Source: Eubacteriales bacterium
Lineage (GTDB): Bacteria > Bacillota > Clostridia > Oscillospirales > CAG-272
Length of the DNA: 64,000 bases
Direction: 5' to 3'
Assembly (NCBI GenBank): GCA_045645405.1
Contig: JAZRIQ010000004.1
Location: forward strand, 93,372 to 157,371
Positions 1 through 64,000 of the stretch are shown piece by piece (the first letter of the stretch is position 1; each line of letters starts with the position of its first letter). Below the pieces are notes generated by a model. It saw nothing but the letters and a program-made list of their open reading frames with translations. It ran no database searches and had not been told where the DNA came from. A program made the position numbers and the translations under genes.

Positions 1-2
1 TT

Positions 3-2438
3 GATAAGATGGGGTATAACGATTATTTTTTGATTGTTTGGGATTTTATAAGCTTTGCAAAAAATAATAATATTCCGGTTGGGCCAGGTAGAGGTTCAGG
101 TGCAGGTAGCCTTGTTGCTTTTTTACTTGGAATTACTGACATAGATTCGATTAAATATGATCTTTTGTTCGAACGTTTCTTAAATATAGAGCGAGTAAGT
201 ATGCCTGATATTGATACTGATTTTTGCTATGAGAGACGTGATGAGGTTATCGAATATGTTAAGCAAAAATACGGCACCGACCATGTATCACAAATAGTTA
301 CTTTTGGAACAATGGCGGCAAAGGCTGCTGTACGAGATGTAGGAAAAGCTCTTGAGGTCCCATTTAACGATATCGATAATGTTTCCAAGTTGATATCGTC
401 AAAACCAAATGCGTCCATCAAAGAGTGCCTTACAGAAAACTCGGAATTAAGAAGGCTTTATAATAACGATGTTAAAATAAATAAAATGCTTGATACAGCT
501 ATGCAGTTAGAGGGAATGCCTCGTCATGCGTCGACTCATGCAGCAGGAGTTGTAATTACAGATAAGCCTATTGTTGAATATTTACCTTTATCAACAAATG
601 GTGGAGTTGTTGTAACACAGTATGATATGGACACCGTTGCAAAGCTCGGACTACTTAAATTCGACTTTTTAGCTTTGCGATATTTAACAATAATTTCCGA
701 TACAGAAAAATTAATAAAACAAACCGATAGTAACTTTTCAATTGAAAAAATCCCAATTGATGACGATAAAACGTTTAAATTTATCTCTTCCGGTAAAACA
801 GAAGGTGTGTTTCAGCTTGAATCTGCAGGAATGCGCCAAGTTTTGACAAAGCTACAACCGGAAACTATTGACGATATAATTGCTTGTATTGCATTGTATC
901 GCCCCGGCCCTATGGATTCTATACCTACGTATATTGAAAGACGTCATAATAAATCTAAAATTAAGTATAAAACACCGTTACTTGAGCCGATTTTACGAAC
1001 GACTTACGGCTGTATTGTTTATCAAGAACAAGTAATGCAGATATTTAGCAAAATAGCAGGATATTCTTACGGTAAAGCTGACATTGTAAGACGTGCTATG
1101 TCCAAGAAGAAAGAAGAGGAAATGAAAAAAGAGCACGATGTTTTCATTTCCGGTGCTGTAAATAATGGTGTTGATGAGAAGATTGCAAATGAATTGTTTG
1201 AAGAAATGGAAAGCTTTGCAAAATACGCCTTCAATAAATCGCATGCGGCTGCTTATGCATTGATTTCTTATAGAACTGCGTACTTGAAGGCAAGATACCC
1301 AAAGGAATATTATGCATCTTTAATAACGTCTGTTTTAGGCACTACCGATAAAATGACAGAATATATCGATGAGTGTTCGAGATTAGGTATAAAAATTGTT
1401 CATCCTGACGTCAACTTTAGTCACACGAGCTTTTCTGTTGATAACGGAAATATTAGATTTGGTTTGTTAGCTTTAAAAGGAGTGGGCAGAAGTCTTATAA
1501 ATTCTATTATTAAAGAACGTGAAAAAAACGGTAAATATGTTAGCTTTGAAGACTTTTTGTACCGTTTAAGAGAAGCCGATATAAATAAAAAACAAATTGA
1601 AGCACTTATAAAAGTCGGTGCATTTACTTCGCTTAAAAAAAGTCGTTCACAACTATTGAAGATATATGAATATGCTGTTGATAGCGCAATAAGTATATCA
1701 AGGTCAACAAAAGACGGACAGTTGGATATGACATCTTTAATGGCAGAGGAAGATATTAAGGAAGCAGGTATTAAAATTTCATATCCCGATATAAAGGAGT
1801 TTGAAATAAATGAACTTTTGCTTATGGAAAAAGATATTTCAGGTTTCTTTTTTTCGGGCCATATTTTAGATTCGTACAGTAAGAATTTAAATGAAATTAA
1901 ACCTAAATCAATATTATCGGTTGTGAATGATTGTAAAGATAAAGATAGGGTTAATATTGCAGGAATAATAACAGGACGAGTTATTAAAAAAACTAAAAAT
2001 GATGACAGTATGGCATTTGTCAAGATTGAAGATGACGGCGGTGAAATTGAAATTATTGTTTTTCCAAAACAATATTTGAAATTTAGTGATATTTTATCGG
2101 TTGGTAAGGTTATATCTATAAAAGGCACGGTATCAATAAAAGATGAAGAACCTAAAAAGATTATAATGGAATCCGGAGAAATAATTTTAAATAATGATTC
2201 TTATGTAATAAAAAATAATACTAAAAGGCTTTATCTCAAGGTTGATACTGTAAAATCAAAAATAGTTTCAGACATTATTGAATTGCTGAAAGAATTTAAA
2301 GGTGATACTGAAGTAGTGTTTTATGATTCATCTGATAAAAAATATGTTAAATCAAATGATATTAAAATTGATACAGATGAAAATGTAATTTCTGCATTAA
2401 AAATGCTGCTTGGTGAAAATAACGTGATTTTAAAATGA
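3..2438 (+). CDS. dnaE: DNA polymerase III alpha subunit DnaE (N-terminal PHP region lies upstream of the window)
   Basis: GPGRGSGAGS, SMPDIDTDF, HAAGVVI, LYRPGPM and FAKYAFNKSHAAAY motifs, C-terminal OB fold; frame is open to the window start. Confidence 0.97.
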   Translation, partial: DKMGYNDYFLIVWDFISFAKNNNIPVGPGRGSGAGSLVAFLLGITDIDSIKYDLLFERFLNIERVSMPDIDTDFCYERRDEVIEYVKQKYGTDHVSQIVTFGTMAAKAAVRDVGKALEVPFNDIDNVSKLISSKPNASIKECLTENSELRRLYNNDVKINKMLDTAMQLEGMPRHASTHAAGVVITDKPIVEYLPLSTNGGVVVTQYDMDTVAKLGLLKFDFLALRYLTIISDTEKLIKQTDSNFSIEKIPIDDDKTFKFISSGKTEGVFQLESAGMRQVLTKLQPETIDDIIACIALYRPGPMDSIPTYIERRHNKSKIKYKTPLLEPILRTTYGCIVYQEQVMQIFSKIAGYSYGKADIVRRAMSKKKEEEMKKEHDVFISGAVNNGVDEKIANELFEEMESFAKYAFNKSHAAAYALISYRTAYLKARYPKEYYASLITSVLGTTDKMTEYIDECSRLGIKIVHPDVNFSHTSFSVDNGNIRFGLLALKGVGRSLINSIIKEREKNGKYVSFEDFLYRLREADINKKQIEALIKVGAFTSLKKSRSQLLKIYEYAVDSAISISRSTKDGQLDMTSLMAEEDIKEAGIKISYPDIKEFEINELLLMEKDISGFFFSGHILDSYSKNLNEIKPKSILSVVNDCKDKDRVNIAGIITGRVIKKTKNDDSMAFVKIEDDGGEIEIIVFPKQYLKFSDILSVGKVISIKGTVSIKDEEPKKIIMESGEIILNNDSYVIKNNTKRLYLKVDTVKSKIVSDIIELLKEFKGDTEVVFYDSSDKKYVKSNDIKIDTDENVISALKMLLGENNVILK

Positions 2439-2538
2439 ATTGTGCCATAATATAAGAAATATCCCCTTCTCTTAATTATATAAAATTTGTATTTTGTATA
2501 ATTAGGCATGTATGTTTTGTAACATCTATATAATTTAT

Positions 2539-2565
2539 GCTCGTGTTTATTTATTAAACACGAGC
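2539..2565. terminator. Hairpin between convergent dnaE and spoIIID
   Basis: GCTCGTGTTTA-tttat-TAAACACGAGC, perfect 11-bp stem overlapping the spoIIID stop. Confidence 0.6.
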
Positions 2566-2819
2566 TTTGCATTTTGATATTTTAGTTTAGTTGCTTCACC
2601 ACCTCTTAGATGGCGCTCCTTTTTATTTATTTCCAAAATTTCATTTACTTTATAATAAAGCGGATAATTGATTTTAGAGAGCTTTTCAGTAACATCCTTG
2701 TGAACGGTTGATTTACTTATGCCAAATTTTTTTGCTGTTTCTCTTACAGTTGTTTTATTCTCTATTATATATGTAGCAAGTTTTTCACATCTTTCTTTGT
2801 TTGAGTTAAAATATACCAT
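2547..2819 (-). CDS. spoIIID: Sporulation transcription factor SpoIIID
   Basis: YIIENKTTVRETAKKFGISKSTVHKDVTE...NKKERHLRGGEATKLKY signature. Confidence 0.96.
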   Translation of the reverse strand: MVYFNSNKERCEKLATYIIENKTTVRETAKKFGISKSTVHKDVTEKLSKINYPLYYKVNEILEINKKERHLRGGEATKLKYQNAKLVFNK

Positions 2820-2847
2820 AATTTCTCCAAATTTAAATTGTGGTATA

Positions 2848-2876
2848 AATATATGAAAAGAACCGCATTTTTATGC
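2848..2876 (-). promoter_or_regulatory. sigmaE-type promoter of spoIIID
   Basis: GCATAAA-N14-CATATATT on the minus strand; spoIIID is a known sigmaE target. Confidence 0.6.
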
Positions 2877-2883
2877 GGTTCTT
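2858..2883 (-). terminator. Intrinsic terminator of galE-galM
   Basis: AAGAACCGCAT-tttt-ATGCGGTTCTT perfect stem just after the galM stop. Confidence 0.75.
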
Positions 2884-2889
2884 CATAAT

Positions 2890-3942
2890 TTAGTATTCGA
2901 ATTTAAAAATGGTTGTGTAATCGTAAAGCTCACCGGGATTTAATTCTGTACTCTTAAAATTTGAATGATTAGGAGCATCAGGGCTATGCTGAGTTTCGAG
3001 ACAAACTGCACATCTCTTTTTTTGAGGAAAATTCGCCTTAAATGGTGATTCATTTTCATTTATACAATTTGCGCAGTAAACTTGTACACAGGGTTGGTTT
3101 GTAAATACCTTCATTACTCTTTCGCTATTGGTATCCTTAAGCGTTGCTATATGCTTAACTGTACCGTCACAATTCAAAATAAAGTTATGATCGTAACCTT
3201 GACCAAGCTTTAATAATTCATCATTATTATCAATATCTTTACCGATTAGTTTTTCTTTTCTGAAATCAAAAGGTGTGTTCTCTACAAAAATATCTTTTCC
3301 GGTTGGTATCAGTTCGTTATCAACCTCTGAAACCTTATCTGCATCAATCCACAGGCTATGGTTCTCTATTCTGCCAGAATTATATCCGCCAAGATTGAAA
3401 TATGCATGATTGGTAAGATTTAAAACTGTCTTTTTATCAGTAACTGCTTTATAGTTAATTGCAAATACATTTTCATTATCAAACGTATATAATACCTTAA
3501 CCTTTAAGTTACCAGGGTACCCCTCTTCCATATCAGGGGAAACATAATTAAATTCAAGATACATAGTGTTGCCGATTTCCCAAGCGAGCGCATCCCAAAT
3601 TTTTTTATCAAAGCCTTCTTTTCCTCCGTGCAGATGATTTTTCTTTTCATTATTGAATAGATTATATTCTACACTATCAAGCACAAAGCGCGAGTTTTTA
3701 ATTCTATTTCCGTATCTACCGATAATAGCACCTTGATAACCACTATTATTTATGTAAGATTCCACGTTATCATAACCGCAAACAACATCAGCTAAATTAC
3801 CGTTTTTATCCGGGACGTTTATTGATACTATTGTTGCACCTAAGGTAATGATTTTAACAGAAGCTCCTGAGGCATTTTTTAAATTATAAGCAAATACTTC
3901 TCTGCCATCATCCAATTTTCCAAATAATTCTTTAATTATCAT
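2890..3942 (-). CDS. galM: Aldose 1-epimerase (galactose mutarotase)
   Basis: GRYGNRI, NHLHGG, NLTNHAYFNL, GYDHNF, CLETQH motifs. Confidence 0.95.
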   Translation of the reverse strand: MIIKELFGKLDDGREVFAYNLKNASGASVKIITLGATIVSINVPDKNGNLADVVCGYDNVESYINNSGYQGAIIGRYGNRIKNSRFVLDSVEYNLFNNEKKNHLHGGKEGFDKKIWDALAWEIGNTMYLEFNYVSPDMEEGYPGNLKVKVLYTFDNENVFAINYKAVTDKKTVLNLTNHAYFNLGGYNSGRIENHSLWIDADKVSEVDNELIPTGKDIFVENTPFDFRKEKLIGKDIDNNDELLKLGQGYDHNFILNCDGTVKHIATLKDTNSERVMKVFTNQPCVQVYCANCINENESPFKANFPQKKRCAVCLETQHSPDAPNHSNFKSTELNPGELYDYTTIFKFEY

Positions 3943-3944
3943 AT

Positions 3945-4958
3945 TTATTCTCCAAATCCATCAGGATTTTTCATTTGCCAATTAGCGGCATCCAAACACA
4001 TCTTGTCAATGTCATAAACAGCTTTCCAACCCAAAATTTCTGATGCCTTTGTCGGATCGGCATAGCATTCATCAATATCTCCGGGGCGTCTGTCGCAAAT
4101 TACGTATTTAATTTCATGTCCAATGGCTTTTTCAAAAGCGTGAATAACGTCAAGAACAGAATATCCGTTTCCTGTACCGATATTAAAGTGTTCTACACCT
4201 TTTACCTGTGCCGCTCTGTCAAGTGCCTTTAAATGAGCGTTAGCGAGGTCAACGACATGAATGTAATCACGTACTCCGGTTCCGTCGTGCGTTGCGTAGT
4301 CGCTGCCGTATACATTTACATGATCATACTTTCCGAAAGCAACCTTAGCAACGTAAGGTAATAGATTATTTGGAATTCCCTTGGGATCCTCGCCAATTAA
4401 ACCGCTCTCGTGAGCACCAATTGGATTAAAATATCTTAAAATAGAAATACTCCATTCAGGATCTGATACATATATATCTGAAAGTATTCTTTCTATCATC
4501 AGCTTAGTTTCACCGTAAGGATTTGTTGTGGATAAAGGAAAATTTTCATTTATCGGTACAGATTCGGGCTTGCCGTAAACGGTAGCAGATGAAGAAAATA
4601 CAATTTTTTTACAATTATGTTCAGACATAACCTTACATAGATTAAGAGTACCTGTAATGTTGTTGTGATAGTACCACATTGGTTTTGCTACGCTTTCACC
4701 AACTGCTTTTAAACCTGCAAAATGAATAACAGAATCAATGGTATTTTCATTAAATACTTTTTCGACATCTTCGATGTTTAATAAATCAGCTTTATAAAAT
4801 TTAACTTTCTTTCCTGTAATCGTTTTAATTCTATCAAGAACACATTCCTTGGAATTACATAGATTGTCAAGAACAATCACCTCATTACCATTATTCAAAA
4901 GCTGTACTACAGTGTGTGAGCCAATAAAGCCGGTTCCGCCTGTTACCAAAATAGACAT
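3945..4958 (-). CDS. galE: UDP-glucose 4-epimerase
   Basis: ILVTGGTGFIGSHT, HFAGLKAVGES, FSSSATVYG, PYGETK, LRYFNPIGAH, DGTGVRDYIHV. Confidence 0.97.
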   Translation of the reverse strand: MSILVTGGTGFIGSHTVVQLLNNGNEVIVLDNLCNSKECVLDRIKTITGKKVKFYKADLLNIEDVEKVFNENTIDSVIHFAGLKAVGESVAKPMWYYHNNITGTLNLCKVMSEHNCKKIVFSSSATVYGKPESVPINENFPLSTTNPYGETKLMIERILSDIYVSDPEWSISILRYFNPIGAHESGLIGEDPKGIPNNLLPYVAKVAFGKYDHVNVYGSDYATHDGTGVRDYIHVVDLANAHLKALDRAAQVKGVEHFNIGTGNGYSVLDVIHAFEKAIGHEIKYVICDRRPGDIDECYADPTKASEILGWKAVYDIDKMCLDAANWQMKNPDGFGE

Positions 4959-5035
4959 AATAAATCTCCTTAATTAACTATTACAAATATAATATACTAT
5001 TTATTAAAAAAAATCAAGTGATTTATTCAAATATG

Positions 5036-5089
5036 TTGACATTTATTATTATATATGCTAAAATAAGTGTATCAAATGAGACACTTATT
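5036..5089 (+). promoter_or_regulatory. sigmaA promoter with an overlapping 28-bp palindromic operator
   Basis: TTGACA(5036)-N17-TAAAAT(5059) with TG extension; AATAAGTGT-ATCAAATGAG-ACACTTATT palindrome at 5062-5089. Confidence 0.75.
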
Positions 5090-5105
5090 AAGAGCTGGTG
5101 TAATT

Positions 5106-5735
5106 ATGGATGTTAAGCAATTTTTGCAGAATAATTTGTTTCTTTTCAAAAATTTAACTAATACAGAAATTGATAAATTGCTGTCTTTTGAAGGAATAAA
5201 TATAAAACAATTTAATCAAGGAGAAATATTGCAAAGCAACAAAACTCCTTGCAATATCGGTGTTTTGGTTGAAGGTAAGGCTGTAATAAAATCAGGAAAC
5301 AATGGTGTTATTATCAGAAAACTAGTCAAAAATGACGTTTATGGGGCAGCAGGATTATTTGATACTCCAACGCATTTAACTTCCGTTGTTGCTGTAACGG
5401 ATTGCACCGTTATAACAATGAACAAAAATTACATTAAAAAATGTATTCAAGAAAATGAAAAAGTTTCCTTTAATTATATTGAATTTTTGGCAAAAAAAGT
5501 TAGTTTTTTGAATAAAAAAATCAACACCTATACTGCAAAGTGCGCTGAAGATAAGCTTTATGCATATCTATTGCAAATTTCTAATAATAACGAAGTTAAA
5601 TTAACTGTTGATATGAGTACAATTGCAAAGATGTTAGGAATCGGAAGGGCTTCTCTATATCGAGCGTTTGATAAGCTTGAGCAAGCAGGAATAATTATAA
5701 AAAATGATAAAATAATATTTTTAAACGAGGTATAA
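5106..5735 (+). CDS. Crp/Fnr family transcriptional regulator
   Basis: cNMP-binding-like beta-barrel followed by C-terminal HTH (IAKMLGIGRASLYRAF); ATG at 5106 follows a GGTG SD. Confidence 0.88.
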   Translation: MDVKQFLQNNLFLFKNLTNTEIDKLLSFEGINIKQFNQGEILQSNKTPCNIGVLVEGKAVIKSGNNGVIIRKLVKNDVYGAAGLFDTPTHLTSVVAVTDCTVITMNKNYIKKCIQENEKVSFNYIEFLAKKVSFLNKKINTYTAKCAEDKLYAYLLQISNNNEVKLTVDMSTIAKMLGIGRASLYRAFDKLEQAGIIIKNDKIIFLNEV

Positions 5736-5738
5736 ATT

Positions 5739-6713
5739 ATGAAGAAAATTTTATCTATTTCATTGGTCATTCTAATAACAATTTCACTATTTGCTTTTAC
5801 GTCGTGTAATAATAAAAAAACAGATGATAAAATTAACGTTATTACATTGAATGGTACAACGGGTTTTGGTATGGCTCATTTAATGAAAGAAAGCTCATTG
5901 GGTAATACTGCAAACAAATATGAGTTTACCGTAGAAACAGATCCTAGCTTGGTAATGGCAGGATTGATTAATGGTACTTATGATATTGCTGCTCTTCCAA
6001 CAAATGCTGCTGCAAACCTTTATAATAAATCAAATGGTAAAGTGCAAGTAATCGCAATAAACACATTGGGCGTTCTCTATTTGGTTACAAATAATATTGA
6101 TGTTAACAGTATGTCTGAACTTGAAGGTAAAACTATATACTGTCCGGCTCAAAATCCAACGTTTATTACAAACTATATAATCGACAAAAATGGTATAAAG
6201 GATAAAATAACCGTTGATTCTAGTACTTATGCAACGGCAGAAGCTCTTCGCACCGCTGTAATTGCAGGTACAGTAGATTATGCAGTTTTACCTGAGCCTA
6301 TGGTAACTATAGCTACAAATGCAAATACCAACTTGAAAAAAACATTAGATTTTACTGAAGAATGGAATAAAATTTCCAACGGCGAACAGCTCGTTCAAGG
6401 ATGTGTTGTTGTAAGAAAGGAATTTGCAAATCAATATCCCGGTAGCGTTAAAGAATTTTTAAAGGAATACAAATCTTCAATAGAAAAAACAAATGAAGAT
6501 ACCGATGTCGCAGGTTTGTTAGTAAAGGAATTTGGAATATTTGGCGGTGATAGTAAAGTAGCTAGTAAAGCTATACCAAATTGCAATATTAAATATTTAG
6601 ACGGAAAAGATATGAAAAATGCTATGTCTAATTTTCTTGAGGCAATGTATTCCGTTGCACCTAATAGTATAGGAAACGCTCTTCCGGGCGGTGATTTCTA
6701 CTATGGAAACTAA
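5739..6713 (+). CDS. ABC transporter substrate-binding lipoprotein, NitT/TauT family
   Basis: Lipobox FTSC; GTTGFGM, DIAALPTNAAANLYNK, AVLPEP motifs; adjacent permease and ATPase. Confidence 0.88.
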   Translation: MKKILSISLVILITISLFAFTSCNNKKTDDKINVITLNGTTGFGMAHLMKESSLGNTANKYEFTVETDPSLVMAGLINGTYDIAALPTNAAANLYNKSNGKVQVIAINTLGVLYLVTNNIDVNSMSELEGKTIYCPAQNPTFITNYIIDKNGIKDKITVDSSTYATAEALRTAVIAGTVDYAVLPEPMVTIATNANTNLKKTLDFTEEWNKISNGEQLVQGCVVVRKEFANQYPGSVKEFLKEYKSSIEKTNEDTDVAGLLVKEFGIFGGDSKVASKAIPNCNIKYLDGKDMKNAMSNFLEAMYSVAPNSIGNALPGGDFYYGN

Positions 6714-7500
6714 AAACAGACTTCATAAAATATTTAAAATATTACTAATCACAGCGTTTTGGTTGGGAATTTGGTGGTTATTATCATACATAATAGGATT
6801 CCCGGAGCTTTTTCCAAATCCCGCAAGCGTTGTTTTAAAACTTACCGAGTTAATCTTTACGGCAAGCTTTTGGAAAATTACATTTCTTTCTTTAATCAGA
6901 GTCGGATTAGGTATAATAATAGCGATTGTTTTAGGCTGTATTATGGGCCTGTTGTGTTCATTTTCTAAAATTATTTACGATTTTGTATTACCATTTGTGA
7001 CAGTCATAAAATCTACCCCTGTTGCATCATTTATTATCTTGATATGGATATTTATCGGTAATAATATTACGCCTATTGTCATTAGCGCTTTGATGGTGTT
7101 CCCTATTGTATTTTCTAATATTTATAAGGGAATAGAAAGTATTGATAAAGATTTAATTGAAGTTTGTAAAATTTATAAAATTCCTTTCAGGCAAAAAATT
7201 TCCGCATTATATGCACCGTCACTTTTATCATATTTTACCTCTGCGCTTCTTTCTTCAATAGGTCTTGGATGGAAAGCAGGAATTGCAGCAGAAGTTCTTT
7301 GTACTCCAAAAAATTCAATAGGCTCAGAATTATTTAACGGAAAATTATATTTTAACAATATTGATGTTTTTGCATGGACGATAACAGTAATCGTAATTAG
7401 CTTAATATTTGAAATTTTTGTTACAAATCTATTGAAATATTTATTAGGCAAATATATTAAATCAAGTGGAGGCGCTGATGATTACAATAAACAATCTTAG
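6703..7500 (+). CDS. ABC transporter permease, NitT/TauT family
   Basis: About 6 TM segments, KSTPVASF, EAA-like loop, GLGWKAGIAAEVL. Confidence 0.9.
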   Translation: METKNRLHKIFKILLITAFWLGIWWLLSYIIGFPELFPNPASVVLKLTELIFTASFWKITFLSLIRVGLGIIIAIVLGCIMGLLCSFSKIIYDFVLPFVTVIKSTPVASFIILIWIFIGNNITPIVISALMVFPIVFSNIYKGIESIDKDLIEVCKIYKIPFRQKISALYAPSLLSYFTSALLSSIGLGWKAGIAAEVLCTPKNSIGSELFNGKLYFNNIDVFAWTITVIVISLIFEIFVTNLLKYLLGKYIKSSGGADDYNKQS

Positions 7501-8038
7501 TAAATCCTTTGGAAACAAGATCATTTTTAAAAATTTTACCGTTAATATTACCAAAAATAAAGTAACTGTAATAAAGGGCGAAAGCGGTAGCGGTAAAACC
7601 ACTCTTGCACGAATAATTGCAGGTCTTGACAATGATTATACTGGGGAAATTACTAAGAAAAGTACAAAATTAAGTTATGTTTTTCAAGAACCTCGACTTT
7701 TTGATGCGATTACTGTAAAACAAAACTTAGAAATTGTTGAAAACAATTCTTTACTTTCTGTCAATGAGCTTTTATCAATAGTTGAGTTAGATAATGATAT
7801 AAATACATATCCACGTGAGCTTTCTGGTGGTATGAAAATGCGTTTATCAATCGCCAGGGCTATTAGATACAATGGAGATGTATTTATAATGGACGAACCG
7901 TTCTCTGCCCTGGATAATGATATGAAAAAGAGATTGATTCCTAAAATAATGAGCTTACTTAAAAATAAAACGGTAATAGTGATTTCTCATGATATTTCAG
8001 AGTTAAATAAGTATGTAGATAACGTTTTGGAACTATAA
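7478..8038 (+). CDS. ABC transporter ATP-binding protein
   Basis: Walker A GESGSGKTT, LSGGM signature, Walker B IMDEPFSALD, ISHD; GGAGG SD before ATG 7478. Confidence 0.93.
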   Translation: MITINNLSKSFGNKIIFKNFTVNITKNKVTVIKGESGSGKTTLARIIAGLDNDYTGEITKKSTKLSYVFQEPRLFDAITVKQNLEIVENNSLLSVNELLSIVELDNDINTYPRELSGGMKMRLSIARAIRYNGDVFIMDEPFSALDNDMKKRLIPKIMSLLKNKTVIVISHDISELNKYVDNVLEL

Positions 8039-8041
8039 AAT

Positions 8042-8100
8042 AACGGCAGAGCGAATATTTCAACTCGACTTGAACGAGTTGAAATATAAACTCTGCCATT
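8042..8100. terminator. Long bipartite hairpin between convergent genes (probable bidirectional terminator)
   Basis: Outer GGCAGAG/CTCTGCC stem plus inner 13-bp ATATTTCAACTCG/CGAGTTGAAATAT stem. Confidence 0.6.
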
Positions 8101-8111
8101 TATTATTTTAA

Positions 8112-8951
8112 TTATTTACATCCACATCCGCCGCTATCTTTATTTGCACCTATTCCACAACCAAAGCCTTGTGGTACATAAGGTGAAAATTCATTTACCG
8201 GAAATGTCATAGTTCTAAAAAGTGTACACGGATCATTTTCAGAAGCGGTAATACATTCCTTGTCAGGGATATTATATTCGATTGCATTTACCAACAGTTG
8301 AACCGGACGCTCAATTTTAACTACTGAAAAGAATCCTAACGAAACAACCAGAGCTTTATCGTCGCGGTCACATAGTCTGCCATTAAATTTGCATTTAACA
8401 TGCTCAGGTATATCATCAACACAACAACAGCAACAAATGCTATTATGATGTGGTTCAATTACCTTGACGTTTAAAACAATAGGATCTACTGTTTCAAATA
8501 CGGCGATTGGTAAATTGTTTGTTTTAGTAGAATCACAGTTATTTGTGTTACAAAATCCCGTTCCGTTTAATTCACTTTTGAATACGTTAACATTTCCTTC
8601 GCTTCCAAAAAGAATTACCTTTTTTTCTACGACTGCGACACCTTCAAATTCCTGCATATTTCCATGACAAATACAAGCTTCAAAGATAATTTTTGTATAA
8701 ATTTTTATGTTAAGTTGATAAAATCCTCTATTAAAAGGAACATCAATTACATCAATATAAGATGACATTATTTTTGCACATTTTGCTCTGATTGTAGATG
8801 TGCGTTCGATAATCTCCTCTCCGAAATCCGTTAAATAAACCTTAACATTTTCGTAGCAATCCTTATCTCTACAGGAATCAAGTACCCTGTAAGTGTCTAT
8901 ACAGATATTTTCTTTTTGATGAGGATTTGAACAATTTTTGTTATCCAGCAT
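8112..8951 (-). CDS. Cys-rich hypothetical protein, probably sporulation/spore-surface associated
   Basis: AGGAGG SD before ATG 8951; CIDTYRVLDSCRDKDC N-terminal motif, CCCCC run, GCG-rich tail. Confidence 0.7.
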   Translation of the reverse strand: MLDNKNCSNPHQKENICIDTYRVLDSCRDKDCYENVKVYLTDFGEEIIERTSTIRAKCAKIMSSYIDVIDVPFNRGFYQLNIKIYTKIIFEACICHGNMQEFEGVAVVEKKVILFGSEGNVNVFKSELNGTGFCNTNNCDSTKTNNLPIAVFETVDPIVLNVKVIEPHHNSICCCCCVDDIPEHVKCKFNGRLCDRDDKALVVSLGFFSVVKIERPVQLLVNAIEYNIPDKECITASENDPCTLFRTMTFPVNEFSPYVPQGFGCGIGANKDSGGCGCK

Positions 8952-9058
8952 AGGTGTTATCCTCCTGTAAAATTGAAGACTATTTTGTCGCCTTCTGTTA
9001 TATCTTATGCCATTAAAAAAAATTTGTTCTATTGTCATAAATATTTCTGAAAAATCAA

Positions 9059-9081
9059 CGCCCGACAGAAACTGTCGGGCG
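9059..9081 (-). terminator. Intrinsic terminator
   Basis: CGCCCGACAG-aaa-CTGTCGGGCG perfect stem. Confidence 0.75.
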
Positions 9082-9237
9082 GAATTTTATGATATAATCT
9101 TGTGATTCTTCATATCGAGTATTTCAAACAAATTTAAGGTTAAGCTACCTTTAAGCAAATTTCGATAATGAATTCTAAATATCAACTGTTGAGGTTAAAT
9201 CAAAATAGTACATTGGTCCATACCTCTCTATTTAAAA

Positions 9238-9645
9238 TTAAAGATATTTTTTGATATTTTCAGTAGCGTCTTCTACAGGCATTGACAATGTCATTACTAA
9301 GTTGACGTCGAACTTAGAAACGAGTTGATCGATTTCGGTTAAGAAATTGTCAAATGCTTCAACATTTCTTTGACAAATTCTGAAAGTTGCATCAATAAAC
9401 AAGTCTGTAATATCATGGTTGCTTGCTAACAATCCTGCAATGAAACCGTAAAGCTCTTGAGCATCGTTCACCATATACTCATCAGAATTTATTAGTCTGC
9501 ATTTGTGACTAAGTGTGAGTCTGAGATTTTCACCCTTCTCAATGCATACAACAGAGCCGTTTGAGCTCTCAAGTGCAGAGTTAATCATCTCGATGAGAAT
9601 TTTTGTTTTACCTGTGCCTTTCACACCAATAATAATTTTTACCAT
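9238..9645 (-). CDS. Small P-loop-like conserved clostridial protein
   Basis: GGAGG SD; N-terminal IIGVKGTGKT Walker A-like motif, FIAGLLASNHDITDLFID. Confidence 0.75.
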   Translation of the reverse strand: MVKIIIGVKGTGKTKILIEMINSALESSNGSVVCIEKGENLRLTLSHKCRLINSDEYMVNDAQELYGFIAGLLASNHDITDLFIDATFRICQRNVEAFDNFLTEIDQLVSKFDVNLVMTLSMPVEDATENIKKYL

Positions 9646-9763
9646 ATTATTGTCCTCCACAATATACTTTTTCTTTCTGTCTAAATTATACACTATATTT
9701 CAAAAAAAATCAATAGTTTTAGTGAAAATAGCTAAATTTTTTTAAAAAATTCTAAAAAAGAAA

Positions 9764-9787
9764 AAAAGAGCAAAAATTTGCTCTTTT
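9764..9787 (-). terminator. Intrinsic terminator of pgi
   Basis: AAAAGAGCAAA/TTTGCTCTTTT stem with U-tract on the minus strand. Confidence 0.65.
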
Positions 9788-9792
9788 AATCA

Positions 9793-11136
9793 TTATTTTT
9801 TAATTCTGTCATTTAATTCTTTTGCTAAATCCTCGTATCCTTCTTTACCGAGCAAAGCAAACATATTCTTTTTATAACTTTCAACACCGGGTTGATTGAA
9901 AGGATTTACTCCTAAAGTATAACCGGAGATTGCACAAGCTAATTCAAAGAAATAAACTAAATATCCGAAAGAATATTCGCTTCTGTCTTTAATTTCAATT
10001 ACAATGTTTGGCACATTACCGTCAGAGTGTGCAAATAAAGTACCAAGCATAGCAGTATGATTTACGTAATCTAAATCCTTACCTGCCAAAAAATTAAGGT
10101 TATCAACGTTATAAGGATCGTTTGGTATAAGAAGCTCATCATTTGAATTCTTAATATCAAGAACCGTTTCAAACATTATTCTTGAGCCGTCTTGTATAAA
10201 TTGACCTAATGAGTGAAGGTCGGTTGAAAAAATTACCGAGCTTGGGAAAATTCCTTTATTATCTTTTCCTTCACTTTCGCCAAATAACTGTTTCCACCAC
10301 TCACAGAGCATCTGTGCAGCAGGCTCATAAGCGGCCAAAATTTCAACATTTTTATTTTTGCGATAAAGTGAATTACGGATAGCGACATATTTTAAGCAAT
10401 CGTTTGTATCAATGTCCTGAACAGAATACGCATTTCTTGCATCTTGAGCGCCTTTCATCATAGCATCAATATCAATTCCGGCAACTGCAATTGGCAAAAG
10501 ACCAACAGCTGTAAGAACCGAGAATCTGCCACCAACGTCATCAGGTACAACAAAGGTTTCATATCCGTTTTCATCAGAAAACTTTTTAAGAGTACCCTTT
10601 TCTTTATCGGTTGTTGAAAAAATTCTTTCTTTTGCGCCTTCTTTTCCGTATTTTTCTTCAAGAAGGTTTCTGAAAACTCTAAACGCAATTGCAGGCTCAG
10701 TTGTGGTACCGGATTTTGATACAACGTTTATACAAATATCCTTACCTTCACATATCTTTAATAAATCTGATAATGCTGATGCGCTAATAGAATTACCTGC
10801 AAAGTAAATGTCCGGTGTCTTTTTATTCGGCAAATTATTATATACAGGGGATTTAACAAATTCAATCGCAGCCCTTGCACCCAAATATGAGCCGCCAATA
10901 CCGATTACGATAAAAACGTCGCAAGAGGACTGTATTTTTTTTGCAGCAATTTTGATTCTCTCAAATTCTTCCTTATCATAATCTTGAGGAAGGTCAATCC
11001 AGCCAAGAAAATCATTGCCTTCTCCGCTACGTGCATTGAGTACGTTTTGCGCGTTATAAACCTCGTTGGATATATTTTTTAATTCCTCATTTGAAATTAA
11101 ATTGCCGAGAAATTTCGTATTTAGGGATAGTGTCAT
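9793..11136 (-). CDS. pgi: Glucose-6-phosphate isomerase
   Basis: [53 protein letters not shown]. Confidence 0.97.
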
Positions 11137-11212
11137 AATTTTAACCTCTCATATTATTATACTCATTATAATACAACATCTATCGCTAAATTTCAACACT
11201 TTTTTGTAAATT

Positions 11213-12364
11213 TTATTTATTTAGCGTAAAATTATTTAACACCCTAAACAAAAAATTTAAAAATGAAATTTTATCAGCATTTTCGATACAGTATATATCA
11301 CTGCTTCCAATATTTTCTCCCTCTAAAAAATAATTTATTTTTCCAATAACGTCTCCTTTTTTTATTGGTGCTTTAATATTTTTTGGTAATACCGTCTCAT
11401 AGGTTATATTATTTTCGGTTCCTTTACTAACTAAAGAAGAATAATATTCAGATTCAATTGCAACTGAATTTTTTTCTCCGCCAATTAGCTTAATATTTGG
11501 TAAATTTTCGCACCTATTTTCATAAATTGCATAATTGGCAAAGCCGTAGTCTAAAAGTTTTGCAGCAGATGCGTTACGCACATCTGAGCTATCTGCGCCC
11601 ATTATTACCGCTATAAGCTCTAAATTATCCCTTTTAGCAGTAGCACTTATGCAGAATCCCGCTTTATCTGTTGAACCGGTTTTTAAGCCTGTAATTCCTC
11701 TGTAAAATCTTACCAGCCTGTTAGTATTAGTTAAACCGAATTCTCCGTTTCTGATTGTATCCATCCATATAGTAGCATATTCGCTTACTTTTTTATGTTT
11801 TATTAACTCACGAGACATAAGCGCTATATCATAAGCTGTGGTAAGATGATCAGTAACACTATCATCAAGTCCTGTAACATTTTCAAAATGTGTATTTTTC
11901 ATATTTAATTCTTGAGCGCGCTTGTTCATAGCATTTACAAACGACTCTTCGCTACCGGCAATATGCTCTGCTAAAGTTAAAGCAGCATCATTTGCAGAAG
12001 CAATAATAACACACTTTAAGAGTTCTTCCACTGACATAAGCTCTCCCGGCTCCAAATACACCTGTGAGCCTCCCATAGATGCAGCGTGTTCGCTAACCGA
12101 TAATATTTCCTCATACTTTAATTTTCCGCTTTCTATTGCTTCAAATACCAGAAGTAAAGTCATAATTTTTGTCACTGATGCTGGAGGTAACTTAGCATCT
12201 TTGTTCAAACTATAAAGTACAGTTCCTGTATTTGCATCAATCAAAACCGCACTTTTTGCATTTATATCAATTTGTGGCTGTTCAACTGGTGATGCGCCAA
12301 AAATATGAGGCGATAAAGTAAAGAAAAATACAAAAATTAAGATCAAAGATAATATTTTTTTCAT
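11213..12364 (-). CDS. dacF: D-alanyl-D-alanine carboxypeptidase (peptidase S11, DacF-like)
   Basis: PASVTK (SxxK), MGGSQVYLEPGE, SAND (SxN), KTG motifs; signal peptide; PBP5-type C-terminus. Confidence 0.85.
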   Translation of the reverse strand: MKKILSLILIFVFFFTLSPHIFGASPVEQPQIDINAKSAVLIDANTGTVLYSLNKDAKLPPASVTKIMTLLLVFEAIESGKLKYEEILSVSEHAASMGGSQVYLEPGELMSVEELLKCVIIASANDAALTLAEHIAGSEESFVNAMNKRAQELNMKNTHFENVTGLDDSVTDHLTTAYDIALMSRELIKHKKVSEYATIWMDTIRNGEFGLTNTNRLVRFYRGITGLKTGSTDKAGFCISATAKRDNLELIAVIMGADSSDVRNASAAKLLDYGFANYAIYENRCENLPNIKLIGGEKNSVAIESEYYSSLVSKGTENNITYETVLPKNIKAPIKKGDVIGKINYFLEGENIGSSDIYCIENADKISFLNFLFRVLNNFTLNK

Positions 12365-12373
12365 AAAAACCTC

Positions 12374-12895
12374 TCAATTCAAAAAAATAAACGCTAAACA
12401 AATATAAAAATTATAGAATAGCCACAATAAATGCAAACAAAGGCAAATTGTCCATAGTGAGTAAATTTTAAAGCAATCAAAAATTGCCAGCAAACAAAAC
12501 AGTATAGCTATTAAAATAGATAACAATGCGACAAACGGTGCTGTGGCTCTGAAAAATAAAGCATGAATTACATAAGAAAAAAGTTGCATTATAATTATGT
12601 ACAATATAATTTTATAAACCTTATGTCTTCTGAATTTTTCACATCCAAATAATACTCCCCCTAAAGTTCCTCCGCAAAATAAAAAAGATATCCCCCATAG
12701 CATATACATAAATCCTAAGTTCAGGGCAGCTTTGGGATATATGTAAAGAATAATCATTTTGTTTGTTTCTCCACTTGCAATCCAACTGATTATTCCTAAA
12801 ATAAAAAACAACAGAGAAAATATAAGTATACATTTAAATTTAATCTTGCGAATTTCATAAGTTATTCTATCGAAAAAGCATAAAATTTTTTTCAA
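12374..12895 (-). CDS. TspO/MBR-like 5-TM membrane protein (divergent)
   Basis: Five hydrophobic segments; QL...FF and C-terminal W..Y....I.LN pattern resembling TspO; TTG start after GAGGTG. Confidence 0.55.
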   Translation of the reverse strand: MKKILCFFDRITYEIRKIKFKCILIFSLLFFILGIISWIASGETNKMIILYIYPKAALNLGFMYMLWGISFLFCGGTLGGVLFGCEKFRRHKVYKIILYIIIMQLFSYVIHALFFRATAPFVALLSILIAILFCLLAIFDCFKIYSLWTICLCLHLLWLFYNFYICLAFIFLN

Positions 12896-12930
12896 AAAAT
12901 CACCTCATAAATAACTTATGAGGTGATTTT
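12896..12930 (-). terminator. 15-bp perfect hairpin after the PBP1A gene that contains the SD of the next gene
   Basis: AAAATCACCTCATAA-ataac-TTATGAGGTGATTTT. Confidence 0.7.
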
Positions 12931-12934
12931 AAAT

Positions 12935-15154
12935 TTAATTCTTTTTTCTTCTGTTTTCAATAAAATAGTCACTGTCCAAAACTATTATATCATCAAACAA
13001 GTTCAAACGTACATAATCTAAAAGAGAAACAGTTCTTCTTCGGTAAGAAGGGGTTGAAAAATCTGCAATTAAGCCATCTTCAATATCTATTGTGACTTTT
13101 TTGTGTAAATTACATTTTTCTTTTGGCTCGGTACCGATTTTAAAATATCCATTTTCTACCCTAGATCCTCGCAAATCATTTTTACAATCATCACAAGGCA
13201 ATAAACCACTATCTGAACAAAACTCGCTTATAATTATATCGTTTGGTAATTCAAATGTTTCAAACTCCTTGTTAACGTATATTTTATTCATAATTTGATC
13301 AAACAGTAAACACGATGGGTTTACACTATAGTTAATCGGCTTTGGGATATCGTATCCGCACCATACGCCACATACGTAGCTTGGTGAGTATCCAATAAAC
13401 CATCTATCCTTCAAATCGCTCGATGTTCCTGTCTTTCCTGCTATACTGGTTTTGTTTTTTACTGTTAAATATTTCGCTGTACCGTTATTTACTACACCTT
13501 CTAATAACTTTGTCATTATTGCCGATGTATTGTCGTTTAAAATTTTTTCGTGTTCATTTTTATTTTCTAATAGCAAGTTTCCGTAATTATCCGTAACGTA
13601 AAGATAAGTTTTAGGCTTGGAAATAAACCCATTATTATCAAAAGCAGTATATGCATTTGTTATATTCAAAAGCGATTCTCCGTTCGTTAACTGTCCTAAA
13701 GCTAACGGAGATGCAGACAAATCCTTTTCCTTATCTAAATCAAGCTTGAATTTTTTTGTTAAATATTCATACGAAGTATTTATTCCTAAATCATTTAAAG
13801 CTTTTACTGCAACGGTATTCGTTGAATGTTCAATAGCATACGAAATCGGCATCAAGCCTTTATATTTGTTTGGAGAATTTTTTGGCCAATATCCCCCATT
13901 TAATACTTTAAGCGGTACATCATCATATATGGAAGAATATGAAATTACGTTTTCTTCGATTCCAGGAGCATATATTGACAATGGTTTTATAACAGAACCG
14001 GGGGCTCTTTTAGCTTGGGTTGCTCTATTGAATATTCTGTTTCCGTCTTTTTTTCCTATACCTCCTACAACCGCAAGAACGTCAGATGTCTTAGGATCTA
14101 TTACAACACAGGAGGCTTGTGGATAAGTTCCATCATTATTTGGTGGTATATATGCTTTATAATTTTCAAAAATATTATCAGCAATATTTTGAATTTTAGG
14201 ATCAATAGTTGAATATATATTTAAACCACCCTTTAGTATCATCATTTTAGATGTTTTTTCAGAAACATTATATTTTTTAGAAATGTCATTTATTACGTCA
14301 TTCAGCAGAGCTTCAGTAAACCATGAGTAAGTACCGGTACTATTTTCTGATTCTATGTTTTCGTTAATTACCAGCTTCGTATTTATCGCTGTATCGTACT
14401 CGTTTTGATTTATCATTCCCTGTACTAACATTTGGTTTAAAATTACGTTACTTCTTTTTTCATTATTTTCCATATTTTTATAAGGATCGTATTTTGTAGG
14501 GTTTTGCACGATGGAAGCTAATGCAACGCATTCCTTAAGACTTAATTCGGTTACATTTTTTCCGAAGTATAATTCCGAGGCACTACCTACTCCGTAACAG
14601 TTTTCGCTTAAATAAACTATATTTAGGTAAGTTTCAAGTATTTCGTTTTTGCTTAAATTCTTTTCTAAATTGATTGCTCTGAAAATTTCTTCTAATTTTC
14701 TTTTAGCAGATATCATATTATCACCGGTTAAATTTTTAATTACCTGTTGCGTAATAGTTGAGCCTCCAAAGCTTTTTTTGCTAGTCTTAAAAAAATAGTT
14801 ACCTACTGCTTTAAAAGTTCTTATCCAATCTACTCCGTTATGTTTATAAAATCTTTTGTCTTCTATAGCAATAAATGCATTTTTTAAATTGTTTGGTATA
14901 TCATAGATAGATTTCCACTCACTTCTCTGTAAAAACAACGCTTCATCTTTTAGTTCAACAGCCTTGCCGACTCTGTTTACTCTATCTTCAAAATCAAAAT
15001 AAAATATTTTTGTAATAGACGAACTTCCTGCTCTTATTAAAGATAAATCAATCTCTTTTTCAATATTAAAATGTACGTACAGTAAGAATGATACAGCAAA
15101 AATAAGAATAAATACAAAAAATATTATAAAAATTCGTTTTTTTATTTTTTTCAT
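12935..15154 (-). CDS. Class A penicillin-binding protein (transglycosylase/transpeptidase, PBP1A family)
   Basis: AIEDKRFYKHNGVD, GGSTITQQVIKN, RKLEE transglycosylase motifs; SVIK, STN and KTGT transpeptidase motifs; N-terminal TM. Confidence 0.93.
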   Translation of the reverse strand: MKKIKKRIFIIFFVFILIFAVSFLLYVHFNIEKEIDLSLIRAGSSSITKIFYFDFEDRVNRVGKAVELKDEALFLQRSEWKSIYDIPNNLKNAFIAIEDKRFYKHNGVDWIRTFKAVGNYFFKTSKKSFGGSTITQQVIKNLTGDNMISAKRKLEEIFRAINLEKNLSKNEILETYLNIVYLSENCYGVGSASELYFGKNVTELSLKECVALASIVQNPTKYDPYKNMENNEKRSNVILNQMLVQGMINQNEYDTAINTKLVINENIESENSTGTYSWFTEALLNDVINDISKKYNVSEKTSKMMILKGGLNIYSTIDPKIQNIADNIFENYKAYIPPNNDGTYPQASCVVIDPKTSDVLAVVGGIGKKDGNRIFNRATQAKRAPGSVIKPLSIYAPGIEENVISYSSIYDDVPLKVLNGGYWPKNSPNKYKGLMPISYAIEHSTNTVAVKALNDLGINTSYEYLTKKFKLDLDKEKDLSASPLALGQLTNGESLLNITNAYTAFDNNGFISKPKTYLYVTDNYGNLLLENKNEHEKILNDNTSAIMTKLLEGVVNNGTAKYLTVKNKTSIAGKTGTSSDLKDRWFIGYSPSYVCGVWCGYDIPKPINYSVNPSCLLFDQIMNKIYVNKEFETFELPNDIIISEFCSDSGLLPCDDCKNDLRGSRVENGYFKIGTEPKEKCNLHKKVTIDIEDGLIADFSTPSYRRRTVSLLDYVRLNLFDDIIVLDSDYFIENRRKKN

Positions 15155-15234
15155 AATATATTTCACCTCATTATGAATATATTTTTATTATTCGCTCGAT
15201 AATAAATCATATTCTAATAAAGGAACTTTAAAAT

Positions 15235-15624
15235 ATGGAACAAAAAAATCAAGAAAATGTTTTAATGGAAAAAAAGATTTTTATTTTTGCGCTATTCTTG
15301 TTAGCAGCACTAATTACTTCATCTGTTTTTTTATCATATTTCCTTTTAAACAATAAAATTGTAGAAATGAACAACAAAGATATTTCGTCAAACATTGATA
15401 TTCCTGTATATGAAAATATTGATAAAGAGCCTGCAAAAGAAACAAAAATTTATATGCTGAAAGAATATAACGGAAAAATCGGAGTGTATGAAAATGAGGC
15501 GCTGGTGTACACATTAGATACTTATGTGTTTACGCTTCCGGACGCAGACAAACAATTATTAAAGCGCGGTATAATTACAGCTGATGAAGCAGAATTATAC
15601 GAATTGATAGAATCCTACTATTGA
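15235..15624 (+). CDS. BofC C-terminal-domain-like membrane-anchored protein
   Basis: N-terminal TM; YMLKEYNGKIGVY...LPDADKQLLKRGI...LIESY pattern typical of BofC_C; sigmaG-like promoter upstream. Confidence 0.7.
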   Translation: MEQKNQENVLMEKKIFIFALFLLAALITSSVFLSYFLLNNKIVEMNNKDISSNIDIPVYENIDKEPAKETKIYMLKEYNGKIGVYENEALVYTLDTYVFTLPDADKQLLKRGIITADEAELYELIESYY

Positions 15625-15627
15625 ATT

Positions 15628-15658
15628 ATCCCCATACAATAATGTATTGTATGGGGAT
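15628..15658 (+). terminator. Intrinsic terminator
   Basis: ATCCCCATACAATA-atg-TATTGTATGGGGAT 14-bp stem. Confidence 0.75.
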
Positions 15659-15702
15659 ATTACGTTTATAAAAGAAAATATAGAAAAAATATCAAAATAC
15701 TA

Positions 15703-15752
15703 TTGACAAATCAAGTTCGATCTGCTATACTTGTAAAGTAATTTAGTTTACA
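15703..15752 (+). promoter_or_regulatory. sigmaA promoter of ylxM-ffh with a palindrome at the predicted start site
   Basis: TTGACA-N17-TATACT with TG extension; TGTAAA-N9-TTTACA at 15732-15752. Confidence 0.7.
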
Positions 15753-15772
15753 CAAGTTTGGAGGCGATTTTA

Positions 15773-16129
15773 ATGTTTGAAAAAAACCTTAACATTTCTC
15801 TTTTGCTTGATTTTTACGGCGATATACTTACAGAGCGTCAAAGCGATATGCTTGATATGTATTACAATGAAGATTTCTCTCTTGCTGAAATAGCTGAAAG
15901 GTTTGAAATTTCGCGTCAAGGTGTCAGAAGCGTACTAAAAAAAGGCGAAACGATACTGAAAGATATGGAAGAAAAGCTTCATTTAGCCTCTCGATTTTCA
16001 AAAATGCTGGAAAAATCCGCACTAATTGCCAATGAACTTGAAAATATTAATCAAAATATAAACAATAATGATATTTCTTCTAAGATACACTCTTTGATTG
16101 GACAAATTAAAGAGATGGCAGAATATTAA
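15773..16129 (+). CDS. ylxM: YlxM/UPF0122 SRP-associated DNA-binding protein
   Basis: LLDFYGDILTERQ...YYNEDFSLAEIAE...ISRQGV; canonical position before ffh. Confidence 0.93.
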   Translation: MFEKNLNISLLLDFYGDILTERQSDMLDMYYNEDFSLAEIAERFEISRQGVRSVLKKGETILKDMEEKLHLASRFSKMLEKSALIANELENINQNINNNDISSKIHSLIGQIKEMAEY

Positions 16130-16146
16130 AAAAGGAGGTATCTTTT

Positions 16147-17487
16147 ATGTCTATGTTTGGAGGATTGACAGAAAAATTAAACAATGCTTTTAAAAAATTT
16201 AGAAGCAAAGGAAAATTAACTGCTGCAGATGTAAAGGAAGGCATGCGTGAAATAAAGCTTGCTTTACTTGAAGCAGACGTAAACTTCAAGGTAGTTCGTG
16301 ATTTCATAAAAACCGTTACCGAAAGAGCCGTAGGCTCAGAGGTGCTTGAAAGCTTGCTTCCGGGTCAACAAATTGTAAAGATTGTTAACGACGAGCTTAT
16401 AAATTTAATGGGAAAAACTCAAGCAAAATTAGAGATTTCTTCCCGTCCGCCAACAGTTGTTATGATGGTCGGCTTGCAAGGTGCAGGTAAAACTACTCAC
16501 TCTGGTAAAATAGCAGGTTTATATAAAAAACAAGGTAAAAACCCACTGCTTGTTGCGTGCGACGTTTACCGTCCTGCTGCTATTAAACAGCTACAAATTG
16601 TTGGTGAAAAGCTTTCTATTCCTGTTTACGCTGAAGAAAAATCAAAAAATCCAGTTTCAATTGCTAAAAATGCTATTGAGTATGCTAAAAAGAACGGATT
16701 TGATATGGTTTTTGTTGATACTGCAGGTCGTTTACACGTTGACGAGGTTCTAATGAAAGAGCTTCAAGATATCAAAAAGTACATTGAGCCAACCGAAATA
16801 CTTTTGGTTGTAGATGCAATGCTTGGTCAAGATGCAGTAAACGTGGCTGAATCTTTCAATGATTTGCTTGACATTACGGGAGTAGTTCTTACAAAGCTTG
16901 ACGGCGATACTCGTGGTGGTGCAGCACTATCTGTAAGATATGTTACAGGAAAACCGATTAAATTTGTTGGTACAGGAGAAAAGCTTGATACTATTGAGCC
17001 GTTTTATCCTGACAGAATGGCATCACGTATTCTTGGTATGGGTGATATTCTCTCTTTAATTGAAAAAGCTGAGGAAAATTTTGACAAGAAAAAGGCTGAA
17101 GAGCTTGAAAAGAAGATGAAGGAAAACACCTTCACCTTAACCGATTATCTTGAACAGTTAGCACAGCTTAAAAAAATGGGTTCTCTTGAAAGCGTTTTGG
17201 CTATGATGCCCGGCGCAGGCAACTTGAAGGATGTTCAAATTGATGAGAAAACGCTTATGCATACTGAAGCAATTATACTTTCGATGACACCGAAAGAACG
17301 AGAAAATCCAAACGTTATTGATTCTTCACGAAAAAAGCGTATTGCAAAAGGTAGTGGTACCTCCGTTGAGGAAATCAATAAGCTTTTAAAACAGTTTGAA
17401 CAGATGAAAAAACTAATGAAGCAAATGTCCTCCGGTAAGTTTAAGGGCTTTGGTGGATTTGGTAAAAAGATGAAAATGCCTTTTTAA
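16147..17487 (+). CDS. ffh: Signal recognition particle protein Ffh
   Basis: LLEADVN, GLQGAGKTT, DTAGRL, TKLDGDTRGGAALS, M-domain SMTPKER. Confidence 0.98.
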   Translation: MSMFGGLTEKLNNAFKKFRSKGKLTAADVKEGMREIKLALLEADVNFKVVRDFIKTVTERAVGSEVLESLLPGQQIVKIVNDELINLMGKTQAKLEISSRPPTVVMMVGLQGAGKTTHSGKIAGLYKKQGKNPLLVACDVYRPAAIKQLQIVGEKLSIPVYAEEKSKNPVSIAKNAIEYAKKNGFDMVFVDTAGRLHVDEVLMKELQDIKKYIEPTEILLVVDAMLGQDAVNVAESFNDLLDITGVVLTKLDGDTRGGAALSVRYVTGKPIKFVGTGEKLDTIEPFYPDRMASRILGMGDILSLIEKAEENFDKKKAEELEKKMKENTFTLTDYLEQLAQLKKMGSLESVLAMMPGAGNLKDVQIDEKTLMHTEAIILSMTPKERENPNVIDSSRKKRIAKGSGTSVEEINKLLKQFEQMKKLMKQMSSGKFKGFGGFGKKMKMPF

Positions 17488-17540
17488 TGGCTTTTTATAA
17501 ATAATAACTTTTATAATAATTTTTTTGGAGGAAAACAAAA

Positions 17541-17786
17541 ATGGCAGTTAAAATCAGACTTAGAAGAATGGGCGCAAAGAAGGCTCCTTTCTACCGCGTA
17601 ATCGTTGCAGATGAAAGATCACCAAGAGATGGTAAGTTTATCGATGAAATCGGTTACTACAATCCACTTACAAATCCAGCTGATGTTAAAATTGACGCTG
17701 AAAAGGCTCAGAAATGGATTGAAAACGGTGCTCAACCAACTGAAACAGTAAAGTCACTTCTTAAGAAAAACGGCATCGTAAAGTAA
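17541..17786 (+). CDS. rpsP: 30S ribosomal protein S16
   Basis: [31 protein letters not shown]. Confidence 0.98.
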
Positions 17787-17839
17787 TCAATAAATACTAA
17801 AAGAAAGGTGATTATTTACGAATAATCAAGGTGTGCAGA

Positions 17840-18076
17840 ATGATTGATCTTAGCACAGTCCTTGCAAATATTGCTAAATCTATCGTTGACCATCCCGAAC
17901 AGGTAGTTGTTACCGAGCAAGCGGAAGGCAATGAAGTACTTATGACTCTTAGCGTTGCCGAAGAAGATATGGGAATGATAATTGGAAAACGAGGCAAAAT
18001 TGCCAAGGCAATCCGTACAGTAATGAGAACTATCTCAAAGCTTGATGATAGAAAGGTTACTGTTGAAATCAAATAA
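17840..18076 (+). CDS. khpA: KH-domain RNA-binding protein KhpA (YlqC)
   Basis: DMGMIIGKRGKIAKAIRTV KH GxxG motif; follows rpsP. Confidence 0.92.
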   Translation: MIDLSTVLANIAKSIVDHPEQVVVTEQAEGNEVLMTLSVAEEDMGMIIGKRGKIAKAIRTVMRTISKLDDRKVTVEIK

Positions 18077-18108
18077 TCAAAAGTCTTCTCTATTTTTTAG
18101 TAAGACGG

Positions 18109-18138
18109 AAAAACCCCTGCCAAAAGGCAGGGGTTTTT
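18109..18138 (+). terminator. Intrinsic terminator
   Basis: AAAAACCCCTGCC-aaaa-GGCAGGGGTTTTT. Confidence 0.85.
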
Positions 18139-18199
18139 GTTGACTTTTTTTAGTATTTGTATTATAATCTAAATGAAAATATTCTAAGGAGAAAAAATA

Positions 18200-19150
18200 A
18201 TGCTTAAACCGATAAAATTAAATCCCGAATTCAAAGAAATAATTTGGGGAGGTAATAGATTAAAAAACGAATACAATAAAGCATCAAATCTTAATAATAT
18301 TGCTGAAAGCTGGGAATTAACAGTTCGCCCTGATGGAATGAATACAATTAACGGTGGTGAATTTGACAGGGTAACTATGGAAGAATATATTGAAAAGAAT
18401 AGTTTTTCGGTAGTTACAAATAAAGAAATGGATAGATTTCCTCTTTTAATCAAGTTTATTGATGCTGAGGATAACCTCTCTATTCAGGTACATCCTGACG
18501 ATGAATACGGAATGAAAACTGCAAACAGTCTTGGAAAAACTGAAATGTGGTATATTATTGATGCTAAACCAGGCTCAAAACTCGTTTATGGTTTAAAAGA
18601 AGGTTGTACAGTTGATATGCTCAAAGAGTCTATTGATAATGGCACTGTTGAAGAAATGCTTAACTATGTCCCTGTTAAAAAAGGCGATGTGTTCTTTATT
18701 CCATCTGGACTTGTTCATGCAATAGGCGCCGGTATTTTACTTGCCGAAATTCAACAAAACTCAAATATAACATACAGGGTTTATGACTATAATCGTGTTG
18801 GAAAAGACGGCAAACCAAGAGAATTACACGTAAACGATGCTTTAAATGTAATTGTTAATAGAAGTGAAAATGAAATTGATAAAATTAGATTTTCTACAAA
18901 CGTAAAAAATGATACTACATTAGCATCTTGCGAATACTTTACAGTTGATAAATACACTGTTAATGGCGAAATTATGCTAAATACAAATGAAAAGAGCTTT
19001 AACTCTGTTCTCTGCCTTGACGGTTGTGGAACGCTTGAATATAGCGGCGAAAACTTCTCTATTACCAAAGGCGATAGTTATTTTATCCCTGCAAATTTAG
19101 GCAAGTATACAATTAAAGGAAACGTTGAGATAATTGTTTCTAAAGTATAA
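18200..19150 (+). CDS. manA: Class I mannose-6-phosphate isomerase
   Basis: IWGG, AESWE, FPLLIKFIDA..NLSIQVHPDD, GKTEMWY, VHAIG, EIQQNSNITYRVYDY. Confidence 0.93.
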   Translation: MLKPIKLNPEFKEIIWGGNRLKNEYNKASNLNNIAESWELTVRPDGMNTINGGEFDRVTMEEYIEKNSFSVVTNKEMDRFPLLIKFIDAEDNLSIQVHPDDEYGMKTANSLGKTEMWYIIDAKPGSKLVYGLKEGCTVDMLKESIDNGTVEEMLNYVPVKKGDVFFIPSGLVHAIGAGILLAEIQQNSNITYRVYDYNRVGKDGKPRELHVNDALNVIVNRSENEIDKIRFSTNVKNDTTLASCEYFTVDKYTVNGEIMLNTNEKSFNSVLCLDGCGTLEYSGENFSITKGDSYFIPANLGKYTIKGNVEIIVSKV

Positions 19151-19156
19151 AAAATT

Positions 19157-19188
19157 ACTACCAAGATTTTTAGTCTTGGTAGTTTTTT
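19157..19188. terminator. Bidirectional terminator between manA and the convergent orphan array
   Basis: ACTACCAAGA/TCTTGGTAGT stem with A- and T-tracts. Confidence 0.75.
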
Positions 19189-19200
19189 ATATATTTGAAT

Positions 19201-19641
19201 TCATGAATAATCTTCTATTTTCTTCTTATAAAACTGTTTTATATATTTTGCTGTTTTTCTACTATATGAAATTTCGCCATTTACAAAGAACAGGCGCTTC
19301 TTGATTTGCGGATATGCTAATCTATAAGCTGGCATTGAACGATCAAACCACCAACTACCATGTTTTGATGCGATTCTTATATCAGACCAGTTAATTATTT
19401 CTTTAATGCCAAAGCAATATATAATTATAACACTTTTATCAGTAAAGATATAGTATATCGGCGAAATACATAAACAGAAAATGGGGACTAATGAAAAAAT
19501 ATAAAAAGCAGTAGCTAACCATATATCATTTTCCATTGCACAAGCGGTGCCAAATAAAATCATAATAATAAAGAATGGAATTATCACAATATAGTGTGAA
19601 TTTAATGCGAAATGTTTTTTGCTATTTTTGTTTTTGCTCAT
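19201..19641 (-). CDS. Hypothetical 2-TM membrane protein with a bacterial PH-like tail
   Basis: Two hydrophobic helices then YIFTDKSVIIIYCFGIKEIINWSDIR beta pattern; AAGGA SD before ATG 19641. Confidence 0.6.
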   Translation of the reverse strand: MSKNKNSKKHFALNSHYIVIIPFFIIMILFGTACAMENDIWLATAFYIFSLVPIFCLCISPIYYIFTDKSVIIIYCFGIKEIINWSDIRIASKHGSWWFDRSMPAYRLAYPQIKKRLFFVNGEISYSRKTAKYIKQFYKKKIEDYS

Positions 19642-19678
19642 TTTTTCTTCCTTTATCTTTTTGAAATTAACCATCATT

Positions 19679-20275
19679 CTAATTGAAAGATATGACTATT
19701 GCTATAGTATAAAATATTATACATAATAATACAAATAAAAGTTGAAGTTTTAAATTATTATCTGAATATGGATATGGCAAAATTAATTCTATAAAGTGAA
19801 AAAATATGAATATAGCGCATAAAATACCCGTTGCATGTATGACATTAGAAAAAATAACCAAAGACACATAGCCAGAATTATATAGTGGAGTATCATATAT
19901 AAACATTATAATTGAATTTACAATAAAACCGACCGTATATGCTTTGTAGGATACTCTTTTATTGTTACTTTCATCTATATTTTCACTATATTTGTAAAGC
20001 CTTGACAATAAATTTCGCTTTTTCAAAATACTAATCACAATAGAAAAAATAGCATATATTAAAGTTGCAAAATGAATATGAAATATACTAAAAATCCATA
20101 AAGATACACATAAGAATAAAAGTATATCACATAAATTATTATATTTAACAAAGGCTAATTTTGATTTATTTGCTATAAGATAAATACCTAAACAGCACAA
20201 AGTTATCAAAATTAAAACAGTTATTTTAGATATACTAAAATTAAAAAATATGTTAGATAATAAACAATTTAACAT
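19679..20275 (-). CDS. Hypothetical multi-pass membrane protein
   Basis: AAGGAG SD; 198-aa ORF with about 6 hydrophobic segments; very AT-rich. Confidence 0.6.
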   Translation of the reverse strand: MLNCLLSNIFFNFSISKITVLILITLCCLGIYLIANKSKLAFVKYNNLCDILLFLCVSLWIFSIFHIHFATLIYAIFSIVISILKKRNLLSRLYKYSENIDESNNKRVSYKAYTVGFIVNSIIMFIYDTPLYNSGYVSLVIFSNVIHATGILCAIFIFFHFIELILPYPYSDNNLKLQLLFVLLCIIFYTIAIVISFN

Positions 20276-20286
20276 GCTGCTCCTTA

Positions 20287-20829
20287 TTACAAGTGTGACA
20301 TTTGTTTTAATGATAAATCTTTATCATATTTTATGTAAATTGATAAGTGCTCTGCCATTTTTACAATATACCACACATTTTCCATATCTGTATTAAAATC
20401 TAAAACACATTTGCCGATTTGATTATATAACGCAATAATAACAGCTTTCTCGTTTGATTGCTCCACGACTCTTACACATCGTACATCACACCATTTTATT
20501 TTCTTTGAAAATATTAATAAAAATTTGCGTGATATTTCTATATCATTAACGTTGCAAACAAAAGAAAAAGTATATATGGATAATGCAAATATTATAGCTC
20601 CTAAAAATACAAATACTGCAAACAAAATGCGAGTTTCGTGTTTTATTAGAAACCAAAGTAATGAAAAAATTATAATAACTATAAGCGATGCACAAATTCT
20701 GGCTATAGTCTGTTTACGTTTATATTTTACCGTAAAATGCTCATTAAATTCAATTTCCGGCATTTGATCCGGCGAATGCTTACTTATTCCGAAAAGCAAT
20801 TCTAAAATCAGTTCAACAAAATGCTCCAT
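20287..20829 (-). CDS. Hypothetical 2-TM membrane protein with a bacterial PH-like tail
   Basis: AAGGA SD; two TM helices then VCNVNDIEISRKFLLIFSKKIKWCDVR. Confidence 0.65.
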   Translation of the reverse strand: MEHFVELILELLFGISKHSPDQMPEIEFNEHFTVKYKRKQTIARICASLIVIIIFSLLWFLIKHETRILFAVFVFLGAIIFALSIYTFSFVCNVNDIEISRKFLLIFSKKIKWCDVRCVRVVEQSNEKAVIIALYNQIGKCVLDFNTDMENVWYIVKMAEHLSIYIKYDKDLSLKQMSHL

Positions 20830-20914
20830 TTTAATTCCTTATTAAATTGTTCTACTTTATTTTTCAAATATGTTTTTTATAAAACTCTTATATTCACATA
20901 ACGCTTTACTGTTC

Positions 20915-21112
20915 TTACTCGTTTTTGTCCGCTCTTTTCTTTTTAACAATCCAAACTATACCACAAATCATACCGATAAGCGTTAATATACATAATGGAA
21001 TATGAACTACAAGTGGAATAACATTACCATACGCCAAATCAATAATTCTAAATATAGAAGTAATTAAAAGTGAAATACAGCCCATTAAATACAAAATACG
21101 AAGAGTTTTCAC
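20915..21112 (-). CDS. Small 2-TM hypothetical protein (65 aa)
   Basis: AGGAGG SD before GTG 21112; two hydrophobic helices and a basic tail. Confidence 0.65.
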   Translation of the reverse strand: MKTLRILYLMGCISLLITSIFRIIDLAYGNVIPLVVHIPLCILTLIGMICGIVWIVKKKRADKNE

Positions 21113-21147
21113 AAATATGCCTCCTTCCAAATTTATACTATGATAAA

Positions 21148-21210
21148 ATACTACCATATTGTACTCAAAAAGTCAAGCAACCGCAGGTTGCATATAGCTA
21201 ACCGTAGGTT
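21148..21210 (-). promoter_or_regulatory. sigmaA promoter with two tandem palindromic operator-like boxes
   Basis: TTGACT-N17-TAGTAT; AACCGCAGGTT (21179) and AACCGTAGGTT (21200), 21 bp apart, abutting the -35. Confidence 0.65.
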
Positions 21211-21230
21211 TACAAAAAAAAATTTTACAA

Positions 21231-21256
21231 AAAATCCGAGCATTAGCTCGGATTTT
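21231..21256 (-). terminator. Terminator of the rhaB...yebC unit
   Basis: AAAATCCGAGC-atta-GCTCGGATTTT. Confidence 0.8.
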
Positions 21257-21262
21257 AAAGTA

Positions 21263-21991
21263 TTAATCGCAGTTTTCCCAGTTATGATATACTTCTGTAA
21301 CATCATCGTTATCTTCAAGATGTTCAATAAGTAAGTTCATATACTTAATTTCATCCTCAGATGTTAACGTAACGTAAGTTGAAGGGATTTTATCTTCTTC
21401 TGCGGATACGTACTTGAAGCCTGCTTTTTCAAGTGCTTCTGCAACAGATGCTAGGTCGCTTGGTTCTGTGTAAACGATATAAGCTTCTTCATCGGAAACG
21501 AAATCTTCAGCTCCTGCTTCAAGAGCAGCTTCCATTAAAGCATCCTCGTCATATCCTTCTTCTTTAGAAAGCATAATTACTCCCTTATCCTCAAAAAGAT
21601 ATCCAACACAACCGGTAGTACCAAGATTTCCCTTGTATTTGCTGAAATAAGAACGAATTTCAGGTGTTGTGCGGTTGGTATTATCAGTAGCTGCTTCAAC
21701 AATTACAGCCACTCCACCTGGACCGTAGCCCTCATAGCGCATTTCTTCAAGATTTGCTGAATCTGATGAACTTGCCTTTTTAATTGTTCTTTCAATATTA
21801 TCATTAGGAACGTTATTTGCTTTTGCTTTGGCTATCAAAGAAGCAAGCTTTGCATTTACTGATGGATCAGGTCCGCCTGCCTTAACAGCAATAGCCATCT
21901 CTTTTCCGATTTTGGTAAAGATTTTTGCTTTTTGAGCATCAGTCTTTTCCTTTTTATGCATTATGTTTTTCCATTTACTATGTCCTGACAT
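21263..21991 (-). CDS. yebC: YebC/PmpR family protein
   Basis: MSGHSKWKNI, YEGYGPGGVA, TDNTNRT, LEDNDDVTEVYHN. Confidence 0.96.
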   Translation of the reverse strand: MSGHSKWKNIMHKKEKTDAQKAKIFTKIGKEMAIAVKAGGPDPSVNAKLASLIAKAKANNVPNDNIERTIKKASSSDSANLEEMRYEGYGPGGVAVIVEAATDNTNRTTPEIRSYFSKYKGNLGTTGCVGYLFEDKGVIMLSKEEGYDEDALMEAALEAGAEDFVSDEEAYIVYTEPSDLASVAEALEKAGFKYVSAEEDKIPSTYVTLTSEDEIKYMNLLIEHLEDNDDVTEVYHNWENCD

Positions 21992-22007
21992 AAATAACCT
22001 CGTATAT

Positions 22008-23720
22008 TTATATTTTTTCTGTCTTTTTCATACAAATTAAGCCAAATGCGGAGCCTAAAACAGTCTTTACTGCATTTGTAAGGCGAATTCTTGTGTTTCT
22101 TACACTTTCATTCTCTGCGCTGACAATTTGACAGTTATGATAGAATTTATTAAATGAAGTACATACATCAATTATATATCTTGTAATAACCGATGGCTCA
22201 TATTCCTTAATGGCATCCTTAACAGCTTCATTGAATTTAGACAATATCTTTAATAAATCCGCTTCTTCCTTTGCTGTTATAACAGGCGTAGTGTCGATAT
22301 TTAAGCCGTTTGCTTTTTCAAGTATTCCACAGCATCTTGCATAGGTATATTGAGCATAAGGACCCGTATTGCCCTCAAAACTTAAAGCATCTTCCATTAT
22401 AAAGTTGATGTCTTTAATTCTGTTATTATATAAGTAGTAGAACACAACTGAGCCAACACCAACAGCCTCGGAAACTTCTTGCTTGTTTGGAAGGTTAGGA
22501 TTTTTTTCATTGATAATCTCACTTACTTTTTCAATAGCAGTAGCAAATAAGTCCTTTAATAAAATTACGTTGCCCGTTCTTGTAGCAAGCTTTTCACCAT
22601 TGATACTAACCGTACCGTACGGCACGTGAACTAATTTATCGTACCAATCATATCCCATAAGCTCAACAACCTTAAACCATTGAGCGAAATGGAGACTTTG
22701 ACCTGCAGAAGTTACATAAATACATTTATCAAAATTATATGCTTCCTTGCGGTAAACAGCAGCAGCTATATCTCTTGTTGGATACAATGTAGAACCATCT
22801 CTTTTAAGTATTAAACAAGGTGGCATATTGTACTCAGACAAATCAACTATAGAAGCACCGTCGTCAATCTTCATAAGCCCACTATTTTTGAGCTTTTCTA
22901 TTTGTGCAGGCATTTTATCAGTATAAAAGCTTTCGCCCTTATAACTGTCGAATTCAATTCCTAATTGTTTATAGGTTTTTTGGTATTCCTTAAGACTGAT
23001 GTCAACAAACCATTTCCAAAGAGCAATATTCGTTTCATCATTCTGCTCAAGCTTTGTGAATTCATTTCTTGCAAGCTGATTTAAGGATTCATCAATTTCT
23101 GATTCTTGATGGAATTTAACGTATAAAGCTACAAGCTCGTCAACTCCACCGGCTTCAACCTTTTCTCTGCTTCCCCATTTATTATAAGCTACTATGAGCT
23201 TACCAAATTGAGTTCCCCAGTCACCTAAATAGTTAATTCCTACACAGTTATAGCCTTGGAATTCATGAAGCATTTTAAGTGAGTGACCAATAACGGTAGT
23301 TCCTAAATGTCCAATGTGAAACGGTTTAGCAACGTTCGGTGAAGAATAGTCAAAAACAGCTATTTTGCCATTCCCCGAACCGTCTGAACCGTATTTTTCT
23401 TTTTTGTCCTCTATCTCAAGAAGAACATTGTTTACTAAATAATCGTTCGTTACAAATATATTTAGATATCCGTTTACTGCTTCCGCCTTTGAAACAACTT
23501 CTGAAATGAATTTTTCAGAAATTTCCTTTGCTATTACAGGTGGAGCTTTTCTTAAAATTCTGCTTAATTTAAAGCAAGGAAAAGCAATATCACCTAAGCT
23601 TGAATCCGGCGGATACTCAAACATCGAAAGAATATCATCAATATTTAAAGTTATATCAGCAGAAAGCTCTTTAATACAGGACAACAAATCATTTGCAACA
23701 GTATTTTTAAAATTATTCAT
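22008..23720 (-). CDS. argS: Arginine--tRNA ligase
   Basis: DYSSPNVAKPFHIGH (HIGH), NYLGDWGTQFG, FEGNTGPYAQYTYAR. Confidence 0.97.
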   Translation of the reverse strand: MNNFKNTVANDLLSCIKELSADITLNIDDILSMFEYPPDSSLGDIAFPCFKLSRILRKAPPVIAKEISEKFISEVVSKAEAVNGYLNIFVTNDYLVNNVLLEIEDKKEKYGSDGSGNGKIAVFDYSSPNVAKPFHIGHLGTTVIGHSLKMLHEFQGYNCVGINYLGDWGTQFGKLIVAYNKWGSREKVEAGGVDELVALYVKFHQESEIDESLNQLARNEFTKLEQNDETNIALWKWFVDISLKEYQKTYKQLGIEFDSYKGESFYTDKMPAQIEKLKNSGLMKIDDGASIVDLSEYNMPPCLILKRDGSTLYPTRDIAAAVYRKEAYNFDKCIYVTSAGQSLHFAQWFKVVELMGYDWYDKLVHVPYGTVSINGEKLATRTGNVILLKDLFATAIEKVSEIINEKNPNLPNKQEVSEAVGVGSVVFYYLYNNRIKDINFIMEDALSFEGNTGPYAQYTYARCCGILEKANGLNIDTTPVITAKEEADLLKILSKFNEAVKDAIKEYEPSVITRYIIDVCTSFNKFYHNCQIVSAENESVRNTRIRLTNAVKTVLGSAFGLICMKKTEKI

Positions 23721-23727
23721 TTATATA

Positions 23728-24858
23728 TTAGTCCTCGTCAATTTCTGAATGTTGACCCGCATTATATTTGTCAACTAAAGTATGAATTTTTTGTACGGGA
23801 TTTAATAGGTCGCTAATTGAAGCATCTTTATTTATCGTATCAATTATATATGAAACGTATTTGCACATATTAACGTCACAATACCATTCTCTTGAAAGAA
23901 TTTCATTAGTATGATATGTAAGATTAGTTGCATAGATTTTATCAAATATTCCCTCTTTATAAGCTTTATCGAAGTTTTCAAGACCGTTGCAGAATAGTGC
24001 AAAAGTAGCAAATACAAATACTCTTTTTGCTCCTCTTTGCTTCAATTGCTGTGCAACGTCAATCATAGAGTCACCTGATGAAATCATATCGTCAACTACA
24101 ATTACATCTTTGCCAACTAAATCTTTGCCAAGATACTCGTGAGCTTCAATTGGGTTTTTACCGTCAACGATTACGGAATAATTTCTTCTCTTATAGAACA
24201 TACCAAGCTCAATACCAAGAACAGAAGCAATATACATTGATCTGCCAATAGCGCCTTCGTCCGGAGAAACCACCATAAGACTTTCTTTGTCTAACTTAAC
24301 GTCAGGAATTGTTCTCATAAGTGCCTTAAGCATTTGATACGTAGGTCTTACACTGTCAAAACCGCTCAAAGGAATAGCATTTTGAACTCTTGGGTCGTGA
24401 GCATCAAAGGTAATAATGTTAGTTACGCCCATATTTGTTAGTTCTTGTAAAGCGAGAGCGCAGTCAAGTGACTCTCTGGCAGAACGCTTATGCTGTCTGC
24501 CTTCATAAAGCATAGGCATAATTACACTTATTCTTCTTGTTTTACCGCCGGTTGCTGCTATTATTCTTTTTAAATCTTGAAAATGATCATCCGGACTCAT
24601 CGGTACGTTCATTCCGTACATTTTGTATGTTACTCCGTAATTGAAGCAGTCTGAAATGATATAAAGATCAAGACCTCTCATTGACTCGTTAATTAAAGCT
24701 TTTGCTTCACCTGAACCAAATCTCGGACAGGTAGCTTTAGCAATAAATGTGTTTTCCTGTTCTCTAATCTTCTTTAAGTAAAAGTCTACTTGAGCTGTAA
24801 AATCCTCACAGCCTCTCATTGCAATAACCTTTAATTCGCCATTTACATGCTCGTTCAT
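23728..24858 (-). CDS. prs: Ribose-phosphate pyrophosphokinase (long clostridial type)
   Basis: RFGSGEAK, PMLYEGRQH, VSPDEGA, VVDDMISSGDS PRPP-binding motif. Confidence 0.93.
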   Translation of the reverse strand: MNEHVNGELKVIAMRGCEDFTAQVDFYLKKIREQENTFIAKATCPRFGSGEAKALINESMRGLDLYIISDCFNYGVTYKMYGMNVPMSPDDHFQDLKRIIAATGGKTRRISVIMPMLYEGRQHKRSARESLDCALALQELTNMGVTNIITFDAHDPRVQNAIPLSGFDSVRPTYQMLKALMRTIPDVKLDKESLMVVSPDEGAIGRSMYIASVLGIELGMFYKRRNYSVIVDGKNPIEAHEYLGKDLVGKDVIVVDDMISSGDSMIDVAQQLKQRGAKRVFVFATFALFCNGLENFDKAYKEGIFDKIYATNLTYHTNEILSREWYCDVNMCKYVSYIIDTINKDASISDLLNPVQKIHTLVDKYNAGQHSEIDED

Positions 24859-24882
24859 AATTAAATCCCCCTATTGACGTTA

Positions 24883-25920
24883 TTATTTAGTTATAGTAAT
24901 TTTTGCGATTACGTTTGATTTATCAGGGTCAATTCCCTTTGCCAAAACAAGATGCAAGGCAAACATTTGCATAGCAAGAGCAAAAATGAACGCCATAGTA
25001 TATTCGCAACCTGTGTTCTTTACCGAAATAGTTGTATTCTTTGAAGCTATTGAAGGCATATCTGTAACAACAATAGTATTTGCACCAACGTTATCAAGCT
25101 TCGCTATCATTTTTTCAGCATCTTGAAGCATTATTCCGCTTTGCGCTAAAACAAAAGCTAAATCATTATCATGAAGCTGAGCAACCGGACCGTGATAAAA
25201 GTCAGAAATCGGATAGCCTTTTACCTTCATTTTGTTAGTTTCAAGAATTTTTAATGCACCCTCAAGAGCGATAGGATATGAAATACCTCTACCAAGCACA
25301 ACCGCACTTTCGTAATTTAAAATTGAAGGAATAATTTTCTCAATTTGTGATGGCAAATAATTCAACGCTTCATCAAGTTGAGAAGGAATTAACGCTAAAG
25401 CGTTAGAAAGCTCTTCGTTTTTACTCCATTCAGCACATAATAAAGCAAGTAAAAACATTTGCGCGGTAAATGTTTTAGTTGCCGCAATACTTTTTTCTTC
25501 ATCTGCATTACAGAAAAGGTGATATTTAGCAGTTTTAGCAATTAAGGAGTCCTCGTAGTTTGTAATGGCAAGAGTTGGCATACCTTGCTTTTTTGCAGAT
25601 TCAAGAACATAATTTACATCCTCTGCTCTTCCTGACTGAGAAACGCCAATTACCAGCGAATTGTTAAATTTAATATCTGTTCCGTATTGTGTGAAAATTG
25701 AAGGTGTACCAAGAGTACAAGGAATTCCCATCACAATACCAAAAAGATATTGAGCGTAAATACAGGCGTGGTCAGAAGTGCCTCTTGCAGCGAAATAAAT
25801 GTTGTTTATTTTCTTTTCCTCTAATTCTTTTACAAGCAGACAAAGAGTTTCCTTATTTTTTTCAAGTAAGGAAGATAATACACTCGGCTGTTGTCTAATT
25901 TCCTTTTCAAGATTTATCAT
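24883..25920 (-). CDS. SIS-domain sugar-phosphate isomerase/deaminase (GlmS C-terminal-like)
   Basis: EIRQQP, ARGTSDHA, VSQSG, AATKTFTAQ, ALEGALKILET, FYHGP; no glutaminase domain. Confidence 0.85.
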   Translation of the reverse strand: MINLEKEIRQQPSVLSSLLEKNKETLCLLVKELEEKKINNIYFAARGTSDHACIYAQYLFGIVMGIPCTLGTPSIFTQYGTDIKFNNSLVIGVSQSGRAEDVNYVLESAKKQGMPTLAITNYEDSLIAKTAKYHLFCNADEEKSIAATKTFTAQMFLLALLCAEWSKNEELSNALALIPSQLDEALNYLPSQIEKIIPSILNYESAVVLGRGISYPIALEGALKILETNKMKVKGYPISDFYHGPVAQLHDNDLAFVLAQSGIMLQDAEKMIAKLDNVGANTIVVTDMPSIASKNTTISVKNTGCEYTMAFIFALAMQMFALHLVLAKGIDPDKSNVIAKITITK

Positions 25921-25929
25921 TTTAATACC

Positions 25930-27189
25930 TTATCTTTTTAAGAGAACATCCTTTTCGTATTTTTTAACCTCATCCATCCAATCAAAGCCGGTAGGAACAC
26001 CACACTCTTGGCAATACTTTTGCCATACAGCGGTAAATGGATATGATTTTAAAGTTTCAAGCAAGCCAAGACGTGATGTATAGTCTAATTCTAACTCGTA
26101 TTTCTTTAAAAGTTCTGTTGGTTCAAGCATAGCGTAAAGAAGTGCTTTTTCAAGGTTTCTTGCGCCTATTGTCCATGCTGCAACTCTATTTATACTTGCA
26201 TCAAAGAAATCAAGACCGATATGAATTCTGTTCATTTCTCCGCTTCTTACAATTTCTTGTGCAATAGCCTTTAATTCATCATCAAAAATTACTACGTGGT
26301 CGCTATCCCATCTTACAGGACGAGAAACGTGTAGCAATAAGCCGGGTGTAAATTGAAGAGCTGTGCTGATTTTATCAGAAATAACCTCTGTTGGATGAAA
26401 ATGTCCTGCATCAAGAGTTACATACTGACCTTTTTTTGCGCAATATCCCAGATAAAAGTCATTAGAACCGATTGTACAGCTTTCTGCACCGATTCCAAAA
26501 ACCTTACCTTCAAGAGAAGCTACGTTATATTTTGGGTCAACCTCAACAGCAAAAATTTTGTCAAGTGAATCTTCAAGTCTCTTTCTATAACCGTTACGGT
26601 CAACGGGAATATCTTTGAAACCATCCGGAATCCAATAATTGCTTGCGCAAACCTCGCCCATTTCCTTACCGATATATTCAGCAATTTTTCTTGTAGCTAT
26701 TACGTGATCAATCCAAAACTGTCTTATTTTTTCGTCATGATGGCTTAAAGTAAATCCATCTTCAGAAAGCGGGTGCGAGAAACACGTTGGGTCAAGGTTT
26801 AATCCAAACCCATTTTTCTTTGCCCATTTTATCCAAACATCATAATGTTCAGGTTTTATTTGATCTCTGGGAACAACTTCTCCCTTATTATCGAGATAAA
26901 TTGCGTGTAAACAAATTTTTTTCTTACCCGGAATCATAGAAGCTGCTTTTTCGAAATCTGCTTGAAGCTCTTCAATGTTACGCGCTGCACCGGGATAGTT
27001 TCCTGTAGTTTGAATACCGCCTGTTAGAGGACCTTTATTTTCAAATCCCTTTACGTCATCACCCTGCCAGCATTGAATAGAAATTGGAACGTTCTTAAGC
27101 TTTTCAATAACTGCGTCTGTATCTATTCCGAATTCTGCATAAGCTTTTTTAGCTAATTCGTACATTTCATTTACAAATTTATTTTCCAT
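25930..27189 (-). CDS. rhaA: L-rhamnose isomerase
   Basis: CWQGDDV.GFE, GGIQTTGNYPG, WIPDG, LDAGHFHPTE, LHVSRPVRWDSDHV, IGLDFFDASINR. Confidence 0.96.
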   Translation of the reverse strand: MENKFVNEMYELAKKAYAEFGIDTDAVIEKLKNVPISIQCWQGDDVKGFENKGPLTGGIQTTGNYPGAARNIEELQADFEKAASMIPGKKKICLHAIYLDNKGEVVPRDQIKPEHYDVWIKWAKKNGFGLNLDPTCFSHPLSEDGFTLSHHDEKIRQFWIDHVIATRKIAEYIGKEMGEVCASNYWIPDGFKDIPVDRNGYRKRLEDSLDKIFAVEVDPKYNVASLEGKVFGIGAESCTIGSNDFYLGYCAKKGQYVTLDAGHFHPTEVISDKISTALQFTPGLLLHVSRPVRWDSDHVVIFDDELKAIAQEIVRSGEMNRIHIGLDFFDASINRVAAWTIGARNLEKALLYAMLEPTELLKKYELELDYTSRLGLLETLKSYPFTAVWQKYCQECGVPTGFDWMDEVKKYEKDVLLKR

Positions 27190-27200
27190 AGTCGCACCCC

Positions 27201-28679
27201 TTATTTACAAATCTTTAAATATCTCTGATATGCTTCTTCCCAAGCATCTCCATAATGTGGCTCATATACCTTTATTTCAAATGAATTTCTTATAATATCT
27301 CTTGCTTCGAAAATATCCTTCAGCTCGCCTGTTGCGATGGTTTGCATAGCTATATTACCAATAGCTGTTGCTTCAACAGGACCGGCATAAACAACTCTGT
27401 TAGAAGCATCGGCTGCCCATTGACATAAGATTTTTTCTTTTGTACCACCACCAACAATATTGATTGATGAATATTTTTTGCCAGTCATATCTTCGATGTT
27501 TTCAATAGTATTTCTATAACAAAGAACCAAGCTTTCAAAAATACATCTAACTATTTCACCAATCGTCTGAGGTACATACTGATTTGTTTTCTTACAATAT
27601 TCTCTTATTCTACCTGGCATATCTCCTGCAGGAGTGAACAAATCATCATTAGGATTGATAAAGCAAGCAAACGGTTTAGCCTCAAGAGCCTTCGTCGTAA
27701 GCTCGTCAAACGAGAGATCAAGTCCCTCTCTTCTCCATTGTCTTCTTGATTCCTGCTCAAGCCATAAGCCCATAATATTTTTAAGAAATCTGATTTTTCC
27801 GCCTGCTCCGCCTTCGTTGGTAAGATTGTAATTCATAGATTGAGCGTTAATAACAGGCTCATCGTTTTCAACACCCATAAGAGACCAAGTACCACTGCTT
27901 ATGTAAACAAAATCATCTCCACGTTTAGCAGGAACGGCAATAACAGCACTAGCTGTATCGTGAGAAGCAATATTTACAACGTCAGCAGTAATATTTCCAA
28001 GCTCTGATATAAGTGCAGGTGTAAGCTTACCGATTTTATGTCCCGGCATAACTACCTCGGAAAACAACTTCTCATTGATTCCAAACTTATTAAGAAGCTC
28101 TTTTGAAATATTTCTCTTTTTTGCATCAAGAACAGCACCGGTTGATGCAATTGTATATTCTGTAAATTTTTGTCCGGTTAAGAAATAATTAAGAAGATCA
28201 GGTGTAAAAAGAAGTCTTTCCGCATTTTCGATAATATACGGTCTATCTCTTAAATCAGCAACAAGCTGATATATGGTATTAAAGTTGATGGTTTGAATTC
28301 CTGTAATTCCGTAAAGCTCTTCAAATGGAACAGTCTTAAAAGCATATTGTTGTATTCCATCTGTTCTTGCATCACGATAATGGTATGGATTTGCCATTAA
28401 CGCGCCATTTTTGTCAATAAAGCCGTAATCAACTCCCCAAGTATCAATACCAATGCTTCTAATATCTTTATCACTGGATAATGCACATTTTGAAATGGAA
28501 GCTTTAATTTCGTGAAAAATTCTTAAAATATCCCAATTAAAATTACCGTTAGTGTTTACAGGCTCGTTAGGAAATCTGTGGTTTTCTTCTACTGTAAATT
28601 TTTTTCCGTCAAATTTACCGACAATTCCTCTACCGCTTGAAGCACCAAGGTCAATTGCAAGCATTTTTAAATCAGCCAT
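27201..28679 (-). CDS. rhaB: Rhamnulokinase (FGGY family)
   Basis: AIDLGASSGR, IGIDTWGVD, SHDTASA, SSGTWSLMG, TNEGG..RFLKNIMGLW; adjacent to rhaA. Confidence 0.93.
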   Translation of the reverse strand: MADLKMLAIDLGASSGRGIVGKFDGKKFTVEENHRFPNEPVNTNGNFNWDILRIFHEIKASISKCALSSDKDIRSIGIDTWGVDYGFIDKNGALMANPYHYRDARTDGIQQYAFKTVPFEELYGITGIQTINFNTIYQLVADLRDRPYIIENAERLLFTPDLLNYFLTGQKFTEYTIASTGAVLDAKKRNISKELLNKFGINEKLFSEVVMPGHKIGKLTPALISELGNITADVVNIASHDTASAVIAVPAKRGDDFVYISSGTWSLMGVENDEPVINAQSMNYNLTNEGGAGGKIRFLKNIMGLWLEQESRRQWRREGLDLSFDELTTKALEAKPFACFINPNDDLFTPAGDMPGRIREYCKKTNQYVPQTIGEIVRCIFESLVLCYRNTIENIEDMTGKKYSSINIVGGGTKEKILCQWAADASNRVVYAGPVEATAIGNIAMQTIATGELKDIFEARDIIRNSFEIKVYEPHYGDAWEEAYQRYLKICK

Positions 28680-28729
28680 AATTCCGTCCCTCTCATACAA
28701 TGAATTTTATAGTTTTGACATACGAAATA

Positions 28730-28758
28730 ATTATATCAATGAAGACACAAAATTTCAA
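28730..28758 (-). promoter_or_regulatory. sigmaA promoter upstream of rhaB
   Basis: TTGAAA-N17-TATAAT with TG extension on the minus strand. Confidence 0.6.
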
Positions 28759-28789
28759 GTCTTTTTTAAAATATATATAAATATTTAGT

Positions 28790-31168
28790 TTAACGTTTGA
28801 TTTCGATTACTGTTACTCCGAAATCACCTTCTCCGTATTCGCCGTTTCTGTATTTTTTTACACGATAATCTTTACGGAAAAACTCCCAAAGACCACGCCT
28901 TAATGCGCCTGTTCCCTTTCCGTGTACTATCGTTACGCTATTTATACCGCATATTAAAGCTTCATCAAGGTATTTATCAATGTCTATCCAAGCGTCTTCA
29001 ATATTTTTTCCTCTAACGTCAAGCGAAACAGAAAAATCACGGGAAACGGAGCTCTTTGAATTTTTAGATAAATTCTGCTGATTATCAGACTCTTGTCTTT
29101 TTTTTGTTGATAAAGCAAGATTTTTTATGTTGGTTTTTGTCTTAACAGCACCGGATTGTACGGTTACGTTTCCGTTTTTATCCGGATTTTCCAAAAGCAC
29201 TCCTTCAGTACCGATATTCCTTAAAATAACCGCATCACCCTTAATAAGATTTCTTGGTAATACGTAATTTTCATCAATTTCCTCAATTGGATTATATATG
29301 TCATCATCCCTTGAAAGTTTAGCACGTAAAGATTTTTTAGCATCTGCATATTTAGCACCGAAATCCTTAGAATCTTTTTCCTTTTGAAGCTTATCAAGCT
29401 GACTGAATACAAATTCGGCACTTGCTTTTGCGCCCGTGATAAATTGTTGCGCTTTTGTTAACATTTCTTCACTTTTAGCTTCTGCGTTTGCAAGCTTGTC
29501 CTTTAATTCCTTCTCGGCGGAATTTTTAAACAATTCAAAATCTCGCTTAAGTTTAGCGGCTTCATTTTTTTCATATTCAAGCTCGATTCTTGTTTTTTCA
29601 AGCTTTTCTATAACAGCCTCGAAGCTACGTGTATCATCAGAAATTAACTCCTTTGCTCTGGATATAACTTCGTTAGACACACCAAGTTTATTGGATATAA
29701 GGAACGCATTGGATTTTCCCGGTGAGCCTATTATCAGCTTATAAGTCGGTTTCAAGGTGTTAATATCAAATTCACAGGAAGCATTTGAAACGCCTACCGT
29801 ATTTAAAGCAAAAGCCTTTAGCTCTGCATAGTGAGTTGTTGCAGCACACAGAAGCTTTTTGTCAAGCATTTTTTCAAGAATTGATTGAGCAAGCGCAGCT
29901 CCTTCAATAGGATCTGTTCCTGCACCCAGTTCATCAAATAGTACCAAAGAATTTTCAGTTACATTTTCCAAAATATTAACTATCGAAACCATGTGAGAAG
30001 AAAACGTAGAAAGAGATTGTTCAATACTTTGTTCATCTCCTATATCGGGAAAAACTCCATCAAAAATGCAAATTTTAGCATTATCTGCAGGTACCTGCAG
30101 GCCTGCTTGAGCCATTAAAGAAAACAAGCCCAATGTTTTTAAAGTTACAGTTTTACCGCCCGTATTAGGACCTGTTATTACAAGCATCTTGTAGTTTGAA
30201 CCAATTTCAATATCAATAGGAACAACCTTCTCTGTTTTTAAAAGCGGGTGTCTGGCTCTTGTGTATGACACAACTCTTTTGTTTGAAATTTCCGGCTTAA
30301 TCGCATTCATTTTATAAGAAAGCTCTGCACAAGCAAAATAAAATGCAATTTCCGTAATATTTCTGTAATTACTTTTCAATTGTAAGGCAAAATCAGAAAT
30401 ACGAGCTGAAAAATCTGCTAAAATTCTTTCGATTTCCGTCTGTTCTTCACCAAATAAAGTTCGTAACTCATTGTTTGCTTCTACAACCGCAATGGGCTCA
30501 ATAAACAGAGTGGCTCCTGTACCGGATGTATCGTGTACCAAACCTTTAATTTCGTTTTTATCTTCAACCTTAACCGGCAAAACGTATCTTCCGTTACGCA
30601 TAGTGATGATAGCTTCACGCAAATGCTTTGCTCTTTCTCCGGTTACATAGCTGTTTAACACATCTCTGATTTTGTTAGTTTGATATCTGATTTTTCTGCG
30701 GATTTCTGCCAATTTAACACTTGCATCATCTGCAATAAGCTCCTCGCTTATTATAGCTTTGTATATTGCGGCTTCAAGAGACTTATTTGGTACTAGCGCT
30801 TCAAATATAACAGAAAGCTGACATGGTTTAATAGCGTCGGTATGAATATATTCGATAAGGGATCTTGATGTTTGAAGCACCGCTGCAACATCTAAAATCT
30901 CTCTTGGTGAAAGAATAGAATTTTTTTCTGCTTTTTCAATACAATCAAGTATGTCTGCAATATTGTTAAAGGAAGGCGCACCCTTAATTCCTGCCATAAA
31001 TTTGGCATCTGAAGTTAAAGTCTGTCTTCGTTTTACTGTATCAAAATTAGATGTCGGTAATAGAGATAACGCTCTTTTTTTGGCGCCTTCAGTTGAAGCA
31101 ACTGCTGAAAGCATATCCAAAATTTTATCGAACTCTAAAATGCGTATTGCTCTTTTTAAATTTAACAT
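28790..31168 (-). CDS. mutS2: Endonuclease MutS2 (ribosome-collision factor RqcU)
   Basis: ITGPNTGGKT, DIGDEQSIEQSLSTFSSH, DELGAGTDP, C-terminal Smr domain (IVHGKGTGALR). Confidence 0.96.
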   Translation of the reverse strand: MLNLKRAIRILEFDKILDMLSAVASTEGAKKRALSLLPTSNFDTVKRRQTLTSDAKFMAGIKGAPSFNNIADILDCIEKAEKNSILSPREILDVAAVLQTSRSLIEYIHTDAIKPCQLSVIFEALVPNKSLEAAIYKAIISEELIADDASVKLAEIRRKIRYQTNKIRDVLNSYVTGERAKHLREAIITMRNGRYVLPVKVEDKNEIKGLVHDTSGTGATLFIEPIAVVEANNELRTLFGEEQTEIERILADFSARISDFALQLKSNYRNITEIAFYFACAELSYKMNAIKPEISNKRVVSYTRARHPLLKTEKVVPIDIEIGSNYKMLVITGPNTGGKTVTLKTLGLFSLMAQAGLQVPADNAKICIFDGVFPDIGDEQSIEQSLSTFSSHMVSIVNILENVTENSLVLFDELGAGTDPIEGAALAQSILEKMLDKKLLCAATTHYAELKAFALNTVGVSNASCEFDINTLKPTYKLIIGSPGKSNAFLISNKLGVSNEVISRAKELISDDTRSFEAVIEKLEKTRIELEYEKNEAAKLKRDFELFKNSAEKELKDKLANAEAKSEEMLTKAQQFITGAKASAEFVFSQLDKLQKEKDSKDFGAKYADAKKSLRAKLSRDDDIYNPIEEIDENYVLPRNLIKGDAVILRNIGTEGVLLENPDKNGNVTVQSGAVKTKTNIKNLALSTKKRQESDNQQNLSKNSKSSVSRDFSVSLDVRGKNIEDAWIDIDKYLDEALICGINSVTIVHGKGTGALRRGLWEFFRKDYRVKKYRNGEYGEGDFGVTVIEIKR

Positions 31169-31176
31169 AACTCTCC

Positions 31177-31965
31177 TTATATGAGTGATTTATAAAAATC
31201 AAGTGAATAAAAGCTTCTTTCCAGCTGATTTATTAAAAATTTTTCGCTTAAATCATATAAAAGTTTCCAATCGTTTCCTTGTAAGCCAAAAGAAATAAAC
31301 TTTTTTATGTCTGAGCTTATTATGTATTTGATCGCATAAATAAGATTTGAGTTAATTAGGGCGATAGGCTTCTGTAAGCCTCTTTCAGCAAAAGGATTGC
31401 TTTCTGAAGGAAAAACAGCACTGTTTTTGCATTCATCACAAACTATCACTCCGTCAATTAAATCGAGGTAGCCGGAAAAGTCACAACTTTTATTACATAC
31501 CGAACAAGAGTTTACATCTGGTGACATACCTATTTCGGACACTAACCTAAGCTGAAAAGCTGCACGAATATGTTCAAGTTCATATTTATCAGTGGATATA
31601 GCGTAAATGCTATTTAGGGTTAGTCTTAACAGCTCGTCCTCACATATTCCCTCCTGAGCCACGTAGTTGATAACGTCACATATATACGAAGCCAATGAAA
31701 GCTTTAAAATATCATTTCTTACGGAAAAGAAATTTTCGATAAGATCACTATCAACAAGATAATAGTAATTCCCCTTGCGGCGAATACCGAAGCATGCGTA
31801 AGAAAAAATATGAGAACAACACATATTTCTGTTTTTTAAACTTTTTACACCTTTTGCAATAACAAAAAGCTTTCCGTATTTTTCAGTTAAAACAGTAAGT
31901 AGCTTGTCATTTTCTCCAATTTCTCGATCAAATAGCACAAGACCGTTCACCTTAATCTCCGTCAT
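31177..31965 (-). CDS. recO: DNA repair protein RecO
   Basis: GENDKLLTVLT..GK..AKG OB fold, CxxC/CxxC zinc motif; follows era. Confidence 0.92.
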   Translation of the reverse strand: MTEIKVNGLVLFDREIGENDKLLTVLTEKYGKLFVIAKGVKSLKNRNMCCSHIFSYACFGIRRKGNYYYLVDSDLIENFFSVRNDILKLSLASYICDVINYVAQEGICEDELLRLTLNSIYAISTDKYELEHIRAAFQLRLVSEIGMSPDVNSCSVCNKSCDFSGYLDLIDGVIVCDECKNSAVFPSESNPFAERGLQKPIALINSNLIYAIKYIISSDIKKFISFGLQGNDWKLLYDLSEKFLINQLERSFYSLDFYKSLI

Positions 31966-32855
31966 TGAAACTCCTTAAGGTTATAGCCAAGATTGTTAAG
32001 ATTTAATGTATTATCTCGCCATTTTTCTTTAACCTTTACCCAAAGATTGATATAAACCTGAACTCCAAAAAAGCGTTCAAGATCTTCTCTGGCGTATGAA
32101 CCAATTCTTTTTAACGTTTCACCGTTTTTACCGATAATAATTCCTTTATGAGACTGCTTTTCACAGTAAATCTCGGCTCTGATTTTAATGATGTTGCCAC
32201 TATCCTTGAATTCCTCGATAACAACAGCCGTGCCGTGTGGTATCTCATCACTTAAGGTTCGAAGAATTTTTTCGCGTATCGTTTCTGCAGCAATTGTTTT
32301 TTCAGGTTGATCTGTGATTATGTCGTCAGGGAAAAACCATTCGCTTTCCTCTAGGTATTTAGAACATTCTTCAATAACGTCGTTTATACCCTGTCCTTTT
32401 GAAGCGCTGGTTGGCACAACAGCATCAAATTTGTAATACGCATCGTATTCAGATATAGCCTTTGCAATTTTTTCGGGAGTTGACATATCGACTTTATTTA
32501 AAACTAAAATACAAGGGAGCTTTGATGCTTTAACCTTTTCCAAAATATTCTTTTCTATTTCTCCCAAGGGATATGATACGTCTGCAATTAAAATTACCGC
32601 ATCGGAGCCGCCAATCGATGACGTTGACGCTGCAAGCATATAATCGCCAAGCTTTGTTCTGGGCTTTTGAAATCCGGGAGTATCAACAAAAATAATCTGA
32701 TTTTCGTTTTTTGTATATATGCCGGTTATTCTGTTTCTCGTAGTTTGAGGCTTAGAAGATACAATGGCAATTTTTTCACCTAAAATAGCGTTAAGTAAAG
32801 TACTTTTGCCAACGTTTGGTCTACCGACAATTGAAATAAAAGCTGTTTTTCTCAT
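31962..32855 (-). CDS. era: GTPase Era
   Basis: GRPNVGKST, KPQTTR, DTPG, NKVD, KH domain GIIIGKNG. Confidence 0.97.
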   Translation of the reverse strand: MRKTAFISIVGRPNVGKSTLLNAILGEKIAIVSSKPQTTRNRITGIYTKNENQIIFVDTPGFQKPRTKLGDYMLAASTSSIGGSDAVILIADVSYPLGEIEKNILEKVKASKLPCILVLNKVDMSTPEKIAKAISEYDAYYKFDAVVPTSASKGQGINDVIEECSKYLEESEWFFPDDIITDQPEKTIAAETIREKILRTLSDEIPHGTAVVIEEFKDSGNIIKIRAEIYCEKQSHKGIIIGKNGETLKRIGSYAREDLERFFGVQVYINLWVKVKEKWRDNTLNLNNLGYNLKEFQ

Positions 32856-33316
32856 TAAAATCCTATTATCTCCATAATTTCTTTTTGTTTTCTGAACATT
32901 TCTTCTTCATCCTCTTTAGAGGTTTCGTGATCGTATCCCAAAAGATGTAACGTGGAGTGAATGCATAAAAAAGCGAGTTCGTGATAGCTACTGTGAAAAA
33001 AATTATGAGCTTGCTCTTTTGCTTTTTCAAGAGATATTACAATATCTCCAAGAGGAACGGTTTCCATATATTCAATGTCTTCAAACGAGTTAAACATAGG
33101 AAATGATAAAACGTCAGTGCTATAATCCTTATTTCTGTATTTAGCGTTAAGAACTTTAATTTTTTCGTTGTCAGTAAAGGTTACTGAAACCTCAGTATTT
33201 TTGTCAAAACCTTCATAAGCCAGAGTATTGAATATTGCTTTTCTGACTATAGCTTTCATAGCTGCTCTGATGGCGTATATTTCTTGCTCATCTTTAAAAT
33301 CTACTGTTAGTGTCAT
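32855..33316 (-). CDS. ybeY: rRNA maturation endoribonuclease YbeY
   Basis: TDVLSFP, LGDIVIS, HSTLHLLGYDH; start set at ATG 33316 after AGAGG. Confidence 0.95.
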   Translation of the reverse strand: MTLTVDFKDEQEIYAIRAAMKAIVRKAIFNTLAYEGFDKNTEVSVTFTDNEKIKVLNAKYRNKDYSTDVLSFPMFNSFEDIEYMETVPLGDIVISLEKAKEQAHNFFHSSYHELAFLCIHSTLHLLGYDHETSKEDEEEMFRKQKEIMEIIGF

Positions 33317-33317
33317 T

Positions 33318-34310
33318 TTATTTCCTCTTTTTATTTTTCTGCTCATTTTCATAATTTTCATAAGCAACAATAATTTTTTGCACAAGCTTGTGTCTTACTA
33401 CGTCTTTATCAGAAAACTGATAAATTGAAATTCCATCGATATTCTTTAAGATTTTTACAGCCTCAGCCAAGCCACTTTTTTTACCGTAAGGCAAGTCGGT
33501 TTGAGATAAATCTCCCGTAACAACCACTTTAGAATTAAATCCAATTCGTGTTAAAAACATTTTCATTTGTTCGGGCGTAGTGTTCTGGGCTTCATCAAGT
33601 ATTATGAATGAATCGTCAAGAGTTCTGCCGCGCATATATGCCAAAGGCGCAATTTCAATAATTGTTTTTTCCATATATCTTGTGCAGTTTTCATACCCGA
33701 GCATTTCGTATAGAGCGTCATATAAGGGGCGAAGATACGGATCAATCTTGCTTTGTAAATCTCCGGGTAAAAAACCAAGTCGCTCCCCGGCTTCAACAGC
33801 AGGTCTTGTTAGAATAATTCTTGAAACCTCTTTGCTTCTTAAAGCTTTACTTGCCATAGCAACTGCAAGAAACGTTTTTCCTGTTCCGGCAGGACCGATA
33901 CCGAGAGTTACGGTATTTGATTTTATGGCATTGATATATCGCTTTTGACCAACGGTTTTTGCTTTTATGGGTCTTCCTTTAGCACTTACACAAAAACAAT
34001 CATCATCAAGCTCGTTAAGCTCAGAGGTTTTATTTTCAGAAACGGTAGAAATTACGTAATCAACAGTTTGTTCAGTAATAACACTATTCATTTCTGCCAT
34101 TTTTTTCAGGTAATTCAAAACCTCATAGGCATTATCAACGCTACTGCTCTCTCCCGAAATTGTAATACAATCTCCCATGTCGTTGTTAAGTAGTCTGTTT
34201 ACTATTTTTACGCCAAAAGCCTTCTCAATAGCGTTTATATTGACATCACACGTTCCAAAAATCAAGCTCGTCACTCCATGTGATGACGTAGTAATGTTCT
34301 TTTCTGCCAT
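33318..34310 (-). CDS. phoH: PhoH-like ATPase
   Basis: GPAGTGKT, RPAVEAGERLGFLPG, APLAYMRGRT, DEAQN; GGAGG SD before ATG 34310. Confidence 0.95.
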   Translation of the reverse strand: MAEKNITTSSHGVTSLIFGTCDVNINAIEKAFGVKIVNRLLNNDMGDCITISGESSSVDNAYEVLNYLKKMAEMNSVITEQTVDYVISTVSENKTSELNELDDDCFCVSAKGRPIKAKTVGQKRYINAIKSNTVTLGIGPAGTGKTFLAVAMASKALRSKEVSRIILTRPAVEAGERLGFLPGDLQSKIDPYLRPLYDALYEMLGYENCTRYMEKTIIEIAPLAYMRGRTLDDSFIILDEAQNTTPEQMKMFLTRIGFNSKVVVTGDLSQTDLPYGKKSGLAEAVKILKNIDGISIYQFSDKDVVRHKLVQKIIVAYENYENEQKNKKRK

Positions 34311-34311
34311 T

Positions 34312-35493
34312 TTATCCTCCGTTATTTTCAATTTCAAATTCTATACTGCTTGTAATGTCCTCCAAGCAATACAGATTACATTCTACATAAAATCCTTCTT
34401 CGTCAAAATTTGTGATAATATTTTTGGAAACAAGCTCGGCGCTTTTTAGTTCAACGTCTAATTTTTGCCTCAATTCTTTAAAAGCTTTATCAATAACTTG
34501 CTCTTTGGTGTAATTGACCTCGTTATATTCATACTCATAAAATCGTGTTTCATTGCGATAAATAGGTAGCTTAATTTTATTAAAAAGCTTTACTTGTTCT
34601 GTTTTTTCTATTGTATCACAAAATTCGCTGTTTTTGTTATATTTTTTAGAAAAAAATATAATATTATTAAATAATGAGTAAGATATTGCAGAGTTGACCT
34701 CTTTTGTATAGCTTTTTTCGGTTGTTGTATACGGTAAGTAAATAGAAATGCTTTTATTCACATACGCTTTAACGCTACCTTTTGCATTAACGTATCTTAC
34801 TCCTTGTGCACTCGAATTTAAAACTCCTGAAATTAAAAGGTCCCCTTTTTTTACCACATCGCCTATTGAAATTTGTTTTTTTCCTTCAACTACGTTAATA
34901 AGAGCTATTTGTCCGTCACATTTTGCAACAACGTTTGAATAAATCTTTTTATCTTTCGATTGCTCACTTAATGACTCTCGTATTAAAACGTTGGCTACGC
35001 TACCTGTAATATTAACAGAAATCCAGCTTATTTCTTCAGAATTTAAAAGAACTTTATTGTGGAGGGTTTTATAATCGATTTTGGGTATATAGCTCCCCAA
35101 ACTAAAGTTTGCTTTTTCAAGCTCATTTAAAATCTGTTCATCGGATAATTTTTTGTTACCTTGAATATTGATTGTCCATACAAATTTAGATGAGATAAAA
35201 ATCATTACAATCAAAAAAATCGCCCCAAAAACTAAACCTAATCTGTGGTAATTTCTTTTTATGTTTGCTAATAGTCCGACCTCTTTTGAAAACTCAAAAT
35301 CAATATTATTTTCGTAAAAAAGATTTTTTAATCTGTTAAATTTTGAAGAATAAATGACTATTTGCAAGTCTCCGTTTTTTACTATAGAGCTACATAAGTA
35401 TGTGACATTTTCATTTAAAATCAAATTCAGCGCTCTTGTAATATGCTTTTTTCTGATTGTTACTTGTATTTTAGAAAATAATCTTTTCATCAT
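34312..35493 (-). CDS. yqfD: Sporulation protein YqfD (SpoIV)
   Basis: TM followed by VWTINIQGN, NVVAKCDG, GDVVKKGDLLISG; between yqfC and phoH. Confidence 0.88.
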   Translation of the reverse strand: MMKRLFSKIQVTIRKKHITRALNLILNENVTYLCSSIVKNGDLQIVIYSSKFNRLKNLFYENNIDFEFSKEVGLLANIKRNYHRLGLVFGAIFLIVMIFISSKFVWTINIQGNKKLSDEQILNELEKANFSLGSYIPKIDYKTLHNKVLLNSEEISWISVNITGSVANVLIRESLSEQSKDKKIYSNVVAKCDGQIALINVVEGKKQISIGDVVKKGDLLISGVLNSSAQGVRYVNAKGSVKAYVNKSISIYLPYTTTEKSYTKEVNSAISYSLFNNIIFFSKKYNKNSEFCDTIEKTEQVKLFNKIKLPIYRNETRFYEYEYNEVNYTKEQVIDKAFKELRQKLDVELKSAELVSKNIITNFDEEGFYVECNLYCLEDITSSIEFEIENNGG

Positions 35494-35765
35494 ACTTCCT
35501 CAATTTGATATGAATAAATTTTTCCTCTTACGCTTACTCGTCCCTGCGAAAACGTTAGCATTGACAAATCGTTGCCTGTAATTTTTATAAAGTGGTGTTT
35601 ACACCTTATAATTATTTCCGAAATTTCATATTTTTTAATTCCTAAGCAACCATCTATATTTAACTGCGTATTTCCTATAAGTTGTGTATTTGGAATATCC
35701 AAAATACAATCCAACGGTACGTCAAAGCTATCAGAAAAAAACTGTTCAATCTTCTTTTTAAGCAT
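35490..35765 (-). CDS. yqfC: YabP/YqfC family sporulation protein
   Basis: DVPLDCILDIP..LIGN...I.GKI pattern; upstream of yqfD. Confidence 0.8.
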   Translation of the reverse strand: MLKKKIEQFFSDSFDVPLDCILDIPNTQLIGNTQLNIDGCLGIKKYEISEIIIRCKHHFIKITGNDLSMLTFSQGRVSVRGKIYSYQIEEV

Positions 35766-35824
35766 TATTTTAACCTTTCATATCATATATTTCACTATAA
35801 AATGTTTATGAGTGGTGAATTACA

Positions 35825-36748
35825 ATAATAACCGGAAAATTTAATAATTTTATAAAAGGCTTTATAGTTTTAATTACTTTTGTTTCATTTTTGACAAATG
35901 TCGAATATTTATCATTCTCCGTTATAAATTCATTAAATTTTTGCTATAAATCCCTAATTCCGTCACTGTTTCCTTTTTTAGTTTTATCTTCTGTAGCGCT
36001 ATACTGTATAAGGCTTGACAGTATTTTAAAATATGCAAATCAAGTTTTAGACAAATGTAAAATTTATAAAAAAGAAATTATAATCGGTTGGATTACCGGT
36101 TTTGTTGTCGGGGCTAAAGGAATATGTGAAAATTTCAAAAAAAATGATGATATAATTGCTTTCAACAACGCTATTATAATCTCTTCAAACGCAGGAATAG
36201 GCTTTGTAATAGGCTGTGTCGGAGGTGTTATATGGAATGATTTTAATTTTGGAATATATTTATACTTTTCTCAAATTTTCAGTGCAATAATTTTATCTAA
36301 GTTGTTTTTAAAGCACCCGCAAAATCAAATAGATAATACGCCCTCAGTCAAAGTAAGCGATTCTTTTTCGACAGGAATAATTAAAGCTATAAAAAATTCA
36401 ACAAGCACTATTTTAACAATTTGCTTCTTTAATATTTTCTTTAACGTTATTAAGGACCTAATATGCTTAATTTTAAAGTTAAATGAAACAAATTTATCGT
36501 ACACTATAATATCAGTTATTTTTGACTTTTCAAACGGAATATTTTCTACACTTAAAATTGAAAATTTGCTACTTAAAGGATTTTTAAGCGGTGCTTGCAT
36601 AGGCTTTGGAGGAATCTGTGTACTTATGCAAATATTTGCTGAATGTGAGGGTAAACCGCTATATAAATTTCAGTTTATTTTTTTTAAGTTAATACAAGGA
36701 ATACTGTGCGGATTTCTTGCTGTCATATATATATTACTTATTTTTTAA
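35825..36748 (+). CDS. ylbJ: YlbJ-like sporulation integral membrane protein (start uncertain: ATA 35825 or TTG 35891)
   Basis: LIPSLFPFLVLS, GFVVGAK, NAGIGFVIG, GFGGICVLMQ motifs; frame open from 35819. Confidence 0.65.
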   Translation: MITGKFNNFIKGFIVLITFVSFLTNVEYLSFSVINSLNFCYKSLIPSLFPFLVLSSVALYCIRLDSILKYANQVLDKCKIYKKEIIIGWITGFVVGAKGICENFKKNDDIIAFNNAIIISSNAGIGFVIGCVGGVIWNDFNFGIYLYFSQIFSAIILSKLFLKHPQNQIDNTPSVKVSDSFSTGIIKAIKNSTSTILTICFFNIFFNVIKDLICLILKLNETNLSYTIISVIFDFSNGIFSTLKIENLLLKGFLSGACIGFGGICVLMQIFAECEGKPLYKFQFIFFKLIQGILCGFLAVIYILLIF

Positions 36749-36757
36749 AAAATTTTG

Positions 36758-36786
36758 TTGATTTTTTTTTAACATAGGTATATAAT
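36758..36786 (+). promoter_or_regulatory. sigmaA promoter of the mgtE leader
   Basis: TTGATT-N17-TATAAT. Confidence 0.7.
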
Positions 36787-36820
36787 TGTACTGTAATGCT
36801 TTTTTAAAGGAGATAAACGT

Positions 36821-36895
36821 ATGGATACGGGCGCTGTCAGTAGCTACGAGCGAGGGAGTAATTTAATATACAGTGCCTATATTGTGCGCACTTGA
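36821..36895 (+). CDS. Candidate 24-aa leader peptide MDTGAVSSYERGSNLIYSAYIVRT upstream of mgtE
   Basis: AAGGAG SD 8 nt before ATG; lies between the promoter and mgtE; overlaps alternative RNA pairings. Confidence 0.5.
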   Translation: MDTGAVSSYERGSNLIYSAYIVRT

Positions 36896-36943
36896 TATAC
36901 CTAATTACTGCCCTTTCGATTTCATTTGAAAGGAGTTATAGTT

Positions 36944-38305
36944 ATGGAAGAATTAAACGAAATTGTTTTAAATCTTGATACTTTAATTGAAAATAGAGAT
37001 TTTAGTGGTATTAAGGATTTACTCAAAGATATGGAGCCTATGGATATTTCTTTAGTGCTTCAAGAATTTCCTAAAAAAATTGCAATATTATTTAGACTTT
37101 TACCTAAAAGCTTAGCTGCAGAGGTTTTTGTAGAGATGGATACCGATAGCCAAGAGGTTCTTCTCTCTTCATTTACTGACGCTGAATTAAAAGCGGTATT
37201 ACATGAGATATATATCGACGATACAGTAGATATTATTGAAGAAATGCCTGCAAATGTAGTTAAGCGTATTTTATTTAACTCTGATCCCGAAACCAGAAAA
37301 ATAATAAATGATATTTTAAATTACCCTGATGATTCTGCCGGAAGCATCATGACCACCGAATACGTTAAGCTGGACGAGGATATAACAGTTGAGGATGCTT
37401 TAAAAAGAATCCGCCGAACAGGAATTGACAAAGAAACAATTTATACCTGCTATGTTACCGGTCCCAACAGAAAGCTTTTAGGATACGTTACTGCTAAACA
37501 GCTTCTTTTAGCTGATGAGGATATGATCATTTCCGAAATAATGGACACAAATATAATTTTTGTCCATACACACGAGGACAAAGAGGTGGTGGCTAAGGAA
37601 ATGAGTAAATATGACTTACTGGCATTACCTGTTGTTGATACTGAAAATAGACTGGTTGGAATAATCACCGTAGACGATGCTATCGACGTCATTGAAGAGG
37701 AAGCAACTGAGGATATCGAAAAAATGGCTGCTATGCTTCCATCAGATAAGCCATATTTATCTACAAGCATTTTTGAAATTTGGAAACAAAGAATTCCGTG
37801 GCTTCTTTTACTTATGGTTACAGCAACGTTTACAAGCCAAATTATTACTACATTCGAGGGTAAATTATCAACAATTTTAACTGCGTTCATTCCTATGTTA
37901 ATGGGTTCCGGCGGTAATGCAGGAGGACAAACATCCGTTACGATTATTCGTGGTCTTGCTCTTGAAGAAATACGTCTAAAGGATATTTTCAAAGTAATTT
38001 TCAAAGAGTTAAGAGTGTCTATTTTCTGCGGAAGCGTTTTAGGCGTTGCCACGTTTGTTAAGTTAATTACAATTGACAAATTATTATTAAGTAATGATGG
38101 AATAACGCTAACTGTTGCTTTTGTTGTTAGCTTAACAATAACACTTGTAATAATAGTTGCAAAATTGGTAGGATGCGTCCTTCCTGTTCTTGCAAAGCGT
38201 ATAGGTCTTGACCCAGCGGTTATGGCAAGCCCGTTTATTACCACTATTGTTGACGCTATTTCGTTACTTGTTTACTTTGGAATAGCTACGTCTGTGGTAA
38301 TATAA
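36944..38305 (+). CDS. mgtE: Magnesium transporter MgtE
   Basis: N-terminal domain, CBS pair (SAGSIMTTEY, GIITVDD), GGNAGGQT and DPAVMASPFITTIVD TM motifs. Confidence 0.96.
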   Translation: MEELNEIVLNLDTLIENRDFSGIKDLLKDMEPMDISLVLQEFPKKIAILFRLLPKSLAAEVFVEMDTDSQEVLLSSFTDAELKAVLHEIYIDDTVDIIEEMPANVVKRILFNSDPETRKIINDILNYPDDSAGSIMTTEYVKLDEDITVEDALKRIRRTGIDKETIYTCYVTGPNRKLLGYVTAKQLLLADEDMIISEIMDTNIIFVHTHEDKEVVAKEMSKYDLLALPVVDTENRLVGIITVDDAIDVIEEEATEDIEKMAAMLPSDKPYLSTSIFEIWKQRIPWLLLLMVTATFTSQIITTFEGKLSTILTAFIPMLMGSGGNAGGQTSVTIIRGLALEEIRLKDIFKVIFKELRVSIFCGSVLGVATFVKLITIDKLLLSNDGITLTVAFVVSLTITLVIIVAKLVGCVLPVLAKRIGLDPAVMASPFITTIVDAISLLVYFGIATSVVI

Positions 38306-38316
38306 ATATAAAATTT

Positions 38317-38345
38317 CAGTTGCGTGAAAAACGCAACTGTTTTTT
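38317..38345 (+). terminator. Terminator of mgtE
   Basis: CAGTTGCGT-gaaaa-ACGCAACTG plus T-tract. Confidence 0.8.
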
Positions 38346-38419
38346 ATGTTTCAATTTTATACACACAACTGAACAATCACATATAATGTGAATAGATGTT
38401 CTTTTAAGGAGATAAATAT

Positions 38420-38635
38420 ATGTGTATTGCTTCCCTAAAATCTATGACTATAGCAATAAAAGCAAAAAGGGCGTTAAATGAAGCCAATTTTGATTGCGAA
38501 ATAATTAAACTCGAACCGTATATGACCAAAAAAGGGTGTGCTTACGGTATCAAATTCGACTGTATGAATATTTACTCTGTTGAGAATATCTTAAATAATA
38601 AAAGAGTTAAATATACGGAGATTTTCAGAATATAA
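38420..38635 (+). CDS. DUF3343-like small protein
   Basis: SMTIAIKAKRAL...GCAYGI pattern; AAGGAG SD; precedes a cysteine desulfurase. Confidence 0.7.
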   Translation: MCIASLKSMTIAIKAKRALNEANFDCEIIKLEPYMTKKGCAYGIKFDCMNIYSVENILNNKRVKYTEIFRI

Positions 38636-38647
38636 TAAGGAAATTTT

Positions 38648-39784
38648 ATGATATATCTTGACAATGCAGCTACCACCTTTCCAAAACCGCAATGTGTTAT
38701 TGAGGAAATGGCTAAATGCTTGAAAAAATACTGTGGCAATCCAGGTCGAAGCTCTCACTCACTATCAATCAAAAGCGCTGAAATGATATACGAAACAAGG
38801 GAGCTTTTAGCAAGCTTATTTGATAGTGATGCTGAAAACGTTATTTTCACTTACAACACAACTTATGCACTAAATATAGCTATAAAATCGTTATTAAAAT
38901 ACTCTACTCACGTTTTGATTAGCGATATAGAACATAATTCGGTTTTACGCCCTGTTCACTCATTATCAAATCAAAAATTATGTAGCTATGATATATTTAA
39001 AACAAGTGGGACAGAAGATGACATTATTGAAAGTATAAATAATCAAATAAAAAGCAACACAAAAATGCTTATTTGTACGCACGTATCAAACGTTGGAGAA
39101 AGACTGTTGCCAATTAAAAAAATCGGGCAGCTATGCAAGGATAGAGGTATAACCTTCATCGTGGATGCGGCACAAAGCGCAGGAATTCATAATATTTCCG
39201 TAAAAAATATGAACATCGACGCTTTATGCATTCCCGGACATAAGGGCTTATACGGCCCTCAAGGTGTTGGAGCAATCATTTTTAGAGAAAATATTATTGG
39301 CAGAAGCGTTTTTGAGGGTGGAACAGGTATAAACTCATTAGAGTTTAATATGCCCGATTTTTTGCCGGAAGCTTATGAAGCAGGTACTTTAGCTACGCCC
39401 GCAATTGTCGGCTTAAATGCGGCTTTAAAATGGCTTGAAAGTGTAGAAATCAGCAAAATCAAAGCTCACGAGGAAAATCTATATAATATACTGTATGATT
39501 TACTAAAAACTAATAATAAGGTAACAGTATATAAAATGAACAATTATCCCGGAAACACCCTTTCATTCAATATAAACGGGTTTTCTTCAAGCTACGTCGC
39601 TAACGAGTTAAATAAAAGGGATATTTGCGTAAGAAGCGGTTTTCACTGCTCTCCCTTAGCACATAAAATATTAGAAACTTCTGATAACGGCGCTGTAAGG
39701 ATAGGTATTGGCGTTTTTAACAATAAAAACGATATTTATAATGCTTATGATGCAATTGATGATATAACAAAAAGGATTCGTTAG
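38648..39784 (+). CDS. Cysteine desulfurase family protein (aminotransferase class V)
   Basis: YLDNAATT, EHNSV, VDAAQ, PGHKGLYGPQG (PLP Lys), EAGT, RSGFHCSP. Confidence 0.92.
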   Translation: MIYLDNAATTFPKPQCVIEEMAKCLKKYCGNPGRSSHSLSIKSAEMIYETRELLASLFDSDAENVIFTYNTTYALNIAIKSLLKYSTHVLISDIEHNSVLRPVHSLSNQKLCSYDIFKTSGTEDDIIESINNQIKSNTKMLICTHVSNVGERLLPIKKIGQLCKDRGITFIVDAAQSAGIHNISVKNMNIDALCIPGHKGLYGPQGVGAIIFRENIIGRSVFEGGTGINSLEFNMPDFLPEAYEAGTLATPAIVGLNAALKWLESVEISKIKAHEENLYNILYDLLKTNNKVTVYKMNNYPGNTLSFNINGFSSSYVANELNKRDICVRSGFHCSPLAHKILETSDNGAVRIGIGVFNNKNDIYNAYDAIDDITKRIR

Positions 39785-39797
39785 CAACGAATCCTTT
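39771..39797. terminator. Bidirectional terminator overlapping both convergent stop codons
   Basis: AAAGGATTCGTT-agc-AACGAATCCTTT. Confidence 0.7.
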
Positions 39798-40263
39798 TTT
39801 TAGAAAATTTATTTATAAAAAGCATCATAAGTATAAAAGCCGCACCACCCACAGCACCACCGCAAGAGTCAATGACAACGTCTATAAAGGACGGAACTCT
39901 ATTTACAGTAAAGCTTTGATGAATTTCGTCAAATGACGCATATAAGAAAACGGATATAATAGATAGCGTATAAATAAAAACTTGTTTTATTTTAAAAGAA
40001 TTTACAAATGCATTTGCAAAACAAAATCCAAGTAACATAAAAATACAAAAATGTGCTGTTTTTCGTACAGGAATCTGAAATTTTTTTACGGTATCTTCGG
40101 TTATTTCCTCTTCAGGTATCACAACCTCTAAAACATCTTTAATTAAACCGTCGCTCGTTTTTTCCGACTCCTCACCCGTTTGCGCAGAAAAATTGTAAAT
40201 TATCAGCATAGTAAGGAATACCATAAGCCACGATAATGAAACTACTAATGCTCTTTTCTTCAT
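39781..40263 (-). CDS. VanZ family membrane protein
   Basis: FSAQ...S, RKTAHF, YASFDEIHQSF..R..SFIDVVID..G. Confidence 0.9.
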   Translation of the reverse strand: MKKRALVVSLSWLMVFLTMLIIYNFSAQTGEESEKTSDGLIKDVLEVVIPEEEITEDTVKKFQIPVRKTAHFCIFMLLGFCFANAFVNSFKIKQVFIYTLSIISVFLYASFDEIHQSFTVNRVPSFIDVVIDSCGGAVGGAAFILMMLFINKFSKKRIRC

Positions 40264-40910
40264 AAATTTAACAACTCTTTTTCTGTTGGAGTAACTTCAC
40301 TTTTAAAGAAACCGGTTCCAAGAACAAATATATTTGCTCCTGCATCTTTGGCTAATTTTATAGTATGTTCATTTATTCCGCCATCAACCTCAATATCCAA
40401 ATCAACGTTGACTTTATTTGCGTGTTCTCTGATTTCTTTTATTTTATCAAGTGTTTCATACATAAAGCTTTGTCCGCCAAACCCCGGCTCAACGGTCATA
40501 ACTAAAACCATATCTATTAAACTTATATAAGGGAAAATTTCGCATGAGGGTGTTTTTGGCTTTATTGAAATTCCCACTTTTTTCCCCAAAGAATGAATTT
40601 TATCAATTGCTTTAATAATTCTATTACCGTCAAGTGCTTCTACGTGAAAAGTAATTATATCCGCACCGCAATTTATAAAGTCGTCAATATATCTATCCGG
40701 TTCAATTATCATTGCGTGAACGTCAAGAACAAGCTCGGTGCATTTTCTTACCGAGCTGATAATTGGCATACCAAAGCTGATATTTGGCACAAAAACACCA
40801 TCCATAATATCAATATGGACATACTTAGAGCCGGACTGTTCAATTTTTTTGATTTCCGCTCCAAGATTTAATAAATCAGAAGCCAGAATGGACGGTGATA
40901 AAGTTTTCAT
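40260..40910 (-). CDS. rpe: Ribulose-phosphate 3-epimerase
   Basis: SPSILASD, HIDIMDGVFVPNISFG, MTVEPGFGGQ, IEVDGG. Confidence 0.96.
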   Translation of the reverse strand: MKTLSPSILASDLLNLGAEIKKIEQSGSKYVHIDIMDGVFVPNISFGMPIISSVRKCTELVLDVHAMIIEPDRYIDDFINCGADIITFHVEALDGNRIIKAIDKIHSLGKKVGISIKPKTPSCEIFPYISLIDMVLVMTVEPGFGGQSFMYETLDKIKEIREHANKVNVDLDIEVDGGINEHTIKLAKDAGANIFVLGTGFFKSEVTPTEKELLNL

Positions 40911-41040
40911 TAAATACCTCTTGTCATTTTTTGTTTTTATGTGTCAATATAAATAATTTTGTGTAATATAGTATAGGGTGAAAGCTCAGAGTAAGGTATA
41001 GGAATGGAAATTTAAACAACAAGACGTGTGCCTTTATATC

Positions 41041-41517
41041 CTATGCCTTGCTCTTTAAAAGTGACACTGAATGAGCGGCTATGCCTTCGTTTCTGCCTGT
41101 AAATCCAAGTCCCTCTTCCGTAGTTGCCTTGACGTTAATGTTTTCATAAGGAATATCAAGCGCTTTAGACAAATTCACACGCATATTTTCAATATACGGT
41201 GACATTTTTGGAGCTTGCGCAATAATTGTAGAATCAACGTTACATATTTCATATCCCTTATTGGATATAATCTCTTTTACCCTTGTAAGTAAAATCATAC
41301 TGTTAATATTTTTAAACTCATCACTTGTATCGGGAAAGAAAAACCCAATATCTCTTTCTCCTGCAGCACCCAGTAATGAATCCGCAATAGCATGAGCTAA
41401 AACATCGCCATCGGAGTGAGCCTTCAGCTTTTTATCGTAAGGTATTTTAACCCCACCAATAATGACGTACTCACCCTCTGTAAAGCGGTGAACATCGTAT
41501 CCGTGACCTATTCTCAT
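41041..41517 (-). CDS. ispF: 2-C-methyl-D-erythritol 2,4-cyclodiphosphate synthase
   Basis: RIGHGYDVH, HSDGDV..HA..D, KATTEEGLG. Confidence 0.97.
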   Translation of the reverse strand: MRIGHGYDVHRFTEGEYVIIGGVKIPYDKKLKAHSDGDVLAHAIADSLLGAAGERDIGFFFPDTSDEFKNINSMILLTRVKEIISNKGYEICNVDSTIIAQAPKMSPYIENMRVNLSKALDIPYENINVKATTEEGLGFTGRNEGIAAHSVSLLKSKA

Positions 41518-42260
41518 TGCTTTTCACCCCTAATTGCCAAAATAGCTTCTGCACGCTTAACATCGTCCTGTACAGTAATTTTGATGTTATCACTACCTGT
41601 ATTTACAAGCTTAACCTTGAAGCCGGCATGCTCTGCGAGCATACAGTCATCGGTAGCAATAAATCCATCTTGCCTTGCTTTATAAGCAGAAATTTGATAT
41701 TTTTTATATTCGAAAATTTGCGGTGTTTGAACGTTCCACATATCAGTTCTATCAAGAGTTTTTAGTATAAAACCGTCTTCGTTTGATAATTTTACAGTAT
41801 CAGTAACTCTTGTTGCCGCCGTTGCAATTCCGTATTTTGAAGCTTCCTTAAGAACATTTTCAATTAAATTTTCATCAACCAAGCATCTTGCACCATCATG
41901 TATAGCAACAAACTTTGTTTTTTCAGAAACGTGCTTAAATCCTCTTAAAGCTGATATTTGACGCGTTTCTCCACCGGTAACTATACATTTAACCTTCTTA
42001 AAACCTTTTTCATAAATAAAGCTTTTATATAGCTCTGCATCTTCCTTGCGTACAACTACAATTATCTCATTTATTGAATTGCAATTTTCGAATGCAGATA
42101 TTGTTCTTTCTATTACAGTTTTTCCGTTAATTTCACATAACTGCTTGCTTTGAGTACCATTAGAAAATCGAGTAGATGAACCGGCACATAAAATTACTGC
42201 TGAAACGTAACCGTTTTTCATATTGTTAAATGCACCTGCAATTTTTGAAAAAACTCCCAT
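41514..42260 (-). CDS. ispD: 2-C-methyl-D-erythritol 4-phosphate cytidylyltransferase
   Basis: AGSSTRF..K, GGETRQ.S, IHDGAR, VQTPQ, NIKIT. Confidence 0.95.
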   Translation of the reverse strand: MGVFSKIAGAFNNMKNGYVSAVILCAGSSTRFSNGTQSKQLCEINGKTVIERTISAFENCNSINEIIVVVRKEDAELYKSFIYEKGFKKVKCIVTGGETRQISALRGFKHVSEKTKFVAIHDGARCLVDENLIENVLKEASKYGIATAATRVTDTVKLSNEDGFILKTLDRTDMWNVQTPQIFEYKKYQISAYKARQDGFIATDDCMLAEHAGFKVKLVNTGSDNIKITVQDDVKRAEAILAIRGEKQ

Positions 42261-42483
42261 ATTTTCCTCCTCTAAATTTTCTACGCTTTATTATTGTATC
42301 ACACTTTTAAGCAAAAATAAATAGTAAAATAAAAAAAGAGCTAAAAGCTCTTTAAAATAAATGTTAAAGGGTTAAGAAAAACATTTCCAACAAAAAGTCT
42401 ACAAAAAGAAAAATCTTCTTATATATCAGTTGTCAAATAAATTTTCATTGGAAATGATTTTCGTAGCAAAACATCGGAAGCAA

Positions 42484-42861
42484 TCAATACTGTTCCTGTA
42501 GCCATTTTAGCATTTCATCAAGCTCGCTTGAGGACATTGAGTTTTTTCCGTACATTAAATCCATCATTTTTACAAATGAACCGGAATAGTATCTAGATAA
42601 AAAATCAAACGTTACGCCGCGTATGTACTCCTCTTTTACAGTATCAGCGTAATAATACCTTTCTTTTCCCCTCTTTTCAGAATGTACAAATCCTCGTTCT
42701 TCAAGTCTTGAAAGAAATGAAATAAGAGTGGGCGCTTTCCACCCCTTTTGCTTTCCGACATTTTCCATAAGATAAGCTGTATTAACCGGAGACACATTAC
42801 ATTCCCAAAGCGCATTCATCACATCGAATTCTGCATCCGGCAACCTTCTTATATTGTCCAT
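42484..42861 (-). CDS. BlaI/MecI/CopY family transcriptional repressor
   Basis: LPDAEFDVMNALW...W...TL...LSRL..RGFV...K.GK...Y winged-helix pattern. Confidence 0.9.
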   Translation of the reverse strand: MDNIRRLPDAEFDVMNALWECNVSPVNTAYLMENVGKQKGWKAPTLISFLSRLEERGFVHSEKRGKERYYYADTVKEEYIRGVTFDFLSRYYSGSFVKMMDLMYGKNSMSSSELDEMLKWLQEQY

Positions 42862-42895
42862 GTCTTTTTCCCTTTCTTTGTTGTGACGCTTCTAT

Positions 42896-42924
42896 ATTAT
42901 ACACTTGTCTAATTTGTTTGTCAA
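42896..42924 (-). promoter_or_regulatory. Consensus sigmaA promoter with a BlaI-type operator in the spacer
   Basis: TTGACA-N17-TATAAT with TG; TTAGACAAGTGTATAA palindrome at 42897-42912. Confidence 0.75.
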
Positions 42925-42954
42925 CAGTATTTGACAAATTTTTTCAAGTAAAAA

Positions 42955-42978
42955 TCGCACCGAAATAAAACGGTGCGA
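42955..42978 (-). terminator. Terminator after the acyl carrier protein gene
   Basis: TCGCACCG/CGGTGCGA stem with U-tract on the minus strand. Confidence 0.7.
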
Positions 42979-42990
42979 CAAGTGTCTAAA

Positions 42991-43215
42991 TTAACTGATT
43001 TTTTCTAAAATATTTTTTTCAATATCAGATGCAGTACGGATATCAACAATTTCTTCGTCTTCAAATTTTATTGAATAACAATCTTCAATTTCCATAATTA
43101 TCTTTAACATCCTTAAAGAATCGACGCCTAAATCGAAAATATTAGTATCCTCGTTATAAGATTCGATCGGTACATCAACATAGCTTGAAATTATACTTAA
43201 AATTCTATTTAACAT
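42991..43215 (-). CDS. Acyl carrier protein (stand-alone)
   Basis: 74 aa, acidic, DLGVDSL phosphopantetheine attachment motif, IED.Y.I.F. Confidence 0.88.
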   Translation of the reverse strand: MLNRILSIISSYVDVPIESYNEDTNIFDLGVDSLRMLKIIMEIEDCYSIKFEDEEIVDIRTASDIEKNILEKIS

Positions 43216-43336
43216 AAAAGTCTCCTACCAAGTTATATTTTAATTATAATCGTTTATACATTCAATTTCAAGTATTTAATAGTAAAATCTTGACTTTTAA
43301 GGTAATTTTATTTATAATCACCATTGAGGTGATACT

Positions 43337-44047
43337 ATGTTAATCAACGATATGAAGCATCAAAATATGCTTAATATTTTCAAATCTATAATAAATGGCA
43401 AAAACACTCTTAACGATATAGCCAAAGAAGTAGGTGTTTCAAAGGTTACTGCTTGCGAGCTTACAAAAATTCTTGTTGCAAAAAATTTAATAAAATTTGA
43501 AAATCCACCTCGAAATATACGAGGGAAGCGACCTAACATATATAGCGTTGTTAATGACTATCACTGTATGTATTTTGAGGAGCTTAGAAGAAGATTTTGC
43601 TGTATATCAATAGATATTAACGGAACGGTAATAGATAGATTTGACTGCATTTACAGAACTGACTTAAATAAGGAACAAAACTTAAAAATATTATACAAAA
43701 AATTTAGAAAGAGCCGAGCTTTCAGGAAATATTGTATAGATATTTTTGCTGTTTGTTCTGATGAAACTGCTAAATATTTGCCTAAAAATACGATAAGAGC
43801 AACAAAAGAAGAAATCATTTTAAATTGTCTTTCCGAGCCTGATAAGGTTATATTATTTCAACTACATAAAACACTTGCTCTATCCGTATATTCACATATT
43901 CATTATCCGCAAAAAGGTGTCGGAAATATTTTGGCAAACAAGGTTTTAAATATTGATAAAACATATCACTTTAGAAAAGAGCTTTATGACGGCTTATTTT
44001 TAGCAATGCAAAAGCATTCCTTAGATAAGCTGCTTGATTTAATATAA
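43337..44047 (+). CDS. Winged-helix regulator with ROK-type N-terminal HTH and a degenerate C-terminal domain
   Basis: MK..N...I....IA..VGVSKVT....L....LI....RGKRP resembles the XylR/NagC N-terminus; GAGGTG SD; no ROK sugar-binding motifs. Confidence 0.6.
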   Translation: MLINDMKHQNMLNIFKSIINGKNTLNDIAKEVGVSKVTACELTKILVAKNLIKFENPPRNIRGKRPNIYSVVNDYHCMYFEELRRRFCCISIDINGTVIDRFDCIYRTDLNKEQNLKILYKKFRKSRAFRKYCIDIFAVCSDETAKYLPKNTIRATKEEIILNCLSEPDKVILFQLHKTLALSVYSHIHYPQKGVGNILANKVLNIDKTYHFRKELYDGLFLAMQKHSLDKLLDLI

Positions 44048-45143
44048 CTAAAAGGCGTAAAATTCATTTTGCAAAATAAAAAAACAGAAACCTCTTATGG
44101 TAGTAACTCCATAGGAGGTTTTTAATTATGGCAAAAAACAACGGAAATAACTTATTTCAAGCTCCTTGATTTCCTCTGCATAGCCATCTACGGACATTCC
44201 TTTGCCATCTTTTGTTTGCCACCTTGCAATTATGCTCTTTGCTTCTGCCTTGCCATATTTATGCTCTATTTCGGTTTTAATGTGGTCAAGATTGAATTTT
44301 TAATGATATATTCTGCTACCTTTTCGGCAAACGCTTGTCTATCCTTGCCTTGTACTGTGTTAAGACCTTGCCATAGCATTTGTATTACTTCTTCTTTAGT
44401 CTTACCTTTTATGGTTACCTTTTCATCGGTAAACAAATCACTTAAGTCGGCAAGAATATCGTTGATTGCAATCTGCGTTTCCTTGCGAGAATGCACCTTA
44501 TCTCTTGTGTGATTAGCGACGATTTTCTTCATTTCGCCTTGTGATAGGCTGATTTGTGGATTGGATTTGAGGTTGAATTGTGTATTACTGCTAATGGTTT
44601 CTTTGCTATATTCTGCAACTGTTTCTATTTGCTCATCATAAAATGCAATAACAGACAAATCTCCCTCAAAACCATTGGCATATATAATTCCGTCATAACC
44701 TTTTTTGCTTAAAATTTTACGCAATTCGATTGATGCAGGAGAATTATATTCTTTCTCCATAAATCCATCTAGTTCTTTTAAGTGCAAAAGGTCTTGGTCG
44801 GTAATATAATCTAAAGAATTTAATTTATATGCACACGCAAAAACAAACCAATTCATTGGGTCATAGTCCAAATAAATAGGCTCTTCCATATTTATATAAA
44901 CTTCTTTTACAAAAACATCAGATGTGTTAGATTTAATTGCTTTTTCTTTTCCTTTAAATCTCAACTGTGCCGCTTCTAATGTTCCAAAATGGAAACCTAT
45001 ATCACCGTTTTTAAAAGTGTCAAATTTAGTTTCGGTAGAATGAAAAAAAGAAAGTAGTCTGCCTTCATCATCCTTCAATACGGTGTTTTTGAATTTTTCT
45101 TTTTGATTATTAGTAAGTTTTCTGCCTGCGGTGTCTAATAGTT

Positions 45144-45398
45144 TTAACGGTTTTCCTCGTAAATTTCGTGATATACTCTTTCTAAATCGTAATATATCGG
45201 ATTTGTTATCTTTGATTGTTCTGAACCATCCCGAATTTCCAACCCTCGTTTTTTCGCTTCCGCTACGTACATTTTGATGGTCTCCCATCCACCTAAACAA
45301 TTTTTCGGTATCATTACTTGATTGCCATAAAGTGTTGTTTCTTGTATCATTTCCGGGAACAACTCCTTGTCGTTCCAATACTTCGGTGTTTTTACCAT
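45144..45398 (-). CDS. Nested 84-aa hypothetical protein in the +1 frame inside the polyvalent-protein fragment
   Basis: AAGAGGT SD with GAGG 8 nt before ATG; own TTGAAA-N17-TATAAT promoter; globular-looking sequence; stop at the ART domain boundary. Confidence 0.65.
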   Translation of the reverse strand: MVKTPKYWNDKELFPEMIQETTLYGNQVMIPKNCLGGWETIKMYVAEAKKRGLEIRDGSEQSKITNPIYYDLERVYHEIYEENR

Positions 45399-45432
45399 TT
45401 TCAATACCTCTTAATTGATTATTTGCTTTTTT

Positions 45433-45461
45433 ATTATACTGTGTTTTTGCCTCATTTTCAA
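45433..45461 (-). promoter_or_regulatory. Intragenic sigmaA promoter driving the nested gene
   Basis: TTGAAA (45461-45456), 17-nt spacer, TATAAT (45438-45433). Confidence 0.65.
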
Positions 45462-45791
45462 CACCTTCTTGTGATTTTTCCTTAAGCTCTTTTTCCTTGC
45501 CTTGAATATACTTTGCTAATTGAACATTGCCAATTCGCTTTGATGCATCAAGCCATAGTTTTTCTGCTTTAAGTAATCGCTTTACTTCGGCATTGTTTTT
45601 ATCTACCTTTTGTAATGCTTGTTTTGTATTGAAAATCTTGTCAAATATCTTTTTAGCAAGTGATGTATCGCTTTCAATAATTCGGTCAATAAACTCCTCA
45701 CTACCGAGATAATACTCACTTGACCTTACGGTTAATTCACTTGCAAATAGCTCAAATATTTCTTGCTCTTTTTGTGTCAAATATAAGGTTA

Positions 45792-45827
45792 AAAGAACAG
45801 GAAAAGAGATTTCTCTTCCTGTTCTTT
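45792..45827. terminator. Hairpin downstream of polC
   Basis: AAAGAACAGGAA...TTCCTGTTCTTT stem. Confidence 0.7.
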
Positions 45828-45879
45828 GCTTTGTTCTTTTTATTGCAAACTAAATCCGTTCACTTTAATATACGCCTTT

Positions 45880-48800
45880 TTATAATAAGTCCATTATAGA
45901 AAGTTGATTTGTTTTTGCAAGATTATCAAACACGTGATTTGCTTCAAGAGTATCCATAACCGCTTTTGAAAGCATGGTTTTCTGTTGAAAATCTTCAACA
46001 GAAAAAATTTCGTTACTGTCTCTTGCTTCTTTGATTTTAATAGCTGCATTTTCTCCTATACCATCAATAGACGAAAACGGCATTCTGATTTTTCCGTCTT
46101 CAGGCAAAAATTTAAAGGAGTCAGATTTCATAAGATCAACAGGCAAAAACTCAATTCCTCTTGCCAGGCATTCATAAGCCATTTGAAGTGCAGTAATCAT
46201 ATCCTTCTCTTTTTGAGTAGCATCGTTTCCTTTTTCTTCAATTTCTGCAATTCTGTCAAGAACGCCGCGTTTTCCACGCTCAACCATAGAGGATTCAAAG
46301 CCTCCCGGAGCAACGCTTAAATACGCAGAATAGAAAACAAGAGGTAAATGAACCTTATACCAGCCAAGACGTATAGCTGAAATAACGTAAGCCGCTGCGT
46401 GAGCCTTCGGGAACATATATTTAATCTTTTTGCAAGAAGACATATACCATTCGGGAATTTTATTAGCTATCATAGCTTCTTCGTATTCCGGCTTTAATCC
46501 TTTACCCTTACGAACGTCTTCCATTATTTTAAATGCCATTCCTTTTTCAAGGCCGTGATATATCAAATAAAGCATTATGCTGTCACGAGTACCAACAACG
46601 TCGGAAATCGTACAAATTCCGTCCTTAATTAAGTCTTGTGCGTTTCCAAGCCAAACGTCAGTTCCGTGAGAAAGGCCTGAAATTTGAAGCAAGTCAGAGA
46701 AATTTTTCGGTTTAGCATCGACAAGCATTTGTTGAACAAATTTAGTGCCAAATTCCGGCAAACCGTAAGTACCAACCGAGCATTTTAAATCTTCAAGCAA
46801 ATTTTCCGAGCCTAACGGCTTTGTTGAAAGAAACAGTTCATAGACCTCAGGGTCATTCATTGGCACGTCCAATACTGACGTGTTTGAATACGTCTCAAGC
46901 ATTTTATACTTTGTCGGAATATCGTGACCAAGCTCATCAAGCTTAAGAAGTGTATCGTGAAGATATGAAAAAGTAAAATGTGTAGTTATAATATTTGAAT
47001 CCGCGTCATCAGCAGGATGTTGAACAGGACAAAAATCGTATATTTCATACTCTTTAGGAACAACAACAATTCCACCTGGATGTTGTCCTGTTGTTCTTTT
47101 AACACCGGTACACAAGCCAGCTAATCGCTTCATTTCAGCGCTATTTACATTTAACTGGCGCTCTTCCATATATTTTAAGATATAGCCAATAGCAGTTTTT
47201 TCAGCAACTTCACCGATTGTTCCTGCTCTGAATACGTTTTCAGCACCGAAAAGATCCTCAGTATATTTATGAATTTTTCCTTGAACGTCACCGGAGAAAT
47301 TCAAGTCAATATCGGGAGACTTATCACCTTTAAAGCCCAAAAAGGTTTCAAAAGGGATATCATGACCGTCTTGTATCATCTTAGTATCACAATGAGGACA
47401 CTGTTTATCGGGTAAGTCAAATCCTGAACCAACACTACCGTCAGTAATAAACTCACTATATCTGCAATTTGGACATCTATAATGAGGCTGTAATGGATTT
47501 ACCTCTGAAATTCCCGCCATGGTTGCAACAAATGATGAACCAACAGAGCCTCTTGAACCAACTAAATAGCCCAGCTTTTCACTTTGATAAACAAGCTTTT
47601 GAGCAATCATATAAAGAACTGCAAAACCGTTTGCGATAATCGAGGTTAATTCTTTATCAAGTCTTTGTGAAACAATTTCAGGAATTACGCCCTCAAACGC
47701 ATACATATTTCTTGCACGTTCCCAACACATATTTTGAAGGTCCTCCTCTGCTCCGTCCATTTTAGGAGTAAAGGTTCCCTCCGGGAAAGGTCTGATATTA
47801 TCATACTCAATCATATCAGCGATTTTATTTGTGTTTGTAACTACAACCTCAAATGCTTTTTCTTCACCTAAATATTCAAATTCTTTAAGCATTTCTTCAG
47901 TTGTTCGGAAATAAATACCGGTATCTCTGTCAGCATCCTTGAATTTTTGGCTGGCTAACAAAATTTTACGACCGATTTCATCTTCTTTGTTTAGAAAATG
48001 TGCGTCGCAGGTAGCCACAACGGGCTTTCCAAGCTTTTCTCCCAATTCAACAATTTTTTTATTAAATTTGATTAAATCCTCTAATGTTGCCTTGTTTTCA
48101 TGAACAAGGAACATATTATTACAAATAGGTTGAATTTCGAGATAATCGTAAAAATCAGCAATTGATTCTATTTCAGATTCACTTTTATTATCTAAAATTG
48201 CCTTATAAAGCTCACCGGACTCACAGGCAGAGCCTATAATCAGACCTTCTCTAAGCTCATTTAAGCGTGTTTTAGGAATTCTCGGTGTTCTTTTAAAGTA
48301 TTTCAAAAAGCTGTCAGAAATTAGCTTATATAAGTTTTTAAGGCCTGTTTTATTCTTAACCAACAAAATTTGATGGTGTGTCGGGAGCTTTAAAGGGTCA
48401 ACGTTAGCACTCATTGCCTGTATCATCTTTTCAGTATCCTCAACACCCTCGCCTTTAAGCTTTTCAAACATCGCCGAAAGAATATTTGCAAGCATTTCAG
48501 CATCGTCACAAGCTCTATGATGGTTAAAATCACCAAGATTAAAGTATTCTGCCAAAACATCCAGCTTATGCTTTTTCAAATCCGGATTAGTAAATTTCGA
48601 AAGCGCTACCGTATCAAGATAGGTAAATTCAAAATTCATACCGTTTTCTTCACATGCTTTTCTTATAAAGCCTGTATCGAAGCCCGCATTATGCGCAACT
48701 AAAATTCTATTGCCCGCAAAAGCAAAAAATTCGGGTAAAACCTCGCTAATATCCCTTGCATCAGCAACCATTTCATTTGTGATACCTGTCAATTCAATAA

Positions 48801-50280
48801 TGTTATCAGGAATTTCAATATGAGGATTTACAAAGGTATCATATCTTGCAATTATCTCTCCTTTTTTGACGATAACCGCACCTATTTCGGTAATTTTATC
48901 ATTTTGGAAGGATAAGCCCGTGGTTTCAATATCAAATACACAATATTCATCATCAAATGATGCGTTCTGCGTCCCGAATATCGCTTTGGCTGTATCGTCA
49001 ACAAAATATGCTTCCATACCGTAAATCAATTTAACCCCTGCTTTTTCAGCAGCAACCATAGCAGGTGGGAAGCCTTGGACGTTTCCGTGGTCGGTAATAG
49101 CTACGGTACGAAGCCCCCATTCCTTCACACGCTTTACTAAAGCTGCAGGGTCAATAATTGCATCCTTTGCAGACATCATTGTATGACAATGAAGCTCTAC
49201 TCGTTTATTTTCCGCATTATCTTTACGTTCTTTTTTAGAAATCTTAAGAACGTCTGTATATGAAACAAAAATTTCTTTATCCTTATTGAATTCGTCAATC
49301 TTTATATTACCGCGTATTGCATAAGAACTTCCCATTTGAAAATACGACATTTCTTCATCACGCTTGTCCGCAGAAACAGAAATTTGAATATAAATAGAAG
49401 AATCATTATCCGTAAGTCCCACCTTGATTATGGAAAGGTGACCGCGCTTTGATTTTACCGACTTTTCTTGAATATCGAAAACAGTTCCCAAAAAGCACAC
49501 GCTATGCATTCCGTTTTCAAGCTTTCTTATGGGAATTATATTTGAGATTTCAAACAAGCCCCCCGCAACGTACTCAGGATTAGAAATAATAAAGGTTGTC
49601 GGACCAACCTTAATTTCTCCGTTGTTTGAATTATCAGCAGAAATATCTTCTTGGAAAAACGAGTTTGCTTTCGCAAAAGACGCGCGCAGATTTTGCGCCT
49701 GTTCTGTTTTTTCCGCACTTTTTGAAACATCCTTTGCATGTTGCTCCAACGCTCTGCGTAAAATATTCATTTTTTCATTTTCAAAAGCTTCTATGTTTCT
49801 TTTGTAATCTTCTCTTTGCTCAATAGCAAAACGAACATTTACATTAAATTCATTACTAACTATTTTTGACATCACGCTTGCGGTATCTGCACCGTCAAGC
49901 AGATCTATTCCGCCCTGTAAAAAAGGAACCTTTATAACAACTGTTCCATTATCATCGGTTGAAATACTGTAGTCCTCAAAAAATCCCCTTGAAACAACTC
50001 CCTGGCGATACGTTTCAAGAATTAAATCGTCTATATACTCCAATGAATACAGCTCCGGAGAATATTTAGGATATATAACAAAGTGATTCAGTCGATACGC
50101 TTCGCTGATTTCTCCTTCAATTCTATATAAAATTCTTTTAGGAATAATAAGGGAGGATGATATATCAACCTCCATCATTCTTAATTCTTTATCAACTCTA
50201 ATACCTAATACTTCCGCCTGCATATAGCTATCAAGCTCATTAGCAGGCGAATATTTAGGAAATCTTTCATTTAATTTCAT
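45880..50280 (-). CDS. polC: DNA polymerase III PolC-type
   Basis: RVELHCHT PHP domain, inserted 3'-5' exonuclease (VFDIETTG, HNAGFD, HHRACDD), GSRGSVGSS, KSPDIDLNF, YMFPKAHAAAY. Confidence 0.98.
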   Translation of the reverse strand: MKLNERFPKYSPANELDSYMQAEVLGIRVDKELRMMEVDISSSLIIPKRILYRIEGEISEAYRLNHFVIYPKYSPELYSLEYIDDLILETYRQGVVSRGFFEDYSISTDDNGTVVIKVPFLQGGIDLLDGADTASVMSKIVSNEFNVNVRFAIEQREDYKRNIEAFENEKMNILRRALEQHAKDVSKSAEKTEQAQNLRASFAKANSFFQEDISADNSNNGEIKVGPTTFIISNPEYVAGGLFEISNIIPIRKLENGMHSVCFLGTVFDIQEKSVKSKRGHLSIIKVGLTDNDSSIYIQISVSADKRDEEMSYFQMGSSYAIRGNIKIDEFNKDKEIFVSYTDVLKISKKERKDNAENKRVELHCHTMMSAKDAIIDPAALVKRVKEWGLRTVAITDHGNVQGFPPAMVAAEKAGVKLIYGMEAYFVDDTAKAIFGTQNASFDDEYCVFDIETTGLSFQNDKITEIGAVIVKKGEIIARYDTFVNPHIEIPDNIIELTGITNEMVADARDISEVLPEFFAFAGNRILVAHNAGFDTGFIRKACEENGMNFEFTYLDTVALSKFTNPDLKKHKLDVLAEYFNLGDFNHHRACDDAEMLANILSAMFEKLKGEGVEDTEKMIQAMSANVDPLKLPTHHQILLVKNKTGLKNLYKLISDSFLKYFKRTPRIPKTRLNELREGLIIGSACESGELYKAILDNKSESEIESIADFYDYLEIQPICNNMFLVHENKATLEDLIKFNKKIVELGEKLGKPVVATCDAHFLNKEDEIGRKILLASQKFKDADRDTGIYFRTTEEMLKEFEYLGEEKAFEVVVTNTNKIADMIEYDNIRPFPEGTFTPKMDGAEEDLQNMCWERARNMYAFEGVIPEIVSQRLDKELTSIIANGFAVLYMIAQKLVYQSEKLGYLVGSRGSVGSSFVATMAGISEVNPLQPHYRCPNCRYSEFITDGSVGSGFDLPDKQCPHCDTKMIQDGHDIPFETFLGFKGDKSPDIDLNFSGDVQGKIHKYTEDLFGAENVFRAGTIGEVAEKTAIGYILKYMEERQLNVNSAEMKRLAGLCTGVKRTTGQHPGGIVVVPKEYEIYDFCPVQHPADDADSNIITTHFTFSYLHDTLLKLDELGHDIPTKYKMLETYSNTSVLDVPMNDPEVYELFLSTKPLGSENLLEDLKCSVGTYGLPEFGTKFVQQMLVDAKPKNFSDLLQISGLSHGTDVWLGNAQDLIKDGICTISDVVGTRDSIMLYLIYHGLEKGMAFKIMEDVRKGKGLKPEYEEAMIANKIPEWYMSSCKKIKYMFPKAHAAAYVISAIRLGWYKVHLPLVFYSAYLSVAPGGFESSMVERGKRGVLDRIAEIEEKGNDATQKEKDMITALQMAYECLARGIEFLPVDLMKSDSFKFLPEDGKIRMPFSSIDGIGENAAIKIKEARDSNEIFSVEDFQQKTMLSKAVMDTLEANHVFDNLAKTNQLSIMDLL

Positions 50281-50326
50281 CTTTACACCTATATTTTCAG
50301 AATAAAATAAAAGTTTAAACCGGTGT

Positions 50327-51412
50327 TTAGTGCTTTTTAAAATTCTCTATTTCGTTTAAAAGCGTATCAATAATTTTATCCTCGGATATTTTTCCTACAA
50401 TTTCTCCTCGTCTGAATAAAACCGCTTCTTTTTTGCCTCCAGCAATTCCAAAATCACATTCTCTTGCCTCTCCAGGACCGTTAACCACACACCCCATCAA
50501 AGCAATTTTTATATCTTTTCCGTTAGTTTCTATATCTTTTATTGCGTCCTTCAGTCTGTTTGAAAGGCTAATCAAATCAATTTGTGTTCTTCCACAGGTA
50601 GGACAAGACACTACTTGAATAGAGCCTTTGCTATACAGTCCAAGGGAGCATAACAGCTCTTTAGCTGCCTTAATCTCCTCACAAGGATTTGCAGTTAAAG
50701 AAACTCTTATCGTGTCACCGATACCGTCGCATAAAAGAGCGCCGATACCAGCACTGCTTTTAATAAGTCCCGAATATGCGTCTCCTGCCTCGGTAACGCC
50801 TAAATGAATTGGATAATCACAATTTTTGGCAATTATCCTATTGGTTAATATCATATTTCTTACATCTGATGATTTAACCGAAACGATTGTATTATAAAAT
50901 CCAAATTTTTCAAGTAACTCGATATGATAAAATGCGCTTTCCGCAAGAGCATTCGGCGTAGGCTTTGAGTATTTTTGTAAAATATGTTTTTCTAATGAAC
51001 CGCCATTAACACCTATTCTTATAGGAATACCCTCACTTTTACACGCTGAAGTAACCTCTTTTACCTTCCAGTCCTCGCCAATGTTGCCGGGGTTTATACG
51101 AATTTTGTCAACGCCGTTTTTTACACATTCAAGCGCAATACGATAATCAAAATGAATATCAGCAACTATAGGAATAGTAATACCTGCTTCTTTAATTTTT
51201 TTAATGGTTGAAGCCGCCTCTAAAGTAGGTACAGTTATTCTAACAATATCACAACCTGCCAAAGACAGTTCATTTATCTGATTGATTGTGCTAATATAAT
51301 CAAGAGTGTCGGTATTTGTCATCGACTGAATAGAAATGTCGCTATTTCCACCAATTTCTACGTCTTTTATCTTGATACATTTAGTTTTTCGTCTAATATC
51401 GTTATAATTCAT
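50327..51412 (-). CDS. ispG: (E)-4-hydroxy-3-methylbut-2-enyl-diphosphate synthase
   Basis: IQSMTNTDT, ADIHFD, RINPGN, HLGVTEAG, SCPTCGR, MGCVVNGPGE. Confidence 0.97.
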   Translation of the reverse strand: MNYNDIRRKTKCIKIKDVEIGGNSDISIQSMTNTDTLDYISTINQINELSLAGCDIVRITVPTLEAASTIKKIKEAGITIPIVADIHFDYRIALECVKNGVDKIRINPGNIGEDWKVKEVTSACKSEGIPIRIGVNGGSLEKHILQKYSKPTPNALAESAFYHIELLEKFGFYNTIVSVKSSDVRNMILTNRIIAKNCDYPIHLGVTEAGDAYSGLIKSSAGIGALLCDGIGDTIRVSLTANPCEEIKAAKELLCSLGLYSKGSIQVVSCPTCGRTQIDLISLSNRLKDAIKDIETNGKDIKIALMGCVVNGPGEARECDFGIAGGKKEAVLFRRGEIVGKISEDKIIDTLLNEIENFKKH

Positions 51413-51420
51413 AAGTCCTC

Positions 51421-52446
51421 TTATTTAAACAAAAAGATGATATCTTTAAATGATACAATCAAAACAAATGCCATAAGTATTGCAAAGCCTGCCGCTTTAA
51501 TTCCGTACTCAATTTTTTGCGGAATCGGTTTTCTTATAATCATTTCAACTAACAAAAGAACAAGTGATCCACCGTCAAGCGCAGGAATGGGCAGTAAATT
51601 AAATATGCCAAGGTTTATCGAAATTACAACAACCAAATAAAAAAGTGAATACGTACTTGTTTTAGCTGCCTGTGTAATAGCTCCTGTAACACCAACAGGA
51701 CCTGAAACTTGTTCAATACCGTATCTACCGGAAACCAAATCGAAAAGAGAGTCCCATATCATTTTTATCGTTGATTTACACGAAAAATAAGAATTTTTAA
51801 TAACAGTAGATACTGTCCTATCTTCTCCGTAAACAAAGAAATCAACAAGTCCAAAGGAAATACCTTCACTTACAGTATTGGGAAAAATAACATTATCCAA
51901 AGTTATTTTGTTCCCATCTCTTAAAACGGTTATACTGATAGGTCTGTAGCCTTTACGCATAATTTCATAATTAAGCTCACTTGCCGTATGCACTCTGGTG
52001 TTTTCAACCTTTACAATTTCATCATTAACCATCAAATACTGATTACTTGTTGCGCTATCATCAAATTGTCCTATTTTCGTAGTTCCGTAACGTTCGTTTG
52101 AGGCGGTTAGTATAATCATAATAATTATACCAATCAACAAATTCATAATTGCGCCGGCAGCTATAATAATAAAACGCTGCCAAGCAGATTTTTTATTAAA
52201 TGCATTCGGGTCTTCACTTTCTTCAGACTCTCCAATCATAGCAACAAAACCGCCGATAGGAAGAAGTCTTAAAGAATAATCAATTCCGTCTTTTCCTTTT
52301 TTGGAAAGGATTTTGGGTCCCATACCTATTGAAAACTCACTTATTGCAACTCCGAATTTTTTTGCAAACATAAAATGTCCCAGCTCATGAATAAAAATCA
52401 TAAAGCCAAAAATTAAAATCGCAATTAAAATGTAAAATACTATCAT
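51421..52446 (-). CDS. rseP: RIP metalloprotease RseP (M50)
   Basis: HELGH, FSIGMGP, NLLPIPALDGG; canonical position. Confidence 0.93.
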   Translation of the reverse strand: MIVFYILIAILIFGFMIFIHELGHFMFAKKFGVAISEFSIGMGPKILSKKGKDGIDYSLRLLPIGGFVAMIGESEESEDPNAFNKKSAWQRFIIIAAGAIMNLLIGIIIMIILTASNERYGTTKIGQFDDSATSNQYLMVNDEIVKVENTRVHTASELNYEIMRKGYRPISITVLRDGNKITLDNVIFPNTVSEGISFGLVDFFVYGEDRTVSTVIKNSYFSCKSTIKMIWDSLFDLVSGRYGIEQVSGPVGVTGAITQAAKTSTYSLFYLVVVISINLGIFNLLPIPALDGGSLVLLLVEMIIRKPIPQKIEYGIKAAGFAILMAFVLIVSFKDIIFLFK

Positions 52447-52496
52447 TTTTACTCCAAAAACAGAATTTATAGCTTTAACCGATAAAACAATGATGA

Positions 52497-53648
52497 TTAT
52501 ATTTTAATCAGTTGTTCAGTTAAGATACGTGCTTCCTTATCAGCATTCAAAATATCTTCCAATGAAGGGTCTTTAATATTTTTGAAATTTGTAACAATAT
52601 TAGTTACTATGTCGAAAATATCGGTAAATTTAATTTTATCATTAAGAAAGTGTTTAACCGCAATCTCGTCAGATGCATTTAAAACAGTTGGAATTATACC
52701 ATCTTGCTTAATTGCGTAGAACGCCAAAGAAAGTAGTGAAAACGTTTCCATATCGGGTTCTTCAAACGTTAAACTGCTTAATTTAGCAAAATCAAGCTGT
52801 TCTGCACAGGAAGCCGTTCTTTCCGGATACGTAATTGCATACTGAATACAGGTACGCATATCAGGCGCTCCCATTTGAGCAATAACGCTGTTATCATTGT
52901 ATTCTACGGCAGAATGCATTATGCTTTGAGGGTGTATAATGACCTTAATCTGCTCGGGTTTAACGTTAAATAGGCGAACTGCCTCAATAACCTCAAATCC
53001 TTTATTCATCAATGAGGCACTGTCAACAGTAATTTTAGCTCCCATCTTCCATGTTGGATGAGCTAATGCCTCCCTTGCCGTTATATTCTTTAAATCGTTT
53101 CTTTTTTTATGACGAAACGGTCCACCCGAAGATGTTAATATTATTCTTTTAATAGAATTGTTGCCATTTCCCTGCAAGCATTGAAAAATAGCACTGTGTT
53201 CGCTATCAACAGGAATAAGCTCCGCGTTATTTTTGTCAATTTCCTCTTTAAGGAGCTTGTAAGCAATTACTATTGCCTCTTTGTTGGACATAGCAATTCG
53301 TTTTCCGCTTTTTGCACAAGCAATTGCAGGAGCAAGCCCTGAAAAGCCGGAAATTGCATTAACGGCAGTTCTTGCATTAGATTCCTCAATAGCCGATAAT
53401 AAGCTCTCCTCACCGCTATAAACCTTTATATCAGTATCAGCCAGCTTGATTTTTAGCAAATTTGCAGCGTTTGAGCTTGTCATAACGCAAACTTTTGGCT
53501 TAAGCTCTCTTGCTTGTCTCTCCATTTCATCAAAGGAAGAATCGGAAGCAAGTAAATCTACGCTTAAATTTAATAATTTAGCAACCTCGATGCTCTGCTT
53601 TCCAACGGAGCCGGTTGAACCTAAAATTGCAATAGTATTTTTGTTCAT
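52497..53648 (-). CDS. dxr: 1-deoxy-D-xylulose 5-phosphate reductoisomerase
   Basis: LGSTGSVG, NKE, PVDSEHSAI, HPTWKMGAKITVDSA. Confidence 0.97.
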   Translation of the reverse strand: MNKNTIAILGSTGSVGKQSIEVAKLLNLSVDLLASDSSFDEMERQARELKPKVCVMTSSNAANLLKIKLADTDIKVYSGEESLLSAIEESNARTAVNAISGFSGLAPAIACAKSGKRIAMSNKEAIVIAYKLLKEEIDKNNAELIPVDSEHSAIFQCLQGNGNNSIKRIILTSSGGPFRHKKRNDLKNITAREALAHPTWKMGAKITVDSASLMNKGFEVIEAVRLFNVKPEQIKVIIHPQSIMHSAVEYNDNSVIAQMGAPDMRTCIQYAITYPERTASCAEQLDFAKLSSLTFEEPDMETFSLLSLAFYAIKQDGIIPTVLNASDEIAVKHFLNDKIKFTDIFDIVTNIVTNFKNIKDPSLEDILNADKEARILTEQLIKI

Positions 53649-53650
53649 AA

Positions 53651-54466
53651 CTATCCTATAAAATGATTTAAAACATACAAAGTCGGAGCAACCAATAAAA
53701 CTCCATCAAATCTATCGAGTATTCCACCGTGACCCGGGAAAATAAAACCGTAATCCTTAATATTATATTGACGCTTTATGCTTGAAGCAATTAAATCACC
53801 GAATTGAGATACAATTGACAAAATTAAGCCGTAAATACATAATGTCAAATATGAAAGCTTTGCGTCATAAAATCCGTTCATTATCAAACCGTATATTGCA
53901 AAACCGGCAATTGTGAATACTACTCCGCCTATTGCTCCCTCAACAGTTTTTTTCGGACTGATTTCAGGAATAAGCTTGTGCTTACCAATTAACATTCCTG
54001 TAAAATACGCAAAGCTATCGCATATCCAGGCACCTAAAAACGCCAGTAAGTATATTTCACCACCGTTATGCGAAAATCTTAATAACAAAATCGAAGTAAA
54101 ACCGGAAATTACAAAAATACATAACGTATATAGCGTTAATACGTCAGATAAATTGTCTTTGTTCTTTCTTAACATAACGTACGCCAGCATATATATAAGA
54201 ACGCCTATAAACATTACAGGAATATGTGATAAGAAAAATTTATTTGTAGTTACGCACAATCTAAAAAACGGTACGAAAAACGCAAGCAGATATAATGGAA
54301 CAGAAAGAAAAAGCTTTTTTTCAAATCCCAAGCATTTTGACATTTCAAAAACTCCAACAAGACACAAAACAGAAATAGCTAACGGAAAAATACCCGTATG
54401 CGAAAAAATACAGACAGGAATAAAAATAGCTATAGCAATAATTGAAGTAATAATTCTTTTTAACAT
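53651..54466 (-). CDS. cdsA: Phosphatidate cytidylyltransferase
   Basis: ISPKKTVEG, GDLIAS.IKR...IKDYG..PGHGGILDRFD. Confidence 0.95.
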   Translation of the reverse strand: MLKRIITSIIAIAIFIPVCIFSHTGIFPLAISVLCLVGVFEMSKCLGFEKKLFLSVPLYLLAFFVPFFRLCVTTNKFFLSHIPVMFIGVLIYMLAYVMLRKNKDNLSDVLTLYTLCIFVISGFTSILLLRFSHNGGEIYLLAFLGAWICDSFAYFTGMLIGKHKLIPEISPKKTVEGAIGGVVFTIAGFAIYGLIMNGFYDAKLSYLTLCIYGLILSIVSQFGDLIASSIKRQYNIKDYGFIFPGHGGILDRFDGVLLVAPTLYVLNHFIG

Positions 54467-54468
54467 AA

Positions 54469-55170
54469 TTATAATCCGCCAAATCTCCTATTTCTTTTAT
54501 AAAAGCTTTTAATTGCTTTTTGAAGCTCTTTCATATCAAAATCGGGCCATAAAACCTTCGAAAAATAAAATTCCGAGTATGCACACTGCCATAATAAAAA
54601 GTTGGAAATTCTTACCTCGTTTGCAGTTCTTATTATCAAATCCGGGTCGGGTGAAGCGTTAGTATACAAATGTGAATTTATATCAGCTTCTGTAATTTCC
54701 GTCTTTCCCTCTTGTAACAATTTATTACAAGCGTTTACTATTTCAGCTCTGCCTCCGTAATTGAATGCAATATTCAAAGTATTCTCAAAATTCTCTGTTG
54801 ATTTCTCAAGTTCATAAATACGGTCTCTCAAAGTTTCAGTTAAAGCGCTTTTGTCTCCGAGAAAAACAATTTTAATATCTTTATATTTTTTTGCTTCATC
54901 AAGATATCTTTCCATAAGATCAATGATAGCGTCCACCTCATCTTTAGGTCTTGACCAATTTTCGGTAGAAAAAGCATATACAGTAACAGTTTTTATTCCA
55001 AGCTTATGGCAATTACGAACAGTTTCTTCAAAAGCTTGTGCGCCAAATTTATGGCCAACCTTTCTTGGCAAGCCGCGTTTTTTTGCCCACCTTCCGTTAC
55101 CGTCCATAATAAAAGCAATATGCTTTAGTCGAGAATCCACTTTGAATTCTTGTTTTTTCTTAAAAAACAT
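54469..55170 (-). CDS. uppS: Undecaprenyl diphosphate synthase
   Basis: IMDGNGRWA, YAFSTENW.RP, NYGGR, R.SNFLLWQ, RRFGG; start at ATG 55170 after GAGGTG. Confidence 0.96.
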   Translation of the reverse strand: MFFKKKQEFKVDSRLKHIAFIMDGNGRWAKKRGLPRKVGHKFGAQAFEETVRNCHKLGIKTVTVYAFSTENWSRPKDEVDAIIDLMERYLDEAKKYKDIKIVFLGDKSALTETLRDRIYELEKSTENFENTLNIAFNYGGRAEIVNACNKLLQEGKTEITEADINSHLYTNASPDPDLIIRTANEVRISNFLLWQCAYSEFYFSKVLWPDFDMKELQKAIKSFYKRNRRFGGL

Positions 55171-55222
55171 AAACACCTCTTTGTAATTTAGGGCTGCCCA
55201 AAAAGGCAACCCTGAATTATAT

Positions 55223-55777
55223 TTAGATTTCCATAATTTCCTTTTCTTTTCCTGCAGTAATTACATCAATTTCCTTAATGTATTTATCTGTTAAGTCTTG
55301 AATGGATTTTTCAGATGTCTTTTGCTCATCCTCGGTCATTTCGCCGTTTTTCTTCATATCCTTTGCTTTGTCCATAGCATCGCGTCTGATATTACGAATA
55401 GAAACCTTAGCATCTTCACCAAGCTTAGAAACCTGCTTCTTTAATTCTTTTCTTCTATCCTCAGTCAACTGCGGAAATACAAGTCTTATAACCTTACCGT
55501 CATTTGCAGGGGTAATACCAAGGTCAGAAGCCAAAATTGCTTTTTCAATTCCTTTAAGAGTTGTTGAATCCCAAGGCTGAATAACAATAGTTCTCGCATC
55601 AGGAACGGAAACAGTTCCGATTTGTGTAACAGGTGTTGGCACTCCATAGTAATCAACATTGATTCTGTCAAGAACAGAAGCGTTTGCTCTGCCCGCTCTT
55701 ACTGAACCTAACTCATATTTGTAGGAATCAATAGATTTTTTCATTTTGTTTTCAAATTCTTTAGTATCAAGTTTCAT
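55223..55777 (-). CDS. frr: Ribosome recycling factor
   Basis: RAGRAN, VDYYG, LTEDRRKEL.K, IRNIRRDA. Confidence 0.97.
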   Translation of the reverse strand: MKLDTKEFENKMKKSIDSYKYELGSVRAGRANASVLDRINVDYYGVPTPVTQIGTVSVPDARTIVIQPWDSTTLKGIEKAILASDLGITPANDGKVIRLVFPQLTEDRRKELKKQVSKLGEDAKVSIRNIRRDAMDKAKDMKKNGEMTEDEQKTSEKSIQDLTDKYIKEIDVITAGKEKEIMEI

Positions 55778-55779
55778 TT

Positions 55780-56493
55780 TTATTCTCCCTTCACTACAGT
55801 GCCCATTTCAGCACCCATTATAACGTTATAAATATTTTCACATTTATCAAGACCAAAAACATGTATGGAAATATTATTATCCATAGCAAATGACGTTGCA
55901 GTTGAGTCCATCGCCTGTAAGCCCTTGGCTAATATTTCCTTATATGTAATACTTGAAATTTTTTGTGCATTTTTATCTTTGCGAGGATCGGCAGTATATA
56001 TTGCATCTATATTTTTAGCCATCAATACAACCTCGGCATTTATCTCAGATGCTCTTACAACAGAAGCGGTATCGGTAGAAACGAACGGAATACCGATTCC
56101 ACCACCAAAAATTACAACCTTGCCGCTAGATAACAATTTTAAAGCCTCATCTCTTACAAAAGGCTTTGCAAATGCCTTCATCTCTACAGCTGTCATAACC
56201 TCCGCATCAACACCAGCACGGATAAATGATTCTTGTAAAGCTAAAGCGTTTATGCAGGTTGCAAGCATTCCCATATGGTCTGCCTTAACTCTGTCCATAT
56301 CTTTACCGCTACGTCCACGCCAAATATTTCCTGCACCTACCAAAACAGCGATTTCCACGCCACTTTCAACACATTTTTTAACGGTTTTAGCAATTTCGTT
56401 AATATAATCAAAATCTAAAATTCCGTCCTTTCCGGCAGAAATTGCCTCACCGGAAAGCTTAAGTAACACTCTTTTATAAACGGGCGTATCCAC
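55780..56493 (-). CDS. pyrH: UMP kinase
   Basis: LKLSGEA, GAGNIWRG, DHMGMLAT, STDT, MDSTA. Confidence 0.96.
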   Translation of the reverse strand: MDTPVYKRVLLKLSGEAISAGKDGILDFDYINEIAKTVKKCVESGVEIAVLVGAGNIWRGRSGKDMDRVKADHMGMLATCINALALQESFIRAGVDAEVMTAVEMKAFAKPFVRDEALKLLSSGKVVIFGGGIGIPFVSTDTASVVRASEINAEVVLMAKNIDAIYTADPRKDKNAQKISSITYKEILAKGLQAMDSTATSFAMDNNISIHVFGLDKCENIYNVIMGAEMGTVVKGE

Positions 56494-56587
56494 AATAAGC
56501 TCCTTAAATAGTTATATTTATTTATCATAGTATATAATACTATATTTTTGACTGTTTGTAAATAGTAAAATAAAAAATAATTAGAAA

Positions 56588-56615
56588 AAACTCAAACAGT
56601 TTCCTGTTTGAGTTT
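56588..56615 (-). terminator. Terminator of rpsB-tsf
   Basis: AAACTCAAACAG/CTGTTTGAGTTT stem. Confidence 0.75.
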
Positions 56616-56624
56616 AATCGTATA

Positions 56625-57563
56625 TTAGTTCTTGCTAACCATTTTTGCAATTTCAGCAGCAAAGTCATCTTCTCTCTTTTGAAGACCTTCACCCTTTTCA
56701 AACATACAGTAGCTTGTTACCTTGATGCTTCCGCCAAAAGCTTTAGCAGTATTTTCAATGTACTGTGTTACAGACATCTTATCTTCCTTAACGTACTCTT
56801 GCTCAAGTAAGCAGTTCTTTTCATAGAACTTACCAAGCTTACCTGTAACCATCTTTTCAAGAATTTGAGCAGGCTTGTTAGCGTTCTTAGGATCATTAGC
56901 AAGTTGAGCCATAATAATAGCCTTTTCTTCCTCTAAATCCTTTTCAGGAACTGATTCTCTATTCAAATAAAGTACAGGTGATGGAGCACCGGCAACTTGA
57001 AGAGCGATATTCTTTGAAAATTCAGCAAAGCCTTCGTTGTTCTTTGCAGCATCGTCAGCATCGAAAGTAACGATAACGCCTGTTGAACCCTTACCGTGAA
57101 TATAAGTACCAACAGTACCGTCAACAATAACAAAACGACGAATATTCATATTTTCACCGATTGTGAAAATCATATCCTTTAATTTAGCTTCAACAGTTAA
57201 TTCTGCATCGTAAGGCTTTGTAAGAAGCTCTTCAACGTTAGCAGGTCTGGTAGCTAAAATTGTCTTAAGAACATCCTTAACGAAGTCAAGGAACTTTTGA
57301 TTTTTAGCAACGAAGTCTGTTTCAGCGTTAACTTCAATCATAGCAGCAGAATTCTTGTCGTCAGCAACGAGAATGTCTACAACACCCTCAGCAGCAATTC
57401 TGTCAGCCTTCTTTGCAGCTACAGCAAGACCCTTCTCACGAAGAACCTTAACAGCTTCATCCATATCACCGTTTGATTCAGAAAGTGCTTTCTTGCACTC
57501 CATCATGCCACAGCCAGTTATTTTTCTTAATTCATTTACCATGCTTGCAGTAATAGCAGCCAT
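56625..57563 (-). CDS. tsf: Elongation factor Ts
   Basis: LRKITGCGMMECKKAL, NAETDFVA, IGENMNIRR. Confidence 0.98.
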   Translation of the reverse strand: MAAITASMVNELRKITGCGMMECKKALSESNGDMDEAVKVLREKGLAVAAKKADRIAAEGVVDILVADDKNSAAMIEVNAETDFVAKNQKFLDFVKDVLKTILATRPANVEELLTKPYDAELTVEAKLKDMIFTIGENMNIRRFVIVDGTVGTYIHGKGSTGVIVTFDADDAAKNNEGFAEFSKNIALQVAGAPSPVLYLNRESVPEKDLEEEKAIIMAQLANDPKNANKPAQILEKMVTGKLGKFYEKNCLLEQEYVKEDKMSVTQYIENTAKAFGGSIKVTSYCMFEKGEGLQKREDDFAAEIAKMVSKN

Positions 57564-57586
57564 TTTTTTATCCTCCGTAATTGTAA

Positions 57587-58327
57587 TTATTCTGCGTCAG
57601 CAGCTACTTCTTCAGCAACCTCTTCAGCACTCTCTACAGGTGTTTCGCCTTGCTTACCTTCGATAACAGCGTCAGCAATTGCAGCAGAAATAAGCTTGAT
57701 TGCTCTAATAGCGTCATCATTACCAGGAATGATAAGGTCAGCATCGTCAGGATCGCAGTTTGTATCAACAACAGCGATTACAGGAATACCAAGTCTCTTT
57801 GCTTCAAGAACTGCATTGTGTTCTTTCTTTGTGTCAACGATAAAAATAGCATCAGGAAGTCTGTCCATATCCTTGATACCGCCAAGGTTCTTTTCAAGGT
57901 TATCCATTTCCTTAGTAAGACCTGCAACTTCTTTCTTTGGAAGAAGATCGAATGTGCCATCCTCTTGCATCTTCTTTAATTGAGCAAGACGAGCAATGCT
58001 CTTCTTAATTGTTTGGAAGTTTGTAAGCATACCGCCAAGCCAACGAACGTTTACGTAGTACATACCGCAACGAAGAGCTTCATCGCGAATAGCGTCTGTA
58101 GCCTGCTTCTTTGTACCAACGAAAAGGATAGTTCCGCCGTTTGCTGAAAGGTCTCTTGCATACATATAAGCTTCTTCAAACTTCTTTGCAGTCTTTTGAA
58201 GGTCAATGATGTAGATGCCGTTTCTTTCTGTGAAGATGTACTCTGCCATCTTAGGGTTCCATCTTCTTGTGTGGTGTCCAAAATGAACACCTGCCTCTAA
58301 TAATTGTTTGATTGAGATTACTGACAT
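57587..58327 (-). CDS. rpsB: 30S ribosomal protein S2
   Basis: [35 protein letters not shown]. Confidence 0.98.
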
Positions 58328-58446
58328 TTTTAATGTCCTCCTTTGGTTATTTTCCACCACCTATGCTTAAGCTACGACCAATTTGGCACCGAGCAGCTCC
58401 TCACAGCAACAGATGTGTGTTTTATTCGTGCCTCTCATAGCACGGC
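58328..58446 (-). promoter_or_regulatory. Structured rpsB 5' leader (putative S2 autoregulatory element)
   Basis: Follows TTGATT-N17-TATAAT (58479-58451); GC-rich hairpins CGTGCT/GGCACG and CACATCTG/TAGGTGGTG. Confidence 0.55.
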
Positions 58447-58512
58447 TTGCATTATAACACACCAATATTATAAAATCAACTGTATTTTTCACAGTTCATA
58501 AAAAATTTACAA

Positions 58513-58809
58513 TTAGTTCCTGCTTTTCCTTTTTTCTTTTCTTACACACTCAGCATCACTTTCATTTATCAACAAATTTCCCACATCAACAAGTATAACG
58601 TCATCGCCTATCTTACATATTTTATCCCACGGAATTATAACGTCTGTACATTTTTTAAATCCGAAAAAACCACCTTCCCCAGGCAAAATTATTGCAGTTA
58701 ATTTGCCGCAACATGGATCAATTTTAAAATCGGTAACATACCCAAGAATTCTTCCATCACATATATTTATTACTTGCTTTTCAGTTAAATCAGACATACT
58801 GTCTCCCAT
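58513..58809 (-). CDS. YlmC/YmxH family sporulation PRC-barrel protein
   Basis: SDL..KQVINICDGRILG.V.D...IPWDKICKIGDDVILV; AAGGAG SD; sigmaE-like promoter. Confidence 0.9.
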   Translation of the reverse strand: MGDSMSDLTEKQVINICDGRILGYVTDFKIDPCCGKLTAIILPGEGGFFGFKKCTDVIIPWDKICKIGDDVILVDVGNLLINESDAECVRKEKRKSRN

Positions 58810-58891
58810 AAACATACTCCTTTCATTATAAGAGTATTTAACTTTTTTTGAAATATAACAAAAAGCTACCCTTTCGGATAGCTTTTGTTTT

Positions 58892-61048
58892 TTATTTGTA
58901 TTTGTTGTAAAGCTCGGTATAAAAATCAATCAGTTTCTTTAAATCATCGGACTGACGCAATTTTGCAGCTGAAGGACAATTTGTTTCTAACGTATTTTTC
59001 TTTTCATTCAACGGATTATATTTCTCTTCAAGCTCTGCCAACTTTTCTTCATTTGGTTTCAATTTCTCTTTTAAGCTTGAAGCTTCGGCATTTAACGTCT
59101 TTAAGCTTGTTGCATTTTTAACAATTTCGATTTCAGATTCAAGCTTGCTTACCAATTCTTCATCAATAGCTTCGGCATCTTTAAGCATAGCCAATTCGGT
59201 TTCAAGCTGTTCAAGCTTCTTTGAGTCAGGTGTTACTAAAGAATTTAAATATGCTAATTCTTCTTCCAATGCACTAATTTTGTCAGCGTCAGCTTCTTCA
59301 GCGCCACGAAGCGTTTCAAGTTCAGTCTCGATTGCAGCGATTCTGTCAGTTGTAGCCTTTAGAGCTTCCTCAAGAACAGAAATTTCACTTTCAAGTGCAG
59401 CCAACTTATCCTTATTAGGCTTCATTGCTTCATTCAAAGCAGCAATTTCCTTTTCGAGACCTGCAACCTCCGGATATAGTGTTGCCAACTCATTGTAAGC
59501 AGCCAAGAACTCAACGTAAGCTTCATAAGACATTGAATTTACGTCTGCTGTTACTTCAGAAGCAAGTGCATTAACAGCATTAACTAAATTTAAAAGTTGT
59601 GATTTTTCTTCTTCAGTTGCATTGTCTTCATAATTTTCAGACAAATGTAAGTAAGGATTTACCAAAAGATCATAGTTTGAATCCTTAACCAAAGCCCATT
59701 CATCAAGTGTTGCTCCGTCGTTTTTATATGTATGATAGCTGTTACCAATGTTCAATCCAGACATATTATATGCAGTCTTGCTTGAAACCTTTATAACTTC
59801 TTCGTCGTTATCATTGAATTCAATTTTATAATCTTCCCCTTCAATTCCATATTGAAGCAAGGTAATAAGTTCACTGTTAGTTTGCAAGAGGTAAAGTATT
59901 TTCATAGCTCTATCATAGTTAGCGGAATACTTACTGATTGCAAACATACTGGAGAAAATATCCTCAACGTAAGCCACAGGTTTTTCGGTCTTAACTACAT
60001 AATAATCGTTCTCATAAGCTTTAATTTCTTCGTTTGTTCCGTAGAAGAAGCTTACAGCAGCCTTTTCACCATCCGCCAACTCATTTTTAACAAGCTTATT
60101 ATCTGAAAGCTTTTTATAAAGCTCAACGTACTTTGTATAAGCTTCTACATCAAAAATGCTACTTGGAAGCGCATTGTCAACCGAGCTTCCGACTAAATTC
60201 ATATCATCAAAATACATAACACCGGGAGCATCGTTAAGATTACCTACAAAAGGAACATAGTCCTTATTTTCGCTAATCGCGTTAATGAAGGCTTCGCATG
60301 AAAGAACGTCCTTAATATCAGAAATGGAAAGCTCTTCCACAGAATCGAATGCAGCCTTATCTATAAGGAGATATTGGTAGTTTGCATTTGTGTATTGATG
60401 GTTATTAGGGATTGCATAAGTAGAACCACCTACTGCGTATTGTGAAAATACCGCAGGAGAAATCATTTTATGAATGTCAGCATAGTGGCCGCCAAGCTTT
60501 GATAAATATAAATCAAGCTTGTGCAAATTTTGTGTCTGTACCAAAGATTTATATTCATCATAGCTTCTTATCATAAACAAATCAAGCTGTGTTTCAAGCA
60601 CGTCCGGGTAAGAAAGCTCGTACATATAGCTATTTTCACCATAATGAACTTTTACTGCCTTATTTACGTAATTCTGTGAAACACTTGACGGTAACAGACC
60701 CTTTTTATGTTCAACTTTTTTCTCAATTTCAGCAAGATGCTCAGCTAATTTCGCCTCGTATTCATTGCTGGAAATAGCAGTAAGTTCAATTTCAGTAGAA
60801 TAGTTTTTATCACGTAAAATTTCATTAAACGCTGCTTCAACAGCATTTAATCTTTCATTAAATTCAACAGATTCAGTATCGGAATTTGTTGGAATCCAAA
60901 TAGAAAGAGTTAATGCGATTGTTCCGCTATTTACGATATCGTTGATAATTTCTTCCTCTGTTCTCTCTTTACTGCACGAGGTAAGGCCAAGAACCATAGG
61001 AATAAGCATAAACATTGCAACTACAATGCTTAATATTCTTTTACTCAT
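58892..61048 (-). CDS. Orphan extracellular solute-binding lipoprotein with a C-terminal coiled-coil repeat region
   Basis: Lipobox LTSC; family-1 SBP-like motifs (YAIPN, FAISKYS..YDRAM, YGIEGEDY); 21-aa repeats. Confidence 0.7.
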   Translation of the reverse strand: MSKRILSIVVAMFMLIPMVLGLTSCSKERTEEEIINDIVNSGTIALTLSIWIPTNSDTESVEFNERLNAVEAAFNEILRDKNYSTEIELTAISSNEYEAKLAEHLAEIEKKVEHKKGLLPSSVSQNYVNKAVKVHYGENSYMYELSYPDVLETQLDLFMIRSYDEYKSLVQTQNLHKLDLYLSKLGGHYADIHKMISPAVFSQYAVGGSTYAIPNNHQYTNANYQYLLIDKAAFDSVEELSISDIKDVLSCEAFINAISENKDYVPFVGNLNDAPGVMYFDDMNLVGSSVDNALPSSIFDVEAYTKYVELYKKLSDNKLVKNELADGEKAAVSFFYGTNEEIKAYENDYYVVKTEKPVAYVEDIFSSMFAISKYSANYDRAMKILYLLQTNSELITLLQYGIEGEDYKIEFNDNDEEVIKVSSKTAYNMSGLNIGNSYHTYKNDGATLDEWALVKDSNYDLLVNPYLHLSENYEDNATEEEKSQLLNLVNAVNALASEVTADVNSMSYEAYVEFLAAYNELATLYPEVAGLEKEIAALNEAMKPNKDKLAALESEISVLEEALKATTDRIAAIETELETLRGAEEADADKISALEEELAYLNSLVTPDSKKLEQLETELAMLKDAEAIDEELVSKLESEIEIVKNATSLKTLNAEASSLKEKLKPNEEKLAELEEKYNPLNEKKNTLETNCPSAAKLRQSDDLKKLIDFYTELYNKYK
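58990..59480 (-). repeat. Degenerate 21-aa (63-nt) tandem coiled-coil repeats within the lipoprotein
   Basis: PNKDKLAALESEISVLEEALK / ATTDRIAAIETELETLRGAEE / ADADKISALEEELAYLNSLVT / PDSKKLEQLETELAMLKDAEA / IDEELVSKLESEIEIVKNATS. Confidence 0.65.
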
Positions 61049-61124
61049 TAGAATATTCCTCCAAAAAAATGTTCAAATTATATATTACTATATTTTAATG
61101 AATTTGTCAAGGTAATAGTTCAAA

Positions 61125-62213
61125 TCAATCTAAATAATCGCGAAGACGCTTTGAACGGCTTGGATGACGCAGTTTACGTAGCGCTTTAGCTTCTATTTGA
61201 CGAATTCTTTCTCTTGTGATATCAAATTCTTTGCCTACCTCTTCAAGAGTTCTCGTTCTACCGTCTAACAATCCAAAACGAAGCTTTAAAACCTGCTCCT
61301 CTCTTGGCGTTAATGTGTGTAACACCTCATTTAGCTGTTCTTTTAATAGTGTATAGGAAGCGGCATCGGACGGTGCAGGAGAATCTTCATCGGGAATAAA
61401 ATCGCCCAAATGGCTATCCTCTTCCTCGCCTATTGGCGTTTCAAGAGAAACAGGCTCAAGAGCATATTTCATAGTATCTCTGACCTTTTCGGGAGTCATT
61501 CCGATAACTGCGGCTATTTCTTCGGGATTCGGCTCTCTGCCAAGCTCCTGTAATAATTGTCTCGAAACTCTTGAAACCTTGTGAATCGTTTCAACCATGT
61601 GTACAGGAATTCTAACCGTTCTTGCCTGGTCAGCAATAGCTCTCGTAATAGCTTGTCTTATCCACCATGTTGCATAAGTAGAGAATTTAAAGCCCTTCTC
61701 GTAATCAAATTTATCAACAGCTTTCATAAGACCAAGGTTTCCCTCTTGAATCAAATCCAAAAAAGCCATTCCCTTACCCACGTGCTTTTTAGCGATACTT
61801 ACAACGAGTCTTAAGTTTGCTTCAACGATTTTATTTTTTGCTCTTTCATCACCAAGCATCATTTTTTCAGCCAGAATAACCTCTTCGTCAGGCTCCAAAA
61901 GAGGAACCTTTCCTATTTCCTTAAGATACATTCTAACAGGGTCGTCTATAGCTAATCCCTCTTGCATCTTCTCGATTTCCTCAGGACTCATCATTTGCTC
62001 TACCTCGCTCTCAAGGTCAGCAAATTTTTCGCTTGTTAACTCTTCTGTAATTTCAATTCCGTTGCTTTCGAGTGTTTCATAAATCTTATCGATTTGCTCC
62101 ATATCGAAATCTTGATAACCGCTAATCGCATCAAGTAAATCCTCGTTAGATATTGAGCCGCCATTTTTACCTTTTTCAACAAGCTCCTCTAAGCTAAAAT
62201 TCTTCTCGTCCAT
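61125..62213 (-). CDS. rpoD: RNA polymerase primary sigma factor SigA/RpoD
   Basis: [46 protein letters not shown]. Confidence 0.98.
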
Positions 62214-62229
62214 ATATTTCCCCCAAAAT

Positions 62230-63978
62230 TTATTTTTTCTTCTTTTTTATTGTATCAAGGATACTGTCAACCGTATCCTCGTCTCTTATATCATCCTTTT
62301 GCGCACGCAAAGAGTCAATTAACTCTATCAAAACGTTATCGTCATTGGTAGACAAGCGTTGTCTTTCAGCCATCATTTTCATTATTCGCGAAATTTCGTC
62401 AACGCTGAAATCGTCTTCAATAAAGGCAATATCGAATTTTCCTGCTTTTTCGTAGCTTTCTTTGATTTTTTCAAAAACCTTTTTACAAAATGGCGTGAAA
62501 AAATCATCGGAATTTAACTTTTCTACCACAATTTTAAGATGTGTCGGATAAAGCTGAACAAGACCTAATATCGCCTCTTCAATTTTATTTGCTTTTAAAA
62601 ACTCTGCGCTGCTTGGATTGATTCTATCACCTATTCCGCTTGATTTACGATAAAGCTCTGTTTCCTCATTACGCTTAATATCTCTTGTTCGACGCTTTAG
62701 TATTGCCAAAACGTCTCGCTTGATACTTTCCTTCGGAATGTCAAGAACCGAAGACATTTTTTGACAATAAATTTCTCTTTCGATTTCAGAAGGATACGAT
62801 GCTATTGCAAGGCATATATCATGCGAGGCTTTAATCTTTTCATCGGTATTTTGAATATTGTATTTTGCAAGAATTTTTTCACATTCAAATTCAAATTTTG
62901 ATCTGGATTCTTCAATAATCGAATTAAATTTCGCAGCGCCAAACTTTTTTACATATTCATCAGGATCCTTGGCATCCTTCATTTTTAAAATTTTCACATC
63001 GACGCCCACTTCCTGAAGCAGCTTAAACGCTTTATCAGCAGCTCTTTGACCCGCTTCGTCGCTATCGTAAGAAATTATAACCTTTTTGGTATACCGTGAA
63101 AACATACGTGCTTGTTCAGACGTGATAGCAGTGCCCAGCGTGGCCACAGCATTTTCAATACCGGAAGCGTGCAAAGCAACAACGTCCATATATCCTTCGC
63201 ATAAAATAAGATATTTTTCACAATGATTTTTCGCGAAATTCAAAGCAAAAAGGTTCTTACTTTTCTTAAATGCAGGTGTATCAGACGTATTCAAGTATTT
63301 AGGCTTTGAATCGTCAAGAACCCGCCCACCAAATGCAACCACATTGCCAACGGTATCAATTATAGGGAAAATTACTCTGTTTCTAAAATAGTCGTAAACT
63401 CCCTTTTCGTTTTTACCGCATAAAAAAGCTACTGTCATTTCTTCATCAGAATATCCAAGCTTTTTCAAGTGGTCATGAAGCATATAAAAGTTATTCGGCG
63501 CGTATCCAAGACCGAAATGATTTATAACAGCAGGCGAAAGCCCGCGCTCCTGTGATAAATACCTACGTCCTTCAATTCCTATTTTTTCATCAAGCAAGCA
63601 GCTATGAAAGAATTTCGCAGCTTCCCTGTTCATATCAAGAACTCTCTGTCTTCCAACCTCTTTTTTACTTGAGCCCTTTTCAACGCTTTCCGGAATATCT
63701 ATTCCGCAACGTGAAGCTAAAAGCCTTAAAGCAGAGACATAATCAAGATTTTCCGTTCTCATAATAAACGTTATAGCATCTCCTCCGGCTCCGCAACCAA
63801 AGCAGTAAAAGGATTGTGTTGACGGAAACACTGTAAAAGAAGGTGTTTTTTCGCTATGAAACGGGCACAAGCCGTTATAATTAGAGCCTGCTCGTTTCAA
63901 ATTAGTATATGACGATATAACGTCCTCAATGGGATTTCTGAATTTTATGTCGTCAATAATTTCAGGGGAAATAATCAT
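62230..63978 (-). CDS. dnaG: DNA primase
   Basis: CPFH..KTPSF...CFGC zinc finger, FGGR, KYLN, EGYMD, YDSDEAG TOPRIM; GGAGG SD before ATG 63978. Confidence 0.97.
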
Positions 63979-64000
63979 AAGTTTCTCCTCCACATTGCCG

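Follow-up and report, generated by a model that had tools for sequence, protein, structure and literature searches.

Can the linker that precedes an enzyme domain in a large bacterial protein contain a gene of its own, and what might such a gene do? A sequence-only reading of a 64,000-nt stretch of DNA from an Eubacteriales bacterium (hereafter the window; GCA_045645405.1, JAZRIQ010000004.1 positions 93,372–157,371) had proposed that a separately promoted open reading frame (ORF) is overprinted, in the +1 frame, on a phage polyvalent protein just upstream of an ADP-ribosyltransferase (ART)-like domain, and that its product neutralises that domain. The signals claimed for it, TTGAAA-N17-TATAAT, AAGAGGT, an ATG at 45398 and an 84-codon +1 ORF running to 45144, are all present in the sequence. 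On the minus strand, the ORF opens with ATG at 45398–45396 and closes with TAA at 45146–45144, and its translation reads MVKTPKYW...EIYEENR. It is embedded wholly within 44266–45780, on the same strand at an offset of +1, and in the window three codons separate its stop from the D of DTAGRKLT, where the ART domain starts. The features of the locus are as follows.

45880..50280, minus strand: a housekeeping neighbour that we take from PolC motifs in its translation to be polC (DNA polymerase III alpha, Gram-positive type)
45792..45827, minus strand: intrinsic-terminator-like hairpin, 16 bp followed by UUUUAA, separating the outer ORF from the polC stop
44266..45780, minus strand: outer ORF, an N-terminally truncated polyvalent-protein remnant (504 aa from a TTG; 527 codons open)
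45440..45780, minus strand: module at the upstream end of the remnant, sharing 81% identity with an internal stretch of P0004
45456..45461, minus strand: −35-like hexamer TTGAAA of the putative internal promoter, which as a whole matches TTGACA-N17-TATAAT at 11 of 12 positions
45433..45438, minus strand: −10 hexamer TATAAT, after a 17-nt spacer; Tyr-Asn in the outer frame
45406..45412, minus strand: Shine–Dalgarno (SD)-like AAGAGGT, 7 nt before the ATG
45144..45398, minus strand: nested gene of 84 codons and a TAA stop, read at +1 relative to the outer ORF
44599..45138, minus strand: outer-frame ART-PolyVal domain that belongs to a distinct sub-clade and starts three codons past the nested stop
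44266..44580, minus strand: module at the C-terminal end of the remnant, with 69% identity to P0006

The length of the nested ORF is by itself weak evidence, because among the 886 open frames of at least 300 codons in this genome (469,649 codons) we counted 31 ATG-initiated ORFs of at least 84 codons in the +1 frame; there were four in the +2 frame. An SD-like motif precedes six of these 35 ORFs, namely the nested ORF and five with low-complexity translations. When the outer protein of the window was held fixed and its synonymous codons were resampled, the +1 frame was open in 2.5% of 5000 trials. A consensus scan of 44000–46100 ranked the promoter-like site upstream of the nested ORF at the top, and the number of such sites in this interval showed no excess (11, against 7.6 in shuffles, sd 3.1).

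Searching with the nested product retrieved 32 proteins at E ≤ 1e-3, five of them at E ≤ 1e-10. Most are 78–97 aa long, with about 85 aa being typical, and they align over residues 1–83 with coinciding N-terminal methionine and C terminus and with the shared motifs KTPxYW, TAYGNxVxIPK, a W and VFxEIYEE. In all 15 other loci (12/12 from genome contigs, together with L011, L056 and L058), the homologue is nested at +1 inside a longer open ORF. Taken together, the related sequences indicate that the hidden gene is kept in many gut Clostridia. A scan of metagenomes contributed, apart from a duplicate of L021, only L056, and the tandem two-domain form P0013 was not found in the genome contigs. Among family members in protein databases, 18 of 28 come from contigs shorter than 1.5 kb, as would be expected if gene callers miss the ORF inside long ORFs, which is what the sequence-only reading had predicted. 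Two arrangements depart from the common one: L019 has a tandem pair of copies within a giant ORF that is intact, without a sub-clade ART downstream, and in the orphan loci L012, L014 and L023 the small gene is kept among housekeeping genes with merely 25–39 outer codons upstream and the ART gone.

The nested family had no match in Pfam, NCBIfam, PHROGs or PADLOC, and the best match of its sequence profile in the PDB had an E value of 0.5. A search of the ESM Atlas through the homologue P0059 gave inconsistent matches, and the Atlas model had a pLDDT of 0.55. The GNxVxIPK stretch resembles the GNSxxVRIPK motif of MazE/AbrB/SpoVT antitoxins. We rejected this likeness at the level of sequence and profile, as there was no Pfam match and hhalign of A4 against nine PF04014 proteins of relatives returned a probability of 0.4%.

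Comparison of the homologous loci distinguishes the two frames. Within the overlap, nucleotide identity at inner codon positions 1/2/3 was.58/.62/.43; in the ART region, which served as a control, the values at outer codon positions 1/2/3 were.58/.70/.38. Bootstrapping of the codon periodicity gave 0 reversals in 300 replicates. Over the same overlap columns, amino-acid identity was.41 in the inner frame versus.28 in the outer, and the median NG86 dN/dS was 0.32 versus 1.16, with the inner value being lower in all 68 finite pairs out of 136. These comparisons show the inner frame to be the one under purifying selection at the amino-acid level. When the inner protein was fixed and synonymous codons were resampled 5000 times at each locus, no more than 0.16% of trials left the outer frame open; in reality it is open across the overlap in 13/13 loci of this test. 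T was absent from inner third positions before AA, AG or GA codons (0/492), as against 211/907 elsewhere. Conversely, with the outer protein fixed, the probability of an open +1 frame was 0.002–0.24 per locus; in both tests the values of different loci are not independent of one another because the loci are homologous. Both frames are open in 17/17 complete instances. The comparison shows that, within the overlap, the outer frame is only kept free of stops, so that translation of the large protein can run on into the ART domain. We also considered that a pseudogene had suffered a frameshift and that the inner frame was its ancestral one, and rejected this, because every homologue has an open outer frame, which is actively kept so. 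The claim of an overprinted +1 gene just upstream of the ART domain is therefore borne out by its retention in 15/15 related loci and by purifying selection on the inner frame, and 45144–45398 on the minus strand is almost certainly a real, selected gene.

Expression signals recur with this gene. Its start codon is ATG in 17/17 instances, and an SD-like motif lies 3–20 nt upstream in 15/16. Promoter scores of at least 9/12 were found upstream of 12/16 nested ORFs, compared with 13.9% when 80-nt windows were drawn at random from these loci, and scores of at least 10 in 7/16, compared with a null of 2%; two instances have a perfect TTGACA-N17-TATAAT, and four of the 16 have weak promoter-like scores (7–8 of 12). 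Wherever the best site scored at least 9/12, a TATAAT-like box lay 20–38 nt before the ATG. This box occurs in two phases of the outer frame, being read either as Y-N or as D-I-I, G-I-M or S-I-V, an indication that the nucleotides are conserved and not the outer residues.

The outer ORF of the window is itself a remnant. Its first residues already align to internal residues of P0004, its first ~150 codons contain no ATG and no SD precedes its TTG. It lies directly downstream of polC, behind the terminator-like hairpin, which has a folding energy of −21.6 kcal/mol (z −5.26; 0/200 shuffles fold as well) and is absent from the output of the consensus scan. The view that the nested ORF is the only gene of the element with intact expression signals fits such an outer ORF, lacking ATG and SD and placed behind a terminator. 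We found no close relative of the outer protein in genome contigs or viral contigs. Homology of the upstream module to P0004 ends at the Q-Y-N codons that form the TATAAT box, and another copy of the C-terminal module occurs in a second polyvalent ORF of this genome. Among 24 public sequencing runs, those with any of the stretch contained at most 0.14 of its sampled words; contigs of relatives, from three RNA-type runs and one DNA run, match only the flanking modules (45427–45770 and 44266–44580), and none extends over the nested ORF. The match of these metagenome and metatranscriptome contigs to the upstream module breaks at 45454. The homology breakpoints mark the limits of a cassette around promoter, nested ORF and ART, and show that these three, judged by where homology stops and resumes, make up one unit. 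The idea that toxin and antidote move together gains from these limits, with the neutralising role itself being putative.

The description of the host as a phage polyvalent protein stood in part. Across the loci, the outer ORFs range from 85 codons (L011, cut by the contig end) to 2795 codons and are mostly giant, multi-domain polyvalent proteins; like the polyvalent proteins that Iyer et al. 2017 (PMC5512222) treat from phages and conjugative elements, they are mosaics, carrying LPD3, LPD23, PBECR3, DUF6782 and ART-PolyVal. The copy in the window, by contrast, is a remnant of 504–527 codons, and a scan of 29 flanking ORFs across loci revealed no gene of phage or conjugation type. The attribution to a phage was not supported: the nested protein had no match in phage collections, plasmid collections or viral contigs, and the flanking genes named by Pfam (among them ispG, ispD, ispF and rpe) are housekeeping genes.

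The domain that follows the nested gene was recognised by Pfam as ART-PolyVal (PF18760) at outer residues 237–389, at 38.2 bits where Pfam's gathering threshold is 31.2 (E 3.1e-09), and it scored 263 bits with an HMM of its own sub-clade. The sub-clade is marked by DTAGRxLS, FHxT, GDIGFHFGT, EVYxN and GYDGIIY, and H33, H50, Y81, D149 and E158 are conserved in 12/12 members. Iyer et al. 2017 (PMC5512222) place the ART-PolyVal active site at H in strand 1, Y in strand 2 and D in strand 5. H33, Y81 and D149 are invariant in 12/12 members and would correspond to these residues by a strand placement that is our own, made from sequence. In the GFHFG motif, the sub-clade has H where Y would be expected.

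The nested gene keeps close company with this sub-clade. A sub-clade ART lies directly downstream of the nested ORF in 11/16 loci, and the nested stop falls 3–6 codons before the D-x-x-G-R start in all 11 loci that retain the motif. Typical ART-PolyVal domains differ: none of 21 loci sampled from the class carries this nested family, and two loci of the same sub-clade, L037 and L044, have no nested ORF. An antidote is thus not a general need of this domain, and extension of the finding to ART-PolyVal at large was not supported.

Co-folding, which had been put forward as a check, yielded a predicted complex of the nested protein with the ART domain at a score of 0.64 (runs 0.64, 0.62 and 0.70), and the best of three controls scored 0.00. 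The mark used was reached by 58/80 solved complexes and by 2/110 mismatched pairs, counts that hold only roughly here because the complex model was built on our own alignments. The runs share at least 87% of contacts, and the pLDDT of the partners is at least 84. According to these models, the nested protein probably binds the neighbouring ART domain. The predicted interface involves ART residues 92–104 and 156–157 and residues 36–44 and 66–72 of the nested protein. H33, H50 and D149, the presumed catalytic residues, are not among the named interface residues, and the predicted interface is compatible with an inhibitor, a chaperone or a cofactor alike.

A second case came from sister ART domains. 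At the same site in L040 and L041 there is a +1 ORF of 61–62 aa (family 2), with TTGCA(G/A)-N17-TATAAT and an SD; identity at its inner codon positions 1/2/3 is.59/.77/.43, and amino-acid identity is.54 in the inner frame versus.27 in the outer. The two families have no detectable similarity (hhalign probability 0.2%). Family 2 had no further homologues among called proteins, and within its family of 22 genomes it was found in two, which are the two known loci.

We propose the following mechanism. A sigma-70-type promoter and an SD/ATG within the outer coding sequence would allow the small protein to be made independently of the large gene. This protein would bind the adjacent ART domain and, serving as its antidote or immunity subunit, keep it inactive in the encoding cell. 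The antidote, its promoter and the ART would then travel as one cassette, as follows from the inferred antidote role and the embedded promoter, and copies left behind after truncation of the effector, as in the window, could persist as orphan immunity genes. We consider an overprinted, independently made small protein that inhibits the adjacent ART to be the best explanation as a whole, and give it an even chance of being right; that the nested protein acts as an inhibitor or immunity protein is an equally balanced proposition. In silico, the immunity idea has the predicted ART complex, the adjacency and the orphan copies on its side.

Two alternatives accept the gene and differ over its function. 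The nested protein may bind the ART and help it, whether as a chaperone, as an adaptor for export or packaging, or as a subunit that activates or targets it. Adjacency and the predicted complex would be the same in this case, the absence of presumed catalytic residues from the named interface agrees with it, and two ARTs of the sub-clade manage without any nested protein. However, the orphans L012, L014 and L023 have outlived the ART and L019 keeps two copies without a cognate ART, which fits a protective role better, and an independent promoter of constitutive type is typical of antidotes in toxin–antitoxin systems. We regard a helper as unlikely, and a function unconnected with the ART, such as a small regulator or an anti-defence factor riding in a permissive, disordered linker, as somewhat more so. 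In favour of the latter, no family, fold or motif match gives the protein a role, and L019 and the orphans persist without a sub-clade ART. It sits poorly with the constant spacing between the nested stop and the ART start, with the undetectably related family 2 ORF at the same site before sister ARTs and with a complex score far from that of the controls (0.64 versus 0.00).

Two further readings question the gene itself or its limits. If the inner frame were part of a fusion made by programmed frameshifting, either from the upstream outer frame or back into the ART, the position of the nested stop just before the ART domain would make sense, as would the database protein P0024, in which outer-frame sequence continues without a break into the nested ORF; compared with L020, P0024 looks by eye as though it has one A fewer in an A-run. 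Against such a fusion stand the invariant ATG and near-constant SD-like motif at the homologous N terminus, the lack of an in-register X XXY YYZ heptamer within the final 15 codons (0/17 instances), an A-run before the ATG that is not conserved, and the short outer-frame stretch of 25–39 codons upstream in the orphans. We hold it to be very improbable. Hardly credible is a chance-open +1 frame in a T-poor coding strand, its conservation being a by-product of the outer frame. Such frames do abound: across 13 outer ORFs there are 40 +1-frame ORFs of at least 55 codons and one in +2, in addition to the 31 +1 ORFs of at least 84 codons in this genome. No two of the other +1 ORFs in those 13 outer ORFs are similar at E ≤ 1e-3. 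Against chance, the nested family can be aligned over its full length with start and stop both conserved, shows periodicity that follows the inner frame, and has the lower overlap dN/dS there in every finite pair (0.32, against about 1.2 in the outer frame).

Beyond these rivals, the overprinted inhibitor could belong to a wider class. At least two +1 families without detectable similarity to each other, each with its own sigma-70-type promoter before sister ARTs, raise the tentative possibility that overprinted antidotes are a general and overlooked design of polyvalent-protein effector cassettes. The carrier's own effector would then be kept inert until delivery frees it, with orphan copies giving hosts immunity to ART effectors that arrive.

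Long, conserved overlapping genes on the same strand are rare in bacteria and usually doubted. In the spanin genes of phage lambda, Rz1 is embedded in Rz on the same strand in the +1 frame; Rz1 is not known to have a promoter of its own, and the two products bind each other as structural parts of one lysis machine. The nested gene resembles Rz1 in lying wholly inside a larger gene, in the same strand and frame relation, and in having its partner there (by predicted binding), but it has promoter-like and SD signals of its own, the outer reading is a passive linker and the relationship is presumably one of neutralisation. The gene comS has about 46 codons, is co-transcribed with srfA and acts in competence, an unrelated pathway. 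It lies inside srfAB of Bacillus subtilis (for example PMC12915044) and is similar in being a short out-of-frame ORF in a giant multi-module Firmicute gene; here, by contrast, a conserved family of 78–86 aa adjoins, and is predicted to bind, a domain of the host protein. GndA within gnd, a same-strand nested small ORF in enterobacteria (PMC11230408), is likewise an alternative-frame ORF inside an annotated gene that annotation had missed. ORFs of that type are very short and lineage-restricted, whereas the present family is of 84 aa, with dozens of diverged members, purifying selection and a promoter-like site of its own. Iyer et al. 2017 (PMC5512222) group this family of ARTs with Tox-ART-HYD2 from polymorphic toxins and toxin–antitoxin systems, with which our locus shares a small protein gene beside a toxin-type domain, cassette exchange and orphan partner genes. 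Known immunity genes, however, are separate ORFs, usually downstream, and the putative partner here is upstream and overprinted on the coding sequence of the effector. In the main text of Iyer et al. 2017, the terms 'overlapping', 'internal promoter' and 'linker' occur zero times.

Together, these results provide a case of gene overlap with unusually clean comparative proof, in which codon periodicity and dN/dS shift from the outer frame to the inner one, all codon choices that would stop the outer frame are absent and expression signals recur. They add a new protein family that is absent from annotation, show that genes can lie hidden in the 'linkers' of giant effectors, and suggest a search rule for finding more of them, a frame switch of periodicity within linkers. 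They also suggest how a toxin-type enzyme domain may ride safely inside a multi-effector protein. If the immunity reading is true, the nested protein would offer a direct handle on what ART-PolyVal domains do. If overprinted antidotes should prove to be a general design, orphan copies in the host, such as the one beside polC, would be a defence against an anti-defence weapon.

The promoter hexamers, AAGAGGT, ATG and 84-codon ORF that the sequence-only reading had placed in the +1 frame of a large polyvalent-type ORF proved exact to the base on re-reading. The features of this region are:

44266-45780, minus strand: outer ORF, 504 aa from TTG, 527 codons open
45461-45456, minus strand: -35-like hexamer TTGAAA
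45438-45433, minus strand: TATAAT, 17 nt after TTGAAA
45412-45406, minus strand: SD-like AAGAGGT, 7 nt ahead of the ATG
45144-45398, minus strand: nested ORF, ATG at 45398, 84 sense codons, TAA ending at 45144, offset +1 to the outer frame
45880-50280: gene upstream of the outer ORF, whose translation we take to be a PolC-type polymerase

TTGAAA-N17-TATAAT was the top-ranked promoter-like site in its 2.1-kb region, and the count of such sites there was no higher than in shuffles. The nested stop lies three codons ahead of the D of DTAGRKLT in the outer frame. Length by itself does not set the nested ORF apart from chance: 886 long open frames of the window's own genome held 31 ATG-ORFs of at least 84 codons in the +1 frame versus 4 in the +2 frame, and related giant genes held 40 +1 ORFs of at least 55 codons versus 1 in the +2 frame. 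An SD-like motif preceded 6 of the 35 ORFs from the window's own genome, and the five besides the nested ORF had low-complexity translations. What does set it apart is homology. When 1.84 billion representatives were scanned in full with HMMER, 32 proteins reached E<=1e-3 (5 of them <=1e-10), and these family-1 matches were mostly 78-97 aa long and aligned from residue 1-2 through 81-83, the closest being 71% identical. P5, W8, P31, W38, V75 and E78 were invariant in the family alignment, which contains the motifs KTPxYW, TAYGNxVxIPK and VFxEIYEE and had no match in Pfam, NCBIfam, PHROGs, PADLOC or PDB sequences. A profile search of a set of 5.8 billion proteins found 28 members, of which 18 lie on contigs shorter than 1.5 kb; this is to be expected if gene calling picks up the small ORF only when the large one is truncated, in line with the view that standard gene callers would miss it. 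Three longer proteins (P0020, P0032 and P0034; 523-990 aa) matched nested-protein residues ~23-61 in 5-8 repeated stretches and are probably an unrelated repeat family sharing a YGxxVxIPxxxxxGW-like pattern.

Pattern scanning, with one genome taken per species, identified 12 loci, all in Clostridia-type MAGs, and in 12/12 the homologue lay inside a longer same-strand ORF, always in the +1 frame. We observed the same nesting at locus L058 (two copies), at L056 and in the contig-end fragment L011. The outer ORFs of homologous loci reached 2795 codons, with LPD3, LPD23, PBECR3, DUF6782 and ART-PolyVal domains. An ATG stood at the homologous N terminus in 17/17 instances, and an SD-like motif preceded 15 of the 16 scanned. 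The best -35/-10 match within 80 nt upstream scored at least 9/12 in 12 of 16 instances (13.9% of random windows from the same loci) and at least 10 in seven (2% of random windows); four scored just 7-8. L014 and L021 carry a perfect TTGACA-N17-TATAAT, as does, by eye, the L011 fragment. Wherever the best site scored at least 9/12, its -10 box lay 20-38 nt ahead of the ATG. The -10 box occupies two different outer-frame phases, and therefore nucleotides, not outer residues, are kept. The recurrence of promoter-like site, SD-like motif and +1 ORF, which the sequence-only reading had proposed looking for, was thus found among family-1 homologues.

Several loci showed further arrangements. L019 carries tandem nested copies (4725-4970 and 5001-5237, 68% identical) with a good promoter-like site only before the first, like a two-gene operon. 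The L058 copies (3995-4252 and 4838-5095) are 89% identical and 843 nt apart, with an ART domain after the first. We also listed six other +1 ATG-ORFs of 58-92 codons in polyvalent ORFs that appeared protein-like by eye (L015:722-940, L021:2879-3070, L022:3826-4002, L022:8155-8433, L016:4737-4916 and L019:4404-4607); all except the last have an SD-like motif, and they share no mutual similarity within the sample. In the database protein P0024, outer-frame sequence is joined in frame to the nested ORF. Compared with L020:2945-2990, it apparently has one A fewer in an A-run ahead of the ATG, and the fusion may stem from an error in sequencing, natural variation or slippage; this A-run is not conserved across other loci.

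Substitution patterns distinguished the two frames. Nucleotide identity at codon positions 1/2/3 was.58/.62/.43 in the inner frame of the overlap and.58/.70/.38 in the outer frame of the ART control, and in the outer frame of the overlap the third position was the most conserved. The inner-frame pattern was kept in 300/300 bootstraps (17 instances). Amino-acid identity over the same columns was.41 inner versus.28 outer, and the median NG86 dN/dS was 0.32 versus 1.16, with inner below outer in all 68 pairs that gave finite estimates (136 in total, the remainder saturated). Even so, the outer frame is guarded against stops. With the inner protein fixed and synonymous codons resampled, no more than 0.16% of 5000 trials per locus preserved an open outer frame; it is actually open in 13/13 loci. 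A T at the inner third position before AA, AG or GA creates an outer-frame stop, and T occurred there before codons starting in this way in 0/492 cases versus 211/907 elsewhere. Hydrophobic residues make up 40% of the inner products and 26% of the outer reading, in which R/G/S/N account for 45%. On these comparisons the overlap is truly dual coding, a selected small protein over a stop-free passive linker.

The outer ORF matches ART-PolyVal (Pfam PF18760) at residues 237-389 (38.2 bits against a cut-off of 31.2) and lies in a low-GC chromosomal stretch (window GC 0.29-0.39) with ispG, ispD, ispF, rpe, an acyl carrier protein and a BlaI-type repressor as neighbours. No ATG occurs in its first ~150 codons, no SD precedes its TTG, and a 16-bp hairpin with a UUUUAA tail (-21.6 kcal/mol, z -5.3) lies upstream of it, consistent with the claim that the nested gene is the only one of the element with intact expression signals. 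Internal residues of the protein P0004 (457 aa) already align to the first outer-ORF residues (81% identity, 23% of the query), and this homology stops precisely at Q-Y-N, the TATAAT codons; P0006 matches the last ~100 residues (69%). Relatives' contigs in gut runs cover only 45427-45770 and 44266-44580, diverging at 45454 and ~44580. Because of these homology limits and breakpoints we divide the ORF into three modules; by this sequence evidence it is a remnant of a polyvalent protein, not a complete one, whose middle module (promoter-like site, nested ORF and ART) behaves as a single cassette. Neither the nested ORF nor anything close to the remnant turned up in the 36 same-genus genomes searched, where the best match to the remnant was 38% over residues 4-136. 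A second ART-PolyVal domain of the same genome (L034, G000:C4:55779-56795, 63.8 bits), ~37 kb ahead of the window start, lies in a 1057-codon ORF in which the remnant's C-terminal module recurs (31% identity to residues 411-499) and which has no nested family-1 ORF. By eye only, a short motif, (D/K)(I/x)R(F/Y)S(L) or QFNLK, recurs at outer-frame module junctions in the window (about 44568-44585), P0003, P0004, P0006, P0007 and L017, and may mark linker or processing sites.

Polyvalent proteins and the ART-PolyVal family were defined by Iyer et al. 2017 (PMC5512222). As to the description of the outer ORF as a phage polyvalent protein, its relatives are multi-domain, the window copy is a remnant, and the phage attribution gained no support: neither the 50,697 phage records and 72,556 plasmids nor the viral contigs gave a match, and among 29 flanking ORFs scanned there were no phage or conjugation genes, every Pfam-named one being cellular (EF-Tu, tRNA synthetase, YpeB, DctM and others). 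The giant polyvalent-type ORFs of L013, L020 (37 nt after tuf) and L022 (after ypeB) adjoin conserved housekeeping genes, like the remnant after polC, an unexplained siting preference or bias.

The ART domains that follow nested ORFs form a sub-clade, scoring 238-271 bits against an HMM constructed from these same eight domains, which left typical ART-PolyVal domains unmatched. A sub-clade ART lies directly downstream at 11 of 16 loci (truncated at one); three (L012, L014 and L023) are orphans amid housekeeping genes, preceded by just 25-39 codons of outer frame; in L019 other sequence follows the nested ORFs and a typical ART lies upstream of them, and L011 is cut by the contig end. In 11/11 loci retaining the D-x-x-G-R motif, the nested stop falls 3-6 codons ahead of it. 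The association did not extend to ART-PolyVal upstream linkers generally: family 1 occurred in 0/21 loci sampled from the class (399 genomes, 25 positive), where +1 frames were stop-rich. Four of these 21 are sub-clade members. In L037 and L044 the ART is preceded by an ordinary in-frame helical region. L040 (1274-1459, plus strand) and the matching place on the L041 reverse strand carry a different 61-62-aa +1 ORF, family 2 (MxxKW(I/V)T...KPGSGYT...YTLxIVK), which ends just ahead of the sister ART domain and has TTGCA(G/A)-N17-TATAAT, an SD and an ATG. Its codon periodicity is that of the inner frame (.59/.77/.43), with amino-acid identity of.54 inner versus.27 outer. Similarity between the families was undetectable (hhalign 0.2%), and searches for family 2 found no members beyond these two.

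The nested gene is almost certainly real: comparison of the homologous loci shows, at the level of sequence, a gene under selection that overprints a linker, keeps its start signals across homologues and is positionally tied to one ART sub-clade. A predicted complex of the window ART (8-row alignment) and the nested protein (46 rows) scored 0.64 (runs 0.64, 0.62 and 0.70), versus 0.00 for the best of 3 controls; the score mark was reached by 58/80 solved complexes and 2/110 mismatched pairs, a calibration that is only rough here because the alignments were our own. Runs shared at least 87% of contacts, with partner pLDDT of at least 84. The predicted interface comprises ART residues 59-68, 92-104, 127 and 156-157 and nested-protein residues 5-13, 33-53 and 62-72. 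Co-folding, which the sequence-only reading had suggested, supports binding without showing it. The presumed catalytic ART residues are not among the interface residues named. A role as an ART-binding antidote is plausible, with the odds about even; the main rival is that the nested protein is a helper of the ART, not an inhibitor.

As an antidote, the small protein would be made from the internal promoter independently of the large gene, bind the ART and hold it inactive in the carrier. Promoter, nested gene and ART would move as a unit, and where the effector is truncated the small gene may persist as an orphan, for example beside polC in the window. In the open-access article texts searched, we found no published account of this arrangement and nothing relevant on nested or overlapping genes with an immunity, antitoxin or conjugative context. 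The name 'ART-PolyVal' turned up there in one other work, and none of the terms 'overlapping', 'internal promoter' and 'linker' appears in PMC5512222. The nearest known parallels are embedded genes, Rz1 and comS among them, and cassettes of toxin and immunity genes. The stop-free outer linker would let translation of the large protein continue into the ART domain.
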